Below, one piece after another: positions 1 to 64,000 of a stretch of DNA of 64,000 bases (positions are counted from its first letter, which is position 1; each line of letters begins with the position of its first letter). The notes below the pieces were generated by a model. That model had not been told where the DNA came from and searched no databases. It saw only the letters and a list, made by a program, of their open reading frames with translations. This DNA comes from a virus: IMG/VR virus record IMGVR_UViG_3300033149_006617, positions 3,756-67,755 of that record; one strand, given 5' to 3'. The translations under genes were made by a program, and so were the position numbers.

Positions 1-15
1 CAATACTGTAACGAT

Positions 16-555
16 GTGATGCTTGTGCCTGATTTGGCATTTCTATCTGATAGGATACAGCGTGATTCCACGGGCAAAATAGGGATATTGGTGGGAAAAC
101 CCATCCCAGGGCAATTACCAGAAATGATCGCGCAGATTTCGGGTAAAGATATAGTGTTATTTACACACAGTGAGTTTGACCTCTATCGAAATGTGTGGAG
201 CGATGTAGCGGAGGTTTTACAGCCTACTAACATTGACGAATTGGCAGAGATATACGCCACTTGCGATGCAATTGTAGGCCATCGCTACCATAACGGTATA
301 TTGGCATTAGTTCATAGGAAACCTTTTGTATGGGTTATACGTAATATAAAGACTGGTGCATTTGCAGATACTTGGCCTGTGCTTACAGACCATATTGTAC
401 CCAGAGGGGATATGACTATTGACGAATGGGCTGAACAAATTGTGGCGCGTGTCAGCACGCCATTGTCGAGGTACGAAATGTCATTTGCGGATATGCGCAA
501 ACATGAAATAAGGAACAAAATGGCGGCATTATTGGAGAGGAGATTGTCAAAATGA
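16..555 (+). CDS. Polysaccharide pyruvyl transferase-like protein (probably 5' truncated by the window edge)
   Basis: Motifs 'VPDLAF' and 'CDAIVGHRYHNGILALVHRKP' resemble the C-terminal half of the PS_pyruv_trans family. Confidence 0.7.
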   Translation: MMLVPDLAFLSDRIQRDSTGKIGILVGKPIPGQLPEMIAQISGKDIVLFTHSEFDLYRNVWSDVAEVLQPTNIDELAEIYATCDAIVGHRYHNGILALVHRKPFVWVIRNIKTGAFADTWPVLTDHIVPRGDMTIDEWAEQIVARVSTPLSRYEMSFADMRKHEIRNKMAALLERRLSK

Positions 556-1553
556 CTATATTGATAACTGGCGGATGTGGATTTTTGGGGCACCACTTGG
601 TAGAACATGTACTTAAAAATACCGATTGGGATGTAATAATTTTCGATAAGTTGACCTACGCTAGCAGCGGGTATGACAGGCTGAGGGATATTAATGTGTT
701 TGACGACCGGCGGGTAAGGTGTTTTGATGTTGATATAACTCAGCCCATATCAGAGGGGATAGGAAAAGAAACACCACACGTGGATTATATTGTTCATGCT
801 GCTGCAGAAACACATGTGGATAGAAGCATTGAAGATCCTATACCGTTTGTTATGACGAATGTCGTAGGGACGACTAATATGCTTCAGTTTGCCCGTTTGT
901 TGCCGGATTTAAAATGGTTTCATTACTTCTCTACTGATGAGGTATTTGGGCCAGCACCGTCGGGAGTGGCGTACAAGGAATGGGACAGATATAATTCCGG
1001 TAATCCATATGCAGCGTCAAAGGCAGGCGCGGAGGAAATAGTATTAGCGTTCGGCAATACATATAAGTTACCGATATTTGTGACCCATACCATGAATTTA
1101 TTTGGTGAACGGCAACATCCTGAGAAGTTCATTCCAAAGGTGATCCGTAGCGTTCTGAAAGGGGATGTAGTCACCATCCATGCTGACCCCACCAAGACCA
1201 AATCTGGAAGTCGCTTCTATTTACATTGTAGGAATGCCGCTGCTGCTACGTTGTTCCTATTAGAAAACGCCGAACAAAGGGACAAATACAACATAGTAGG
1301 AGAAAAGGAAGTCAGCAACCTTGAACTGGCGCAATTCATTGCAGATGTGCTTGGTAAACCATTGTCTTATAGACTTGTGGACTTCCATAGTAGCAGACCT
1401 GGCCATGACTTGAGGTATGCTCTGGACGGCAGTAAGTTGGCCAGTATGGGCTTCAGCTTTCCCAAAACGTTTGAGGAAAGTTTAGAAAAAACTATATTGT
1501 GGACGATAGAGCACCTAGAGTGGTTGGGGCCGAAGTGGGGAATACCCTTGTGA
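552..1553 (+). CDS. rfbB: dTDP-glucose 4,6-dehydratase
   Basis: GGCGFLG Rossmann motif, DKLTYA, HAAAETHVDRSI, STDEVFG, YAASK, PEKFIP, RPGHDLRYALD. Confidence 0.92.
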   Translation: MTILITGGCGFLGHHLVEHVLKNTDWDVIIFDKLTYASSGYDRLRDINVFDDRRVRCFDVDITQPISEGIGKETPHVDYIVHAAAETHVDRSIEDPIPFVMTNVVGTTNMLQFARLLPDLKWFHYFSTDEVFGPAPSGVAYKEWDRYNSGNPYAASKAGAEEIVLAFGNTYKLPIFVTHTMNLFGERQHPEKFIPKVIRSVLKGDVVTIHADPTKTKSGSRFYLHCRNAAAATLFLLENAEQRDKYNIVGEKEVSNLELAQFIADVLGKPLSYRLVDFHSSRPGHDLRYALDGSKLASMGFSFPKTFEESLEKTILWTIEHLEWLGPKWGIPL

Positions 1554-2767
1554 ATGCGTTATTTTATACCCACAACGATAGCGAGTGGTATGCATTCGCC
1601 GCAGTGAGCAAGGAATTAGAGCGGCGAGGGTGGCATACGGTAGCAATGACTATGTATGATAAGGATAAGGTCATACTTGCCCGTGAGCCTAAGAAGAGAT
1701 TAATTGGGGGCAAAGAATATGCCGTATGTCGGCCCCTCACTATCGGCGGAAAAATGAGCCGCATTTCACCCCGTATCGGAACAATGGCTGATATGGTGGT
1801 TGAATTCGGCCCTGGTGGCCCTACGGCAACGGAATTGTTTGACTTGGTGAAGCCTGATATATTGATATTGCGGACTGAACGAGGATTTATTTGGAGAGAA
1901 TTGGCGGAATTAGCCCGCAGGAAAGGTGTGCCGGTGGCGATAGTCGCATGCGCAATGTGTCATCTACCAGCATATACTGAAGGGCCGTTAGGCGGTGTTG
2001 CCCCATTCCTGGGTGATGTTCATTGTATAATAAGTCAAGGAGCCTATGATATATTGAAACATCGAGGTTATAAGTATTTGGATAAGGTAGTAGTAACCGG
2101 CACCGCAGTGCCGGAGGCTCCTTGGCTGGATGTGACGGGCAATCAATGGCAGCCAGATAAGGAAGCAGGCCCGATATTATTCACTGAGCAACATGATTTT
2201 CCGCCCGACCAAAAGGCCAGAATAAATATGCTCAAGGCGCTACATTCATTAGCATTGGCATTCCCAGATCGGCAAGTATTAGTGCGCCCTCACTTTGAAC
2301 GGGCATGGAACGATGAATTGGATTTGAACTTGATGCTGGAATACCCTGTAGGAATGCTTAAGTTACCGGCGGTGGCCCCTAACTTAGCAATGGCTAATCG
2401 AGGGGTGTGTATATTTGATGCGTGCAGAGCCGCCTGGCGGATGGTGACAGTAGCGTCGCTGTCATCGGTAGATGCCGCTGTATGTGGCACACCAGTTGTG
2501 AGTATGGGATGGTTGCATGACTTTCCTAGCCCCGAATATAAACCTACAGATGTAGGTGAACCAGCGGGGTCAACCTCGTATTGGCATAGACCATTGCAAT
2601 GGTTCTTTGATGAATCAGTGCCGGTAGCTATGTCGGTGGACGAGTTGATATATGATGTGGAGGAGGCTTCCCTTGGCCCGCGTTTTTTGGAGTATTATTG
2701 TGGGGTAGATGGTGAGCCTAGTTCGGTACGCATCGCAGACGTATTGGAGGACCTTGTGGATGCCTAG
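1550..2767 (+). CDS. Putative GT-B fold glycosyltransferase / capsule-biosynthesis-like protein
   Basis: KPDILIL, VVVTG, VLVRPH and 'SLSSVDAAVCGTPVV' resemble epimerase/sialyltransferase-like GT-B proteins; GTG start overlaps the rfbB stop; sits next to the cytidylyltransferase. Confidence 0.5.
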   Translation: MNALFYTHNDSEWYAFAAVSKELERRGWHTVAMTMYDKDKVILAREPKKRLIGGKEYAVCRPLTIGGKMSRISPRIGTMADMVVEFGPGGPTATELFDLVKPDILILRTERGFIWRELAELARRKGVPVAIVACAMCHLPAYTEGPLGGVAPFLGDVHCIISQGAYDILKHRGYKYLDKVVVTGTAVPEAPWLDVTGNQWQPDKEAGPILFTEQHDFPPDQKARINMLKALHSLALAFPDRQVLVRPHFERAWNDELDLNLMLEYPVGMLKLPAVAPNLAMANRGVCIFDACRAAWRMVTVASLSSVDAAVCGTPVVSMGWLHDFPSPEYKPTDVGEPAGSTSYWHRPLQWFFDESVPVAMSVDELIYDVEEASLGPRFLEYYCGVDGEPSSVRIADVLEDLVDA

Positions 2768-3542
2768 GCCAACGTTTGAGGAGCCACCTGAATCTGCAGA
2801 TTTGTCATCATCGCTCACTGTGGCGTTGGTGGTAGCACGGGCAGGCAGTAAATCCCTCCCTGGGAAGAATATTGTTCCTATACACGGTGTGCCGTCTGTA
2901 ATGTATGCAATAGAGGCGGCACTGAGGTGCAAATCCATAGATGAAGTTTGGATTAGCACCGATTGTAAGACGTGCATGTCATTGGCAAGGGAACGCGGTC
3001 TGGGTATCATATACAGGCCGATAGCCTATGCTAAGGATAATTCCAGCATACAGTTGGCATGGCTACACGCATTAGGATTGCTCAAAAAAATCGGGCGGAA
3101 GGTACAAACTATGGTCAGCCTCCAAGCGGATAGCCCTATCAGGGAAATAGACCTGCTCCAGCGGGCAATATTGGCTCATAGAAATAATGAAGATGGCCTT
3201 CCTGCGTTATCGGTATTGATTGACCGAGTGCATGTACCTGCATGGGCGATGACGATGATGGGTGATGGCACCATTGCGGCTGCTGAGTGCTATAAGAGTA
3301 GTCCTGACCATAATTCGTTCCCGCCTGGAATATGGCCAACAGGAGGTGTGGTTGTTTTTGACGCTAAGATAGCAGGGAAATCAATGGCTAATGGCCAGGG
3401 CTTGAGCGACTATTATGTGCCGATTGAGGTCCCCATCGCTGTGGATATTCACAGCAAGCATGACGTAGAATTGGCAGAGGCCATTCTGGATAAATGGCCA
3501 AACAAATTCATAACAATAAAGCATGGTGAGAATAATGACTAA
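2760..3542 (+). CDS. neuA: Acylneuraminate (CMP-nonulosonate) cytidylyltransferase family
   Basis: ARAGSKSLPGKNI, VWISTD, RP..A.D, LQADSPIR, VDIH motifs. Confidence 0.85.
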   Translation: MPRPTFEEPPESADLSSSLTVALVVARAGSKSLPGKNIVPIHGVPSVMYAIEAALRCKSIDEVWISTDCKTCMSLARERGLGIIYRPIAYAKDNSSIQLAWLHALGLLKKIGRKVQTMVSLQADSPIREIDLLQRAILAHRNNEDGLPALSVLIDRVHVPAWAMTMMGDGTIAAAECYKSSPDHNSFPPGIWPTGGVVVFDAKIAGKSMANGQGLSDYYVPIEVPIAVDIHSKHDVELAEAILDKWPNKFITIKHGENND

Positions 3543-5076
3543 AGCGACTGCGATAGCACGATACTTGAAGGAGAAGGGTGCACCTGTATTTACTCTTTTG
3601 GGCGCGACTATTTCACCCGTCCTTGCAGCGTTGGGTAGAGAGGCCGAGGAATTGGTAGTGCCGGTATGTAATGAGTTTACTGCTAGCACAGCGGCAGATG
3701 GCTATGCAAGGGCTTCGGGTGAGCCTGCGGTAGTCCTTGTATCTGGGGGGCCTGGCGCAGTTACAGCCGCTCCTGGCATAGCCGATGCCTATGAGTCAAG
3801 ATTTCCAATGGTAGTGCTGGTGGGGCAAGAACCTACTGAACATGATGGTAGGGAAGTAGTGCATCATTGTGAGCACATTAATATCTTCGAGCCGATAACT
3901 GTTGCACAATACATATTGACGCACAATGAAAGTGCTAGAGGGGTGCTGGATTGGGCATTTGAGCGGGTGATTAGGTCGCGTCAGGGACCGGTCCTGATTG
4001 AACTTCCCCGTGATGTACAGGAAAGCACGGAATGTCCTGCGTCACCAATCGTCCCTACATCGGAATGTTACTTTGATATAGATGTAAAGGAAGAACTTGG
4101 CGAGCTGGCTTCAATGATACGGCAAAGCCGAAAACCTGCTATTTTAGCGGGAGGAGGGATTGTATCTGCAAATGCGTGGCCATTCCTACGAAAATTCGCG
4201 GAGAAGATAGGGGCCGCAGTTTTACTGACGCATACTGCTAATGGAGTAATTCCTCCAGACCATCCTTGCTATGCTGGTATGGCTCCTATGCCACATGCCA
4301 GAGAGATATGGGAGAATGCGGATTTGCTTATTGCTATAGGGACGAGATTACCCAGCATGTGCACCAACAGTTGGCAATACCCCAGGCCACCTAAGGTGGT
4401 GCATATTGACGAGGACCATAACGTGCTTGGGACTGAGTATGAGCCTGATTTGACGATATGTGATGATGCATGGAACGTATTGTCAGATTTGGTGGGGAGA
4501 GATTATGGGGAACACGCTTTATGGCATGTACCGCCTGAATGCCCATTGGGCAGGGAAATGCGGTTGATCGCGGATGCATTGGAGGAAGAGGTCCCTCAGC
4601 AACGGGTGTTGGCATTAGGGCTGAATCGCGTAGGATCTGCCTTGCATGTATTGTGGAACAGGGCTAAGCGCCCTCGAAGGCTCATTAGAGTGAGTGGATT
4701 TGACCTGTTAGGGACGGCGTTTGGATTTGGTATAGGGGCATATTATGCCACAAAGGAACCTCCAGTTTGGGTGTCTGGCGACGGCGAATTTCTATTCAAT
4801 CTATCTGACCTTGGTACGATGCGCAGATTGCCTGTAGGTACTGTGGGTGTTATTGTGTGTAATGGGACGTATGAGGCCGTGAGGGAGTTTTCCATGCGGG
4901 CGCAAAATTCCGAGTTCTGTTGTAGGGTGCCCGCAGAAGATATACCTGCTATTTGCAGGGCGCTTGGCTTTGATGTAATCATGTCGAATTGTGACAGTTT
5001 TAGGATGGACTTGCGGCAGGCTCTTTCCGCAGATAGGCACACCATTATCTGCCTACAAATAAGCGGAGATGCATAA
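3535..5076 (+). CDS. Thiamine-diphosphate-dependent enzyme, acetolactate synthase-like
   Basis: NE..A...ADGYARASG, SGGPG, GPVLIELPRDVQ, ADLLIAIGTR, and a GDG..N ThDP-binding motif (SGDGEF...VCNG). Confidence 0.88.
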   Translation: MTKATAIARYLKEKGAPVFTLLGATISPVLAALGREAEELVVPVCNEFTASTAADGYARASGEPAVVLVSGGPGAVTAAPGIADAYESRFPMVVLVGQEPTEHDGREVVHHCEHINIFEPITVAQYILTHNESARGVLDWAFERVIRSRQGPVLIELPRDVQESTECPASPIVPTSECYFDIDVKEELGELASMIRQSRKPAILAGGGIVSANAWPFLRKFAEKIGAAVLLTHTANGVIPPDHPCYAGMAPMPHAREIWENADLLIAIGTRLPSMCTNSWQYPRPPKVVHIDEDHNVLGTEYEPDLTICDDAWNVLSDLVGRDYGEHALWHVPPECPLGREMRLIADALEEEVPQQRVLALGLNRVGSALHVLWNRAKRPRRLIRVSGFDLLGTAFGFGIGAYYATKEPPVWVSGDGEFLFNLSDLGTMRRLPVGTVGVIVCNGTYEAVREFSMRAQNSEFCCRVPAEDIPAICRALGFDVIMSNCDSFRMDLRQALSADRHTIICLQISGDA

Positions 5077-5097
5077 AATCATAGGAGGAAAAGTACA

Positions 5098-5349
5098 ATG
5101 AAGACGTTGAATGAAGCCATTGCAGAACATAATAACCTTCGCATGAGGCTACAACAGATAGATGCCGCCAGGCAGGAAGTTATAGCCAACATGTTGCGGC
5201 TTGAGGGACAAATTAGCCTCCTTGAGGAGCAGAAGGCTGAACAGGAGAAAGCGGCTGAAAAAGAAGCAACTGAAGGGAAAGCAGGAGAGGAAGAATCAAC
5301 AGGCGAGGAAAAACCGGCAGAAGAAGATACAACCCACGAGGATGAGTAG
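5098..5349 (+). CDS. Hypothetical coiled-coil protein with acidic tail
   Basis: AGGAGG SD upstream; heptad-like N-terminus. Confidence 0.6.
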   Translation: MKTLNEAIAEHNNLRMRLQQIDAARQEVIANMLRLEGQISLLEEQKAEQEKAAEKEATEGKAGEEESTGEEKPAEEDTTHEDE

Positions 5350-5351
5350 CC

Positions 5352-5924
5352 TTGGATTCTATCTTTAACTCTCTTCTTACCCATAACGTGCGTATCCTCC
5401 GCCCTGTGAGGCAGATAGGTAGTAGTCGGCGTATTGCCTATGCCGATTACCAAGATGTGTTTGGTGAGGATCAACAGGTATTGATACAGCCTCGTAGCAC
5501 GAGAGTTGATGGTACTCCATTAGGGCCGGAAAGTGATATGACAATTTTTATGTATACCAAGCCGACTCTTTATCTGCAACCTGATTGGGTCGTGCAGCAG
5601 ACCATCGCTTCTACTTCTGTTGCAGTAGCGTATTCCAAGGGTGATACAACCCTTATTGTCAACAATGCGTCATCGCTGAATATAGGAGATAAAATAATCA
5701 TTGGGGATACCTCTGCAGATGTAGCCAACGAGCATGTAATCGTGGACAAGTCCAATAATACATTGACTGTGGACCCGCCTTTGAAGGAAGACGGTACGGC
5801 GGGAACAGCAGTGAGGATCCTCAGGAGATACATTGTATCAGGTATATTTAGGGACGTTGCGGGGCAGGGCCATCATAATAAGTATAGATTGATTGAGCCC
5901 GAAACTGTGGCATTCGTGGGGTAG
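5352..5924 (+). CDS. Putative head-closure/head-tail adaptor with an inserted beta domain
   Basis: Position before the terminator and tail tube; C-terminal 'RYIVSGI..DVAGQGHH' resembles head-closure proteins. Confidence 0.55.
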   Translation: MDSIFNSLLTHNVRILRPVRQIGSSRRIAYADYQDVFGEDQQVLIQPRSTRVDGTPLGPESDMTIFMYTKPTLYLQPDWVVQQTIASTSVAVAYSKGDTTLIVNNASSLNIGDKIIIGDTSADVANEHVIVDKSNNTLTVDPPLKEDGTAGTAVRILRRYIVSGIFRDVAGQGHHNKYRLIEPETVAFVG

Positions 5925-6638
5925 ATGGTAATCATGGCCTACTCAACTAAGTTTGGTAACTTGAATGATATTATGACCTCGTTGGTGTGGTTGGTGCAAA
6001 GCGCCGTATTACTCAAGGAGGATTGCAATAAAAGTTCCACCGTCACCGTTGGTAGTAATGAATTATTCAAAGATGAAAATGATGCAGATGGATTCGTCGC
6101 CGAGGCAACAATAGAGGATGATAACGGCTCAGAGGATGTGACGATTTCGTCGTTGACGGGCTTAACCACGATTACTTTAGCGTCCCCAACCACAGGTGTA
6201 TATACAGTGAGCAATAACGCTAGGATAAGGCTCCGCACACCTATTCTAGATCTGGAGGATGACAGTGTTATCCCAACTTATGCCGTTGACGAGGACATTA
6301 TTGATTATGCCCCGATTGTAGCTATCACTGCCGACGAGATGAGAATTGAGCCGTATACAAATGTGGCGGGGTTACAGGTATATCCGTTTACTGTCTCTAT
6401 ATGGAGACGGCTTACAGAGGGTACCGACCCCCAGATTCAGGGAGGCAACGATATGGCGGCGTTGTTGGAGGTGTTGACGCGAGATGTCTACCTAAATGGT
6501 AATGCAGATGATGTGAATATAATAGATGCCGAAGGAGGGGATTGGCCTCTTGATTTCACTGAGGGTAAGCCCTTCACATGGGCATTTGTAGAGATAGTCG
6601 TTAATAAAGTTGACTTGTGGTATCGCCATAGGTCGTAG
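5925..6638 (+). CDS. Putative tail terminator/neck protein with an inserted beta domain
   Basis: Directly upstream of the tail tube gene; terminator-like C-half (PIVAI...D.YLNG.AD). Confidence 0.5.
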   Translation: MVIMAYSTKFGNLNDIMTSLVWLVQSAVLLKEDCNKSSTVTVGSNELFKDENDADGFVAEATIEDDNGSEDVTISSLTGLTTITLASPTTGVYTVSNNARIRLRTPILDLEDDSVIPTYAVDEDIIDYAPIVAITADEMRIEPYTNVAGLQVYPFTVSIWRRLTEGTDPQIQGGNDMAALLEVLTRDVYLNGNADDVNIIDAEGGDWPLDFTEGKPFTWAFVEIVVNKVDLWYRHRS

Positions 6639-6678
6639 TTGGTTGTAGTGGTATACCATACAATTTAGGAGAATTGAA

Positions 6679-7620
6679 ATGACTATTACCCTTCCACTCT
6701 CTAAATTTGGGTCGTTTGTGTTCGGGCTTAATTCTAGCCCCTACGCTATGGAGGACGACGCTACATGCACAGACAAGTTACCTCTTACCGAACCGGAAAG
6801 CCTCACCCGTAGGACTAATATCACGCCCTATGATACTGCGGATACGCGGGAATATGAAAGCGTGACCTATAGTGCGGGTGAATGGGCCGAGGGGTCAGTA
6901 TCACCAGGATTGATCCCAGGTTCGGTAACTAATCTCCTTTCATGGATTCAGGATAGGAACGATGACAACCAAGGAGTATTCGCCACATGTGCTGTAGACT
7001 TCGGGCATGGCGAATATAAAAAGATATACAATGCAAAGGTAAAAACTGCGGTGTTTACATTCCGCAAGGGTGAACCAGTGACTGTAAGGCTGGATATTGT
7101 CGGGCAGAGAATGGTTGACGCGGTTTATGTGGGTTCACCCGATATGCCGGTGCCATCACTATATCTTTTCAAAGAAGCCACCGTGGGGTACGGCTCCACA
7201 GGCGGGGCTTATCCCACAACTTATGATTTCGAGCAGATCGAAATCACTATAGATAATGGGGTAGAGGACCCTGCAGAGGGCTTGAGGCTGGCTCCTTATA
7301 ACTATCCTTATGTGATATACAATCTCTATGGCATGAGGATTACCGGAACAGCCCAGATGGATTTTGCCAACGTGGATGCATTCGATGCGTTTATGGCAAG
7401 TTACAGTGACATCGGCCCTCCGTCATCGTCAGATAGACAACTCAGGATAGCCCTCGCCAGAGGTGCGAATACCTGCACATTGACGCTACCTCGAATCCAA
7501 TTTGAGAATGTTACCCCTGCATTGGCAGGAGACCATAGTTCGAGAATAGTATTGCCGATTGAATTTCGCGGGCTGGCCGACGAGGCCACCGGAGCAACAG
7601 CGCCACTCACATTGGCGTAA
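6679..7620 (+). CDS. Major tail tube protein
   Basis: 313 aa, beta-rich; 'EITIDNG', 'RITGT..MDF', 'LTLPRIQF...P', 'IEFRGL' are typical of phage tail-tube proteins; synteny. Confidence 0.75.
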   Translation: MTITLPLSKFGSFVFGLNSSPYAMEDDATCTDKLPLTEPESLTRRTNITPYDTADTREYESVTYSAGEWAEGSVSPGLIPGSVTNLLSWIQDRNDDNQGVFATCAVDFGHGEYKKIYNAKVKTAVFTFRKGEPVTVRLDIVGQRMVDAVYVGSPDMPVPSLYLFKEATVGYGSTGGAYPTTYDFEQIEITIDNGVEDPAEGLRLAPYNYPYVIYNLYGMRITGTAQMDFANVDAFDAFMASYSDIGPPSSSDRQLRIALARGANTCTLTLPRIQFENVTPALAGDHSSRIVLPIEFRGLADEATGATAPLTLA

Positions 7621-7643
7621 AAATTACAGAGGAGAGAATAGAA

Positions 7644-7988
7644 ATGGAGAGGCAGATCGAGGACATTCAGACTGACAATCTGACGTTAGCCACAACCCTT
7701 CGTTGCTTGGGGGCGGAATTAATTGCTGTTATTCCACTTAGCCCCCAGCGGGCAGCCTGGAGGCTGCGTTGCGATATAACTCAAATAGAAGGGGGGCGGG
7801 ATGCCCTTCTGGATGCCGATAAGAATGATAAGTATGGATTTCATCGTTATGAGGCCAATCGTAGGAAGAATCTGGATGCCGCTAGAGCGGCATGTTCCAA
7901 TGTTTACAATGATGCCAAGATAGTCGCAGACGAAAAATTGGTGGATGAAAAAAACACCGAAGAGGAGCAGGATGAAGATGGATCTTGA
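7644..7988 (+). CDS. Hypothetical protein (DUF5659-like N-terminus)
   Basis: 'QTDNLTLATTLRCLG' resembles the T.D..LA.FL..G motif; SD present. Confidence 0.4.
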   Translation: MERQIEDIQTDNLTLATTLRCLGAELIAVIPLSPQRAAWRLRCDITQIEGGRDALLDADKNDKYGFHRYEANRRKNLDAARAACSNVYNDAKIVADEKLVDEKNTEEEQDEDGS

Positions 7989-8484
7989 AAAATTTATTGC
8001 CCCACCATTGGGCACAGAAAACGAGCCTGAGATAGTATGGCTCACCGATCCCGAAACGGGGGAAAAGGTAGAATTTGAGGGCTGGGAAGTACAACCTCAT
8101 ATTATGGTGAGAGAGCCATATTCCGATGAGGCCCTCAAATTCAACTCATTCCTGACTGCAGCCAAAGTCAATATAGATGAAAGCGGGGAAATCAAAACCG
8201 GCCAGGCCGAGATGACCATCAATGAGTGGCCCCTCCTTGAGGAGATTGCAAAGACCATTGTATTAAGTGGTGTATTGCCGGTCAAATCGGATAAGGAGGG
8301 GGAATTGGCAAAGCCGTTTGTATTCAAGAAAGAGGGACGGCGAGCTAACCATCAATTTATTTCCCTCCTGAAGAGAATAGGGCTTAAGCACCCTATTACC
8401 GAATGGTACAGGCGATTCTGCTGGGAACTTATCGTTCGGATTAATCCCAGTGACAAGGTGGTAGTTGAGGCAAAAAACTCCTAA
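7972..8484 (+). CDS. Tail assembly chaperone (gpG-like)
   Basis: Between tail tube and tape measure; ends in slippery heptamer A AAA AAC. Confidence 0.7.
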   Translation: MKMDLEKFIAPPLGTENEPEIVWLTDPETGEKVEFEGWEVQPHIMVREPYSDEALKFNSFLTAAKVNIDESGEIKTGQAEMTINEWPLLEEIAKTIVLSGVLPVKSDKEGELAKPFVFKKEGRRANHQFISLLKRIGLKHPITEWYRRFCWELIVRINPSDKVVVEAKNS

Positions 8485-8528
8485 GGGAAGTGGGGAAGTA
8501 TTCGCTAAGCGATATTCCCCCACTTCCC
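8472..8528 (+). other. Programmed -1 ribosomal frameshift signal
   Basis: A_AAA_AAC at 8472-8478 in the correct phase, 6-nt spacer, then hairpin GGGAAGTGGGG...CCCCACTTCCC (8485-8528); the next ORF is in the -1 frame. Confidence 0.8.
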
Positions 8529-8846
8529 TCCCTCCTCATTGAGTTGAGAACTCCTGAGCATCTTCCCCCAACATTTGTTGAGGGGAAGGATAGCAAGGAA
8601 AAACTAAGCCAAGTGAGAAGGGAAACCGAACTAACCCAGGATGATTTGGAGTTGTTGCAACTAGTCACCCATTATGTAAGGGAAATTCAATGGATTGAAT
8701 TTGCCAACGACCTGCCCGATGGGCTGCCAAGAAACAAGCAACCTTGGTTCCGCCCGATGTTTTGGGATGCCTATTTAGAGGGCAGGGCGGAAGCATTTGA
8801 TAAGCAACAAAGGGAAGTGACCTCCCATCATGGAGGAACCAAGTGA
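8490..8846 (+). CDS. Frameshift extension of the tail chaperone (gpT-like)
   Basis: Open -1 frame continuing from the slippery site. Confidence 0.65.
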   Translation: MGKYSLSDIPPLPSLLIELRTPEHLPPTFVEGKDSKEKLSQVRRETELTQDDLELLQLVTHYVREIQWIEFANDLPDGLPRNKQPWFRPMFWDAYLEGRAEAFDKQQREVTSHHGGTK

Positions 8847-9552
8847 ATTTATATTTCGGTGGACCGACGGCACTAGGCGGAGGATACGGTATCTCTTTGG
8901 GCTTAGTGATGGGGCTGGTAACTTTCTTGGCCGGATTTTTGAGCTGTGCAAGCCAGTTTGCCAGGGGATAGCATGGGATGTGATGAAGGAAATCAAGTCC
9001 AATATCCCGATATTTACGGGTTGGACTAGGCGGTCCGTGCGAATAATAAAGCAGAAGCTTAAGACCACTGGGCATTCCAAGAGCCCAAGGTACGTTGTAA
9101 CTTTATGGGGGGCCCTCCGGCGTTCAGATGGAGTGAATGTCGCCAAGATGATGGTAGATGGCATCAAGCCACATAAGGTGTCATTTGAGAACCCACACGT
9201 TCGCGATTGGTTTCGCCGGAAGAAAGGCTTCAAATTCTACAAAAGCACTACTGGAAAGTGGTACGGCGACCCGCTTAGTGGCAAGGTAAAAAAAGGCGGG
9301 GAATGGATAATAGCCAACAAAAGCATAGCCAAGAAGGCACAAAGAACAAAATTGTGGTGGAGTAAAATTACTGTATACAGAACAGGGATAGGGGGGAAGG
9401 GCCGAACATTTGGCAAGAGAAACATCTTCCCAAGCAGTACGTTTATCAATGCGCAAATGAACAAGTTAGGCAAAGAAGCCAGAAAGAAAATGGCAGAGGC
9501 ATGGAAGGAAGGAAATCGTTTCCCAAAGGGAGATAATGGCGGTTTTATTTGA
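8830..9552 (+). CDS. HK97 gp10-like neck/tail-completion protein (basic)
   Basis: 'IKSNIPIFTGWTRRSVR' resembles the gp10 P.DTG.LR.SI motif; 'DGIKPH'. Confidence 0.5.
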   Translation: MEEPSEFIFRWTDGTRRRIRYLFGLSDGAGNFLGRIFELCKPVCQGIAWDVMKEIKSNIPIFTGWTRRSVRIIKQKLKTTGHSKSPRYVVTLWGALRRSDGVNVAKMMVDGIKPHKVSFENPHVRDWFRRKKGFKFYKSTTGKWYGDPLSGKVKKGGEWIIANKSIAKKAQRTKLWWSKITVYRTGIGGKGRTFGKRNIFPSSTFINAQMNKLGKEARKKMAEAWKEGNRFPKGDNGGFI

Positions 9553-9568
9553 TAGGATGTGACTCAAT

Positions 9569-11551
9569 ATGCCCACTGTTGACCTTATAGGCAAAGTAAC
9601 AATTGTTCAGGGTGAAGCGGCGGACGAACTCAATAGGATCAGGGCGAAGCTAATAGCCCTCCAAAACGAATCTAAAAAATCTGGCAAAGAAAGTGCAGAG
9701 GCAGCTAAGAAGAGCACCTCTTCATGGGCATTTCTCCCTGGCAAATTGGGTATGGCTATCCGCCAGTTTATCCAATTGTGGGTAGTTATCCGGATGGTGC
9801 GGACGGTATTTGTGGCACTTACGGCTGTCTTTAGGGCTGGCTTAACTATCATAATTACTGAACTAAAGATTGTGTATGGGCTGTTCCAACGTATAACAAA
9901 AGGAACAATGGCCCTCACTGCGGCTATCGTCGGGCTTATGGGCTATACCATGAAATTGACCGGCGATATGGAGCAACTTAAGGTTATCATGCAGGCCACC
10001 TTTGGTGCCGAGGCCGGAAGAATGTGGACGGAATGGGCCGAGAAGATGACCCTCTCCACCCGCTTTATTTTGCCAGACCTCATTACGGGTATGATCCAAC
10101 TCGGTGGTATTCTAAAGAATATCAACATCAGGGCCACTGCTGAGGATTGGAAAGCCCTTATTGACCTGGCGACTGCTCGTGGCGTTGAATTTACAAGGAT
10201 CGCTATGGCAGCGGGTAGGTTTATAATTGGCAGGCCGCAACCAATGGCCGTCGCCGCTGGTATCACAACCTCCACCATTGCGCATGAACCAGGTGCTGTC
10301 TATAGGGAGAAAGCAACCGGTGAACGAACCCTCTTATATACCCCTGAGGCGATGAAGCAAAATTGGAAGGTTCTTATGAACTTCATACGAAGGGAATATG
10401 GGGGCACTGCAGAGAGGATTAGGGGCACTTGGCAACAAGTATTATCCAATATGGCCGACCTGTGGGAAACATTCATTCGCACGTTGGGTGATACTACGTT
10501 CTTCAAGCCCATTAGAGACGCATTTAACCTCCTCCAGCAATATGGTGAGGAATACTATGGCAAGCCCATGAAGAAACTGGCTGAGGCATTAGCCCCTGCA
10601 TTCCAGCCATTTGTAACCCTTATTCAGGCATTAGCACTTACCATTAAATCCATATCTGGCGAAGAATTACTAAATATATTCAAGCGGATAGCGCAAGCGG
10701 TTGGCCCCATAATGACCAAAGTGGTAGGGGCTATTTGGCGGGCGTTCCAGTTTATTTATAATTGGGTAAAGTCGGCTGATTTTCAGGCGTTAGCACGTAG
10801 TTGGGTAAGTGCCCTACGGCCTGTGTTTGATCTCATCCTAGAGGTTTTCCGGCAAATCCCCAGCATGGTACGATTTTTGTTAGCCGCCACCAATACAATA
10901 GCAATGATGTTTTCAAAGAGTGGTAATTGGGAGGAAGTATTTGTTAACATTGCCAATGCGTTTAGAGATGTGCTTCCAATAGCAATTAACATTGCGAGGG
11001 CATTAGTAGGCGGAGCTTATTACATCGTAGCGCTTCTTTCCCCAATTATCAGCCTTATTGCAAGGAAAAATATAATGGGGCTTGTCAATAGGCTGTATGA
11101 CAAACAAGTACAGCTCTTTGATAGAATGGATGCATTTGCCAAAAATCTACCCAAGTTCCAAGTTGGGACGCCTATCGGTGAAACATTATTGCAAGCCCTT
11201 CCTGCAGTACAAGCAATGGGGCCTATAGAGCGAAGACCTGGTGCTGAGGCAAAAGAATTTCTCCATACTCCTTGGGGGGCCCTCTCACGGGCATTGCCAA
11301 CGGGGAAAGGATATACTAAACCAATAATCCCTAAACTCCCCCCAGGAGGGGTTATTACATTAGGGACCAAGCTACCGCAAGAGGCAGCACCAATTACAAT
11401 CAACATCAACGGCCAGAGAATGACCCCTGAGGAAATAGGTCAAGCAGTGACCAATGCTCTTAGGAAGTATGAGCAAAGCAATAAGCGCCAGCAAGAGGTC
11501 GGAGCGACGAATCCGTTGGGACTTACCCCTCAGTATTATGGAGTCAGATAA
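9569..11551 (+). CDS. Tape measure protein
   Basis: 660 aa, helical, Ala/Ile-rich; 'YGGTAERIRGTWQQVLSNMADLW' tape-measure motif; synteny. Confidence 0.8.
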   Translation: MPTVDLIGKVTIVQGEAADELNRIRAKLIALQNESKKSGKESAEAAKKSTSSWAFLPGKLGMAIRQFIQLWVVIRMVRTVFVALTAVFRAGLTIIITELKIVYGLFQRITKGTMALTAAIVGLMGYTMKLTGDMEQLKVIMQATFGAEAGRMWTEWAEKMTLSTRFILPDLITGMIQLGGILKNINIRATAEDWKALIDLATARGVEFTRIAMAAGRFIIGRPQPMAVAAGITTSTIAHEPGAVYREKATGERTLLYTPEAMKQNWKVLMNFIRREYGGTAERIRGTWQQVLSNMADLWETFIRTLGDTTFFKPIRDAFNLLQQYGEEYYGKPMKKLAEALAPAFQPFVTLIQALALTIKSISGEELLNIFKRIAQAVGPIMTKVVGAIWRAFQFIYNWVKSADFQALARSWVSALRPVFDLILEVFRQIPSMVRFLLAATNTIAMMFSKSGNWEEVFVNIANAFRDVLPIAINIARALVGGAYYIVALLSPIISLIARKNIMGLVNRLYDKQVQLFDRMDAFAKNLPKFQVGTPIGETLLQALPAVQAMGPIERRPGAEAKEFLHTPWGALSRALPTGKGYTKPIIPKLPPGGVITLGTKLPQEAAPITININGQRMTPEEIGQAVTNALRKYEQSNKRQQEVGATNPLGLTPQYYGVR

Positions 11552-11554
11552 TTC

Positions 11555-12424
11555 ATGAAACGGGTACTAGTAGCTGGCGACGTGATGCTTGATAAATATA
11601 CATTTGTAGCCGACAATGGGAGGTCGGCAGAGGCCCCCATTCTTTGTTGGCGCGAAATTGACGAGCCTAAATATTTCCTAGGCGGTGCGGCAAATGTCGC
11701 GTATCATCTGGCTCAATCCGGAATGGATGTATCCCTGCTTGGGACGATAGGACGCGATGACGAAGGGGTGTTGGTAGAAAATATATGCAATGAGAACGGC
11801 ATCCAGCCGTTTCTGGTTAGGGTTGATGGTAGACCAACGACTCTGAAGCACAGAATAATGCACTCTCACCGGCAACTTATACGCATAGATAGGGAATCGC
11901 GGGGGGCCGTAGATGATACCACCATAGAAATATTGACGGGGCTTCTGGGTGGTATAGAAGTTGACGGCATAGTAATAGCAGATCATGCGAAGGGGATGTT
12001 GGTGCCTCCTTTGTGCGCGAAAATTTCCGCGATGGGAGAAGGCATACCTATCATCCTAGATCCCCATCCCAACGGCTATCGTGATTGGGAATACCTAACC
12101 GGTATAACACCCAATATAGGAGAGGCAGAGTTGATAGTAGGGCGGCATGATGTGGATTACATGGCCAACGCCCTGCGTAGCATATATAAGACCGATTCCG
12201 TATTGATTACGATGAGTGAAAAAGGCGCATATTATCTGGATGGGCACACTGAGTGCCAAATCCAGGCTCCACAAGTAGTTACTGTTGATGTATGTGGGGC
12301 AGGGGATTTTTTGGTGGCTACTTGGATGGCGAAAATTTTAGATGGGCTCCTACTTTTGGATGCCGCAAAAATCGCGGTAGAAAAGGCATCAAAATCAACC
12401 GGAATATATCGCTTCCAAAGGTAA
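11555..12424 (+). CDS. hldA: D-glycero-D-manno-heptose-7-phosphate kinase (HldE/RfaE kinase domain, PfkB family)
   Basis: VLVAGDVMLDKY, SAEAPI, LGGAANVA, PTTLKHRI, QLIRIDRE, TPN..EA, DVCGAGD. Confidence 0.85.
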   Translation: MKRVLVAGDVMLDKYTFVADNGRSAEAPILCWREIDEPKYFLGGAANVAYHLAQSGMDVSLLGTIGRDDEGVLVENICNENGIQPFLVRVDGRPTTLKHRIMHSHRQLIRIDRESRGAVDDTTIEILTGLLGGIEVDGIVIADHAKGMLVPPLCAKISAMGEGIPIILDPHPNGYRDWEYLTGITPNIGEAELIVGRHDVDYMANALRSIYKTDSVLITMSEKGAYYLDGHTECQIQAPQVVTVDVCGAGDFLVATWMAKILDGLLLLDAAKIAVEKASKSTGIYRFQR

Positions 12425-12430
12425 ATAATA

Positions 12431-15400
12431 ATGGCAACAGTTTACGGGCCGTGGTGTAAGACTAACTTGGTGGTAAATCCATCATGCTCCCTTACATTAC
12501 GCCAATACAATCCCGAGGACCCGCATGGCCGTCACACGCAACAAGTGCTCTCAGTAACATTTGATTGTGGGTATGGTTGGCGTGCGACTTGGCGTTGTGA
12601 ATGGCGCTTGCAGCCAATGCCCCCATTCCAGACGGAATTATATCAATACTGGCGGTTGGGCTATTGGTGGGCAACGGAGGAATGGTTTGTCGAGCATGAA
12701 AGCATAACCAGCCCTGCACCCGATTCCGCGACTACCGAATTCTCTGCATGGTTTAACGGAATTATCATACAAAAGAGGGGCTTGGAAAATGCTGTCCGTG
12801 GCGATGCTGGGATCCAACATCCCGATGAGTTGGATATAGAGTATCGTTATTTGGCCGAAGCAGATTCGGTAACGACCACGGCCACATTTGGTCCACTAAG
12901 CGGATATAGGGGAATTGGCCAAGCATTTGGCGATGATGTTTCATTTGACAACCCAACATTATCCTTGGATTATGCCCGCGAATCTGTTAACGAGGGGTAT
13001 GGTAGCGGGGTATTCAATGACATCAAAATTAATGGTGACGACGCTCCATGCTATGGATTAGATAATCCTCACGAATATGGTTCTGGGAATAGCATCTATG
13101 TTGGCCAAAACAATCCGCCAGCATCCCCTGACGGGGGGTGGAGCGGCTGGATATGGCCTCCTTATAAGGTTCATTATTACGGTATGCCGGTGCACATGTG
13201 GGACGACGATTATACAACTGCGCAGATAAGGGACGCATTGTATTCAATGCACAATCACGATGAGAATGAGTTGTTTGGGGATCCTCTTTGGGCCGGAGAT
13301 TTTGACGGTAAATCATGGGAGATTTGGAACAGAAGTTGGGGGGCCTACCCAGAGGATTATGATGACTTTACATCCGACCCAACGTTGTGGTTCAATCTTC
13401 ACCCTGCATGGCTATTGGGCACCCTCGAGAAGAATTTGGACGATAGAATAGTTTGTGATGAATATCCATTGGATAACTTTGATCCCGCCGATGGCCGTTT
13501 CAAGGCAATCGTATGGGATCATAAGCCCGAATTGGAAGTACACTACCCAGATGGCCATCAACCTACACCTTGGGTTGGGTCAACGGGAATAGATGTTACC
13601 AACGATGGGGCCACTACTTACATAGAAGCATTTGGTCCAGGCTATGTAGAGCGGACGCTTAGGTCATATTATTTCACACGGTTGGATTTCAACCCCGATG
13701 AAGGACCCCCTTACCCTTGGGATTATGTTGACTGGAAATTCCACAATGGGGAGACTTACGAAGGATCGGGCATCTACTATACCGATGAGGATGTATTCAA
13801 TTACAGTAATTATTCCTATCTAGTCATCAACATGAAAGCCAATTGGAGCGGGAGTGCTCTAAGTAGGGATTGGTACTTTCAGATTTACTATTATGACCTA
13901 ACCATTAATGACAATCATCTTACGGGTGGAAGGGATTTTTCCTATAGCGTTACACCGAGGGTAGTGACATATACAATATCCGTTGACTACGATGAAAGAA
14001 GCACATCGGTGGATAAGGTTATAGACCTTGCTTTTCCCGCCGAAAAATATCTCCCCCGCCTGTACCACGTCTACAAGCTGAGGATAAGCAACTTGGTGAA
14101 TGGGGACACAATTCAGTTCAACAGCATTAAGCTGACGAGATATAATCCGGCCACCAACAAGTTCGGGGAAGATACCAATAGTGTAGAGATGGGGATTGTC
14201 TTTCCAGATTCCTATCCTGGGGATGAGGATGACCATTTTTCCGTTGCTACTACCGTTGACGGTGTGCTCACATTCGACCGTAGTACAGATAACGTGGGTC
14301 AAAATGGCGTAGAGAAAGGGCTTCCGCATGTATATTACCTGGAGGGGGCTGCCAGCGGGTTGGACCTCTCCACCGAGCAGACTCTTGATGACTTTGCGGA
14401 ACAACTAAGCCGCCAAGAAGGATTTTCCGCGCAGAAAGTAGCCTCCATAAGTGACAATGGGGGGCCATTAAAAGATAGCGATGGGAATTCACTGCAACCT
14501 GAATATTGGTGCTTGCTCCAGGAAACAGTAGGCACACAGGGTACAACGCTGTATGCCTGCCCTAAGGCAAGAACAATTAAATTAGCCGCAGGAATGACCT
14601 ATTACGCCCGCCCCAGAAAAATACTCCGAGGTGGCATCCAAGGATTGGCATATTATGGTGATAATGAGCAACGGGCCAGGGCCAATCTCAGGGTAAATGC
14701 CTATCGTTGTGAAGATGATGCTAAGGGAGATATATTAGAGGACTATGCCATTACCAATGAATGGGGTCATTTTATAGTTAGAAGGCTATATGAAACCCAG
14801 ACCTATGCCCTTTTAGGCGCAGGCGACCCTACAGCCTGCCTTGATATACGGAATGTGGAGACCAATTGGCGTAATGTACCTGTCTCTGGGATTTCTAATC
14901 CTGTATTGGTACAGTTAAGAGAAGGGCCTGTGGTGCTGTTTTATCTTTCCGGCGGCGATATTTGGTCTGTGATGCAAACTACGCCGCCTCTGGATTTCAG
15001 CAATAGCATGCAACATACAACTTATGGGGACGTGCAAAACATAGATGCAATAGCCACTAATGATGGTAAGATTTGTGTGGCATTTGATAGGGGAGGCACA
15101 ATATATTTCCTCTTTCTGGAATCAGCAAGCAGACGGACTATAGGAGGAATAAAAACCGTGAAGGAAAATTGGACAAAGCCAGCATTGTTGGATCACATGG
15201 GGATATTATTCCTTGCTGGAATAGACGACCCTGACGTAAAGCTGACAAGATTGCATTCTTATGGCTCCGGCCAATTGCCATTTTCAGATGGTTCGTATGA
15301 TAGAACGATAGTGGACGGGGAAGATGTGGATATAATCGGCCTTTCAGGCTATGGCAATTATCTGGAAGTTGCGGTGCAAACCGCAGGTGGGATTGCAATA

Positions 15401-15454
15401 TATTGCTCTGCAGACCTTGGCGAGACTTGGGTACAGAAGCAAGTGGTGACTTAG
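12431..15454 (+). CDS. Large virion/tail-tip protein
   Basis: 1007 aa, aromatic/Gly/Asp-rich beta protein downstream of the tape measure. Confidence 0.55.
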   Translation: MATVYGPWCKTNLVVNPSCSLTLRQYNPEDPHGRHTQQVLSVTFDCGYGWRATWRCEWRLQPMPPFQTELYQYWRLGYWWATEEWFVEHESITSPAPDSATTEFSAWFNGIIIQKRGLENAVRGDAGIQHPDELDIEYRYLAEADSVTTTATFGPLSGYRGIGQAFGDDVSFDNPTLSLDYARESVNEGYGSGVFNDIKINGDDAPCYGLDNPHEYGSGNSIYVGQNNPPASPDGGWSGWIWPPYKVHYYGMPVHMWDDDYTTAQIRDALYSMHNHDENELFGDPLWAGDFDGKSWEIWNRSWGAYPEDYDDFTSDPTLWFNLHPAWLLGTLEKNLDDRIVCDEYPLDNFDPADGRFKAIVWDHKPELEVHYPDGHQPTPWVGSTGIDVTNDGATTYIEAFGPGYVERTLRSYYFTRLDFNPDEGPPYPWDYVDWKFHNGETYEGSGIYYTDEDVFNYSNYSYLVINMKANWSGSALSRDWYFQIYYYDLTINDNHLTGGRDFSYSVTPRVVTYTISVDYDERSTSVDKVIDLAFPAEKYLPRLYHVYKLRISNLVNGDTIQFNSIKLTRYNPATNKFGEDTNSVEMGIVFPDSYPGDEDDHFSVATTVDGVLTFDRSTDNVGQNGVEKGLPHVYYLEGAASGLDLSTEQTLDDFAEQLSRQEGFSAQKVASISDNGGPLKDSDGNSLQPEYWCLLQETVGTQGTTLYACPKARTIKLAAGMTYYARPRKILRGGIQGLAYYGDNEQRARANLRVNAYRCEDDAKGDILEDYAITNEWGHFIVRRLYETQTYALLGAGDPTACLDIRNVETNWRNVPVSGISNPVLVQLREGPVVLFYLSGGDIWSVMQTTPPLDFSNSMQHTTYGDVQNIDAIATNDGKICVAFDRGGTIYFLFLESASRRTIGGIKTVKENWTKPALLDHMGILFLAGIDDPDVKLTRLHSYGSGQLPFSDGSYDRTIVDGEDVDIIGLSGYGNYLEVAVQTAGGIAIYCSADLGETWVQKQVVT

Positions 15455-15455
15455 G

Positions 15456-18131
15456 ATGGCTACTATCTCAAGAGGAACGGTTAGGATATGGGATGCCGGT
15501 AGAACATACAAGCCGCTTGGTGGGGGAATAGGCAAATACGTCCGCCTGCAGGATGAATTAAGGACCGAAAAACTCCAACAAGAGGAAAATGATGATGCCA
15601 GCCAGTTCCTCCAACGATATATAAGAGCAAACGAGATATATCCCACTGAGGACTACGCCAGTATTTATGGCTTGGCAGAAAATTGGATTAGTGCAGGAAT
15701 ACTATCGAGTATGAGGCTTAGCGATGATCCTGAATTTTATGTATGTAGGCCATTTGTGAACCAAAGCCAGAATGTGGATGTTGATAGGTTTGATTACTAC
15801 GTAGATGGTGAACAAGTAACCTATATAGGGGATTCGTCATCCCCTACTCTAAGGCAATGTATTCTTCCTCTTCCTGGCGAATTTGTTGGGGACAATCCGA
15901 TCTCGGTAGCATCGGTCGTGCAGGATACCAGTGTTGGGGATAGTGCAGAAGAGGAGGGGGAAGAATATGGGGGGGAAGAAGGAGATTTGGCAGAGACCTA
16001 CAGCCTATCGGCATTAGGGTCATTATCACATGTGAAAACTAAATTTGTATTACCTCCCGACCCCACCATCATAATGCAACTTCACCTTGGGGCTCCCCCT
16101 GCAAATGTAAACGACGAGCAGGGCATGGCATGGTTCGCTACCCCGCCATCGTTCGAGATATGTTTTGGTGGTGAAAGCCCAGGCAACTATGAGATGCCGG
16201 AGTATTCACTATACTTCACCCCTAGTGGTGGTAGCGGGTATGAAAGTAGCCTTTATTGGCACAATAATGCCACTAACGAATGGAAGAAACTCGAACCGGA
16301 ACGAGGTTCGGCCCTGAAATTTTCGCAGGGGAAAAAGGCGCAAATGCAATCCACATGGTTATACATAACAAGAGTGGGGGACTTTATTGTCATTGCCGAT
16401 AATTATGATTATAAGGATGCGGCTGTTTATAGAATACCCATCAGTGATGATGCTTCTTGGCACCCTGTGATTCTGGAGGGAAAATTGCATATTGTAGCAC
16501 GAGGCATACCATACATATTTTCGCTATATGCCACCAAAATGGTGTATGCCCAAGTGCAGTCCCCTTATTACTATACGGGATACAGCCTGTCAAATTCAGG
16601 TTATGATTCGGATAACCCATTCTTCACTAATTGCTATGGCCTGGCAGTACAACTCTATGACGACGCCACGGGCGAGCCGACTATGACGCTAAAAGTACCG
16701 CAGATAAGCATCAAGGCTAAGGAGGATACCCAGGTTGCTTGGGTGCTCACACTCAATCCTCACACATGGTATTGCAGAACTTATGGGGCAAAACCCACCG
16801 TGGCACAAGATGGGCCGGTCCAGGATAGTGTAGAGCCCATCCTAATGGATACATCACCTCAGGCCGCAACAGTCAACATTTGGCAATATATGAAGTTCGA
16901 GGTTGAATCCAGAGGTTACTCAGACCATCAAACGGACATCAAGGCTTACCAGGGGGCTCATAGTAGGGATAGAGGAGCAGATTATGGCATATGGATGGAC
17001 AATATGTTAGGGCAAGTGGCTGATTTCAAGGACGGAACATGCATCCAGATATACGTTGGCGATGCCCCAGGGCCTTATTCGACGCTATTGGCTACATTAT
17101 ACACCGTCCAGAATAATCCCAGTCTGGTGGATGGTTCATTAGAAATACATGCCGTTGACGGATATGCCAAGCTGTCTGCCACTAAGAATTTTGGTTTTTG
17201 GCCCTGTTTTGATGGCTGGAAGGAGGCCGATGTCATCCGTTTCCTGGCAGGTTGCGCATATCTAGGCTTCCCTGTCTACACCAAACCTGAATTAGACCCA
17301 TCTGAATATGTTCAATATCAGCTCAGCCTTGAGGATATATCTGGCGAATGGGGCACTGATCTCGGCAGGATTCCGGTAGGGAAGCCTGGGAAGGAGCGAT
17401 TGATGCCCGACGAGGGCAAGAATGCCCTCGATGTGATGCGCCAGGCTGTGAAGATGGGCTCTGGAGCCGAAATATGGTTTGATGAAAATGATATTTTGCA
17501 TACGGGGTGCCCATTTTGCCGCGAAAAAAGGACCCAAGATAATTACATTTACCACAATGGTACGATGTGGACAGGTGCTGTAGCAGGCAAGCCCCAATCG
17601 CTATGTAACAATACTGTCGTGAGGAATTTTTGGTCTAGGCACAGCGTGCGGCCCGCTCCTACCAATGAAGGTTGGATACATGCAGCGGCCTCACCAAGGA
17701 TGAGCGTAAGCTCTTATGAGATGGCTAATCGTATTTCGATCAAGAGCACGTCACCTGACGGCACTACTATGACCGTCCATTACGTGGATTACGCATCATT
17801 GCACGACCCCACCTCTACTAGATATAAGGGGTATCCAGTTGACTACGTTGAGGACTACAACGTGGCCACTAATTACCAACAGTTGGTACAATATGCCCAG
17901 ATAAAAATCTGGGAATTGACCCATCCATCTGAGTACATACAACTGACTACCCCCCTTGACGAAGACATAAAAATTGGAGATGTGATAAAGGTATATGGGG
18001 CTGAGCCATTGAACGCCAACGAGAAATATTATCGTGTTGAATCGGTCCATCACGAGTTCAATATCAGAACATTACGCAATCCACGGACCACAATTACCGC
18101 TAAGAGAATACTGGAGGATTCCGATGCCTGA
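15456..18131 (+). CDS. Tail-tip/baseplate hub-like protein
   Basis: 891 aa; 'IWFDENDILH' and C-terminal 'IKIGDVIKV...YRVESVHHEF' OB-like hub signature. Confidence 0.6.
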   Translation: MATISRGTVRIWDAGRTYKPLGGGIGKYVRLQDELRTEKLQQEENDDASQFLQRYIRANEIYPTEDYASIYGLAENWISAGILSSMRLSDDPEFYVCRPFVNQSQNVDVDRFDYYVDGEQVTYIGDSSSPTLRQCILPLPGEFVGDNPISVASVVQDTSVGDSAEEEGEEYGGEEGDLAETYSLSALGSLSHVKTKFVLPPDPTIIMQLHLGAPPANVNDEQGMAWFATPPSFEICFGGESPGNYEMPEYSLYFTPSGGSGYESSLYWHNNATNEWKKLEPERGSALKFSQGKKAQMQSTWLYITRVGDFIVIADNYDYKDAAVYRIPISDDASWHPVILEGKLHIVARGIPYIFSLYATKMVYAQVQSPYYYTGYSLSNSGYDSDNPFFTNCYGLAVQLYDDATGEPTMTLKVPQISIKAKEDTQVAWVLTLNPHTWYCRTYGAKPTVAQDGPVQDSVEPILMDTSPQAATVNIWQYMKFEVESRGYSDHQTDIKAYQGAHSRDRGADYGIWMDNMLGQVADFKDGTCIQIYVGDAPGPYSTLLATLYTVQNNPSLVDGSLEIHAVDGYAKLSATKNFGFWPCFDGWKEADVIRFLAGCAYLGFPVYTKPELDPSEYVQYQLSLEDISGEWGTDLGRIPVGKPGKERLMPDEGKNALDVMRQAVKMGSGAEIWFDENDILHTGCPFCREKRTQDNYIYHNGTMWTGAVAGKPQSLCNNTVVRNFWSRHSVRPAPTNEGWIHAAASPRMSVSSYEMANRISIKSTSPDGTTMTVHYVDYASLHDPTSTRYKGYPVDYVEDYNVATNYQQLVQYAQIKIWELTHPSEYIQLTTPLDEDIKIGDVIKVYGAEPLNANEKYYRVESVHHEFNIRTLRNPRTTITAKRILEDSDA

Positions 18132-18360
18132 CCCTAGGATAATGAATGTAAATGCCAACCCTTTAGTGCCGCAGGAGGGCAGTGCCATCGTAGTCCCTCT
18201 CAATAAGATAACGTATGATGGTACGTCCTTTTCCGAGTATGTTTATTGGAGGTTGGGGCGCATTTCATTCGGCGAAAATCCACGCCTGATGGACATGCCC
18301 CGCAAAGTCCCCGTCAGAACCGGTATAAAATTGTTCTTTAGCACGCCGACTGTCACATAG
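18124..18360 (+). CDS. Small hypothetical virion protein
   Basis: ATG overlaps the upstream gene end; operon context. Confidence 0.45.
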   Translation: MPDPRIMNVNANPLVPQEGSAIVVPLNKITYDGTSFSEYVYWRLGRISFGENPRLMDMPRKVPVRTGIKLFFSTPTVT

Positions 18361-18372
18361 AGGTGAAATACA

Positions 18373-19293
18373 ATGGCCACACCAACTCCAAATTATGCAA
18401 TGCAGGTTGACCATGTAAATGATGATATAGTTACTCCAACCGAGTTTGATAAGGTGAGGAGGATTGTTGATAATGTATTAGGCGAATTCCTCCAAAATCT
18501 GTTTGCCGACGGAGTAATTTCCGGCTGGACGATTGCAGCCACTGGCACAATTGATGCTGGCTCTGGGATGATTGATGGGGCCTATTGCAGAACCACTGCC
18601 GTTGAGACCACTTTGGCAGAGGGATTGGACGCCAGCGAGACCGATATAACCGTCACCGACGGCTCTGCTTATTATGCCGATGTGGTGTTCAGGATAGATT
18701 CGGAATTATTCCACGTAACTGACGTGAACGGAAACACACTCACAGTGGAAAGAGGATACCGAGGCACAACGGCCACAACACACTCCAATGGTGCTACGTT
18801 GAGTTATGTGGGCCATCATATTTCCAATATCTCCCCAGGCGCGAAAAATTACATATATGGTCATAAGATTGATTCATCCGCTACTTATGGGAGACCATCG
18901 TTCCGCGCCAACACTACCGGCACGAAAGCAAGTGGGGACATCTATCTTGGCTATGGTGCTGCAGATGCTAATGGAAACTTATCGGATATTGTCTGCAGTA
19001 GCCTCGATGGCTATGCTGACCGGAATTGCTACCCGTTCGAGATACTAATGATTTCCGGCACCGGCGAAGTGGCCCCGATCCCAGCCGGTACGTATGTTGA
19101 TATTACAATTGACCACTCTGCAATACAGTCGTTCAAATTATTCGGGAAGATAGAGGTAACTGTAAACGAACCCGACTTTAGTGTGGAGTATCCTTATTAT
19201 CCCACTGAGACCTCATTCAAGGTTAGGATAACCAACAATGGTTCCTATAGTGGGAATGTTACATATTCATGGGTTCGGAGAGGCAACATATAA
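18373..19293 (+). CDS. Tail fibre/minor tail protein
   Basis: 'DGVISGW' N-terminus; internal 'TTLAEGLDASETDITV...NTLTVERGYRGTTATTHSNGA' phage beta domain. Confidence 0.6.
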   Translation: MATPTPNYAMQVDHVNDDIVTPTEFDKVRRIVDNVLGEFLQNLFADGVISGWTIAATGTIDAGSGMIDGAYCRTTAVETTLAEGLDASETDITVTDGSAYYADVVFRIDSELFHVTDVNGNTLTVERGYRGTTATTHSNGATLSYVGHHISNISPGAKNYIYGHKIDSSATYGRPSFRANTTGTKASGDIYLGYGAADANGNLSDIVCSSLDGYADRNCYPFEILMISGTGEVAPIPAGTYVDITIDHSAIQSFKLFGKIEVTVNEPDFSVEYPYYPTETSFKVRITNNGSYSGNVTYSWVRRGNI

Positions 19294-19302
19294 AGGAGAA
19301 CG

Positions 19303-20391
19303 ATGATGAGACCACAGATAAATATAACCACTGCAAATATCGTTAGGGATAACGAAGGAAACATTATATTCAAGCAACAAGTTGCTCCTATTTTTCAGCC
19401 TAAAAAAATGAATATATTGTTAGACCCAGCAACTGCAAATGGCACTGTGGGGATAGTAAGAAATGCCGGTCTAGGAGATATTCTAATGATTACTCCTGCT
19501 ATAAAGGCGCTCAAGAAACGCAGGCCGGATTTAGAAATTGATTATTGGGTTCCCCCCTATCACATAGGGCTGTTGGACCATAATCCATATTGCAATGGGA
19601 AGGCCCTCTCTGAGGGGATGGCACTCCCACCTGATAATGTATGTGATGAGTATGATCATTTCTGTATATTGAATAATTATGTTGAGATGCACCAATTGAA
19701 CTTTACCATTCCCAGGCCGGATTTATTTGCGATGGCATTAGGGGTAACAATTGAGGATACCACTCCTCTTTATTACATAGAGGAATCGGAAAGGGATTGG
19801 GCGTTAGGATGGCTTTTAAGCCAAGGGCTCGATCCTAACAAGAAAACAGTGGGTATTTGTGGGCGCGGAATTTGGTTCTGGCGCTCGTGGCCCATTCGTC
19901 ACATAAAAACCGCTACACTTATGCTCGTTGACGATTATAACGTTGTCATAACAGACCATAACAACCAATTTGATATAGGCGTTCCAGGGCCTATTTATGC
20001 TTGTGGATTTCCACTAAGGCAAATTGCAGCGATAATGAGCCATTTCGACGTTATGGTCAGTCCCGATTCTGGGATGTACCACCTGGCTGCTGCCCTTGGT
20101 GTTGATATGGTGGTATTGTTCAGCGCCATCAAGCCGGACTTACGGGTAAGCAAATATCATAACTTTACTGCAATCGCGGCGGGCTTGCCATGCCAGCCAT
20201 GCAACAGTGATGATGGAAGACTTATGGCTACATGCGGTGCCAAATGCATAACAGAACTAGACCCATCATTGGTTGTGGCTGAGATAAAGAGGAGATTGGA
20301 AGGAAAAGCCCAAGTAAAAGAATATGTCACGCAAGGGATGCAACTCCCAGGGTTTGTGGCTAGTGGTGAAAAATTTCGTGTAGTGGGTTGA
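19303..20391 (+). CDS. Glycosyltransferase family 9 (ADP-heptose heptosyltransferase-like)
   Basis: GLGDILMITPAIKALK, DSGMYHLAAALG..V.LF, CQPC motif. Confidence 0.88.
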   Translation: MMRPQINITTANIVRDNEGNIIFKQQVAPIFQPKKMNILLDPATANGTVGIVRNAGLGDILMITPAIKALKKRRPDLEIDYWVPPYHIGLLDHNPYCNGKALSEGMALPPDNVCDEYDHFCILNNYVEMHQLNFTIPRPDLFAMALGVTIEDTTPLYYIEESERDWALGWLLSQGLDPNKKTVGICGRGIWFWRSWPIRHIKTATLMLVDDYNVVITDHNNQFDIGVPGPIYACGFPLRQIAAIMSHFDVMVSPDSGMYHLAAALGVDMVVLFSAIKPDLRVSKYHNFTAIAAGLPCQPCNSDDGRLMATCGAKCITELDPSLVVAEIKRRLEGKAQVKEYVTQGMQLPGFVASGEKFRVVG

Positions 20392-20416
20392 CATTTTTGC
20401 CCAATTGGTGTATCAT
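20388..20416 (+). promoter_or_regulatory. Sigma70-type promoter for the lysis region
   Basis: TTGACA-17 nt-TATCAT. Confidence 0.65.
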
Positions 20417-20442
20417 AATAGCGGGGCAGAGGTGAATTTCAA

Positions 20443-20703
20443 ATGCCCAATGGTGTCACGTTCGATGACGTCAAAAAAATGAGCGAAGAGGAATTCAGGA
20501 CATTATACGCCATGAATTACAGCGCCAACAAGGAAAGGTTCGACCGGATAGAAAGAAAGCTGGAATCCATTGATAGTAAGTTGGATGGATTAATCCAATG
20601 GAAAATATCCATGACTACTAAGATCATCGTTGTATCAGGGGCAGTAGGTGCTATTGTGTCAGTGTTGTTGCGAGTTTTGGGTGATAGATTATTTGGTCTG
20701 TAA
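20443..20703 (+). CDS. Holin-associated/hemolysin XhlA-like membrane protein
   Basis: Coiled coil plus one C-terminal TM helix. Confidence 0.5.
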   Translation: MPNGVTFDDVKKMSEEEFRTLYAMNYSANKERFDRIERKLESIDSKLDGLIQWKISMTTKIIVVSGAVGAIVSVLLRVLGDRLFGL

Positions 20704-20718
20704 AGGAGGTGGCATACT

Positions 20719-20973
20719 TTGGGTATCGAGCTAGCGGCTGGAGCGGTTGTTTCTGCACTGACGGAGATCATTGGTTCCATTACCATCGGGGGGAAGAGCC
20801 TCCCCACGTGGGCAAAATACTTGTGTGTAATCCTGCTTGGGTCTATCATTACCACCGTGCTGGTCTATGGTAACTTCACCAATGATACATTCACTAAGGC
20901 ACTGGTCGCAGTCATCACCGCAGCATTTGGAACTCATGCAACAGCCAAAGCCATAACAAAGACCGCAGGATAG
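20719..20973 (+). CDS. Putative holin
   Basis: 84 aa, 2-3 hydrophobic segments, basic C-terminus, strong SD. Confidence 0.6.
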   Translation: MGIELAAGAVVSALTEIIGSITIGGKSLPTWAKYLCVILLGSIITTVLVYGNFTNDTFTKALVAVITAAFGTHATAKAITKTAG

Positions 20974-20983
20974 GGGTAGAAAA

Positions 20984-22264
20984 TTGGATATAGAGAAGTT
21001 CAGAAATGTTGGCATCAAAAACATTTCGGTTGATGAACTTTATGACCTAGCGGTGGCGTGCGGGAGTATCCGTGCTGCCGCTAGAGTTATTAATGCATCG
21101 CAGGGATGGGTAAACGAAAAGTTACATAACTATTGCAAGAAAACCGGCAAGCCGTTTCCCGCGCACGCCCCCAGTAGCAAAGAAGATAAGGAACCTCAGC
21201 CCCCTAGTATTACATCACTTTTAAAGGCCAACACTGCCCTTCGCCGCGAAAATGAGCGGTTGCTGGGGAAGGTAGATATAATTATTGATATTCTACGGAC
21301 AGAGATACAAGCATTACCCCCCGCACCTTCTCCTAAGATACACACCCCCAAGAAAGCAAAAGGAAGGGAGCAAATAGCGTCATTATTATTGGGCGATTGG
21401 CATGTAGGCGAGAAGGTCGAGTCAACAACCGTCGCAGGATTGACTGAATATAATTACGGCATATTTCTCGAAAGGGTAGACATGATCCAGAATGCGATCT
21501 ATAGTATCATCGAAAAGGAGCGCACCAGTTGCCCCATTAATAGGTTGATAATAAACATCCTTGGGGATATGATAACTGGGGAGATATGCTTTGACGGCCA
21601 AGCCCAGCAAATTGATCTTGCGCTGTACCACCAATATACATTAGGGGCGCGGCGGCTTGCGCTCTTCATTAGAGATATGGCCGGATTCTTCAACCAGGTA
21701 GACGTGCGGGCCATCCCTGGAAATCACCCCGAAGGCAGGAAGGGGCAACAGAAAAAACACCCTCTAAGTAAGGAAGAAGTAGTTTTCCTGTTTATGACTG
21801 GCATGTACTTGGCCGAGCAAGATAATGTAACTTTCGTTATCAGTCCGTGTACATACATGGTGTATGAGATATTCGATAAGAAATTCTTATTGCTACATGG
21901 CCATGAGGCTCGGCGTCACATGAGGGTGCCCTATTATGCTATGGATAGACTTGTGCCTCAATTCGTGCAACTTTTCAGGATCAACTTGGATTATGTATAT
22001 CTTGGGCACCACCATGTCGGCGCGGAAATCGAGCAAATGTACACGGAGAGATTTCATAATGGTAGCCTAGTAGGGGGTAGTCATTATAGTATTACTGGCC
22101 TCCAGGAGGTGTCATTCCCGCTCCAAAAATTGCATGGGATTCATCCAGACTGGGGGGTCACGTGGAGATACAATTTGAAGGCAGGTGAACCGGTTGAACT
22201 GACTCCAGATGAAAACGGTATCTATACACCAACGGTAGATGTGAAAGATTTAGGAAAACTATAA
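20984..22264 (+). CDS. Calcineurin-like metallophosphoesterase with N-terminal HTH
   Basis: GDWHVG, LGDMITG, PGNH, LLHGH, LGHHH. Confidence 0.82.
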   Translation: MDIEKFRNVGIKNISVDELYDLAVACGSIRAAARVINASQGWVNEKLHNYCKKTGKPFPAHAPSSKEDKEPQPPSITSLLKANTALRRENERLLGKVDIIIDILRTEIQALPPAPSPKIHTPKKAKGREQIASLLLGDWHVGEKVESTTVAGLTEYNYGIFLERVDMIQNAIYSIIEKERTSCPINRLIINILGDMITGEICFDGQAQQIDLALYHQYTLGARRLALFIRDMAGFFNQVDVRAIPGNHPEGRKGQQKKHPLSKEEVVFLFMTGMYLAEQDNVTFVISPCTYMVYEIFDKKFLLLHGHEARRHMRVPYYAMDRLVPQFVQLFRINLDYVYLGHHHVGAEIEQMYTERFHNGSLVGGSHYSITGLQEVSFPLQKLHGIHPDWGVTWRYNLKAGEPVELTPDENGIYTPTVDVKDLGKL

Positions 22265-22269
22265 AGGAG

Positions 22270-22851
22270 ATGAAAATGGAAAAAGAAGTAGAAAACGAAT
22301 TGCGTAAGGTATTCGACGAGGTGCTCCATGATGTGTTGGAGAAGATGGAGAATACTGCCAGTAAACTCCCCCCATATACATTCACCAAGCATGATTGCGC
22401 CGCAGAGGAGCTGGATGAATATAAGGATGCCATCGCTTGGTCAATCTTGCACCTTGTGAGCCGGAAATTACACTTCAAAAACATATTCGAGGCACTCAGC
22501 CCATATTCCCCTGATAATAAGTGTTTTAGGCTAGGTGTAGATTTCGATGGGGTAGTAGTCGAGAATGGCCATTACCCTGAGATAGGGCCTCTACTCCCTG
22601 GGGCAAAAGAAACGCTACAGAGGTTGCGCGATGCAGGCTACTACATAATTATATGGTCATGCCGATGGAATCCATTTTTTGATGATGCTGATGAGCAATA
22701 TGAATTGGTCAGGCAATTTCTGGATGACAACAACGTACCCTATGCCGAAATTGCGCGGGAAGGGGGGAAGATATTAGTAAACGCCTACATTGATGACCTA
22801 GCCATTGAGTTCAGAAATTGGAAGGGAGTTGAAAGACTATTCTTAAAATAG
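22270..22851 (+). CDS. HAD-superfamily phosphatase
   Basis: VDFDGVV, IIIWSCR, K..AYIDDLA. Confidence 0.8.
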   Translation: MKMEKEVENELRKVFDEVLHDVLEKMENTASKLPPYTFTKHDCAAEELDEYKDAIAWSILHLVSRKLHFKNIFEALSPYSPDNKCFRLGVDFDGVVVENGHYPEIGPLLPGAKETLQRLRDAGYYIIIWSCRWNPFFDDADEQYELVRQFLDDNNVPYAEIAREGGKILVNAYIDDLAIEFRNWKGVERLFLK

Positions 22852-22863
22852 GGAGGGCCTGTT

Positions 22864-22992
22864 GTGGCCAACTTCAAGCGTAAGCGCTCCAGGAAATCCA
22901 CCAATAGAAATTCCAAACCTGTGCAAAAAACCGGCAACGGCAAAGAGAGATATTCCTTCCGTGAGAGGCGTCGGAGAATGATATACCACTAG
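22864..22992 (+). CDS. Small basic protein (42 aa, not in the ORF track)
   Basis: GGGAGG SD, GTG start, MANFKRKRSRK...RERRRRMIYH. Confidence 0.5.
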   Translation: MANFKRKRSRKSTNRNSKPVQKTGNGKERYSFRERRRRMIYH

Positions 22993-23003
22993 GAGGATGT
23001 TCA

Positions 23004-23639
23004 ATGGCAATCCAAGTGTATCAGGAGGATATAGCCCGTGTGGCCGAAAAAGTAATTACCGCCCGCCAATCAGGGGCTAGGAGCTATACTATTGGAGAAA
23101 CAGTATTCAGGCTGGATGTTGGTGGCTATTGCGCACGTTTTGTAAGGCAATGCCATGAGGCGGCGATGGGCCTGCATCCCTTCAGATGGGAATTTTGTGC
23201 CCCTGACGCCATTGAAATGGAAGAGAATCTAAGGTTGGCCCGCCATCAAGTAGAAAACGCTCAGCGCGGGGACATCATTGCATTCAATCGCAATAGCGGC
23301 CCACACGGGCATATTGGCATTTATTTGGGAAACGGCAAGGTTGCCGAGAATACCATTTCAGGCAGGAGGGGTAATCCACGCAAGCCAGGGACTAAAATTT
23401 CCCGCATAGATGAAATAGGCCGGTGGAGAATAACCGGCTTCTACCGCCCGTTACCCAATGGAGACGAAATAAGGCTTATTAATTTGGATTCGCCAGGTTA
23501 TACCCAGGTCATAGAATGTAATCTATCCATAGAACAGGGAACCGCAAGGGCTGATGTCCGTCCCTTGTTAGAGGCACTAGGTTATGAGGTGATCCCCCAT
23601 ATAATTGACCAGAGGAAGATTTATGTGAGGAAAATTTAG
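23004..23639 (+). CDS. Endolysin, NlpC/P60-CHAP type, with copper-amine-oxidase-N-like C-terminal domain
   Basis: GYCARFV catalytic Cys, RGDII.F, HGHIGIYLGNG; C-terminal 'DVRPLLEALGYEV'. Confidence 0.75.
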   Translation: MAIQVYQEDIARVAEKVITARQSGARSYTIGETVFRLDVGGYCARFVRQCHEAAMGLHPFRWEFCAPDAIEMEENLRLARHQVENAQRGDIIAFNRNSGPHGHIGIYLGNGKVAENTISGRRGNPRKPGTKISRIDEIGRWRITGFYRPLPNGDEIRLINLDSPGYTQVIECNLSIEQGTARADVRPLLEALGYEVIPHIIDQRKIYVRKI

Positions 23640-26011
23640 CCTTTCTTTTGGCGTTTTTCTTCGCCCCAAGCCGATGTTACGGCCATGTCAATCGGCATAG
23701 AAATATGGATGAATGGCATGGGGGCTTCCATCATTTCCTTGATGATTTCCTTGGCTAGCGGTACGCTCTCTTCCAGCACCTCAAAACACAATTCATCGTG
23801 TGTCTGGAGCACTACATGAGCGTCCAACCCTTGGGCCGCGAGGGCGTACTCACACCGTAATTGGGCCACAAATACCAAATCCGACGCTCCACCCTGAATA
23901 GGGGTATTGCATGCCTCGCGCTTAGCCTTTTCTCTGCGCCATTTATCGGGGCTATTTGCACCAGGTATATGTCTTATCCTGCCAAGCGGATTTCGGACTA
24001 TTCCAGTCCTCACCGCTGTCTTCCATGTATCATTCTGCCAGCGCCTTACCATAGGAAATCTACCGAGGAAATTCTCTATGAGAGCCTCCGCTTCACCAAC
24101 TGTAACCCCGATGTTTTTTGCTAGACCATAAGGGGTCTCACCATATAGGATCCCGAAAACAACTGCCTTGGCCCTTGTCCGGTCACTTGGTGTTTGCTTT
24201 TCCTTTGGTATGCCGAAAACGGCTTTGCACATTTCTGCATGTATATCTTCCTGCCGTATGCTGGCAAGCATAGCAGGGTCGTTTGCTACCGCTGCCTGTA
24301 CTCGTACTTCTGCTTGCTTGAAGTCAGCCTCAATAAACTTGTAGCCCTCCCTGGGGACGAACATCTTACGCTCTTCTTTGGGGACATTTTGGAGATTAGG
24401 ATTACTGGAACTAAGCCTTCCTGTAACCGTTCCACCAACATCCTCATCGCGCTCGGCTTCCGCCCGCGCTAGATGGTAGTTGGTATGGATTATATCCTCG
24501 CCGATGTAACGTTGCACGTAAGTGCTGTTGGACTTTACAATGCTTCTATATTCCAATATGAGGTCTATTATGGGATGTTCTAATGCTTTTAATGTACTCT
24601 CATCGGTACTCCACCCTGTTTTAGTAGCCTTGACTGGCTGGAGCCCCAATTCATCAAAAAGTATTTCCTGTAATTGTTTTGGGGAACCGATATTAAATTC
24701 TCTTCCTGCCATAATGTAGATTTCTTTCTTTAGTTCCTCCAGCCGCGCTTTTTGTTGAACGTTGGTCTCCTCAACTGTACTTGTATCTATTCGCACTCCC
24801 CTAAGTTCAACGTTTATAAGGCTCCTTTGCATTGGCATCATTATACAACGCATGAATTTGTCTAACTTCAATTGCTTTAGCTTCTTACTAAACACTTTAT
24901 AAAGCCTTATAGTAGCATCAGCATCTCTCGCCGCATAAGGCTCCAATATTTTCGGTGGAATGGAGCCGAAGTTCCTCTTCTCCTCTGGGATTTTTTTGTT
25001 GTTTTTAATGTGGCTAAACAGATCGTCAACTTCCCTCGACCATGCTGGCATCCTAGCATACCTCACCGCCGCATGCTTGAGGGAATGAGATTCGAGTTCA
25101 TTAATAAGGTGATGCGCAAGCAATGTATCCCAATAGTATCCATTTATCTTCATGCCTTTGTTGCGGAGCACCTTTACATCAAATGCACCAAAATGTGCCA
25201 CTTTCCTCCATTTGTAGGAGCCAAATAATTCTAATAGCCTCTTAGCAATCTCCAACTTGTCATGCTCCCCCCACACCGATTTAAATTCGCGCATAATAGG
25301 GAGCACATATCCTCTCCCAGGTTTATCCGAAAACGAAAAGCAAATAACATCTGTATCATAAGGATTAGTGCTGGTAGTCTCCAGATCAAATGACCAGATT
25401 TTGGAGCCATAGAGCACATTCCACAAGTCGTCCAACTTATCGTGGGTATCAATGATTATTACGTTGGTGTCAACTGTTTCTACTTTTTTGCCGACCAAAA
25501 AATCGCGCAAAGAACGGATACCCACCATAAACTCCGGTATATTACCTGGATTATGTAGGCAAGCAGATGGATGAATTATGGGGAGGAGCATACAGTCAAA
25601 TTCTTCGTTGTATTCCCATATCGCATTGGCCTTATTTATACCGGTCCTGCCGGTCAATGTTTGATATGCAACGGCACCGAAGGCCACAATTGCCTTGCGT
25701 GGATACTTTCTGATGACCTTCTCCAGGTATTCCCTGCACGCATTGATGGTAGCAGTTGTAGCCTTGTAATTTTCGCCGCCAGGAAAGCACCTCGTAGCAT
25801 TCGTAACCAAAAATGACTTCCTATCAAGTCCTACAGATGCTAATGCCTTATCCAGAAACTTACCGGCAGGACCTGTAAAAACCCTGCCGGTCTCGTTTTC
25901 CGTTTCTCCAGGCTCCTGGCCTACCATCACAATATCAGCCTTGGCGGGGCCAGTGTCCTTTACCTTTCCCTGTAGCCCCAAATGATTCAATGGGCAGTCA
26001 TTACATCCCAT
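23636..26011 (-). CDS. polA: Family A DNA polymerase with 3'-5' exonuclease and N-terminal family-4 uracil-DNA-glycosylase-like domain
   Basis: CxxC, VGQEPG, HPS (UDG4); FDLETT, YAARDA (exo); TGRLSSSNPNLQN, ADFKQAEVR, RAKAVVFGILYG, THDEL. Confidence 0.93.
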   Translation of the reverse strand: MGCNDCPLNHLGLQGKVKDTGPAKADIVMVGQEPGETENETGRVFTGPAGKFLDKALASVGLDRKSFLVTNATRCFPGGENYKATTATINACREYLEKVIRKYPRKAIVAFGAVAYQTLTGRTGINKANAIWEYNEEFDCMLLPIIHPSACLHNPGNIPEFMVGIRSLRDFLVGKKVETVDTNVIIIDTHDKLDDLWNVLYGSKIWSFDLETTSTNPYDTDVICFSFSDKPGRGYVLPIMREFKSVWGEHDKLEIAKRLLELFGSYKWRKVAHFGAFDVKVLRNKGMKINGYYWDTLLAHHLINELESHSLKHAAVRYARMPAWSREVDDLFSHIKNNKKIPEEKRNFGSIPPKILEPYAARDADATIRLYKVFSKKLKQLKLDKFMRCIMMPMQRSLINVELRGVRIDTSTVEETNVQQKARLEELKKEIYIMAGREFNIGSPKQLQEILFDELGLQPVKATKTGWSTDESTLKALEHPIIDLILEYRSIVKSNSTYVQRYIGEDIIHTNYHLARAEAERDEDVGGTVTGRLSSSNPNLQNVPKEERKMFVPREGYKFIEADFKQAEVRVQAAVANDPAMLASIRQEDIHAEMCKAVFGIPKEKQTPSDRTRAKAVVFGILYGETPYGLAKNIGVTVGEAEALIENFLGRFPMVRRWQNDTWKTAVRTGIVRNPLGRIRHIPGANSPDKWRREKAKREACNTPIQGGASDLVFVAQLRCEYALAAQGLDAHVVLQTHDELCFEVLEESVPLAKEIIKEMMEAPMPFIHISMPIDMAVTSAWGEEKRQKKG

Positions 26012-26130
26012 TAACGATTCCTACCTTTACGCCCACCTTTGGGCGGATTGCATCCTCCTCGGCCTCTATTGGCCCCTACGCCTCTTCCACTGCCGTCTTT
26101 CTTTGGAACGCCCTTTTTTGATTTGGCCAT
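26011..26130 (-). CDS. Small Gly/Lys/Arg-rich protein (39 aa, not in the ORF track)
   Basis: MAKSKKGVPKKDGSGRGVGANRGRGGC...; GGAGG SD; TAATG overlap with the polA start. Confidence 0.65.
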   Translation of the reverse strand: MAKSKKGVPKKDGSGRGVGANRGRGGCNPPKGGRKGRNR

Positions 26131-26136
26131 ACTCTA

Positions 26137-26472
26137 TCACCTCCCATCATTTAAGGCCCTCTCGATTGCTTGGATAATTTGCTCCTTAGATCGAGACCCC
26201 ACAATCATCTCGGCCACGTTGCCGCTCTTAAGAAGTAACAATGTCGGGAGGCTCCTAATACCAAAGCGTGTGGCTAGCCTTGGATTGTCATTTACATCTA
26301 CCTCCCCGACCCTAAGTCGCCCACTATATTCATTAGCGATAGCCTCTACGATAGGGGCAATTATTTTACATGGCTTACACCAATCCGCCCCAAAGTCCAA
26401 AAGCACCGGCTGTTTCGATTGAATAACCTCCGATTCAAAGTTATCAGTTGTAATCGTGATGATGTCAGCCAT
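26137..26472 (-). CDS. trxA: Thioredoxin
   Basis: PVLLDFGADWCKPCK, GIRSLPTLL. Confidence 0.93.
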   Translation of the reverse strand: MADIITITTDNFESEVIQSKQPVLLDFGADWCKPCKIIAPIVEAIANEYSGRLRVGEVDVNDNPRLATRFGIRSLPTLLLLKSGNVAEMIVGSRSKEQIIQAIERALNDGR

Positions 26473-26487
26473 TTACTTGCCCCCGTT

Positions 26488-28101
26488 TCAAGCCCGAATA
26501 AAATCAGAAATCAAATTTGGTGTAGCCATATCAAATCCCACCACGTCCAACATACCAGCATCGTTAGGATCAGCAATTGAAAATCCTGTGCTGGTCATAG
26601 CTACCACAATTAATTTAGCAGGGATGCCTGTCTCTCGGCGATATTTCTGCAATGCTTGGCAAGGATGAATGTCACCTGCCCATGTTTCATTATCGGTATA
26701 AATGACAAACGCATCAATCTCCAAGCCATCCTTGAGCGCGGACAGCATGGGCAAGGCACAATCAGTGCCACCCCACGGTATATCCTCAATTTGACGAATA
26801 ACATCATCAAGCCGTTGCCTGCTACTTATGCTAACCGGCACTAAGAGGGAATCCTCCCACCAATTAGAAGGCCCGCTAGCAAAAGCCGTCACAATAGAAT
26901 TAAGCTCCACCCGTTGAGTAACCAATGCCATAGCAGCAGATGCCCCCCTGGGGGTTAGGTTAGGAATACCACTAACACCCGCAGCCCCCATAGAGCCTGA
27001 TACATCCAATGCCAACATTATCCGTTTATTCGTAGGTTCTACATTACCAAATGCCATGTAGAATGCTCCATCAAGAGCATCTACAATAGACGCTATAGGT
27101 GCCCATCTCAATTTCCCACGAGCTCCCTGACCGGATTTATATGTAGTCAATGCCGCCAGCACGCCGATAGGATGCACCCGTGCTCTACGGAGTGCCGCTT
27201 CATCAGATACCTTTTCAATTACCTTTGACGTTACACTACTCAGTGGTTTGAGTGCCCCATTTGCCGTCATGCGCCCCAAATTGCGGATGAGCGCGGTGAG
27301 TGGCATATTGGGCACTAATGCTTGCCAAACATCCGGAGAGTTAATTACATCACCAGGTACCATCTCCCAAGTAACCCACGGATGGTTATTAATTATTCTT
27401 ATTGTTTCCTTGGGATTTCGCGCTTTCTGGAGAGCCTCGAATACTTTGATAGTTTCGGGTAGGTCCTCAGTGCTCTCGTGCTGAGTAACCCAATGGAACA
27501 ACGCATTTAATGCGGGATCAATTGCCTTCGGATGGGCTAATCTCAACAAATCCCTATGAGTCCAGCCATATCTTTGGCGATATTTGACTATTTGGTAGGC
27601 AAGTCTCTCAACTTCCTTATCAGTATACCATCGGGCTACTGCCCGTCTAAGGCTCCGCCCCCAGCCACGAAACGACTCTACTGCATCTGCAAATTGAAAG
27701 ATATGGGTTCCGATACGGCATACTTGTGGGAGCGCATCCAATGCCGCCTTCTTGGTCTTATCATCCCCCATACCTGCAGCCATCGCTAGCACAAAGATGG
27801 CAGCGTCATTTTTAGGTGCTCTGCCCTCCTCACTGATTTCAACGGTTCGATTAACTACTCGTTGCCCGTCTGCTTGTATGCACCGCAGGACCGCCTGGGC
27901 ATTATCCTTGGTGAATTCATGCTCACCCACATAGTAAGTACCACCCTCACTTCCCAGAATCAAAAAGCGGTCAAGTCGGACCCAATCATCAACCTCAAAT
28001 ACATACCCACCCGCATCGTTTACTACCTGAGACTTACCTGGGATCGGCTCTGATTGTGGGGTCTTTTGGGTTTGGAAGTGCTTTGCGTACCGCATGTTCA
28101 T
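26488..28101 (-). CDS. rsr: Ro60/Rsr TROVE-domain RNA-binding protein
   Basis: NDAGGYVF..DDW.RL.RFLILGSEGGTYY, KYRQR.GW.HRDLLRLAHP, ALIRNLG, vWA MIDAS LDVSGSM, GGTDC, YTDNETWAG, DVVGFD. Confidence 0.96.
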   Translation of the reverse strand: MNMRYAKHFQTQKTPQSEPIPGKSQVVNDAGGYVFEVDDWVRLDRFLILGSEGGTYYVGEHEFTKDNAQAVLRCIQADGQRVVNRTVEISEEGRAPKNDAAIFVLAMAAGMGDDKTKKAALDALPQVCRIGTHIFQFADAVESFRGWGRSLRRAVARWYTDKEVERLAYQIVKYRQRYGWTHRDLLRLAHPKAIDPALNALFHWVTQHESTEDLPETIKVFEALQKARNPKETIRIINNHPWVTWEMVPGDVINSPDVWQALVPNMPLTALIRNLGRMTANGALKPLSSVTSKVIEKVSDEAALRRARVHPIGVLAALTTYKSGQGARGKLRWAPIASIVDALDGAFYMAFGNVEPTNKRIMLALDVSGSMGAAGVSGIPNLTPRGASAAMALVTQRVELNSIVTAFASGPSNWWEDSLLVPVSISSRQRLDDVIRQIEDIPWGGTDCALPMLSALKDGLEIDAFVIYTDNETWAGDIHPCQALQKYRRETGIPAKLIVVAMTSTGFSIADPNDAGMLDVVGFDMATPNLISDFIRA

Positions 28102-28118
28102 CTCTCCTTAGATTTTAA

Positions 28119-28222
28119 TTCTGGGCAAGGGATGCGATGCGGAGTATTGCCCCCATATTGGGCTAGCAAGGCATATACCTTGCAGGAATCGAACCTGATA
28201 ACCACATCGCTCCGGCCCAGAA
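28119..28222 (-). ncRNA. Y RNA (YrlA-like) with tRNA-like T-arm, loop-closed acceptor stem and D-arm
   Basis: Minus strand: UUCUGGGC-CGGA-GCGAUGUGG-UUAU...CCGCAUCGC-AUCC-CUU-GCCCAGAA terminal stem enclosing CAGG-UUCGAUU-CCUG, CAAGG/CCUUG and UA-GCCC-AAUAUGG-GGGC; directly upstream of rsr. Confidence 0.88.
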
Positions 28223-28236
28223 AATTTAGTGCTTAA

Positions 28237-28363
28237 TGTCGGGCAAGGGATGTGGGGCGGAAATTCGCGCTCTACCATTGAGCTACTGGGGAGACCCCCA
28301 GACGGGACTCGAACCCGCAACCACGCCATTCCAAGTGGATAACCGCCCCACTCCGGCCCGACA
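28237..28363 (-). ncRNA. Y RNA containing a near-complete circularly permuted tRNA including an anticodon loop
   Basis: UGUCGGGC-CGGA-GUGGGGCGG-UUAU-CCA-CUUGGAA-UGGCG-UGGUU-GCGGG-UUCGAGU-CCCGU-CUGGGG-GUCU-CCCCAG-UA-GCUC-AAUGGUA-GAGC-G-CG-AAUUU-CCGCCCCAC-AUCC-CUU-GCCCGACA. Confidence 0.9.
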
Positions 28364-28371
28364 AACATAGG

Positions 28372-28442
28372 GTTCTGGATAAGTAAACGGGTAGCCGAGT
28401 GCTCTTTGTCCTAAAGATAACGGCTCCCCTCCGACCCAGAAC
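28372..28442 (-). ncRNA. Minimal Y RNA (Ro-binding stem, no tRNA-like domain)
   Basis: GUUCUGGGU-CGGA-GGGGAGCCG-UUAU-CUUU-AGGAC-AAAG-AGCACU-CGGCUACCC-GUUUA-CUU-AUCCAGAAC; same CGGAG...GUUAUC and CUU motifs as its two neighbours. Confidence 0.78.
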
Positions 28443-28464
28443 ACCAAAATTTCAATGCTATCGT

Positions 28465-28493
28465 AGTCTACACCAATTTGGGTGGTTTGTCAA
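28465..28493 (-). promoter_or_regulatory. Promoter for the Y RNA-rsr-trx-polA operon
   Basis: Minus strand TTGACA-17 nt-TAGACT. Confidence 0.75.
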
Positions 28494-28538
28494 CCCCTTT
28501 TACCAACTTTTTTCGGGGATTTTTTCGGGCTGTGGGGG

Positions 28539-28567
28539 TTGACTTTTGGGGTGGTGTGTGGTATACT
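28539..28567 (+). promoter_or_regulatory. Divergent promoter for the replication operon
   Basis: TTGACT-17 nt-TATACT with TG extension. Confidence 0.75.
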
Positions 28568-28630
28568 GTTTTCCCCAAAACCTTACCGGTGCGCTTGCTA
28601 TCGGCAATTACTAACCAAAAGGTGATGCAG

Positions 28631-30085
28631 ATGTATGCACAGGCAGTACAGGAACCCCCCCAACTAAGACCCCAAAGCACCACGTCCAAAGGATTCACCG
28701 CAGTGCCTTATGAATTTCCTCAGCACCTGATGACACAACTGACTCCGGTTGAACTGAAGGTATGCCTTCTGATTATTCGTGATAGCATTGGCCGCAATCG
28801 CGAATACACAAAAATCCGGCCAAAAGAAATACAAAATATATTAAATGAATACAGCATAGGCACCATATACAAAGCATTAGGAAGGCTAAAAAAATCCGGC
28901 ATCATAGAGAAGAAAGGAACAGGCTACAGACTATCACCATCAATAGTGCCTCCTGGCACAATTCCACTTCAATTCATAAAGGTCCCCGATTCATTCTTTG
29001 ATGTTCTGCACGAGTTCACTTACAGCGAGATAAGACTCCTGCTAAAAATATTCCAAATATTCGACAATGGCGAATACCGCCCGATGCCGATGCGCCGATT
29101 AGCAAAATATTGCAACACGGCTCTTGCCACGGTATGCGGGGCAATGATGCGGCTGAGGGAAAAGGGCATCATCTTTCCAGAAAATCCTGATAGATGCTCT
29201 ACAGAGCCTTTTAGATATTCTCGTCAGAATATTTATATTGCCCTCGCAACATATTGCAAATTACATCGGGAGAATACCATAATCAGGGAACTAAATAATT
29301 CAAATCAATCTGAAAACAATTTATATGAAAATAATTCAGGGTCATTTCAGTATTATGAATTTGGTACTGAGGCGAACGCACCTAGCACTCAGACGAACGC
29401 AATTTGGTACTCAGACGAACGCAATTTGGTACTGAGGCGAACGCACCTAGACGGAAATTCGGGCCAGGAAGCCCCGTCATTACTGGGCTCTTCAATATTT
29501 TGCAGTTTCCCCTTAAACAGTTCTTTTAAACAGCTTTTAAACACTAGTTCTCGCGCTTCGGAACCCTTTAGCGGATACGGCTCGCTTTCGGGTTCCTCGC
29601 GCAACTCAGCGCTTTGCGCTAACGACTTTGCTGAAGGGAAAATAAATATTGAAGGGAAGATAAATATTGAGGGAGGAATAAATATGTTGAACCCAAAGGT
29701 ATTCGTCTCAGATGAGAATAAAAAGAAAAGTGTTGTGCGCCCGCGCCAAAATAATAAAAATTCTTCTTGGCGCGAAAAGACACGTTATACTATGACCCCA
29801 GCCGACTGGCTGGATGCCTTCACTGATCTGGTGAAGGAAAAATACGGTAAGAATGTCCCACATTCCGACCGAGTGCAGGTCCCCCAGGTGAGGAGATTAT
29901 TGGCCGACCACGGCCCCGATTTGTTTGCGAAGGCGTTCAACTTCTATATTTTGAACTTCAAGGGTAAAAAATTGCGGGATAGAAGGGTCCCCATAGACGA
30001 GCAGACGAATGCTCCTTCCCTGCGGATTTTCTTGTCCGATTATTACTTCGGGCATATTTTGGAGGCCGCATGTGGTAATGATTAA
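28631..30085 (+). CDS. Replication initiator protein (lambda O-like, tandem winged helices)
   Basis: 'FTAVP...LT..ELKV.L.IIR..IG' repeated twice; internal iterons; start placed downstream of the promoter. Confidence 0.7.
   Translation: MYAQAVQEPPQLRPQSTTSKGFTAVPYEFPQHLMTQLTPVELKVCLLIIRDSIGRNREYTKIRPKEIQNILNEYSIGTIYKALGRLKKSGIIEKKGTGYRLSPSIVPPGTIPLQFIKVPDSFFDVLHEFTYSEIRLLLKIFQIFDNGEYRPMPMRRLAKYCNTALATVCGAMMRLREKGIIFPENPDRCSTEPFRYSRQNIYIALATYCKLHRENTIIRELNNSNQSENNLYENNSGSFQYYEFGTEANAPSTQTNAIWYSDERNLVLRRTHLDGNSGQEAPSLLGSSIFCSFPLNSSFKQLLNTSSRASEPFSGYGSLSGSSRNSALCANDFAEGKINIEGKINIEGGINMLNPKVFVSDENKKKSVVRPRQNNKNSSWREKTRYTMTPADWLDAFTDLVKEKYGKNVPHSDRVQVPQVRRLLADHGPDLFAKAFNFYILNFKGKKLRDRRVPIDEQTNAPSLRIFLSDYYFGHILEAACGND
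29358..29450 (+). repeat. Four 21-22 bp iterons (putative replication origin)
   Basis: AATTTGGTACT(GAGG/CAGA)CGAACGC units at 29358, 29401 and 29423 plus a variant at 29380; TTAAACA x3 follows at 29513-29543. Confidence 0.7.
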
Positions 30086-30890
30086 TGTTGTTCCGATTCG
30101 GGATGTTAAGTGTATAGACGATGCTGTCGGAAAAATTGTGTGTGGTGACTGTAGGGAGTTGTTTCCCAAGTTACCCGAAAAATCAATTGGATTGGTTATT
30201 CAGGACCCTCCTTACGGTGATGTGCTTGATGTTGATTGGGATGACAGGTCATCATTCAGGGAAGTGCAGGAGATGCTTGCGCCTAAATTGTCGGATAGAG
30301 CCAGCATCTACACATGGTGTGGTATAGGGGAAAAGAGTCAGTCGTTGATTGATTTCTTTATTATCTTGCGCGAATTTTTCCATTTCAAGGACCTAATAAC
30401 TTGGAAAAAACGGCGCGGAATAGGGATGAGAAAAGGATGGTTGTATGCAAGAGAAGAGATATTATGGCATGTCGTTGACAATAATAAGTTTGTTTGGAAC
30501 ACCAAATATCAATATAGTGATGAACCAAACCAATTTTCGGTTGGGATGTCCGGTTATAGATGCAAATCCAAATTCAAAAGAATCCCTAATGTGTGGACCG
30601 ATATACCAGAGAAGCTGGTACATGGGATAAAGCATCTCACACCAAAACCCATTGAAGCACTGTTGCGTATGATTCGGGTTCATTATTTTGAAGGCTGTAT
30701 TGTATTGGACCCGTTTGCCGGTAGCTTCAGCACGGCTGTTGCATGTGAAATGTTGGGGGTGCCTTGGATTTGTTGCGAGATTAACAGAGATTATTGTGAA
30801 GTAGGTTTAGAACGATTGGCAGATAGTAATAAGCATTTATTTACCGCAGAAGGGGGAGCAACGTGGAGCCTAAAATCCCACACGATATAG
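30078..30890 (+). CDS. DNA N4/N6 methyltransferase (beta class)
   Basis: DPPY, HLTPKP, VLDPFAGSFST. Confidence 0.9.
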   Translation: MINVVPIRDVKCIDDAVGKIVCGDCRELFPKLPEKSIGLVIQDPPYGDVLDVDWDDRSSFREVQEMLAPKLSDRASIYTWCGIGEKSQSLIDFFIILREFFHFKDLITWKKRRGIGMRKGWLYAREEILWHVVDNNKFVWNTKYQYSDEPNQFSVGMSGYRCKSKFKRIPNVWTDIPEKLVHGIKHLTPKPIEALLRMIRVHYFEGCIVLDPFAGSFSTAVACEMLGVPWICCEINRDYCEVGLERLADSNKHLFTAEGGATWSLKSHTI

Positions 30891-32164
30891 GGGCAGAACA
30901 GGCATTTATCGGTTGTTGCCTTGAGCATAGACCTGCTCTTATTGCAGGGTTGCAGAATCTTTCTCCGCGATTTTTTTACGACCCCGCGCATAAGGATATA
31001 TGGAAGGCTATCCAATCATTGGCGGCGCGTAGTGTTGATGTTAATAAGGATACCCTCGCCGCTGAATTGGAGCGCACTGGTAAATTAGCGGCAGTGGGGG
31101 GAAAGGTTAGGATCGCCCAAATACTCAAAGCGGTAATCAACCCCATTGAGTACGACGGCCTGCTGGATATAATTATTTCGCGGGGAAGAAAGAGGATGGT
31201 AGGCGAGGTCGCCCAGAAGATTATTGATAGAGTCTATGAAGGAGATTCCAACGCAGATGAAGATATTGAATTTGGAATTTCACAACTGTCATCGTTGGTA
31301 GACCCCCATGAAACCGACATTGAATTGTTCAGGGATGAAAGCGCCATCTCTTATTATATGGCGAGAAGGGAAAAGAAGTTTGGTGTCGAAACCCCCTGGG
31401 ATACGTTTAATGATGAAATCGGCCCCATCCCACCTGGTGGTATATTAGTGTTGATAGCGCCCCCTAAGGTGCGGAAAACTTTTTGGGCTATTCAATTTGG
31501 TATAACAGCAAATAATGCGGGGAAAAATGTACTCTTCATAAATCTCGAAAATCCACCCGATATGGTAGCCGCCAGAGCACATGCGCTCAAATTTGGGCTT
31601 AGATATTCCGAATTGCGTAGAGGGGATCTTGCCTCTGAGAATGACTTTACTGGTTGGTTGGACCAAATAAAAAATTGGTATGGCAAGCAATTCATAATTT
31701 CGACGCCAGACATGCGAGATGGAACCCGAAAAGCATTGCAGACCAAAATTGAGCAATACCGCCCAGACTTGCTCATAATAGATGGCCTTTATATGGCGGA
31801 ATATTTGGATAGGAGCGAATGGTCGGAATTACTTGAACGCTATAGGTTCCTGCAGGAATTGGCATTGCGATACCAAATACCTATTTTGTCTACCCACCAA
31901 CTCACTAAGGAGACATGGCAGCCAGGTACGAGACCATCTTTAGGTAACATTGCAATAGGCAGTTATATTGCGTGGTTTGTTTTCGCTATGGTTGGCGTGT
32001 ATAAAATGGTAGATGATTGGTGGGATGATGAATATGGGTTCACGGTGATGTGCTCTAGGGAAGGTAGGCCGGTAGAATGGTTTTGTGATTGGGATTTGGA
32101 TCCCCCGAAATATGTTGAGCGTAAGACGCCCCGCCCAAGGGAGGCGGGAAGCGAACTACTATAG
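30863..32164 (+). CDS. dnaB: DnaB-like replicative helicase
   Basis: PHDIGAEQAFIG N-terminal domain, APPKVRKT Walker A, FINLE, LLIIDGL, HQL. Confidence 0.85.
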   Translation: MEPKIPHDIGAEQAFIGCCLEHRPALIAGLQNLSPRFFYDPAHKDIWKAIQSLAARSVDVNKDTLAAELERTGKLAAVGGKVRIAQILKAVINPIEYDGLLDIIISRGRKRMVGEVAQKIIDRVYEGDSNADEDIEFGISQLSSLVDPHETDIELFRDESAISYYMARREKKFGVETPWDTFNDEIGPIPPGGILVLIAPPKVRKTFWAIQFGITANNAGKNVLFINLENPPDMVAARAHALKFGLRYSELRRGDLASENDFTGWLDQIKNWYGKQFIISTPDMRDGTRKALQTKIEQYRPDLLIIDGLYMAEYLDRSEWSELLERYRFLQELALRYQIPILSTHQLTKETWQPGTRPSLGNIAIGSYIAWFVFAMVGVYKMVDDWWDDEYGFTVMCSREGRPVEWFCDWDLDPPKYVERKTPRPREAGSELL

Positions 32165-33616
32165 GTGGGCAATAGGTTGAGTTTCCACGGTAAATTATAC
32201 CCATATCAAGTGGAGGATGCCACCAAGATGCTAAGGCTTGGCAGGTGCCTTAACGCATCGGAGGTAGGCACAGGGAAAACCGTTGAGTCGGCGGCTGTGT
32301 TGGATACACTCTTCTCAAAGGGATATGCAAAGCGGGCACTGATTTTGGCTCCTCAGATTGATGTGCTTTTTCAGTGGGAGAGGATATTGTCAGATATGAC
32401 GGATCTTTCGATTGCAGTGCTTGATGGTACTCCTCCTGAGCGCAAAAAAATCCTGCAATCGGAACCACCAGTCATTATTACTAACTTTGCCAAGTTGATG
32501 ACGGTTGATTGGGATCCAATAAGGTTTATAGATTGGGACGTGGTGATTGTTGATGAATGCCAACGCGGGCTGGCGGATTATAGGACGAAAACGAACCGTC
32601 GTGTGAGGGCGTTACCGGCTAGATTCAAGTATGGCCTCTCTGCGTCGCCGATTTTGAATAAGGCTGAGGATTTGTATAATATAATGTATTGGATTGACAA
32701 GAGGATATTGGGCCCGTGGCCCGATTTTGAACGCAGGTACATAATACGCGGTAGGTTCAAGGAGATTAAGGCGTACAGGAACATGCACGAGCTTCATCGG
32801 AGGGTGTCGGATTACATTATACGCCGCACATTTGATGATATTGAAGACCAGAGGCCGGAATTGACGGAGGAGGTGAGGCTGGTTGAATTGCGGCGTGACG
32901 AGATGGACATTTATAATTATTGCGCCCGCGAGTTGGCCGCACAAATCCGCACTGCGCTCAAGAAGTGCCAATCTCGCAAGGTATTATGGCGTACAGAGGG
33001 GCCTATCTTCAGGGCTTATGTGGCCGCACGGCAGGCTTGCGTGGATTGTCGGCTATTGGCGGACACCGGCAGTCAATTCAAAGTAAACGTCCCTTCGGAT
33101 ACGCTATCCCAGCCTGGGTCCAAGGCAAAATATCTGGAAAAATTGTTGGCGAGCGGGTTGACTAAGGAGGGTGATTGTGGTATACTTTGCTTTAGTCGGT
33201 TTGCGGGTGTGCTCCCTTTGTTGGCCGAAAAATTTGGAGGGCTCGAATATCATGGGCAGATGCCCAAGAAAAAGAGGACCGCCAACCTCCAAAAATTCCG
33301 CGAGGAAGGAGGAATCTTGTTCTCAAGCGATGCAGGGGAAGTAGGGCTTGATTTACCAGGGGCCCGATATGTTATTCATTTTGACCCTGCATGGCATCCG
33401 AGCGGCTCGTATCAACGTACTGGCAGGATAAGGAGGGCATCGTCTAAGTACAAGCACGTCCATGCTATACATCTTATTGCCGCCGGTACGGTCGAGGAAT
33501 ATATTATGAGGCGGAGCTTCAAAAAGGGGAAGGTCTCGGAAGGGATACTTGATGGCGGGGTTGACAGTGTTGATTTTGATAGTAGCCTTCTGAGGTTTTT
33601 GGAAAGGAGAGGATAA
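32165..33616 (+). CDS. SNF2-family helicase
   Basis: LYPYQ, EVGTGKT, VIVDECQ, LSASP, FSRF, GEVGLDL, QRTGRIRR. Confidence 0.9.
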   Translation: MGNRLSFHGKLYPYQVEDATKMLRLGRCLNASEVGTGKTVESAAVLDTLFSKGYAKRALILAPQIDVLFQWERILSDMTDLSIAVLDGTPPERKKILQSEPPVIITNFAKLMTVDWDPIRFIDWDVVIVDECQRGLADYRTKTNRRVRALPARFKYGLSASPILNKAEDLYNIMYWIDKRILGPWPDFERRYIIRGRFKEIKAYRNMHELHRRVSDYIIRRTFDDIEDQRPELTEEVRLVELRRDEMDIYNYCARELAAQIRTALKKCQSRKVLWRTEGPIFRAYVAARQACVDCRLLADTGSQFKVNVPSDTLSQPGSKAKYLEKLLASGLTKEGDCGILCFSRFAGVLPLLAEKFGGLEYHGQMPKKKRTANLQKFREEGGILFSSDAGEVGLDLPGARYVIHFDPAWHPSGSYQRTGRIRRASSKYKHVHAIHLIAAGTVEEYIMRRSFKKGKVSEGILDGGVDSVDFDSSLLRFLERRG

Positions 33617-33912
33617 TGGAGCCAGCAACTGTTTCCATGAGGGTTGTGATGACGTTTCAACCAGAGGCGTATAACAGCCTCAGCGTTGAGCTGGGTGGGA
33701 ATAATTTGCCTTTGAACCCCAGCAAGGAGCAAATAAATGAGGTCAAGAAATCGTGGGCCGCCTACTATAAGATAGCGGGGCAGGAGATCACGAAACTGGG
33801 GCGGGAGGCATTGGCCGACTGGCGTGACGTAAAGCACGAGCACGAAGTTGAACAGGCTAAGGTTCAACTAGAAACCAAAAAGGAAATTGAGGAGATGAGT
33901 CAGGATGGGTAG
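33616..33912 (+). CDS. Hypothetical protein
   Basis: Coupled ORF with SD. Confidence 0.6.
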   Translation: MEPATVSMRVVMTFQPEAYNSLSVELGGNNLPLNPSKEQINEVKKSWAAYYKIAGQEITKLGREALADWRDVKHEHEVEQAKVQLETKKEIEEMSQDG

Positions 33913-34846
33913 ATTCAAGCAAGGATTAGACCAGATAGTGGAAGATGGCGAGAAAAATTTTGCGGGTAGCCCGAGGTGGGGAGTAGTATTACAGCCCCAT
34001 CCAGGTGCTGTAGCGCGAGTTAGGCTCATGGAATTACCTTGGTCTGTCCAGGTCCACTACATGTACTTGACGGGCAAGGGTACCCATTCGAGGGCATGTT
34101 TGGCCGATGACCAAGGCACAATATGCCCTTATTGCCAGAAATTGGGTAGCCCTAAGGTGCGGGGGATAGCCAATGTGGTTGTAAAGGAAATAAAGTCAGA
34201 TAACCAATATGAGCAGTGGGATACGCCCTGTGTCAGGCTAATGGACGAGTCTGCCACATTTTGGCAGGAATTGAATGAGCAACTTATAGTGGAAGCCGAG
34301 AAGCAATTCCCTACGCTCTACGAGAAGGCAAGTGCATTAGTGAGGAAGTCTATTGCGTCAGGTAAAGATATTTCTGAGTCAACACGACAGAAATTGGCAC
34401 AGAAAGGGCTGGAGATCACAAGCAAGAACGAAGTGCGTATAAATCCATTGAGTGTTGACTTGAGGTTGCAACGTACTGCCAACAGGAGTGGGGGCAAGAA
34501 ATGGTTCCTCACTGTTATGAATGTTTCCGGCTATGATATTTCGGGCTTTGAGCCTATTCCACTTGATACCATTTTACCCGAAGAGGATGAGGCTACGGCC
34601 AAAGCCAACGCAACTATAGCCGTTGACCCGTATGCCAATCGGGGCAAGGGGCGCAAGGACGTACCTGCGAATGCACCCGATACAAGCGATATTTCTGACG
34701 TAGACGAGCTGGACATTGATGAGGCTGAAGTGGAGGAGCCTGTGCCGGAATTACCGGCTGAGGAACTACCAGACGAGGAATTGGATATAGACGAGGACAT
34801 TGATGTAGATGATGCGGATGTGGAATTGGAACTCGATGAGGAGTAG
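33905..34846 (+). CDS. Single-stranded DNA-binding protein (gp32-like)
   Basis: H...C...CPYC zinc motif, long acidic C-tail, adjacent to recA. Confidence 0.65.
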   Translation: MGRFKQGLDQIVEDGEKNFAGSPRWGVVLQPHPGAVARVRLMELPWSVQVHYMYLTGKGTHSRACLADDQGTICPYCQKLGSPKVRGIANVVVKEIKSDNQYEQWDTPCVRLMDESATFWQELNEQLIVEAEKQFPTLYEKASALVRKSIASGKDISESTRQKLAQKGLEITSKNEVRINPLSVDLRLQRTANRSGGKKWFLTVMNVSGYDISGFEPIPLDTILPEEDEATAKANATIAVDPYANRGKGRKDVPANAPDTSDISDVDELDIDEAEVEEPVPELPAEELPDEELDIDEDIDVDDADVELELDEE

Positions 34847-34848
34847 TT

Positions 34849-35919
34849 ATGATAGATGATGCTGTTGCGTTGATACAAAAGAAAATGGGCAAGGGGAGGA
34901 TTTGCAAGGCATCCGAATTGCCCCCAGAGCGAAGACTCCCCACAGGCTCTCTTTCGCTTGATTTGTTCACTGGTGGATGGGTGTTAGGGGGGTTCCATTT
35001 GTTTGTGGGTGCCCCTGGTGCGGGAAAAAGTTCCTTGGCCTATGCCGCTGCAGCTAACGCCGAGAAGTTGGGCCTCAAGTGGGCTATCGTGGATGTAGAA
35101 GGCTCACTGAGCGAGCAGAAGATGGGGTATATAGGGCTAGAGGATGGAGTTGTTTCCCGCCCAGAAAATCTGGAGGAAGCAGCCGATATAGCCAACATTC
35201 TGGTCAGAAGCGGGGAGTTTGGGGTGGTGATTTTTGATTCCATTGAAGCCCCCGCTACTATGGATGAGTTGGATATATCTAAGCCCCTGGAAGGTAAGCA
35301 ATATCCTGTTGGGGCTATGGTGACGAACAGGCTATGTAGGCTGATATGCTCAGGATTAGCACCGGCTGCAGATGGAACCCCCAACGAGACGTGTGTGATT
35401 GTTATTAATCAACTACGGGAATCCCTCTCCCCATTCAAGAAAAATCGGCCCCCGCGAGGGCTAGGCCAACTCTATCATAATACGTTCCACGTTGAGCTGA
35501 GCAGGATAGGCAAGATGGAGGTCACAGAAAAAGCGGGAGGAGAGAAAGTCAAGCGAGTTGTCGGGATCCAAACGCAATGGCATATACCAAAGAGTAAGAG
35601 GTCTGCCCCTTTTCAGAGGGGCGTTTTTGGCCTGTGGACTGATGAGACGTCTAATGGGCTATTCAAGCCATGTCAGATTGACGTTGAGGGTGAAATTTTG
35701 TTATATGGGCAGGTTTTCGGCTTTATCAAGAGACGAGGAGCGATGTTTGAGTACGGTGATATTACCCTTGGTCGCGGTGAATTCGCGGCGAAGAGTTTTC
35801 TGAGGGAGAATAAGGAAGTAAGGGATGAAATTGAGCGGAATATCAGAGAGGAAGCGGTTGTCGCTGAAGAAAGAAAGAAAAGCGGCAAAGAAGATAAAGG
35901 GCAGACTGACCCCAAGTAG
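34849..35919 (+). CDS. recA: RecA-like recombinase
   Basis: PTGSLSLD, GAPGAGKS, VIFDS, INQLRE, APF. Confidence 0.9.
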   Translation: MIDDAVALIQKKMGKGRICKASELPPERRLPTGSLSLDLFTGGWVLGGFHLFVGAPGAGKSSLAYAAAANAEKLGLKWAIVDVEGSLSEQKMGYIGLEDGVVSRPENLEEAADIANILVRSGEFGVVIFDSIEAPATMDELDISKPLEGKQYPVGAMVTNRLCRLICSGLAPAADGTPNETCVIVINQLRESLSPFKKNRPPRGLGQLYHNTFHVELSRIGKMEVTEKAGGEKVKRVVGIQTQWHIPKSKRSAPFQRGVFGLWTDETSNGLFKPCQIDVEGEILLYGQVFGFIKRRGAMFEYGDITLGRGEFAAKSFLRENKEVRDEIERNIREEAVVAEERKKSGKEDKGQTDPK

Positions 35920-36166
35920 CGGAAGCATCCCAGGGTCGGCTGGGGATTATTCCAAGGGGACGTTGCCTATTGAGCACAAGTACACTAACAGGGTGAAATG
36001 GGCACTGGAGAGGGTGGTTATAGATAAGATACGCAAGGAGGCCATCCAAGTGGGGTCTGCTTGGTGGGCCATTCATGTCCAATTCACTCATGGCATAAAG
36101 GGGGATGACGAGGTATTCATAATCCCCAGGGAAATGTTTGAGGCCATGATTGATTTAGAGGAGTGA
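35825..36166 (+). CDS. Holliday junction resolvase-like PD-(D/E)xK nuclease
   Basis: TPSSGS...GD...IEHKYT, KIRKEA. Confidence 0.7.
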   Translation: MKLSGISERKRLSLKKERKAAKKIKGRLTPSSGSIPGSAGDYSKGTLPIEHKYTNRVKWALERVVIDKIRKEAIQVGSAWWAIHVQFTHGIKGDDEVFIIPREMFEAMIDLEE

Positions 36167-36170
36167 TGGG

Positions 36171-36413
36171 GTGGACTTTTGGAGTGCGCGAAAAATCGCC
36201 GAAAGGGAACTAAGAAAAATAGGCAAGATCCCGCTGAAGGATATGTCCCATCCGTTTTGGGAATACGTAGATGTCGCCATCCAAGCGGCGCTGAAAAATT
36301 GCGGCAAGGAAGAGTTCCTCGAAAAAACCACGGTATTCTTCCTCGACCCCATGAATACTATTGATTTTGCTATCGCATATAGATTGAGAAAAAGGAGGGC
36401 AACGGATGTCTGA
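36171..36413 (+). CDS. Hypothetical protein
   Basis: Operonic ORF with SD. Confidence 0.5.
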   Translation: MDFWSARKIAERELRKIGKIPLKDMSHPFWEYVDVAIQAALKNCGKEEFLEKTTVFFLDPMNTIDFAIAYRLRKRRATDV

Positions 36414-36777
36414 GAATGTTAGATTGGCAAGGCAGGTAAGGGCTATGTGGCGGGATGTACGGCGACTTAGGGTGGAATCAGTGGTGCGGTTGGGGGCATG
36501 CGGGGAGCACTTAGACCTTATGCTTAAGTTATATGGTGTGGTTCGTGCGCTTGATGACTTAGCTGAGGCTATATATAACCTAAGTTATGCTAGCGTTGGG
36601 TGGGACTTTAGTGGGGCCGTGCTTAGTGATGAAGTGGACTCACATTCCGTGGCTGAAATTACTAACTTGCTGGACAAACTGAGCAAAGGATGGGAGGAGA
36701 AAGATGATACTGGGGCAGATGCTACAGCCCCACGTAAGAGGCCAATGCGTGGGAAACCTATCCATGTGGGTATCTAA
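36406..36777 (+). CDS. Hypothetical helical protein (paralog of 63537-63857)
   Basis: Shared 'DS..AE...LL.KL.KGW' C-terminus. Confidence 0.6.
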   Translation: MSENVRLARQVRAMWRDVRRLRVESVVRLGACGEHLDLMLKLYGVVRALDDLAEAIYNLSYASVGWDFSGAVLSDEVDSHSVAEITNLLDKLSKGWEEKDDTGADATAPRKRPMRGKPIHVGI

Positions 36778-36849
36778 ACTGAGGAGGGGTAAGGGGGATG
36801 CTATGTAGGACCTCTCCCTCCTGCCACAAAAAATGAAAAGGAGTGCATT

Positions 36850-37642
36850 GTGATATTTCCATCGGTTAGGTATGAGTCGGATGGGTTCATTTTGTGTGAG
36901 GGGGATTCGTTTGCATTGTTGCCCCAATTCCCTGCGGAATATTTTGATATGATATGTACCGACCCACCTTATTTTATTTCTAAGAAAGGGCATAGTATTC
37001 ATAGAGGGGCAGGGAAATTTACCGATGGGGGGTAACATAACGGGTGACTTCGGGGAATGGGACTATGCTGGTAACCCCGAAAATGCCACCCAACGTTGGT
37101 TGGAACTTGTTGACCATTGCTTGAAGCCTGGTGGGGCTATAGCCACCTATTATAATCGGTATCGCTTAGAGCATGTTATCAGGCCTCTTGAAGAGCGGGG
37201 ATATATTGTTCGTAATATAGTGGCTGATTGCAAAACAAATCCTGCCCCGCAGGCGAGAAAAGTAGCGTGGCAAGTAGGGTGGGAGGCCATAGTTATTGCA
37301 ACGAAAGAAGGAGGCAACCCATATCAATGGGAAGAGGGCCAGTGTAAAGATTGGTTTAGTCATCCGGTGATGTGGGGAGGTAGAAAAAAGCGCAGGCATC
37401 CTACTGAGAAGCATATAGATACCGTTTCTGCATTGATACGTTGGTGGAGTCCTAAGGGAGGACTTGTGTTGGACCCGTTTCTTGGTACTGGTACCACTGC
37501 TGTTGCTTGTAAGTTGTTGGGGAGGAATTGTGTTGGCATTGAAAGTGATAGCCATTGGTGTGATGTTGCAATTGAAAGATTTAAAGAATTAATATCTTCC
37601 CCCGCATTGCCCTATGAAACCGAGGTAATGTTATTAATATGA
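36850..37642 (+). pseudogene. DNA N4/N6 methyltransferase split by a +1 frameshift at a G6 run
   Basis: TDPPY in 36850-37035; HPTEK and VLDPFLGTGTT in 37025-37642; removing one G at 37027-37032 fuses them (TDGGNITGDFGEWD). Confidence 0.75.
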
Positions 37643-38388
37643 AAAAGAGCATAGGGGCCGCTTTGGCCGAGATGACTACCAAGCCCGTCCCAGATGTTGA
37701 TACTGCTGCCATAGCAAAATTTGTGCTTGATAAGCTGGAGGCTTATTGTAAAGCTGAGGTGCGTAAGCCCCAGGAAAAAGTGTCAGGCATACGCGCCAGC
37801 ATGGTATCGGATTGCCCCAGGAAGATAGTGTATTCTCTTATCGGGGCGGAAGAAAATCCTGTTGGAAATGCAGATGATTTCTTTAATTTTGCTATGGGCA
37901 ATAAGCACCATGATTTGGTAGAGGAAATCCTGCAGAAGATTTTTCCGTCGTGTAAGGTTGAAAAGCGTATAAGAAAGGACAACGTGACAGGGAAGTTCGA
38001 TGGCCTTATAACGCTCAAGACCAGTAAAGGTAAATTCCGTGTTGTAATTGAGATAAAAGGTTTGAAAAATGAAACGTGGACGAGATGTAAATTATATGGT
38101 GTGAAGGAGGCCACGCCTTACTATTATGACCAAGCACAACTGTATTGTCATCTCCATTCCGCCGATTTTGTAGTATTCCTGATTTTCAATAAAGGTGATT
38201 CCTGGAAGCGGTATGCTGAATGCGTTGCCAGGGATGACACCCACATTAAAAAACTCCTCACAAGAATAGCAAAAATTAAAGCCCATGTTGCTAATGGCAC
38301 ACTACCAAAAAGGGAATGTGTGAAGAGTACCGATTACAGGGCAAGGCGTTGCCCATATAGAAAGGTATGCTTTGGGCTTCGGAAGTGA
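37639..38388 (+). CDS. Cas4-like PD-(D/E)xK exonuclease
   Basis: CPRK, G...H, GKFDG, IEIK, QAQLY, C..CPY..VC. Confidence 0.8.
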   Translation: MKKSIGAALAEMTTKPVPDVDTAAIAKFVLDKLEAYCKAEVRKPQEKVSGIRASMVSDCPRKIVYSLIGAEENPVGNADDFFNFAMGNKHHDLVEEILQKIFPSCKVEKRIRKDNVTGKFDGLITLKTSKGKFRVVIEIKGLKNETWTRCKLYGVKEATPYYYDQAQLYCHLHSADFVVFLIFNKGDSWKRYAECVARDDTHIKKLLTRIAKIKAHVANGTLPKRECVKSTDYRARRCPYRKVCFGLRK

Positions 38389-38396
38389 GGTAGAGA

Positions 38397-38834
38397 TTGA
38401 TGTCGGCTAAGAAGTCTGTTCCTACCATCCCTATTGTAGGGGAAGATAAAGAGATACTTGACCTCTTTCATAGCGTGTGCAGGGAGCCGTGGAAAGTGCC
38501 CGATTTACCACTCCCGCTATTGCGGCAGGTTCATGCGTTTGTGGGTGCGTGGGCGTCTTATCTTATGGTGCGTGTGGGGGATATAGAGGCTCGCGTAAAA
38601 ACATTGGAGGCCGATCTGGAAATAAATGAGGCTATGGCATATACTGAATCGGGCAAGAGTGGCATGGAGGCAAGGAAATACGCTACTGCCGCTGTAGCAT
38701 CTATCAAGCGGGAATTGGCAGAGGCCCAGGCGGAATTGGCACGGTTCAGAGGAAGGCTCGGTGCGTTCCAGGGATGGGAAAGCAGGTTGAGCAGAGAAGG
38801 GAGTCTACGAAAAATCGAGCCAGGAGGAAGCTAG
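38397..38834 (+). CDS. Coiled-coil protein, possibly a UvsY-like recombination mediator
   Basis: Helical; ends 'RLSREGSLR'; recombination context. Confidence 0.35.
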   Translation: MMSAKKSVPTIPIVGEDKEILDLFHSVCREPWKVPDLPLPLLRQVHAFVGAWASYLMVRVGDIEARVKTLEADLEINEAMAYTESGKSGMEARKYATAAVASIKRELAEAQAELARFRGRLGAFQGWESRLSREGSLRKIEPGGS

Positions 38835-38835
38835 T

Positions 38836-39120
38836 GTGATTGACGATGCCGATTTGATCTCCGTATTCGATACGTTGGTGCGCAATAAAGGGACGTGTTC
38901 CCCTGCACACGCCAACGAAGTGATTAATAAATTGCTGAAAGGGCAGGATATAATAGACGTAGAGAATTTTCTTTTGAGATATGCATTTGTAATGAAATTA
39001 CCAACAGATATAATACAGATGATGATGAGTTTTTGCCATCTGGCTTACCTTGCCGGATTTATCGCCGGAAGAGAATCCTTTATGCTAGGCGAAATTGATG
39101 AATTATCGTCAGATAATTGA
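38836..39120 (+). CDS. Hypothetical protein
   Basis: Operonic ORF. Confidence 0.5.
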   Translation: MIDDADLISVFDTLVRNKGTCSPAHANEVINKLLKGQDIIDVENFLLRYAFVMKLPTDIIQMMMSFCHLAYLAGFIAGRESFMLGEIDELSSDN

Positions 39121-40591
39121 ACAAATTCCTATTGTAGATGTCATTAGTAAATATTGCACCCTCAAGCGTGCGGGCCGAAAAGAGGTCCGCACTGTTTGTC
39201 CATTCCATCCCGATTCTAACCCCAGTCTTTATGCCAACCCAGCTAAGAATGTCTGGCATTGCCACGGATGTGGCAGAGGCGGTAATGTTATTACATTTGT
39301 ATCTGAAATTGAACGTATACCATATCGGGATGCCGCGTTGCAATTGGCAGAACAGTATGATATTCAAATAGTAGATATGTTCGATTTTTTTCGGGCGGAA
39401 AGGCGATGTTTAGTTGCTACAAAAATTTTTTATTCGAGAATGTTGCATGCCCGCCTAGCGACATGCGTAATGGACTACGTCCTAAACAGGGGTATACGAC
39501 CAGATATAGTCGAGAAATTTGAGTTGGGTTATTCACCCGAACAAATAGGGATAAAAAAATATCTACATAAATATAATATATCGTGGCAAGTTGCTGAGAA
39601 TGTTGGGTTGCTCAGCAATAATAGAGAGGTATTGAGGGGGAGGATCATCTTTCCCATATATCACCAGGGGCAACTTGTGTCTTTTGCGGGCCGAAAAGTT
39701 CGTGGCAACGGCCCCAAGTATCTTAATCTAAAAAATACGGAGATATTCGATAGAAATTCCGTTTTATACGGGATGAACAGGGCTTACGCCAGTTTCCGCA
39801 AGAGCGGGGAAATATACATAGTTGAGGGGCAGATGGACGTGCTTGCTATGCACTCTATCGGGATCGAGAATACCGTGGGGCTAATGGGCACTTCATTTTC
39901 CGCAGAAAGGGCGGCGCAACTTTCTGGAGCGAAGAAAACAACTATAGTGCTAGATGCTGACCAAGCAGGTTCTAACCGGCTGAGGGAAATTGTATGTACA
40001 CTTGAGGATTATAATCTCAATCCGCATATTGTGTTGTTGCCATCAGGCGACCCTGCGGAGAATGCACTGAAGGATTCAGGGGGGTTTCTCCGAATGTTGT
40101 ATAACGCTTCCCCTGGATTTTTGCACCTTCTCCATATCGCGAAAAATGCCGAGGATATGTCAAGGTTACTTGCCAGGATTAGGAATCGCCTCCGCCGTAG
40201 CGAATGGGTAAGAGTTGCGGCCAACATAATGGGAGGCGGAGAGCGCATAGAATCCATTTTGGAGGCGGGGGCGCTCAGATTTTCGGCTGGCAAGGAGTGG
40301 GTCGAAATCACTGAGACCAACGGCAGGGAAGAATTGGAGAGGAGGGTATTGGGAAGTGTGAGCAGGGACTTTCGGTTGCGGAAAAAATTGATAGGTGCGC
40401 TTCCCTTCTATAAAGGGAAGCGCACCTTGAGGTTCTTCACTAATCCGAAGCTCGCCAAGGCCGTGATAATGGGCGGGGAAGCGTTGGATATTTATTCCGC
40501 GAACTTCCCCGCCGACCTTGAGCGGCTCCGCGTGCTGATGGAGCGTGACAGCAAGGCCGCTGAGCTGGATGAGTGGGCGGCGTCGGATTAG
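39095..40591 (+). CDS. dnaG: DNA primase
   Basis: CPFH..PS...WHCHGC zinc finger, RIIFPI, FAGR, PKYLN, VEGQMDV, LDADQAG. Confidence 0.93.
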   Translation: MMNYRQIIEQIPIVDVISKYCTLKRAGRKEVRTVCPFHPDSNPSLYANPAKNVWHCHGCGRGGNVITFVSEIERIPYRDAALQLAEQYDIQIVDMFDFFRAERRCLVATKIFYSRMLHARLATCVMDYVLNRGIRPDIVEKFELGYSPEQIGIKKYLHKYNISWQVAENVGLLSNNREVLRGRIIFPIYHQGQLVSFAGRKVRGNGPKYLNLKNTEIFDRNSVLYGMNRAYASFRKSGEIYIVEGQMDVLAMHSIGIENTVGLMGTSFSAERAAQLSGAKKTTIVLDADQAGSNRLREIVCTLEDYNLNPHIVLLPSGDPAENALKDSGGFLRMLYNASPGFLHLLHIAKNAEDMSRLLARIRNRLRRSEWVRVAANIMGGGERIESILEAGALRFSAGKEWVEITETNGREELERRVLGSVSRDFRLRKKLIGALPFYKGKRTLRFFTNPKLAKAVIMGGEALDIYSANFPADLERLRVLMERDSKAAELDEWAASD

Positions 40592-40839
40592 AATATGGCT
40601 AACTTGCCGGCAGGCTCCTCGAAGTACTGCACCCGCTTGGTATTGCTCGTCCACGGGATGCGCTTGACTGCGCCATTGTCGAGGCGCAGGCCACAATTGA
40701 TAAACCTGCCGTAAGCCCGCACATCCGGCTTGCGCGGATTTTTCGGCGAAGGAAGAACCACCCCCACATATTCCTTCTTCGTCTTCATGTCCACTACCTT
40801 GATCCTGTCATTTACCTTCGGATACCCATGAATCTGCAT
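40588..40839 (-). CDS. Hypothetical protein
   Basis: ORF with GGAGG SD. Confidence 0.55.
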   Translation of the reverse strand: MQIHGYPKVNDRIKVVDMKTKKEYVGVVLPSPKNPRKPDVRAYGRFINCGLRLDNGAVKRIPWTSNTKRVQYFEEPAGKLAIF

Positions 40840-41141
40840 TATACATCGCCTCCTTCTTCATCATTTTGCATGGGTTGCCTACGATAAATTCGCGCCCCCG
40901 AAAGGCCTATTATATGTGTCGGTTCCTCCTCATTTATATCTGCCCACACGTAGAGCACAAATTCCCCATTCTTGGACTCAAGCCATATTTGGCTACACAC
41001 GAAGTCGTCGTCCAATGCGTACATCCCGTGTTCAGGCAGGAAAAACCCTATCCCATTCTTTGTAGATTGGACAATTACTTTTGTGGCTTTGTCTGTGATG
41101 ATGTCATTTATCTGTTCTTTTTGGAGTTTTTGTGTTGCCAT
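40839..41141 (-). CDS. Hypothetical protein
   Basis: SD; 'VWADINEEEPTHIIGLSGAR'. Confidence 0.6.
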   Translation of the reverse strand: MATQKLQKEQINDIITDKATKVIVQSTKNGIGFFLPEHGMYALDDDFVCSQIWLESKNGEFVLYVWADINEEEPTHIIGLSGARIYRRQPMQNDEEGGDV

Positions 41142-41159
41142 TTACATCGCCTCCTTTAT

Positions 41160-42323
41160 CTAATCATCGAGTAGCGGCATTAGAAGATATATGTATCCGG
41201 TGTCATTTGGGTCAGCCCCCTGGATGAGCACCGGCTTATCACTACCATCGAATTGGAATTGGATACGTTCTGTATCAAAACTCTCTACTGCGTCGAGCAA
41301 TTGATAATCAATGAACGCTATCTTGAATGGTTCGCCCTCGAGCTCGATTCCACCTAAACTCCCACTGACGCTCCCAACATTAATGTCATTGATCTCGGCG
41401 GATAGTTCCCCAGGGCTTATGCTGAGGTGTATGTGGCTTGCCTTGCTCCCCCAGGCGTTTTTTAACCGCCCAATCAAGCATTGTAATTTCTCCCTGTCTG
41501 CTACGACGCTTTGTCCTCCCTCCCGTTCGATTACCTTCTGGATTATTTTGTCAACATTCGGATAGACGAGGGATGTTCGCGACTCACCGGTATAATAACG
41601 CGCCCAAGCAGTTACATTACTAAATTTGGTTAGCATGTGGGCATCCCCGAATGCCACTGCAACAGGGCCGTTGCTTATGGATTGCACCAGGAACTTCATG
41701 CCTCGTGTTGAGATTAGAGCAGGTTTCATGTCATCATGGCAATTGTATTTGATTGCTATATCAGCAAGCCTCCATGTATCGGTGGTGACAAATTCTAATG
41801 ATTCACCTGCTGGCCTTATATAGACGGTTTGCAATATAGGTCGTGTTTCATCAGTAGACGCCGCGTGGAGTATGCGTTTTATGGTCTGTTTGAATAATGC
41901 CCCATCTAGTGTATTCGCATCAGATTGGGCATCAAACAACGAATCATTAAGCAACTCATCGTGTGGTTTAGGGTATTCGTCTGTTGGGTAACAATTTAGG
42001 TTGAGGTGAATCCCTTCTGCGCTGGTCTTGAGCGTATATTCCCATGTGTCAGATTCTAACGTGATTGGCACCTTCGGCATCTTTTTGAGAAACGTTTTCA
42101 TTTGCTTTATGGGAACTACGATGGGGTCTAGTTCTCCTTCTGCGGGAATTTTTGAGATTGTGCCTATCTCAAGGTCGGTCGCAATTATCCTCAGTACCCC
42201 ATCCGTGGGTTGGTCGAAGAGGGCATTGCTGAGAATAGGCAGAGATGACTTTTTCCCCCGGCATTTATCCGCAAGGGAAATGGCCTGGAACAGATCATCA
42301 CGACTGACTATCATCTTACTCAT
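41160..42323 (-). CDS. dnaN: DNA polymerase III beta sliding clamp
   Basis: LPILSN, ATDLEIG, AASTDETRPILQ, TTDTWRLA, YLLMP. Confidence 0.9.
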   Translation of the reverse strand: MSKMIVSRDDLFQAISLADKCRGKKSSLPILSNALFDQPTDGVLRIIATDLEIGTISKIPAEGELDPIVVPIKQMKTFLKKMPKVPITLESDTWEYTLKTSAEGIHLNLNCYPTDEYPKPHDELLNDSLFDAQSDANTLDGALFKQTIKRILHAASTDETRPILQTVYIRPAGESLEFVTTDTWRLADIAIKYNCHDDMKPALISTRGMKFLVQSISNGPVAVAFGDAHMLTKFSNVTAWARYYTGESRTSLVYPNVDKIIQKVIEREGGQSVVADREKLQCLIGRLKNAWGSKASHIHLSISPGELSAEINDINVGSVSGSLGGIELEGEPFKIAFIDYQLLDAVESFDTERIQFQFDGSDKPVLIQGADPNDTGYIYLLMPLLDD

Positions 42324-42336
42324 TTTACCGCCTCCT

Positions 42337-43158
42337 TTATTTGCCTAATTGCACTTCGCGGAGCATAGCAATATCTACGTCCGCGTACAATTGTGTGGTG
42401 ATGGGGCTTGCGTGCCCTAATTGCTTCTGGACGTGTAGCGTGCTTGCACCTCTCCTGAGCATCTCCCTTGCACAGGTGGCCCTGAGGGCATGGGTGGAAA
42501 ATTCATGGCTATCCCACCCTTCGATCTCGGCTAACCGCGCAGCACGCTTGAAATGCCTCCTGGCAGTCTCGTAACTGGCTTTCCTGCCATTGATTTGTAT
42601 AACATACCCCTGGCCGAACCAAGGTAATTCGCGCAACATGCGCTCGATATTTGGGGGCAACGGGACTGTCCTATCACCTGTTTTTGCCCCGATGATGTCA
42701 ATGGTCTTTTCCTTCCAATTAATATGCTCCCACTTGAGGCTCAGCACCTCGCTTATCCTGAGGCCACAATATGTTTGTATCGCAAACGCTACATTAAATG
42801 GTGGCTCGGCACATTGTATAATTCTCTCGGCTTCCTCCAGTGTTGGATAGTGCTTTCGTCTTTTCGACTTCTTTGTGGCTACCAATTTTGCTGTGATGGG
42901 CTTGTCTCTGTAACCGTTTTCAACTGCCCACTTGGAAAACATTTTCAACGAAGTCAATCGCCTGTTGGTAGTGGCAGGAGAAAATCCTGCCCGCTTCAGC
43001 CATTCTATGACTTCGTCATTGGTGATTTTGTCGAGTGGCCCAACGCTCCGCTCAACGAGAAGTAGATCCTCCTTCCGTGCACGATAAGTATTGTCTGTCC
43101 ATCTAAGTGAATAGTCTTTGAGGAACTCCTGAATCATTTCCTCGGTCATTTTGAACAC
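42337..43158 (-). CDS. Tyrosine recombinase/integrase
   Basis: GLRISE, K, HALR, LGH, TTQLY catalytic residues. Confidence 0.92.
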   Translation of the reverse strand: MFKMTEEMIQEFLKDYSLRWTDNTYRARKEDLLLVERSVGPLDKITNDEVIEWLKRAGFSPATTNRRLTSLKMFSKWAVENGYRDKPITAKLVATKKSKRRKHYPTLEEAERIIQCAEPPFNVAFAIQTYCGLRISEVLSLKWEHINWKEKTIDIIGAKTGDRTVPLPPNIERMLRELPWFGQGYVIQINGRKASYETARRHFKRAARLAEIEGWDSHEFSTHALRATCAREMLRRGASTLHVQKQLGHASPITTQLYADVDIAMLREVQLGK

Positions 43159-43649
43159 CTCACTCTCGCCTCATTTACAATCTCCGCAATGCTCATCCCC
43201 TTTCTATAGATTGCCCGCGCAATATCTTCTACGCCTTCGTCCGGTATCCAGCTCTTCAGCACCTCAATGGCATTTCTAAGTTCCGGTGGTTCCCTATTTA
43301 TCTTCCCTCGTGCCGTTGGGATGGGCAATTCAGTCAACTCCATTCCCATTTTAATAGCCCTCCAGTATTCTGCGTACAATTTATCTATGGCCTTTCCTGC
43401 GACGGACTTTGATTTCATTGAAGTGACCTTGCAGGCATTTGGGTCGAACGTAAATTCGTAGAGCTGAGTAATCGGCTCTCCATTGCACGACCCATCTATC
43501 AGCATCTTCCCGTTCCGCAAAAATTTCGGCCCTGCAGGAAGATCCCAACTCCACCAAGCTATCCTATGGAAATGCCTACTCTGTGGTATCCTCAGGAGCT
43601 TCCTGAGAAGCTCATCTTTTGTTTGCGCGGTTACTTCTATCTTCTGCAT
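43146..43649 (-). CDS. Hypothetical protein
   Basis: AGGAGG SD before MQKIEV. Confidence 0.55.
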   Translation of the reverse strand: MQKIEVTAQTKDELLRKLLRIPQSRHFHRIAWWSWDLPAGPKFLRNGKMLIDGSCNGEPITQLYEFTFDPNACKVTSMKSKSVAGKAIDKLYAEYWRAIKMGMELTELPIPTARGKINREPPELRNAIEVLKSWIPDEGVEDIARAIYRKGMSIAEIVNEARVRCSK

Positions 43650-43660
43650 GTTGCCTCCTC

Positions 43661-44080
43661 CTATGCCGGTACTTTTCTTTTGCGCCTCTCCTCCTTGTAA
43701 ACATTTCGCCAAAATTGTTCTGCAGTCTCCCACTCAAAGCCAAATTCATCCAAGAATCTCATCTCGGCTACATGTTTTGCCTCCTCACGCCGCCTCCGTT
43801 CCCGTTCCTTGTCGTGCTCAATTTGTCTTTTACGATATTCTGGATGAGTTTTCCTATAGTGTGTATAATAGCAATTCCAGCAAAGGCCATTACAATACTT
43901 TTCTGTGTACTTCTCCTTTGGTTTGCCGCATTTTTCACACTTGTACCCTATTGGATATTTGATTATTGATGCTAATCTACACTCGTTGCTACAGAATTTT
44001 TGTCCTGCTTTGCTAGGAACCAGTTCCATGATCTTACCACAGTATTCACATTCCTTCCTGATCCTCTTTGTCATTACCAT
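43661..44080 (-). CDS. Zinc-finger protein
   Basis: CEYCG..KFCSNEC, CEKCG, CWNC. Confidence 0.6.
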   Translation of the reverse strand: MVMTKRIRKECEYCGKIMELVPSKAGQKFCSNECRLASIIKYPIGYKCEKCGKPKEKYTEKYCNGLCWNCYYTHYRKTHPEYRKRQIEHDKERERRRREEAKHVAEMRFLDEFGFEWETAEQFWRNVYKEERRKRKVPA

Positions 44081-44984
44081 ACACCTCCTTTAGTTTTCGT
44101 GTGGCAACACGCCCTATTCTCTTGCGGGCAACAAATCCCGCATAAAGAAGATAAGGTTCAACCAACGTCTCAATTGTGCTTACATTCTCCCCGATTGTGT
44201 TTGCAATTGCATTCACACCGGCGGGGCCTCCGTCAAACGTATCTAATAGTGCTCTTACGTATCTTCTTTGTAGTCTGTCCAGCCCATTTTCGTCTATTCC
44301 CATTTTACTTAGGAAGTCCTCGATTGTGCCTTTCTGGCCGGAGAGTTTGAAGTCCTCCACCTGATAGGCGATATTTATCGCCACACGAGGAGTCCCTCTC
44401 CCCCTCTCGCCTATGATTCTTGCCTCCTCATCGGTGAGGCTTGCTATGCCTGCGCGCTTCACGATTTGTGTCAATTCTTCCGGCGAATATAGCTCGAACT
44501 CCAACTTGTACGTGATTCTATCCAGGAATGGTTTCGTCAACTGCGCAGGTTCTGTAGTGGCTCCTACGAAACAAAATTCCTTCAAGTCCATCTCGAATGT
44601 CCCGTTGCTGTGCTCTACGTGGATTTTTCCGTCTTCCAGGGCGGGGTATAGTTGCTCCTGGATTATGATGGGCAACCTATGCACTTCATCAACAAATATG
44701 ATGGTCTTGTCGGCGTCCATAAGCATATTTATCACGGACAAAGGGGACTCCAACGAAGGCGCATTTGCCTTCATAAATTTCAGCCCAAGCTCAGTAGCGA
44801 TGATTTCCGAGAGAGTTGTTTTCCCAAGGCCTGGAGGGCCTGCCATCAGCATATGCTTGGGCACTGTGCCCATTTTTTTCGCCGCAAGAAGGGCCGGAAA
44901 TATTGCCTCCTTCACATGCTCCTGCCCTATAAACTCACTGAGCGATTTGGGCCTTATATCCCTCAAATACATCCCTCCTTTCAT
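44046..44984 (-). CDS. ruvB: Holliday junction branch-migration ATPase RuvB
   Basis: RPKSLSEFIGQ, GPPGLGKTTL, FVDEVHRL, GATT, RGTPR, GGPAG, EPYL. Confidence 0.93.
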   Translation of the reverse strand: MKGGMYLRDIRPKSLSEFIGQEHVKEAIFPALLAAKKMGTVPKHMLMAGPPGLGKTTLSEIIATELGLKFMKANAPSLESPLSVINMLMDADKTIIFVDEVHRLPIIIQEQLYPALEDGKIHVEHSNGTFEMDLKEFCFVGATTEPAQLTKPFLDRITYKLEFELYSPEELTQIVKRAGIASLTDEEARIIGERGRGTPRVAINIAYQVEDFKLSGQKGTIEDFLSKMGIDENGLDRLQRRYVRALLDTFDGGPAGVNAIANTIGENVSTIETLVEPYLLYAGFVARKRIGRVATRKLKEVYGNDKEDQEGM

Positions 44985-45030
44985 CCGCTTCTACAGGCTA
45001 TGTGTTGTACAGCCTGTAGATGTTATAGTA

Positions 45031-45288
45031 TTAACACTCTTCCTCTACTACTTTGCGGCATTGTTCCGGCAAGTCCTCAAAAGAAATTTCGCGCCCAAGA
45101 TGAGGCCCTACTAGTGCCTCCACATGAATGCAAAATTCCTGTGTTGGATTTTCCGACATAGCAAGAGCCGTGAACATACCCTTGCCTATTGGTTCATTCA
45201 TGAAAACCACCGTATAACGGTCAATAACATCAGGCCCGTAATCAAAGATACGGATGGCGTTCGAGCACACTTGCCTGTTACCAGCCAT
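45031..45288 (-). CDS. Hypothetical protein
   Basis: 'DRYTVV...HLGREISFEDLP' phage-type small protein. Confidence 0.6.
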   Translation of the reverse strand: MAGNRQVCSNAIRIFDYGPDVIDRYTVVFMNEPIGKGMFTALAMSENPTQEFCIHVEALVGPHLGREISFEDLPEQCRKVVEEEC

Positions 45289-45320
45289 TTATTTGTACCC
45301 TCCTTTTCTCTTGTGGGTTT

Positions 45321-45545
45321 TTATGGTTTGTTTTGCCATTCGGCAATTTTGCTGCCAATGGCGCTCGCAAATTCGTTGTCGCTTGCCTCCTGTACGAGAG
45401 CAACCTCGTGCTCCAATTCTTCCGGCACGTCCATCATGCTCGTCCGAACGTCTACCAGGAACTTCTCCATATAATTGGGCCGACGTTCGCTGGTAAGAAA
45501 GAAACGCCACTCCACAAGCCGATCCACAGCTTCCTGTAACGTCAT
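45321..45545 (-). CDS. Hypothetical protein (MTLxEAV family)
   Basis: Similar to 54586-54777. Confidence 0.55.
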   Translation of the reverse strand: MTLQEAVDRLVEWRFFLTSERRPNYMEKFLVDVRTSMMDVPEELEHEVALVQEASDNEFASAIGSKIAEWQNKP

Positions 45546-45736
45546 TATTTGTTCCCTCCTTTTCTGGCTATATTTTGCTTCCGAGGATTGCCCAGTATTT
45601 CCCCGCATTTCGGGCAGATAATTACTTCTGTCCCGTCGTCGTACACAACAGATTCCACCTCGCTACCCGTCCATGTGATCCCACACTTTTCACAATAGAA
45701 TTCTTCATCTTCCTCATCGTCCCACTCGAAAGGCAC
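45545..45736 (-). CDS. Zinc-ribbon protein
   Basis: CEKCG...CPKCG. Confidence 0.55.
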   Translation of the reverse strand: MPFEWDDEEDEEFYCEKCGITWTGSEVESVVYDDGTEVIICPKCGEILGNPRKQNIARKGGNK

Positions 45737-45909
45737 GGCTCTCCCTCCTTTCCCGCCCTCCTCCACCCTGAAATTTTTATTCCCGTATCTTCCCACTACT
45801 TGCCGTAGACAATGAAACCGCAGTCCAGCCATATATTTTCCGGCACAATGGGGGAACATATATTCCCACACATACCTACAATATAATTACTTGAGTAGAA
45901 TCACTTTAT

Positions 45910-46428
45910 TTATCGGCGGCTATAATATGATACATCTCCCGTGTGCAGAGCGAGGATTTCTCCTCGTTCTGCTGCCTCCTCTACTAATTCGCAATCGGAA
46001 CGATCCTCATAATAGAAATACTGGTCATCATCCATCGCGTCAAGCTCCTCCTCGCTTGGCCGGAGGTGAAGATAGTCCACGATATAGGGGCAATCACAAT
46101 CTCCGCTCCAGCAACGCCCAAGATATTCTGCCCCACAGTGGGGGCAGGCTTCAGAATCACCGTTGATAATTTTCCCGCAAGAAGCACAGATAGCTGGGGA
46201 GCTATCTATGATGTAAACCTTCCCCCTCTGCCTATCCTGCGCCTCGGCAAGCAATACACCTCCCTCCAGGGCTGTTTCCTTGTCAGTATTGAACCTTTTG
46301 AGGAAATCCTCAAACTCCCTTTGCGAAAGGCGCAACGTGGGCATGTCAAAATCCACTGCCAAATCCCACGGGCCTGCCTGTCCCACCACATTTTCATTGT
46401 TGTCATCATGCCAATGGATTTCCAACAT
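45910..46428 (-). CDS. Zinc-ribbon protein (paralog of 51210-51647)
   Basis: C..CGK.I....CPHCGAEYLG.C...GDCDC.YI shared. Confidence 0.65.
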   Translation of the reverse strand: MLEIHWHDDNNENVVGQAGPWDLAVDFDMPTLRLSQREFEDFLKRFNTDKETALEGGVLLAEAQDRQRGKVYIIDSSPAICASCGKIINGDSEACPHCGAEYLGRCWSGDCDCPYIVDYLHLRPSEEELDAMDDDQYFYYEDRSDCELVEEAAERGEILALHTGDVSYYSRR

Positions 46429-46430
46429 AT

Positions 46431-46901
46431 TTATCCCTCCTCTATGGTGTGGTAGTAGTATGTTACCTTTTTGGGCCGCGAAATGATAGGGGCCCCATCC
46501 GGCTCTGGAATATCTACCTTTTCCACTAATCCTGTAATTGGGCTTATCACCTTATATGCCTCAACTTCCCCACCCTCAACCACATACATAAAGTCAATAT
46601 CCGATGGGTCACGACGCGCGATGCCAATTGATAGAAAATCAAGGGCGTGGGGCTTCTTTACATCTTCCTTTGCGCCAAACCCATACTGCCGAGTGTGGTC
46701 TGCAGACCACACCACAAATTTCGCGGCTAAATAAGATGGATCACCAAGCCTCGTATCATTAAGGCTTTCCCTAACCTCTTCAAGAAAGAGCTTAATGTCT
46801 ATCCCTAATCCCTCAGGGTCTCCATCTGTGTGACGATAAATAATTGCTTCGGGGCACGAGGCCCCGATGTGCTGAAAATGGACGGTTGCTCTTGTACCCA
46901 T
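46431..46901 (-). CDS. Hypothetical protein (MGTRA...YRHxDG.P family)
   Basis: MGTRA, IYRHTDGDPEGLG, DIDFMY. Confidence 0.65.
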   Translation of the reverse strand: MGTRATVHFQHIGASCPEAIIYRHTDGDPEGLGIDIKLFLEEVRESLNDTRLGDPSYLAAKFVVWSADHTRQYGFGAKEDVKKPHALDFLSIGIARRDPSDIDFMYVVEGGEVEAYKVISPITGLVEKVDIPEPDGAPIISRPKKVTYYYHTIEEG

Positions 46902-46904
46902 TAA

Positions 46905-47132
46905 TCATCCCTCCTCGTTGGTTTTCTCCTCTTTGATTTTGCGGATTATTTCCTCTGCGAACGGGGCCAATTCAGCCCTTGACGCACCAACAATTTTGAT
47001 CGCAGCATCCTGTTCATAAGTGCTACTGCTATTGTGGAGTATCCAACGCACTTCCTCAATTATACCGCTGATAATGAGTTCCTTTGGGTCAAGCTCGCCT
47101 ATTTCGTCGAACGCATCTTTGAGGTTATTCAT
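46905..47132 (-). CDS. Hypothetical protein
   Basis: Coupled ORF. Confidence 0.5.
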   Translation of the reverse strand: MNNLKDAFDEIGELDPKELIISGIIEEVRWILHNSSSTYEQDAAIKIVGASRAELAPFAEEIIRKIKEEKTNEEG

Positions 47133-47392
47133 TTTATCACCTCCTCGTTGCGCGTTTTTATTTGTTCAATAACCTCATCAATATAATCATACTCAAACCC
47201 CAAATTGTATAGGGTTTCCCTCAGATTGCTAAGGGCTTCTTCCTCCGTGTTGAAATGGGCGTCGCATACGTCATCATCAGTATGTTCCCACGGGGATGTC
47301 ATGGAGACGTCATAGAACCATCCCCATTTTCCATTTTGTTCAAACACTGCGGCCTCGTCAATATAAATATGTGCTTTTACTTCCATCAGCAC
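47129..47392 (-). CDS. Hypothetical acidic protein
   Basis: GAGGAGG SD. Confidence 0.55.
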   Translation of the reverse strand: MLMEVKAHIYIDEAAVFEQNGKWGWFYDVSMTSPWEHTDDDVCDAHFNTEEEALSNLRETLYNLGFEYDYIDEVIEQIKTRNEEVIK

Positions 47393-47418
47393 ACCTCCTC
47401 GAAGTATTTTTACTGCCG

Positions 47419-47793
47419 TCAGTACAACTCATCCGGCTTAAACATCTCAAAAATAGCGTCCACAGCGTCAGGGTGATTAAGATCGTTCTCAATATAAGAT
47501 AGTAACCAATCGAGGTCCCTGGCGTCCCATGCTTCTTGATATGCTTGGGCGCGACGCTCTGCCAAAACCGTTAGTGCTACTTCCTCCACCTCTACGAGGG
47601 CCTCCTCAGGCGACAGAGATTCCTTTGAAAGATCCCCACGGGAATATATATCAATGGTATCTCCGTTGCCATCAACGACGACGACTGCATGTCCCTCTCC
47701 CCAATACGCTATTATTTTCTCCTCCGGCGTAGCGAATGGGTCAGATATTACTTTCACAACCTTGGCATCCCTTAGGGCGTTGAGCAATTTCAT
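47419..47793 (-). CDS. Hypothetical acidic protein
   Basis: AGGAGG SD. Confidence 0.55.
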   Translation of the reverse strand: MKLLNALRDAKVVKVISDPFATPEEKIIAYWGEGHAVVVVDGNGDTIDIYSRGDLSKESLSPEEALVEVEEVALTVLAERRAQAYQEAWDARDLDWLLSYIENDLNHPDAVDAIFEMFKPDELY

Positions 47794-47882
47794 TTTCCGG
47801 CCTCCTTTTGCCCGTTTTTGCGGGCTTAGTGTGTTGAACCCTCACCAGAGGGCGGGTTTGCGCCTGCCCTCGGCTTGAAGGC

Positions 47883-48137
47883 TCAGAATGAATAATGAAC
47901 AATCCCTCGGTGAATCTTCCTTTGGAGCTTCCTGGCCGCTTTCATAGCAAGCACAAGGTCCAGGTGCTTGCCTGGGTAGGTCCTTACTAACTTGCCTGCC
48001 CAGGTGACTATCCGCATATCCTCACCCTCTCGCCAGTAAATAATGACCTGCTTGCTATCCGGCTGCGTCGCTGTAACAACGACATTCGCGTCTTTTGTAC
48101 ACCTCGGCAACCATCGAATGTGTTTCACTGCTGTCAT
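47883..48137 (-). CDS. Hypothetical protein
   Basis: AGGAGG SD. Confidence 0.5.
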   Translation of the reverse strand: MTAVKHIRWLPRCTKDANVVVTATQPDSKQVIIYWREGEDMRIVTWAGKLVRTYPGKHLDLVLAMKAARKLQRKIHRGIVHYSF

Positions 48138-48246
48138 CCTACTTTCCTCCTTTGCCCGTTTTTGCGGGCTAACGATATGATGTCCTCAACGGCCATTTGC
48201 AGAAGGCGTTGCATCGCCCTCTGTATGACTTCATCTATGCTCCTCA

Positions 48247-48275
48247 TTATACACCTCCTCCCCGCTTAGGTCAAG
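48247..48275 (-). promoter_or_regulatory. Sigma70-type promoter
   Basis: Minus strand TTGACC-17 nt-TATAAT. Confidence 0.65.
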
Positions 48276-48423
48276 TCTTTTTTGCTACTTTTTTTGAAAA
48301 CCCCCTCTGCGCGAAAATTTCCGCGCTCAAGAGGCCACCAAATACACCAACGTCCCAAGCACCACCACCATAAACCCGCAGAAAATACCTGCAACGATCC
48401 TTTGGATGCTCTCTACCATGTTA

Positions 48424-49068
48424 TCACCTCCCTATCAAAAGTTTCTCTTTGTGAAGTATCCACTTGCCATCTTTCACATCGAGGTGGAATTCATGTGTTA
48501 TTGTCCATTCTGTATATGGATCATTTGGTGGATGTGTGAGCCGAAAAAGATACAGCATCTCGCGCATACCTGAGATTATATGGACCTGTCTTATATTACC
48601 TAGCCCTTTTTCTACCTTAACTATGGCAATATCTGCGCCGTCAGGCAGTGTTTCTGCTATCTTTCTCTCTGCCAATTTTCGCGTGAACCGAGGAGGAGTA
48701 TATGGTGGAAAAGAAGGAACCTCCATCCATTTCTCTACCACCATTCTATAGTGCTTACAAAATTGCTCCCCATGTAGATCTTTTCCAACATTTGGCCCGC
48801 GCCAGCAATGCAGGTGGTGGGCAAATTCATGGAGAAGTGCCCCCATGTTTAATGTGCTGGCATCCAGTACAATTGTGTCCCCAGGGATATATTTCCCTCC
48901 GTCATGTGCCACGATTTCCACGCGTGGGGCTGGCACCCCAAATTCTTCTGCCAATTTCTTTACTATTTTCTTTGCTTTGTTAGGGGCTACCCGTTCACCG
49001 GTGAGGCGCTCCTCGACTAGCACTAATCCTGGGCACCATCTATATGTATAGTCGTGAGCCGCTTTCAA
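48424..49068 (-). CDS. Zincin-motif metalloprotease-like protein
   Basis: LLHEFAHH...HGEQF. Confidence 0.65.
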   Translation of the reverse strand: MKAAHDYTYRWCPGLVLVEERLTGERVAPNKAKKIVKKLAEEFGVPAPRVEIVAHDGGKYIPGDTIVLDASTLNMGALLHEFAHHLHCWRGPNVGKDLHGEQFCKHYRMVVEKWMEVPSFPPYTPPRFTRKLAERKIAETLPDGADIAIVKVEKGLGNIRQVHIISGMREMLYLFRLTHPPNDPYTEWTITHEFHLDVKDGKWILHKEKLLIGR

Positions 49069-49080
49069 TTAATTCCTCCT

Positions 49081-49899
49081 TTACAGGTCTGCGCATGTTT
49101 CGGCCAATTGCGGCCCTATGCGATACCAATAGCACCGGAATTTTCCACCCCCTACAAGAGGCACAAATACCCAGTCGGTATAAACCTCAAATGGTACATA
49201 AGCAGACTGAGGCATGGGAGGAGCCACCTCCGCAAACGTTTTCTTGCACCATTCTTTCGTTGCTACATGAAGACCACATCCACATTCTGCTGTGGGTGAA
49301 AGGTCTACATAATCTACCTTAACCACTGTACCCTCAGTCACATCTGCGGGAATTTCTTGATAGGGTGTCATCCATCGGTCATCGAAAGTATGTAGAAAAA
49401 CCTTACATAATGCAAATTCGCCTTTCTCGTTGCGAGGGATACCAGCCAAAATTTCTCGTACATTAGGCAAGCCGGTAACTCCTGAGAGTGCCGCCCCATG
49501 CAATACCACTCCTGTAATGTCGGAGTTTGTTATGTCGGCATTACGCAGATTTGCATGTTGCATACGTGCAAATCGCAGGCTGGCATTTATTAGAATGGCA
49601 TGTTCCAGGTCTGCATAAGCCATAGAAGAATAAAATGCGTTCACTCTAGGCATATTGGCGAATCTTAGGTTAGCATATGATAGTCTGGCATTTTGCAATG
49701 ACGCATAGTGCAGATTTATTCGTTCCATCTGTGCATTACAAAGATTTGCTTCCCTTAAATCTACGTCGTGAAGGTCACGCCCTGACATATCTGCACCAGA
49801 AAGGTCCTTTCCGGCTAGGGGTTCGACTTTTTCTCCCTCTTCCCGCCGGCGGTTCCATTCATCTGCCGTAAGATGTAGAAGGTCTTCTGCTGTCAACAT
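49081..49899 (-). CDS. Pentapeptide-repeat protein
   Basis: A(D/N)Lxx repeats; C-terminal 'ECGCGLHV'. Confidence 0.85.
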   Translation of the reverse strand: MLTAEDLLHLTADEWNRRREEGEKVEPLAGKDLSGADMSGRDLHDVDLREANLCNAQMERINLHYASLQNARLSYANLRFANMPRVNAFYSSMAYADLEHAILINASLRFARMQHANLRNADITNSDITGVVLHGAALSGVTGLPNVREILAGIPRNEKGEFALCKVFLHTFDDRWMTPYQEIPADVTEGTVVKVDYVDLSPTAECGCGLHVATKEWCKKTFAEVAPPMPQSAYVPFEVYTDWVFVPLVGGGKFRCYWYRIGPQLAETCADL

Positions 49900-49914
49900 A
49901 TTTTATTCCCCCTT

Positions 49915-50400
49915 TCAAAACAACATATCATCCATGATAGAATCGGCTACATCGTTCGGACTCATGCCACTCGTATACATTTCATAGTAGTCAAAATCTG
50001 GCAAGTCATCCATCGAGAGCATTAATGTGTTGTTTATCACATTTTCTACGGCTTTTTTCCATTCGTCGAAACTCTTTTCAGCGGAATTTTGCCGCTGAAA
50101 AGGCCCCTCCATTCCAACCTCCTCCCATGTCAATGGTATATTCCTTTCACAATAATAAGCATATTCCTCTCCTGGGGAACCCACATCAAACCTACATACG
50201 ACTTCATAATATCTCCCGAAATCGTGATTAAATCCCATTATAATTAGTTCTGCTCCTTCTGGTTCGGGGCCACATTTCTTACGGATGGCCTCGATGAATA
50301 ATCTGCACTCCTTTTTGGCCGCAAATTCATACCCCTCGCTTCCTACTTGTGCACATTCCTCGTCAGCCGGTGCTGACCCCAATGTGATATAATTCATCAT
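49915..50400 (-). CDS. Hypothetical phage protein
   Basis: LGSAPADEECAQVG...HDFGRYYEVV. Confidence 0.65.
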   Translation of the reverse strand: MMNYITLGSAPADEECAQVGSEGYEFAAKKECRLFIEAIRKKCGPEPEGAELIIMGFNHDFGRYYEVVCRFDVGSPGEEYAYYCERNIPLTWEEVGMEGPFQRQNSAEKSFDEWKKAVENVINNTLMLSMDDLPDFDYYEMYTSGMSPNDVADSIMDDMLF

Positions 50401-50401
50401 C

Positions 50402-50686
50402 TCATTCCTCCTTTTTGAGCCATTTTTGTGTTTTGTTGTCCCATTCAACCCGAAAAATCGGGCCGTTTTCCCCACACTGGATAAATATCGGCGGTATGGT
50501 GCCGTCCATCTTCGCCATGTCTATCTTCAAAGGCGATAGATTTCGATCCGCCATCAATAAGAAATCCAGATGGTCAGAATCTACGGCATCATCATACAAC
50601 CCGTATTTTGTTGCGTCGTTGACCCACAAGATATATCGTGGGTTGCGGCACAACTTGCCAGGGAATGTGAGGTAATTATATAGCAT
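50402..50686 (-). CDS. Hypothetical protein
   Basis: SD, operonic. Confidence 0.5.
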   Translation of the reverse strand: MLYNYLTFPGKLCRNPRYILWVNDATKYGLYDDAVDSDHLDFLLMADRNLSPLKIDMAKMDGTIPPIFIQCGENGPIFRVEWDNKTQKWLKKEE

Positions 50687-50832
50687 TCCTGTTTCCCCTC
50701 CTTACTTGATAAGATTCGCGAGAATATCCCCCAAAAATCCGGCCAAGGAGGACACCACCAGCACCCATACCAGAATTATACACACCTCCTCCATTCCAAT
50801 GTCCAGATATTCGTCATGCTTCATATTGTCAC

Positions 50833-50930
50833 CTCCCCTCAAAATTTTATTTTTACTTCTCTTCCCCGAATTTTTTCAGACAGGCGAAACGGAATCCAAA
50901 TATATCCTTCCATATATTCTGAGAATATGT
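50833..50930. repeat. ~100 bp dispersed repeat, copy 1 (copy 2 at about 54118-54222)
   Basis: CTCAAAATTTTATTTT..CCCCGAATTTT..CAGACAGGC.AAACGGA.TCC.AA.ATATCCTTCC shared. Confidence 0.75.
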
Positions 50931-51209
50931 CTTCAATAAAATATACCGGAAATATATTCCAATATATTCTATCAGAATATATCCCGATGGGGAAGGCATA
51001 CTGATGCCCCTCCATCGGGATTGCCCGACTGGGATATGTACGTGGGTGTATTGACTGTAGATATTCCTGTGGTCTTTTGTATCATCACCCCCTTCGGCGT
51101 TTATTTTCGTGCCCTGGTAAGGAGGAATTTATTAGATTCCCCCTTACCAGAGCGCAAATTATTGCGCTCCGGCATCCCCGCGAAAATCGCGGTGGAGAAA
51201 ATTACCTCT

Positions 51210-51647
51210 CTATCTTGAGGGCAATCTGGAATACCAAGATATTTGCCCTCTGTGCGTTATCGTCTGGGCAATTTGGCCAGAAATCGCGGCCTCCTCCACG
51301 GCTGCGCAGACGCAACCGTCGTCAGGAATCTCCAGACCAAGCTTCTCACAAATATATTCGCAATCACAATCACCGACCACCGCGCAACAACCAAGATATT
51401 CGGCACCACAATGCGGGCAGATTTCTTCTATATCCTCCTGTATCACTTTGCCACAATTGCCGCAATGTGCATAACCCCACCGCAGGTGCCAAAGATCAAA
51501 TTCCTCGTCAGCAAGCGTGACAACGCCTGCTTTCTTTGCGTCGGCGGCGGTTTCCTCATCACCAAAATAGTGGATCACCTCCGGCCATGTTAATATCCTG
51601 TCATCGGTCTCATCTTGAAGCAATTGTCTGCGTTCCTCCAGATTCAT
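51210..51647 (-). CDS. Zinc-ribbon protein (paralog of 45910-46428)
   Basis: CPHCGAEYLG, GDCDC, VEEAA shared. Confidence 0.65.
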   Translation of the reverse strand: MNLEERRQLLQDETDDRILTWPEVIHYFGDEETAADAKKAGVVTLADEEFDLWHLRWGYAHCGNCGKVIQEDIEEICPHCGAEYLGCCAVVGDCDCEYICEKLGLEIPDDGCVCAAVEEAAISGQIAQTITHRGQISWYSRLPSR

Positions 51648-51690
51648 TCTTCTGGTACCCTCCTTTTGTGTTGATTTTACCCGCGAGGAA

Positions 51691-52104
51691 TTAATAGCCG
51701 TACATCCGCAGGACTGCATTTCTTATTCTTTCCCAATCTTTATTGTCCCATCCCTCCTTCCGCTTTATTTTCGGGATGGGGGTGACGTATGCGCCTCTAT
51801 ATGGGGGCATCTCGTTGCGAAATGATATTGCGGGTGCCCAACCATATCCAAATCCAGGAGCGCCAATTGATCCCGATGTTTCTACATCTTCAGCATAAAG
51901 GCCCGTGTGTTCAATAAACTCATCGAATTCTTCCTTGCTCAAAATGGCCGCCCATTTTGCGCATTTGAGCCAAAGTCCCTCATCATATTCTTCAATATAT
52001 TCTTCCGTCTTTTCCCACAAATTTTCTTGCTTCCACGGTGGGCCATATTTTTCTACATCCTCGTCCATTTCACATTCCACATCGTAGATAATTGAGAATT
52101 CCAA
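51691..52104 (-). CDS. Hypothetical protein
   Basis: AGGAGG SD plus TTG start; 'GSIGAPGFGYGWAPAISF'. Confidence 0.6.
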   Translation of the reverse strand: MEFSIIYDVECEMDEDVEKYGPPWKQENLWEKTEEYIEEYDEGLWLKCAKWAAILSKEEFDEFIEHTGLYAEDVETSGSIGAPGFGYGWAPAISFRNEMPPYRGAYVTPIPKIKRKEGWDNKDWERIRNAVLRMYGY

Positions 52105-52295
52105 CTTTGTGCCTCCTTTTGCGCGGAAATTTCCGCGCTGATTTTGTCCGCGAAAAATCGCGGGAAAAGAAAACAACTACCCCCTCAACATTGCCCTCCT
52201 TTCCTTCTCCAGCTTCTTGCGGTAGATTCTTTCCCTCCGCTTTATCTTCTGGAGATTTCTATCCTCTGCGGTTAGAACAGCTCGGTGCTTATTCT

Positions 52296-52904
52296 TCATA
52301 GCTCATCCCACCCTCCATATAGATAGTATCCTTTCGACTCCTTCAGGTAAAATTTCCACGGAGATGACGAATACAGAATATCGTCTTTCTTCTCGAAGCG
52401 GCCATAGGTACGAATATCTGTGGGGGTGACTATGACCCATTTGCCTGGAGCAACGTCTAAAATATCTTCCCCTGCTATGGACACAATTGACGCAATCACG
52501 CGAGTATCTGTCCAGGCCGACCACGGTTCTCCATTTTCTTTAAGCGTTATTGCCAAATTTAGCAATAGCGATTCCCATTCGGGGACTACGCCGTTGTGAA
52601 ATAATATCTTTTCGGCATAGCCCTCCTTATCTACCCGTGGAATTAATTCCACGGGGAAAGGATGCGTGGATTCTTTGTCCACTTTTCCGCAAGACGCCGC
52701 GCGAAAGTGAACCACATGCGGAATAACATCAACATTTTCCCTGTAAAATTTCCATGCGCTTTTTTCCTCCATAAATCCTTTGGCCCAATATGCGGCATCG
52801 CCATCGGGCCACCCAAATCCAGCCCCGTCAGAATTCCCTGTCCAACAGTCAGAGAATTCTGCCTTTGTAAGTTTCCGTTCCCTGCAAACTGCAATCACGC
52901 ACAT
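52296..52904 (-). CDS. Class II (Ntn) glutamine amidotransferase
   Basis: N-terminal MC, NSDGAG, HFRAAS.G, THPF, FHNG, TDT. Confidence 0.85.
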   Translation of the reverse strand: MCVIAVCRERKLTKAEFSDCWTGNSDGAGFGWPDGDAAYWAKGFMEEKSAWKFYRENVDVIPHVVHFRAASCGKVDKESTHPFPVELIPRVDKEGYAEKILFHNGVVPEWESLLLNLAITLKENGEPWSAWTDTRVIASIVSIAGEDILDVAPGKWVIVTPTDIRTYGRFEKKDDILYSSSPWKFYLKESKGYYLYGGWDEL

Positions 52905-54022
52905 ACTTTCTTTACCTCCTCCGCAATTATATCCACCACTGTTTTCCATATATCTGTCAAGATAGGGCCTCGCCCGACCCTCCATGCTTGCGGGATTCCA
53001 TAGGTTAGGAATCCGCCGCATGGATTTTCAGATTCTGGGATTCGGGGAGCATATATTCCTCTATCCAGAGGGATTGTAAATCCCGCCGTGCATATTCCCC
53101 TGTCCGCATGGAGGCCAAATAATGTTACTGTCTTCCCAGCCGGAATTTTCGGCGCAAGAAGATCCCGTACTACCTTCTGCGTATCGAGGTCCCACTCGTC
53201 TTGGAATACAATATGCCCCTTCGGCTTGAATTGAGGATCTTCGAGCCAATTTCTGCAAATTCCAGAGGGGTTAGGAATATCATGGCCTGCTATAAAGGCC
53301 AAATATTCTGCCGCCCTATAGGACGAGACTCCAATACCTCGGAATTCGTCTGGGGTTGCTACTACGTTTCCCCGAATATTTACAACCTTCGGGATTTCCA
53401 CCCATTTCTTACGGAGTAGCGATTCCGCGAGTTGTTGAGCGATATTCAGCACTGTTGCGGTAATTTTCGGCTCAGCAAAAGGGAACGAAGGAGGAGTCCT
53501 ATATTCAAAGCCGTGATAATTTGTTCGGTAATCTGATAGAAATCCATATCCTTCTTCCCTTCTTGCCGAGCCATTATATTTTTGTAGCGGTTCCCCAAGC
53601 ACAATATCAAAAGCTTCTATAATTTCGTGCCCAGGTGTGGGTTCAGTTCCGTTATACGAATCATTATATTCTTCCCTGGTTTGGTTCGACGGCCATGCAA
53701 TATGAATATGCCCCCCAAGGGGATAAACATCTCCCTCGACAGAAAGGTCATATCCGTCCCACGTTATGCGATGAAACTCAGCAATAAGTGACGAAATATT
53801 TGATGCTACATCTACGGCGCTTACTGACGGCTCAGGACGGAGCTCAACCTGGCATTTTGCCCCGTCTAATCCGACCGGAGATCCCCAGTAGTGATCTTCG
53901 GGAAAATAAGTCCCAGCGTCAACTACTTCCCCATCAACCAATAATTCAAATTCTGGGTCAGCACCGACGAGTACATCCGGCGCTGCTCGCCCCAAATTTC
54001 TTCCAGGGAACCGGTACGTCAT
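52895..54022 (-). CDS. phiEco32-like COOH-NH2 ligase (amidoligase type 2)
   Basis: VGADPEF, GLDG...ELRP.P, GGHIH, YG...DYR...HGFEYRTPPS. Confidence 0.82.
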   Translation of the reverse strand: MTYRFPGRNLGRAAPDVLVGADPEFELLVDGEVVDAGTYFPEDHYWGSPVGLDGAKCQVELRPEPSVSAVDVASNISSLIAEFHRITWDGYDLSVEGDVYPLGGHIHIAWPSNQTREEYNDSYNGTEPTPGHEIIEAFDIVLGEPLQKYNGSARREEGYGFLSDYRTNYHGFEYRTPPSFPFAEPKITATVLNIAQQLAESLLRKKWVEIPKVVNIRGNVVATPDEFRGIGVSSYRAAEYLAFIAGHDIPNPSGICRNWLEDPQFKPKGHIVFQDEWDLDTQKVVRDLLAPKIPAGKTVTLFGLHADRGICTAGFTIPLDRGIYAPRIPESENPCGGFLTYGIPQAWRVGRGPILTDIWKTVVDIIAEEVKKVCA

Positions 54023-54296
54023 TTTGTGCCTCCTTTTTGCGCGGATTTTCCCACGCTGATTTTACCCCACGGAAAAATCGCGGGGAAGAAAACAACCACG
54101 ACTTTATCCTATTTTCATCCCTCCCTCAAAAATTTTATTTTCACTTTCCTCCCCGAATTTTGCCCAGACAGGCAAAACGGAGTCCGAACATATCCTTCCC
54201 CCGTACATTCCGAGAATATATCTCATATATTTATCTCCGAGATATATTTTCGGAATATCACCTCCTTTCATTATAAGGAAAAACCGCGAAGGTTAT

Positions 54297-54491
54297 TTAT
54301 TCTTCTTTTTCCTTCGCGGCTTTATTTTGTGAATTTTCTTGTGTTTCGGCGACTTGCTTATTGGTCGCCCCATATTTATCCCTCCTTTCTCGGAGCATTA
54401 GATGCCCACATTTCGGGCACGTTTTCATGCTATCGCCGCGTTTATATTCGCGGTGATTTCCGCAGTGAACGCAACGATATACTCCTCCCAT
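54297..54491 (-). CDS. Zinc-ribbon protein
   Basis: YRCVHCG...CPKCG. Confidence 0.6.
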   Translation of the reverse strand: MGGVYRCVHCGNHREYKRGDSMKTCPKCGHLMLRERRDKYGATNKQVAETQENSQNKAAKEKEE

Positions 54492-54585
54492 ATTCCACCT
54501 CCGTTATTTATTTTGTACCCCAACGGGAGAGAACTTCGGGATTCCCTCCCGTTGAGGCGCAAAATTCTGCGCCTCAACTATAATT

Positions 54586-54777
54586 CTATTTCTCCCTAGC
54601 GTAATCCGCGACCGCTTTCAGCAAGTCGCTCGCAAATGCTTGCTGAACAGTCAATGCCGCCTCCTCTAACTCCGGCGGCAGGGGAACTAAATTTTTGCGG
54701 ATGCTGGCGAGGAAGTCAAATAATTCATCCCCGCCGTACCATGCTAGCAGTCTTTCGACTGCTTCCTTGGTCGTCAT
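54586..54777 (-). CDS. Hypothetical protein (MTxxEAV family)
   Basis: AGGAGG SD; similar to 45321-45545. Confidence 0.55.
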   Translation of the reverse strand: MTTKEAVERLLAWYGGDELFDFLASIRKNLVPLPPELEEAALTVQQAFASDLLKAVADYAREK

Positions 54778-54848
54778 TTCTACCCTCCTTTCTTGTGCGG
54801 AAATTTCCGCGCTTTTTGTTTACCCGCGAAAAATCGCGGGAAAGAAAA

Positions 54849-55055
54849 CTAACAAAAATCCTCCACAGCAAACTCAACCTCACTAAGATCCTCGAGGTTT
54901 ATGTTTGCCTCTGTAAGCCGCCGGAATGCAGCCACAACATTTTCCGGCGTGTTGAGAGGGAGATTCGGCATTCTCTTTGCAAACGCATACCAAATCAAAT
55001 CCTTCGGATCGTTGAAATATTCGGCGATCTTCTGGACGGCCTCTCGGAGGCGCAT
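54849..55055 (-). CDS. Hypothetical protein
   Basis: AGGAGG SD; MRLREAV start. Confidence 0.55.
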   Translation of the reverse strand: MRLREAVQKIAEYFNDPKDLIWYAFAKRMPNLPLNTPENVVAAFRRLTEANINLEDLSEVEFAVEDFC

Positions 55056-55768
55056 GTTTTCACCTCCTCCTTTTCGCGCGGAAATTTCCGCGCTGAAAAT
55101 GATTATGCCTCCGGCCCTGGAGGAGCGATAGGCTTGATATTTAAGCGCCTATAAATCCGCCTTACCCTCCACATATATATTCTTGCCTTCCACGTCCACC
55201 ACCATACCCCTATCTTCCTTATCATTTTCTACCCTCCTTTGCGGAAATTTTCGCGGCAAAGAAAACGACTACCTCCCCCATTTATTGTTAATGTCCCTCA
55301 GCCTCCTTTCCAACCTTCTCATTCTCTTCTTTGTTTTCCATTTCCACCACCATGTTTTGATTTTCTTTACCATTTTCTATTCTCCTTTCCCGTTTTATTT
55401 TGTGCCCCAATAGGAAGGAACCCGAAGATTCTTTCTTATTGAGGCGCAAAATTCTGCGCCGCCGATTTTACCCGCAATTTTTCGCGGGAAAGAAAATCCC
55501 CCACAAAAAATTTTTAAATTTTTACCCCCCACAAAAAATCGCGCCAAGACAGGAAAAATCCGCTCCGAACAGATTCTACCCCCCTAATACCAGACTCACC
55601 TTAGTTGATAATAATGCTATCAACATTGTTGCTATTGGTAGGTTTGCATAAGTTTATAGGCATTTTCTTGCATATATAAGTTTGACTATATTTTCTTATG
55701 CAAATCTGTATTGATATATGTTGATATATTTGTTGATATTATTATTGTCAAGGTGCGCTTGTGAAGGA

Positions 55769-55881
55769 TCGGGCTTGTTGCCCGCAGACGGGCTTAGTGC
55801 CCGGGCTTCGGGCTTGTTGCCCGCAGACGGGCTTAGTGCCCGGGCTTCGGGCTTGTTGCCCGCAGACGGGCTTAGTGCCCG
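55769..55881. repeat. 39-bp tandem repeat x~2.9 built from mini-hairpins
   Basis: TCGGGCTTGTTGCCCGCAGACGGGCTTAGTGCCCGGGCT repeated. Confidence 0.9.
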
Positions 55882-55937
55882 ATATTTTCAACGCCATTCC
55901 CTTGCGAGAATTGTTTTGTGTGCCTTCTTAAATGCCG

Positions 55938-55972
55938 AAAATCCCTCCTGCCTTGAAGGCAGGAGGGATTTT
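55938..55972. terminator. Long perfect hairpin (terminator or processing site)
   Basis: GAAAATCCCTCCTGCCTT-G-AAGGCAGGAGGGATTTTC just after the stop of 55992-56390(-). Confidence 0.5.
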
Positions 55973-55991
55973 CGCGCCAAAGAGAAAACGA

Positions 55992-56348
55992 CTAACTTAT
56001 ACCAAGTATCCTCTTCGCCTCCTCTATTCGCGCCATTTCTTCTTCGATCTTCTTGCGCGCTTCTTCCACCGTACTTGCGTTGAATCTGCGCGCAATACGT
56101 GCGTCACGCAATTGTTTGGCCTTGGCGTTGATCTTCGCGCCAAGGGATTCTGCGGTGTCGGCGTTATCCTGGAGGTGTTCGAGAACGACTTCGAGCACCA
56201 GATTGCCAACACCGTGTACAGAATAATACTCTTCCTCAACGCCGAGTGTTTCGTAGAACTCCTTGCGTTCAGAAGGGCGAAGGCTTAGAGGGTAAGTGAA
56301 CCCCTTCTCGACGGCATTGACTTCTTGTGTGAACTTGCTGGACATCAT
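55992..56348 (-). CDS. Hypothetical coiled-coil protein
   Basis: AGGAGG SD before MMSSK. Confidence 0.55.
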   Translation of the reverse strand: MMSSKFTQEVNAVEKGFTYPLSLRPSERKEFYETLGVEEEYYSVHGVGNLVLEVVLEHLQDNADTAESLGAKINAKAKQLRDARIARRFNASTVEEARKKIEEEMARIEEAKRILGIS

Positions 56349-56403
56349 GTTGCCTCCTTCGGCAAGAATTGTGCGCGAAAAATCGCGCAAACAAGGGAAC
56401 GGC

Positions 56404-56604
56404 CTAACGACTAATGTTCACCTCCTTTGGCCTCCAAAATTTGCGCGGAAGAATGATGAACTTAGCCGGGCGAAGGCCACAACGTACGGTGTCTTCGTTT
56501 TCGTCACGGGTTTGCGCAAGGCTATACACTTGGCCTTCTCGCAAGTATGTGTGGCCCTTGCCTATTACTTTAACCCTTACCTCTGTCTCGTCGCGAATTT
56601 GCAT
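56404..56604 (-). CDS. Hypothetical protein
   Basis: AGGAGG SD. Confidence 0.5.
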   Translation of the reverse strand: MQIRDETEVRVKVIGKGHTYLREGQVYSLAQTRDENEDTVRCGLRPAKFIILPRKFWRPKEVNISR

Positions 56605-56635
56605 TCTGTGCGCCTCCTTGCGGAAATTTTGCGGG

Positions 56636-56935
56636 CTAAGAAGAACGACTAACGACAGCCTCTGCTATATCATTCGCCTCCTTTCGGGAAAGCCCAAAGA
56701 CTTCTGTTAACGCAAGTGCAACTTTTTCGCGGACGAATGTAGGGAAAAAATGCACAATACAGTCTTTCCCTTCTATCGCAATTCGCTTTTCTGCTATACT
56801 GTTGCTAATTACCCACTCGCCCCCACACACACTTATACCGTTGCACTTATACAGTTGCTTTAATTTGTACAGCCGGGGAGGGCGTACGTCAGGGTACACC
56901 TCCTCTAATTCTGTCACCACAAAAACTTTTTTCAT
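56636..56935 (-). CDS. Hypothetical protein
   Basis: AGGAGG SD. Confidence 0.5.
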   Translation of the reverse strand: MKKVFVVTELEEVYPDVRPPRLYKLKQLYKCNGISVCGGEWVISNSIAEKRIAIEGKDCIVHFFPTFVREKVALALTEVFGLSRKEANDIAEAVVSRSS

Positions 56936-56976
56936 TCTTTTGCCTCCTTCGGCAAAATTTTCGCCGGAAAGAAAGA

Positions 56977-57180
56977 CTACCTCCGCCCTCCTTCCTTTAA
57001 TACGTTAACACCGTAACACCGGTTGAGATGCTTGGCCCATGCCCGAATCGCCTTGACGTAAGGATCACCAGACCGGCCTTGCGCCTCCGTCCACTGCGCA
57101 GAGGCAACCTCGTACGCCCGGGCATTGGCCTTGCCCGCCTTGCGCAGACCGGCCAACGTCCAAGGTTTGTACACCTTCAC
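56977..57180 (-). CDS. Hypothetical protein, first gene of the leftward block
   Basis: AGGAGGAGG SD, promoter immediately upstream. Confidence 0.55.
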   Translation of the reverse strand: MKVYKPWTLAGLRKAGKANARAYEVASAQWTEAQGRSGDPYVKAIRAWAKHLNRCYGVNVLKEGGRR

Positions 57181-57202
57181 GTCTATCGCCTCCTCCTTGC
57201 GC

Positions 57203-57246
57203 TATAGTGTAGTATACACTATACCATACTTGCGCGTGTTTGTAAA
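57203..57246 (-). promoter_or_regulatory. Leftward promoter overlapped by a palindrome
   Basis: Minus strand TTTACA-17 nt-TATAGT; inverted repeat TATAGTGTA-gta-TACACTATA at 57203-57223. Confidence 0.65.
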
Positions 57247-57290
57247 CCCCCTTTACAAAAAAAGTTTAAGTTTTTTTGTTTGAAGGATCG

Positions 57291-57374
57291 CTTGGCCCTT
57301 TGGCCCCTTGGCCCCTTGGCCCCTTGGCCCTTTGGCCCCTTGGCCCCTTGGCCCCTTGGCCCCTTGGCCCCTTG
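57291..57374. repeat. 8-bp tandem repeat (TTGGCCCC) x~10
   Basis: Directly visible, with TTGGCCCT variants. Confidence 0.92.
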
Positions 57375-57771
57375 TTTCCGAGTCTTATACTTTCTTACTT
57401 TCTTACTCCGAAAACGCGACCAAAATTTTTGATCGGGATGTGTAGTATGTTAACAATATCACACAAGTTCCAACGCGCCCCTGTATAAGTTTGTACAAGT
57501 TTAGTGCTGTTTACTTGGGCAAACCCTCCTGGGAGGGGGTATATACATATATGCGAATATCCGAATATTTTGGGGGGCTGCCCGCATACCCCACCTTCAA
57601 ACGCGGGTGAACTTTTGAAAATTTCAGAATCAAAAAATTGAAAAGAATAATGAAGGGGATAATTATTGAAAGAACAACCACGGTGAGGCAGGTAAACTTC
57701 TGAGGATTCCAACCTGCCTGTGCGGAGCACGCAGACAGGCAGACAGGTATAAATACAAAAATAGTTATAAG

Positions 57772-57973
57772 AATGAGTAGAAGAGTAATGAATAAAGTAA
57801 TTAGAAGAGTAATGAAAGAAATAATGAACAAAATAAGCAGAAGCATAATGAATAGAATAAGTAAAAGTATAACGAACAGAATAATTAGAAAAGTAGTAGA
57901 TAAAACAAGCAGAAGAATAATGATGAATAAAATGAGAAGAATAATGATGAATAAAATGAGAAGAATAATGAAT
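57772..57973. repeat. Degenerate A/G-rich 12/24-nt periodic low-complexity tract
   Basis: Units such as AGAAGAATAATGATGAATAAAATG. Confidence 0.7.
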
Positions 57974-58246
57974 GGGGAGAATAGTAGAGGGAGGAGGATA
58001 GTGGAGGTGGTTTTCTTTTTCCCGCGAAATTTTATTTTGGGGGAATTTTTTCCGCCCTGCCTGTGCAGAAGGCAGACAGGGAAAAATTTTTATTTTGAGG
58101 GAGGGCTAATTTGGCCCGAAGACATGCCTGCCTATGCAGAAGGCAGACAGGCGTATGTAGCCTACGGGGGTAGCCCCTAGCAAGGCAGACCTGAGCTAGG
58201 CCCTCTTAGGGCCACAAAAAATCTTCAAAAAATTCCGCCGAGGGGG

Positions 58247-58275
58247 TTGACTTTCTTTTTTAGATGTGTTAGAGT
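58247..58275 (+). promoter_or_regulatory. Rightward promoter
   Basis: TTGACT-17 nt-TAGAGT. Confidence 0.6.
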
Positions 58276-58311
58276 GGCCCCCAGAAGGGCGAAATAATTA
58301 TTGAAGGAGGG

Positions 58312-59019
58312 ATGAACATGAGTGCGGAAGACATGGGTAATGAAGACATGAGCAAAGACATGGGTAAGGAAGACATGGATAATGGTGGTGGCCTGTCTGC
58401 CTGTCTGCCTTCGTCCAGGCAGGCCTCGGCACAGGCAGGTACGAAGCACCGGACGAACGATGACGCAAAGCAACACATTGCGGCTGTGGTGGCGGGGTAC
58501 ATGGAGATGGCTGGGATTAACAAGTCAGAGATGGGCTGGAGGGCCCAGATGCATCCCAGCCAAATCAGCACATTGCTGAAGGGCAATTTGGACATCAGGG
58601 TGAGCACGGCGATGCGGCTGGCTGACGCCATTGGGATCAGTCTGGATGAATTGGTAGGGCGCGAGTTGCCAGAGGAACTACCTGAGGATGAATTACCAGA
58701 GGAGGAACTACCAGAGGAGGAACTACCAGAGGAGGAACTACCAGAGGATGGCGAGAACGTAGGAGAGGAAATAGAAGGGGATGAGGAAATAGAAGGGGAT
58801 GAGGAAATAGAAGGGGATGAGGAAGGGGAGATGGAAGATGAAGAAGAGGAATACGACGATGAGGAGGAATATGAGGATGAAGTAGAAGTTGAAAATGATG
58901 AAGAAAATAACGAAGAAAATAACGAGGAGAGTAATGAGGAGAATAATGAAGAGAATAGCGAAGAAAATAATGAAATAGAAATAGACGATGATGATATAGA
59001 GTGGGTATGGGAGGAGTGA
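58312..59019 (+). CDS. XRE-family HTH regulator with a very long acidic repeat tail
   Basis: 'INKSEMG...QISTLLKG..DIRVSTAMRLADAIGISLDELVGR'; EELP, EEIEGD and ENNE repeats. Confidence 0.78.
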   Translation: MNMSAEDMGNEDMSKDMGKEDMDNGGGLSACLPSSRQASAQAGTKHRTNDDAKQHIAAVVAGYMEMAGINKSEMGWRAQMHPSQISTLLKGNLDIRVSTAMRLADAIGISLDELVGRELPEELPEDELPEEELPEEELPEEELPEDGENVGEEIEGDEEIEGDEEIEGDEEGEMEDEEEEYDDEEEYEDEVEVENDEENNEENNEESNEENNEENSEENNEIEIDDDDIEWVWEE

Positions 59020-59095
59020 GGATTTCTTTGGTGCGGAAATTTTTGGGATTTTTTGTGCGGGAATTTTCTGTGCGGGGATTTTTTGTGGTGCTTTT

Positions 59096-59644
59096 TTGAT
59101 GCTGTTGGGGTGTGCGGTAGTGGTAGTAGGTGGGGCTAATGACGAGCAGATAAGTGACGAGCAAATAAATGAGCAAATAAATAAGGAACAAAAAATAAAA
59201 TCACAACAAGTAGCACGTATAGAGAACAGGTTGATGGTGGAGTTTCATTGGGGGCGCGAAAAAGCCCATGCTTGGGCTAATCAGGCGGTGTATCTGGCGC
59301 ATGAGTATGACGTAAGCCCCTACATTTTATTTGGAGTGTGGATGGTGGAGACCGGTGGTACCCTTAATCCTAATGTTAAAGGAAGAGCTGGAGAAAGGGG
59401 AATATGTCAATTCCTCCCATCCACCGCGAAAAATAATGGCTATGATTGGAGCAAGGTCTGCAATCCAAAATATTGGCACTACCAGATGTTAATGACAGCA
59501 CAACACTTGAGAGGATTGGGGGATAGATGCGGTTCGTTGGAAGGTGCACTCTATAGGTACAACGGCAATAAAAAATATATAAAATGGGTAAAAAGAGCGG
59601 CAAAGAAATGGGAGATATTCCCATTACCAAAGGAGGAAAGATAA
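59096..59644 (+). CDS. Lytic transglycosylase (SLT domain)
   Basis: VETGG, GERGICQFLPSTA, ALYRYNG. Confidence 0.8.
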   Translation: MMLLGCAVVVVGGANDEQISDEQINEQINKEQKIKSQQVARIENRLMVEFHWGREKAHAWANQAVYLAHEYDVSPYILFGVWMVETGGTLNPNVKGRAGERGICQFLPSTAKNNGYDWSKVCNPKYWHYQMLMTAQHLRGLGDRCGSLEGALYRYNGNKKYIKWVKRAAKKWEIFPLPKEER

Positions 59645-59922
59645 TGAAAAAGGCAATATTTTGTAAGGATGTATCTGAGAAGTTCAGTGGAGATGCGGAA
59701 TTGTATCGAATGGACCCGCCGCTGAATGGATACGAATATGTAGTATCTTCTGCGGCGATGGCTATGTTTACCGGCCCAGAGACTTATCTATTTGGTGCTG
59801 ATGAGAATGGTGAGGTCCTGGATTGGATGGAATTGGATGGTAGCATCAGGGGCGTATATGATCCTGAAGGGGCTATTGAGACTGCCGGATATGTTATTGT
59901 GGGGAAAGATGACGAAGAATGA
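59644..59922 (+). CDS. Hypothetical phage protein
   Basis: YVVSSA..GPETYLF.ADE.G...W.EL.GS. Confidence 0.65.
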   Translation: MKKAIFCKDVSEKFSGDAELYRMDPPLNGYEYVVSSAAMAMFTGPETYLFGADENGEVLDWMELDGSIRGVYDPEGAIETAGYVIVGKDDEE

Positions 59923-59972
59923 ATTTATAAATAAAACGAACTTGTATTACGCAATGTTAAAGGAGGGGTCAG

Positions 59973-60551
59973 ATGGATATTCCTCAATGGAATGAAAAGC
60001 AAGGTGATGTTATAGATATTGCCAAGTTGTGGCATGATGAGGCAGAATCAGGGCGGGTTTGGTTGTGGGGGATTTTGGATAAGGATTTGGCATTGCCTAT
60101 TGTAGCCTATATGAACAAGCTCAACCAGGATGAAAATCTAAAGGCTATTGTAATATATATAAATTGCCGAGGAGGGAAAGCCGACCAGCTCTTTGCAATA
60201 GTAGACCAAATGAGAACGATGAGGACCGGTGTAGTTACTGTGGTTCATGGTGTAGCGCTTAGTGCAGGGTGTGTTATCGCTGCATCGGGGGATAAGAGGT
60301 TGGCTCTTCCTCATGCGCGATTTTTGTTCCACGGCGCAAGCCAATTCTTCGGTGAGCATACGAGCAGGGACATTAAAATTGATGCCGAGGAACTAGCCGC
60401 TATAGACGAAATGCTTTGTGAGCATATGGCCAGCGTTACCAAGAAACGTAAGTCGTTTTGGAAGAAATTTGTGAAAAATTCTGAGGATAGATGGTTCGGA
60501 GTAGAAGAGGCATTGGAATGGGGCGTAATTGATGGCGTTATAAAACCCTAG
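59973..60551 (+). CDS. clpP: ClpP-family protease
   Basis: IYINCRGG, GVALSAG (Ser), R.ALPHARFLFH (His), DRWF..EEALEWGVID. Confidence 0.85.
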   Translation: MDIPQWNEKQGDVIDIAKLWHDEAESGRVWLWGILDKDLALPIVAYMNKLNQDENLKAIVIYINCRGGKADQLFAIVDQMRTMRTGVVTVVHGVALSAGCVIAASGDKRLALPHARFLFHGASQFFGEHTSRDIKIDAEELAAIDEMLCEHMASVTKKRKSFWKKFVKNSEDRWFGVEEALEWGVIDGVIKP

Positions 60552-60560
60552 GAGGGGCTT

Positions 60561-60776
60561 ATGCTTGAATGGTCTGCTCGTTGGAATAAATTGAACTTGT
60601 ATGGTGGTAGCTTTTTCCAGGTGTGTATCTATTACCATTCATCCCAGGTAGCATGTGGGAAAGGAAATTCATTGCGCGAAGCATTAGATGTTGCCCTGGA
60701 TGAATTGGTAAAGAGTGCATCTCATGCTGTTGAACGTCAATTGCTTACCGAGTGCGGATCACTCTTGGCTAAATAA
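60561..60776 (+). CDS. Hypothetical protein
   Basis: AGGAGG SD. Confidence 0.45.
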   Translation: MLEWSARWNKLNLYGGSFFQVCIYYHSSQVACGKGNSLREALDVALDELVKSASHAVERQLLTECGSLLAK

Positions 60777-60793
60777 CTGGCGATAAAGAGGAG

Positions 60794-61543
60794 GTGAGAA
60801 GCATGACCCTGCAAAAGGCAATTAAGTTATGCCGGAAGCAATGGGTACCATTTGAACTTTTGAATGCTCTTGCAGGGTGTGTCTCGTGGGAGGAAGCAGA
60901 AAATTTACTACGAGCACACCAAGATTGGGTAGCCAAGATAGTCATCAAGGTGCCTAAATTACGGAAGAAATTGTTGCCATTGCTCAATGGCACTAATCAA
61001 ATGGCCGTGGCGGATGTGCTTATAGCAATACCCAAAGCGCGTAGGGAAATATTATTGCTCTTAGACGGTAGTGACCAGCAAGCAATTGCGAAGGTAATTG
61101 TGGAGGTGCCGGAGTTGCGTGAGCAAATTTTACCGTATTTTGATGGCAGTGACCAACACGCATTGCAAAAAATATTGGTGCACTGCCCCGAATTACGGAA
61201 GCGAGTATTGCGTTTCTTGCGTGACCAGCGGGTGGCTGCCGGTGTGTTCGTGGAAGCGCCGGAATTGAGGTCTCAAATGATACATTGGTTTGATGGTAGT
61301 GACCAAGAGGCTATAGTATCTGCATTATGGGCACTTCCTACGATATGGAGACGTTTGCTCTCATTACTTGACCCCGATGATCCTTTGGTGTTGAAATACT
61401 TGGCGTATTGGATACCAGGATTGGCCCCCTATGTACAGGAATTATTGAAGCAGAAAAAATCGGGCCGGAAATGGTGGCAAACATGGCTAAAGAATCTGTG
61501 GGCGAAGATGATGGTTATAATCATTAAGGAGGGTGCAAAATGA
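60794..61543 (+). CDS. Helical repeat protein
   Basis: Five to six ~25-aa repeats 'PELR..IL..(L/F)DGSDQ.AI..V'. Confidence 0.7.
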   Translation: MRSMTLQKAIKLCRKQWVPFELLNALAGCVSWEEAENLLRAHQDWVAKIVIKVPKLRKKLLPLLNGTNQMAVADVLIAIPKARREILLLLDGSDQQAIAKVIVEVPELREQILPYFDGSDQHALQKILVHCPELRKRVLRFLRDQRVAAGVFVEAPELRSQMIHWFDGSDQEAIVSALWALPTIWRRLLSLLDPDDPLVLKYLAYWIPGLAPYVQELLKQKKSGRKWWQTWLKNLWAKMMVIIIKEGAK

Positions 61544-62082
61544 CATTAGACGAGGCGTTTGAAATAGCGGCGAGGTCGCTAATAGCTAATGCGGTCAAGA
61601 TGCGACTGGACGATGTTTTTAACATTACCATTGGCAGATGCGTATCAGCGGAGTGTAGCTACCCTCCCCCTGAGCACATGGAGGCTCCCATAGAGTTGCG
61701 AGCCTGGAACCTACTTGGCCGCGCACGCAGGGAGGACCTTAGGGCTGCCGCCCAGAGGCGGAGAGGTGCACTGCATCGCTTGGTATATGACGAGTGGTTG
61801 CAGGAGTTGAAAAGGAACGTACAGCGTGATGAAGAAACCATGTCCCTCCGTGATGCAGTTGAGTACATTGTGCCCAAGATTTGGCCGCCTGGCTTGCGGC
61901 GTCACTGTGTGTTTTATATCAGTGACCGGGGCTACAGGCCGATGGCCGATGATGAGAGGTTCAATAAAGCTTGTCGTGTCATCGTGGGGGCGGACCATGA
62001 TGATCTGAGGGCGATACTTGATACTATGCCGGAGTCATGGTGGGGAAAAGAGGGGGGCGAAACCGATGACACCTGTGACTAA
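61540..62082 (+). CDS. Hypothetical protein (internal duplication)
   Basis: MTLDEA...ARREDLRA / MSLRDAV...ADHDDLRA halves. Confidence 0.55.
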   Translation: MTLDEAFEIAARSLIANAVKMRLDDVFNITIGRCVSAECSYPPPEHMEAPIELRAWNLLGRARREDLRAAAQRRRGALHRLVYDEWLQELKRNVQRDEETMSLRDAVEYIVPKIWPPGLRRHCVFYISDRGYRPMADDERFNKACRVIVGADHDDLRAILDTMPESWWGKEGGETDDTCD

Positions 62083-62231
62083 GCACATTCTCTCCCTGAC
62101 GATCCTGGGCTTCGGTTTCGCGGTGCAAGCAGTGGGGTCTATACTGGTGTTACTCGGCGCAGTTCTGATAAGCGGGTCGGAAGGTGCAGCGAGTTTCCTC
62201 ATTGGCAGAATCGCACAGGAGGAGGAGCAAC

Positions 62232-62957
62232 ATGACCGGAATTGAATACGTTGACGAAACCTGGAACCCTGTAACTGGGTGCTCCTGGGTAAGCGCCGGT
62301 TGCGATAATTGCTATGCCCGCCGGTTGGCTAAGCGGTTCGGTTGGGACTTTACACCGAGGGCACATCCCGAACGGCTGGAGCAACCTCTGCATTGGAAGA
62401 AACCTCGTCGGATACTTGTACCCTCAATGGGGGATTTGTTCCACCCCGATATTGATGGGCGGTTTATTGCGGATGTGTGGGATACAATGCGGAAGGCGAA
62501 TTGGCATACGTTCTTTGTGCTGACCAAACGTCCTCGTATAGCCGCTGGCCTTAGGGCCGCAGAGGCTATCTATCCATTAGAGAATGTTCATTTCGGGGTG
62601 ACAGTGGAGGAGCCAGCCGAGATGAAACGCATAGAAGATATGCCCCTGATGAATCCGTGGCTGTCGTTGGAGCCGCTATTAGGCCCCGTCCGACTTAATG
62701 TTGTACTGTACTTAAAGTTGGCGAATTGGGTCGTCGTTGGTGGCGAGAGCGGCCCTGGAGCAAGGCCGATGAAACTGGAATGGGCACAACAGATTGTGAA
62801 CGATTGCCGCGAGGCGGGTGTCCCTGTATTTGTGAAGCAGCTTGGCAATGTTCTGGCGAAAGAATTGGGGCTGAAGTCGCGCAAAGGGAATGACCCTGCC
62901 GAGTGGCCGGAATCGCTTAGGGTGCGGGAGTTTCCAAAGAAAGGAGGTGAAGCATAA
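62232..62957 (+). CDS. Phage Gp37/Gp68 (DUF5131) radical-SAM-like protein
   Basis: TWNPVTGCSWVSAGCDNCYA, SMGDLFH, LTKRP, SLEPLLG, WVVVGGESG, FVKQLG. Confidence 0.9.
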   Translation: MTGIEYVDETWNPVTGCSWVSAGCDNCYARRLAKRFGWDFTPRAHPERLEQPLHWKKPRRILVPSMGDLFHPDIDGRFIADVWDTMRKANWHTFFVLTKRPRIAAGLRAAEAIYPLENVHFGVTVEEPAEMKRIEDMPLMNPWLSLEPLLGPVRLNVVLYLKLANWVVVGGESGPGARPMKLEWAQQIVNDCREAGVPVFVKQLGNVLAKELGLKSRKGNDPAEWPESLRVREFPKKGGEA

Positions 62958-63253
62958 TGAAAGGGCTGGACAAAGCAGTACAAACATTGGTCGCCGCTCA
63001 TGCAAGCTTCAGCCTCAATATGTCGCCGGAGAAAGCGGAGGAGCAAGTGTACAAGACGGTACTGCGTATCCGGTGGGGCGATGACCCCACTAAGGAGGCG
63101 CGGCAGGCTGTACGCCAAGCCGACCTGGGTGCATTGTTTGACAGCATTGAAACAGTGGTTACGGATGTGATAAAGGAGCTTGAATTGGAGGATAATCCCT
63201 ATTCTTGCCCTCCTCCACAGCCTAAGCATAAGCCTCTCAAAAAAGCCAATTAA
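62957..63253 (+). CDS. Hypothetical protein
   Basis: Coupled ORF with SD. Confidence 0.55.
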   Translation: MKGLDKAVQTLVAAHASFSLNMSPEKAEEQVYKTVLRIRWGDDPTKEARQAVRQADLGALFDSIETVVTDVIKELELEDNPYSCPPPQPKHKPLKKAN

Positions 63254-63276
63254 TCCCGCACAAAGGGTAATAAGGG

Positions 63277-63543
63277 ATGAGAAGACGAATCTCTAAGCCC
63301 AACTTAACAATGTACGAAGTAGAATACTTACTCACCCGTCACCAAAACGTGAAAGTCACGCTGGACGAACATAGCTGTGTAATCAAGCCCCGCTGGAGGC
63401 GGTTCCTGGTGTACTGCTATGAATATGATGATGATGTGCTTTGCTGGTGGCAGTGCGGTAGTCTCGTCGTCGAAACTATTGACCAAGTGCTGGATGTAGT
63501 AAAAGACTGGTTGAGGATAGATGATTCCTCGAGGAGATGGTAA
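63277..63543 (+). CDS. Hypothetical protein
   Basis: Operonic ORF. Confidence 0.45.
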   Translation: MRRRISKPNLTMYEVEYLLTRHQNVKVTLDEHSCVIKPRWRRFLVYCYEYDDDVLCWWQCGSLVVETIDQVLDVVKDWLRIDDSSRRW

Positions 63544-63857
63544 GAGTGGGTAAATATAATAGCCTAAAGACGCGGCTATATGAAGTGCTCTTTGACTTGA
63601 GCGAGCTTGAAGAGCGGATTGAGGTAAGGAGGCACAAAAACGCCGATGTGTCTTCTGCCCACTTTGCCAAAGTCCAACAGGGGATTCATGGGCTTATGGA
63701 GGGCCTACATTGTTTGAGTGTAGAAGTGTTTGGAGTGCTGTGGAACTCCAGCGAGGATAGCAAAATTGACGCAGATTCCACCGCAGAAGTCATTGAATTG
63801 CTCAATAAACTCACGAAAGGGTGGGGGGGAGAAAGATGTCTGAATATGAAGGTATAA
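63537..63857 (+). CDS. Hypothetical protein (paralog of 36406-36777)
   Basis: 'DADSTAEVIELLNKLTKGW'. Confidence 0.6.
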   Translation: MVRVGKYNSLKTRLYEVLFDLSELEERIEVRRHKNADVSSAHFAKVQQGIHGLMEGLHCLSVEVFGVLWNSSEDSKIDADSTAEVIELLNKLTKGWGGERCLNMKV

Positions 63858-64000
63858 GACTGCAGGTAAGGGCTTTACAGAGTGAACTGGTCGAACTTAT
63901 GGACAAGCTCGTGACAAGAGTTGATACTAATGCTGACAGAGATGATAGTTTATTTAGGGCATGGCGAGGATTGTGCAATCTCAGGGATGCCATATATGAC
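63836..64000 (+). CDS. Hypothetical protein, 3' truncated (likely the same family as 36406-36777)
   Basis: MSEYEGIRLQVRAL...LRDAIY vs MSENVRLARQVRAM...LAEAIY. Confidence 0.5.
   Translation, partial: MSEYEGIRLQVRALQSELVELMDKLVTRVDTNADRDDSLFRAWRGLCNLRDAIYD

Follow-up and report, generated by a model that had tools for sequence, protein, structure and literature searches.

Is the tRNA-like end of a phage-encoded Y RNA a partial mimic of a tRNA, or a rearranged copy of an entire one with its anticodon arm included? The question is raised by a locus in a 64,000-nucleotide stretch of viral DNA (hereafter the window; positions 3,756 to 67,755 of IMG/VR virus record IMGVR_UViG_3300033149_006617), where a preliminary description had read the RNA encoded upstream of a Ro60 gene as a complete permuted tRNA. 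We judge it roughly 75% probable that this RNA, here called Y1, is a Y RNA of the YrlA class whose distal end represents a whole tRNA in circularly permuted order and that it works in the manner proposed below.

In the portion of their paper on which we draw, Chen et al., 2014 (PMC4201824) describe many YrlAs as having a fourth stem-loop upstream of the T arm, which they designate “V” and equate with the variable arm; a conserved YUAY opens the V loop, and a GNCGAA(N)G motif lies in the Ro stem near the 5′ end. Wang et al., 2018 (10.1101/312249), in the portion used here, state that most YrlAs “likely resemble circularly permuted tRNAs” and offer a model that derives YrlAs from dimeric tRNA transcripts. 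Y1 is a member of the YrlA family, and both its additional arm and the idea of a permuted tRNA are already in print. The apparent novelty lies in taking V for a genuine anticodon arm and, perhaps, in a class of non-permuted Ro60-linked RNAs. The arm whose novelty the preliminary description had entertained is therefore already published as V, whereas a full-text literature search returned no paper reading V as an anticodon arm; that reading may already be in print, for example in reviews.

Y RNA genes upstream of a phage Ro60 gene

The record from which the window derives belongs to an uncultivated phage (67,755 bases, 67.8 kb; completeness estimate 44), and a Pfam scan of 49 window ORFs, from which ORFs shorter than 150 aa were mostly left out, identified tail, replication and recombination genes. 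A Ro60 gene encoding 537 aa occupies positions 26488–28101 of the minus strand (vWA_Ro60, E = 2.4e-60; TROVE, E = 2e-47) and is followed 3′ on the same strand by genes for a thioredoxin and for a family A DNA polymerase. Its best named relative is a Ro-like protein of Gordonia phage BearBQ (52% identity), and relatives at the protein level occur in 358 phage records, mostly from actinophages; Megablast found no near relative of the locus among 50,697 phage records. Upstream of the Ro60 ORF, within positions 28500–28100, the minus strand encodes three tandem Y RNAs, which we designate Y0, Y1 and Y2. These are three Y RNA genes that previously had no annotation, and their assignment is well supported.

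Y1 spans positions 28233–28364 of the minus strand and is identified by Rfam YrlA, a covariance model built here from homologues (R1, see below), folding and ARAGORN. It ends 132 nt before the Ro60 ORF begins on the same strand (28233 and 28101, respectively), within the 4 kb of a Ro60/TROVE gene by which a YrlA is recognized, and Ro60 is its presumed partner protein. With E-value thresholds, Y1 matched Rfam YrlA (RF02553) at 28237–28360 on the minus strand with 54.9 bits (E = 1.5e-11). At gathering thresholds the window gave no Rfam match, the YrlA gathering score being 69 bits. The score of Y1 falls below this value, a shortfall that coincides with a 13-nt insertion, the single large discrepancy from the YrlA consensus, which separates the conserved UUAU from the strand pairing 3′ of the D arm. 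The insertion reads CCA-CUUGGAA-UGG and is the very hairpin that the preliminary description had singled out. Against R1, Y1 scored 120.6 bits.

The two neighbors of Y1 are smaller. Y0 (28369–28442, minus strand) consists of a Ro-type stem, UUAU and a short terminal hairpin, without a tRNA-like module; it matched R1 with 25.5 bits (E = 9.3e-08, filters off) and folds with a minimum free energy of −28.6 kcal/mol that none of 200 shuffles equaled (z = −3.47). Y2 (28115–28223, minus strand) is a reduced YrlA-like RNA (Rfam YrlA, 22.3 bits, E = 0.041; R1, 44.3–44.7 bits; fold z = −5.90) in which UUAUC is followed directly by the T arm, a closed acceptor and the D arm, with neither an anticodon hairpin nor a variable loop. 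An Rfam tRNA match bridging the D arm of Y1 and the T arm of Y2 (18.5 bits, E = 0.58) was rejected, its acceptor strands not being complementary.

A sigma-70-like site (TTGACA, 17 nt, TAGACT; 10/12 matches) is located at 28465–28493 on the minus strand. We grade it as a candidate promoter only, because such sites are not enriched over shuffled sequence (2 in the region versus a mean of 1.0). Transcription driven from this site (28493–28465) would probably yield one transcript carrying Y0, Y1, Y2 and the Ro60 mRNA, from which Y1 would be cut. Processing into Y0, Y1 and Y2 may resemble that of the M. smegmatis YrlA/YrlB pair described in the consulted portion of Chen et al., 2014 (PMC4201824).

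A permuted tRNA module with a proposed split anticodon stem

Read from its 5′ end on the minus strand, Y1 shows first the Ro-binding stem's 5′ strand (28343–28362), which contains GCCGGAG at 28357–28351, a variant of GNCGAA(N)G with G in place of the first A; the 24 aligned relatives described below include examples of both CCGGA and CCGAA. UUAU (28339–28342) follows as the conserved YUAY and the 5′ linker of a three-way junction; its TTA is invariant in the alignment. An anticodon-arm-like hairpin comes next (28326–28338), made of a 5′ strand CCA (tRNA nt 29–31; 28338–28336), a 7-nt loop CUUGGAA (nt 32–38; 28335–28329) and a 3′ strand UGG (nt 39–41; 28328–28326). The following CG (nt 42–43; 28324–28325) pairs with nt 27–28 (28266–28267) and precedes a variable loop, UGGUU (nt 44–48; 28319–28323), the T arm GCGGG-UUCGAGU-CCCGU (28302–28318), recovered in the Rfam alignment, and a 6-bp acceptor, CUGGGG/GUCU/CCCCAG (28286–28301). 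The segment at 28266–28285, supported by sequence, Rfam and homologues alike, holds U8 A9 (28285–28284), the D arm GCUC-AAUGGUA-GAGC (28283–28269), G26 (28268) and C27 G28 (28267–28266). It leads into a 3′ linker, AAUUU (28265–28261), and the 3′ strand of the Ro-binding stem (28260–28238), both identified by sequence, homologues and pairing. In a script check all 35 proposed pairs were standard pairs, and every tRNA-like element that had been listed for the minus strand was found in the Y1 sequence at the place given for it.

The T arm, closed acceptor-like hairpin, UA and D arm of Y1 thus stand in YrlA order. The acceptor is closed by the GUCU loop and has no free ends, no discriminator and no CCA. 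Two features mark Y1 unambiguously as the permuted form: its own ends pair in 7 + 8 bp to form the Ro-binding stem (28343–28362 with 28238–28260), and a tetraloop closes its acceptor. ARAGORN called 0 tRNA genes in the native window, where no 5′-to-3′ cloverleaf with free ends was found. After de-permutation by a script, which opened the RNA at the acceptor loop, took out the Ro stem and linked nt 28 with nt 29, ARAGORN called Y1 a tRNA-Pro (tgg) with four arms, a 7-nt loop with U33 and a purine at 37, and a 4–5-nt variable loop. The tRNA elbow positions 8-14, 15-48 and 18-19 are also in place (A15:U48, U8 A9, a D-loop GG and a T-loop UUCGA).

We gathered homologues from 55 viral loci and the best 80 of 183 bacterial loci, all with Ro60 relatives, and chose RNAs by a T-arm motif, a D-arm motif, a UUA anchor and a 19–21-nt insert, a choice that is blind to pairing. 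This gave 37 RNAs, of which the 24 with shorter acceptor hairpins were aligned with MAFFT (alignment A1). In A1 the 3-bp hairpin was paired in 91.4% of cells, with double changes at 2 of its 3 pairs, and the two junction pairs formed in 91.7% of cells. The latter covary strongly: pair 41:116 was AU in 8 RNAs, GC in 7, CG in 6, GU in 1 and other in 2, and pair 42:115 was GC in 15, CG in 5, AU in 1, UA in 1 and other in 2. The T and D stems were 100% paired, the outer 4 acceptor pairs 97.9% paired (double changes at 4/4), and the two Ro stems 95.7% and 80.7% paired, with double changes present. The whole proposed structure outscored 500 of 500 column shuffles and every slid register. RNAalifold, run on A1 with no structure supplied, predicted the 3-bp hairpin with a 7-column loop; the isolated 2-bp junction was not predicted. 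Covariation in these 24 homologues supports the split stem.

The covariance model R1 was built on A1 with the hairpin included, so that sets gathered with it lean towards hairpin-bearing RNAs. It produced 132 matches in the window and viral loci and 177 in the bacterial loci (150 of the latter aligned), among which some bacterial matches in the permuted register are mis-registered non-permuted units (e.g. L059:4238-4375). Filtering for a 17-nt T arm, a 14–20-nt D arm, a UUA junction and a length of at least 115 nt left 90 distinct YrlA-like RNAs. Of these, 34 showed 5/5 pairs of the canonical layout (a 3-bp hairpin with a 7-nt loop, 2 junction pairs and a 4–5-nt variable loop) and 13 further RNAs showed 4/5; an unbroken 5-bp stem without the hairpin, the Salmonella type, was found in 18/90 with 4 further at 4/5 pairs, and 21 had other arrangements. 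Shuffled inserts reached 5/5 pairs in 1.5% of cases (145-RNA set). When loop lengths of 3–10 were allowed in the 90 RNAs the modal length was 7, and some bacterial relatives have 6-nt loops. With default settings, ARAGORN called a tRNA in 39 of 47 de-permuted RNAs versus 3 of 47 in native order.

Anticodon arm, variable arm or alternative helix

Whole Y1 folds better than 200 of 200 shuffles (z = −4.19), yet the nearest-neighbor model assigns the five proposed anticodon-stem pairs probabilities no higher than 0.014, and a fold in which they are enforced is 4.2 kcal/mol less favorable (−62.2 versus −66.4). The isolated 15-nt hairpin of Y1 is not stable, and 3 bp make a short stem. The minimum-energy fold instead pairs CCAC with GUGG around a 10-nt loop (pair probability 0.62–0.64), so the folding analysis called for in the preliminary description bears out a structured RNA but not the 3 + 2 pairs. 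Taken at face value, this fold would mean that the anticodon-like arm is real in relatives and absent from Y1. We consider this very unlikely and rejected the CCAC/GUGG helix on comparative grounds: it is only 66.3% paired in the 24 homologues, against 91.4% and 91.7% for the proposed pairs, and its third pair (30:43) is unpaired in 15 of them. It would also use up nt 43–46, among them nt 44, the partner of nt 26. All five canonical pairs are kept in Y1, and energy models leave out tRNA tertiary contacts and coaxial stacking. A second alternative accepts the hairpin but takes it, as published in the consulted part of Chen et al. (PMC4201824), for a variable-arm-like accessory stem-loop without anticodon-arm geometry, with the Ro stem replacing the anticodon stem. 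The Salmonella YrlA crystal structure, as presented in the portion of 10.1101/312249 used here, places the stem to the Ro module in the anticodon-stem position, and the hairpin is conserved less than the D and T arms, both of which speak for this interpretation. A variable arm, however, belongs between nt 44/45 and 48, in class II tRNAs 3′ of a complete anticodon stem strand, and the Y1 hairpin lies instead 5′ of two nucleotides that covary with nt 27–28. The 4–5 nt between the junction pairs and the T stem, commonly AGGUC, behave like a full class I variable loop; in 23 of 24 RNAs their last base retains the Levitt pair 15:48 (G:C in 16, A:U in 7 including Y1, A:C in 1). Because this separate variable loop follows nt 42–43, the hairpin stands in place of tRNA nt 29–41 and not of nt 44–48. 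The loop length that peaks at 7, the C-U…A-A loop frame and the use of the hairpin as the anticodon arm by ARAGORN in 39/47 RNAs point the same way, and we give the variable-arm interpretation a low probability. The comparative evidence makes it a well-supported proposal that the V stem-loop of published YrlAs is better read as an anticodon arm, and for Y1 covariation, RNAalifold, the Levitt pair and ARAGORN agree with the split 5-bp stem and 7-nt loop, with the Ro stem inserted between nt 28 and 29, as originally described.

Published YrlAs can be compared with Y1 on this basis. Mycobacteriophage ET08 is among the seven sequences of Fig. 1D in Chen et al., 2014 (PMC4201824), and its YrlA (L136:375-523, 98.6 bits) has a 3-bp stem, a 7-nt loop, an AG that pairs with CU after the D arm, and AGGUC; the same arm is present in BearBQ. 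Like Y1, the ET08 and M. smegmatis YrlAs lie upstream of Ro60 and have GNCGRA in the Ro stem, YUAY, a closed acceptor and near-invariant T and D arms. They differ in loop sequence and 3′ linker, and their published label is variable arm. In addition, the Mycobacterium smegmatis YrlA is described in the part of PMC4201824 used here as having a 7-bp acceptor that is cut by RNase P and gains CCA, whereas the acceptor of Y1 has 6 bp.

Salmonella YrlA shares with Y1 the YrlA plan, the T arm before the D arm and the UA at the junction, but has no such hairpin; in the words of the portion consulted, “YrlA lacks the anticodon loop” (10.1101/312249). Its equivalent of the anticodon stem runs straight into the Ro module, and the 13-nt insertion of Y1 falls exactly there. 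The premise of the preliminary description that in YrlAs the Ro stem takes the place of the anticodon arm thus fits Salmonella and is overstated for the family, since many YrlAs carry V, ET08 included. According to the same portion of Wang et al., 2018 (10.1101/312249), the Salmonella structure kinks by roughly 30 degrees at a conserved UA. We infer that this UA may correspond to the linker from which the hairpin leaves in hairpin-bearing YrlAs, a correspondence that would fit loss of the hairpin in the Salmonella type.

A more distant comparison is Deinococcus radiodurans Yrn1, modeled in the consulted part of PMC4201824 with a potential 5-bp “anticodon arm”. Yrn1 differs from Y1 in its 6-nt loop, doubtful D arm and lack of a variable arm, and also in topology: the arm sits between the D-like and T arms, and the Ro stem occupies the acceptor position.

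Both Chen et al., 2014 (PMC4201824) and Wang et al., 2018 (10.1101/312249), in the portions used here, call the effector of the YrlA tRNA-like end unknown. If V is an anticodon arm, the module would be a full tRNA rather than a tRNA elbow, the range of candidate partners would extend to proteins able to gauge or read an anticodon arm, and deleting or reshaping the hairpin would provide a clean mutant for partner tests. The retained arm would also support the published dimeric-tRNA origin model, because with it the tRNA is retained without a break from nt 29 up to its 3′ end. An origin of Y RNAs from tRNAs, which the preliminary description had raised, would therefore gain support, but the idea itself is found already in Wang et al., 2018, as far as the consulted portion goes.

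Proposed function and non-permuted relatives

In the mechanism that we propose, the paired 5′ and 3′ ends of Y1 would form the stem bound by the phage Ro60. The tRNA is laid out with nt 29–72 first (anticodon hairpin, variable loop, T arm and acceptor 3′ strand), followed by the tetraloop closing the acceptor and finally the 5′ third, nt 2–28. The 3-bp hairpin would stack on the 2 bp formed with the strand after the D arm, completing a split anticodon stem; we infer this coaxial stacking because nt 41 runs into nt 42 without a linker. The Ro stem would leave the three-way junction through the conserved UUAU linker and the 5-nt linker. By analogy with the Ro60–Y RNA–PNPase complexes of Deinococcus and Salmonella and with Ro60–Yrl–PNPase of Thermus phage phiLo, as described in the portion of PMC12135203 used here, Y1 may act as a tether or gate for Ro60, with its tRNA-shaped end engaging a tRNA-binding factor of the host.

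The loop itself offers a hint as to what such a factor might recognize. Among the 34 relatives with a fully paired canonical layout, position 32 was C in 27 and position 33 U in 30; three variable bases follow, and then A37 in 26 (G in 7) and A38 in 26 (C in 7). The triplet at nt 34–36 was of 19 kinds, including the stop-codon triplet UUA in one relative, and the loop of Y1 is one base different from the commonest, CUUGUAA. Since the frame is conserved and the triplet is free, selection would appear to target anticodon-loop shape rather than any codon-specific function, which suggests that the engaged factor, or a tRNA-modifying enzyme, reads loop shape and no particular triplet. Because the triplet varies, no anticodon-specific role is indicated. 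The UGG, Pro-type anticodon noted earlier is indeed what ARAGORN calls, but with 19 triplets among 34 relatives and a loop one base from the commonest, the Pro identity of Y1 looks incidental. Across 19 near-identical relatives (11 distinct), changes cluster in the anticodon-like loop and the acceptor hairpin, and the T arm, D stem, variable loop and junction pairs are unchanged; this pattern fits relaxed constraint or an arms race alike.

Two further functions can be weighed against this background. The preliminary description had raised a decoy, in which the hairpin would serve as a decoy or sensor for host anticodon nucleases or tRNA-targeting toxins and the Ro60-bound mimic would soak up or report cleavage. 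A conserved loop frame around a varying triplet and the concentration of changes in the loop and acceptor hairpin are what such a conflict would leave, and in Salmonella, tRNAs cleaved within the anticodon loop elicit a response of the rsr-yrlBA-rtcBA operon (PMC7790460, PMC10159003, in the portions consulted). Plain relaxed constraint on three loop bases predicts the same pattern, however, and no RNA repair, RNA ligase, RtcB, nuclease or tRNA-enzyme gene was found by Pfam among the 49 window ORFs scanned. Many anticodon nucleases, moreover, need modified bases, and we regard this hypothetical decoy function of Y1 as distinctly unlikely. Y1 might otherwise be the precursor of a working tRNA-Pro. 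The permuted tRNA genes found in red algae and an archaeon yield working tRNAs through splicing and ligation, and like Y1 they carry the 3′ half first with an acceptor that is initially loop-closed. All four arms are present in Y1, ARAGORN accepts the de-permuted form, and Wang et al., 2018 (10.1101/312249) raise processing as a possibility for some YrlAs in the portion used here. The ends of Y1, unlike those of permuted tRNA genes, pair as the stem for Ro60, and no sign of maturation is seen: the 6-bp acceptor lacks both discriminator and CCA, nt 37 is an A beside G36, one relative carries the stop-codon triplet, and no bacterial enzyme is reported for the required splicing and ligation, according to the same portion of 10.1101/312249. 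We therefore consider the chance that Y1 is a tRNA precursor close to negligible. That Y1 is unchargeable, as had been supposed, is plausible: a tetraloop closes its 6-bp acceptor, and Chen et al., 2014 (PMC4201824), in the portion consulted, tie RNase P cleavage to a 7-bp acceptor stem. The closed acceptor sets it apart from tmRNA and the TYMV viral 3′ tRNA-like structure, which, as the consulted part of Wang et al., 2018 relates, share the L-shaped mimicry of tRNA outside decoding but have free CCA ends and are charged.

At several of the closest viral loci the D arm precedes the T arm. These non-permuted units begin with a 7-nt acceptor 5′ strand, UA, the D arm and nt 26–28, continue with a Ro-type stem closed by a small loop and then UUAY, and proceed through the same anticodon-like hairpin, nt 42–43, a variable loop and the T arm to a perfectly complementary 7-nt acceptor 3′ strand plus one base; in loci L001 and L002 an encoded CCA follows. 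A scan for 7/7 acceptor pairs, a D arm, and the Ro motif plus UUA in an insert of at most 100 nt found 53 such units, 50 of them distinct, spread over 45 of the 135 loci (10 viral and 35 bacterial), compared with a mean of 1.05 units per round when the acceptor 3′ strand was shuffled. Sorangium cellulosum is one species with such non-permuted relatives. In a looser list, ARAGORN called tRNAs in 43 of 58 candidates once the insert was removed; 7 of the 58 were ordinary tandem tRNAs (inserts of 137–142 nt) and were rejected. Judged by these sequences, both circular permutations of the same tRNA and Ro-stem chimera seem to occur, each grafted at one and the same site. The non-permuted relatives would form a second class of Ro60-linked tRNA-like RNAs, one that may not have been described before.

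A broader and tentative idea, which we think rather unlikely, is that many phage and bacterial Ro60 Y RNAs are whole tRNAs with the Ro stem grafted between nt 28 and 29, in both permutations, whose anticodon-like loop is functionally read. Its readers might be a modification enzyme, a synthetase, an anticodon nuclease, RtcB-type repair or the ribosome, and the non-permuted form, with its 7-bp acceptor and free ends, could undergo RNase P cleavage, CCA addition and even charging. If so, Ro60 would sit on a molecule handled as a tRNA by the tRNA machinery, and the fast-changing triplet would reflect phage–host conflict over tRNA cleavage.

Folded as single sequences, L046 recovered the non-permuted layout and L054 and L002 did so in part, at weak z scores of −1.2 to −2.5; the fold of the L064 unit does not stand out (z = +0.5). 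In the array at L059, the inner Ro-stem complementarity, judged by eye, follows the non-permuted units and not the permuted register.

Relatives in normal tRNA order

We found relatives in which a 7-bp acceptor, D arm, anticodon-like hairpin and T arm follow one another in tRNA order, with a closed Ro-type stem-loop sitting between nt 28 and 29. These non-permuted units (n = 53) were present in 45 of the 135 Ro60 loci, the bacterial part of which comprises the best 80 of 183, while the control returned ~1 per round. The units of two loci, L001 (1659-1784) and L002 (1584-1712), encode CCA; others lie at L046:1719-1835, L054:1786-1909 and in 41 more loci (e.g. L058-L064, L077, L083, L089-L116). 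No mention of non-permuted, tRNA-order Ro-stem RNAs was found in the literature examined.

Y RNA arrays and module grades

Y1, the circularly permuted YrlA of the window, is flanked on the same strand by two further Y RNAs. Y0, a third, small Y RNA (28369-28442, minus strand), lies between a promoter-like site and Y1 and is built from a Ro-type stem, the sequence UUAU and a short hairpin as terminal element, without a tRNA-like module. Y2 (28115-28223, minus strand) is a stripped-down YrlA whose 4-bp T arm directly follows UUAUC, the anticodon stem, hairpin and variable loop all being absent. Since Y0 lacks the module, Y2 carries it in reduced form and Y1 is complete, three grades of module stand side by side in a single phage. 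Read by eye, L002:1507-1985 contains five consecutive Y RNA-type modules upstream of a single Ro60 gene, one of them the non-permuted tRNA chimera noted above for this locus.

Variation in the anticodon-like and D loops

Within L140-L180, near-identical YrlAs from 19 loci share one Ro-stem 5' strand, and most of the differences between them fall within the anticodon-like loop and the acceptor hairpin. In this set the loop reads CUUGUAA (11), CUUCUAA (5) or AUUGUAA (1), or takes an 8-nt version (3). Some hairpin-bearing YrlAs (L047:1326-1456, L026:864-1000, L039:1483-1629) have a long D loop of GAGUGGCCUAAG type, as class II tRNAs do, yet their variable loop is short (4-5 nt); one of these long-D-loop YrlAs displays the triplet UGA.

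Annotation and neighboring genes

Two minus-strand ORFs overlap the Y RNAs of the window, of 86 aa (28108-28368) and 54 aa (28283-28447), and are probably not genes. In mycobacteriophage ET08, hypothetical protein gp219 (L136:476-649) is annotated across the YrlA and a second Y RNA; neither the ET08 annotation nor that of Gordonia phage BearBQ enters an RNA gene in the Y RNA region. A divergent promoter-like site (28539-28567, plus strand; TTGACT, 17 nt, TATACT with TG) faces a 535-aa ORF (28478-30085, plus strand) that gave only a weak Crp-type HTH match, under the Pfam cut-off. Downstream of Ro60 (23636-26472, minus strand) lie genes for thioredoxin and a family A DNA polymerase, the latter with a uracil-DNA-glycosylase-superfamily domain at its N-terminus, neighbors reminiscent of the T7 polymerase-thioredoxin pair.
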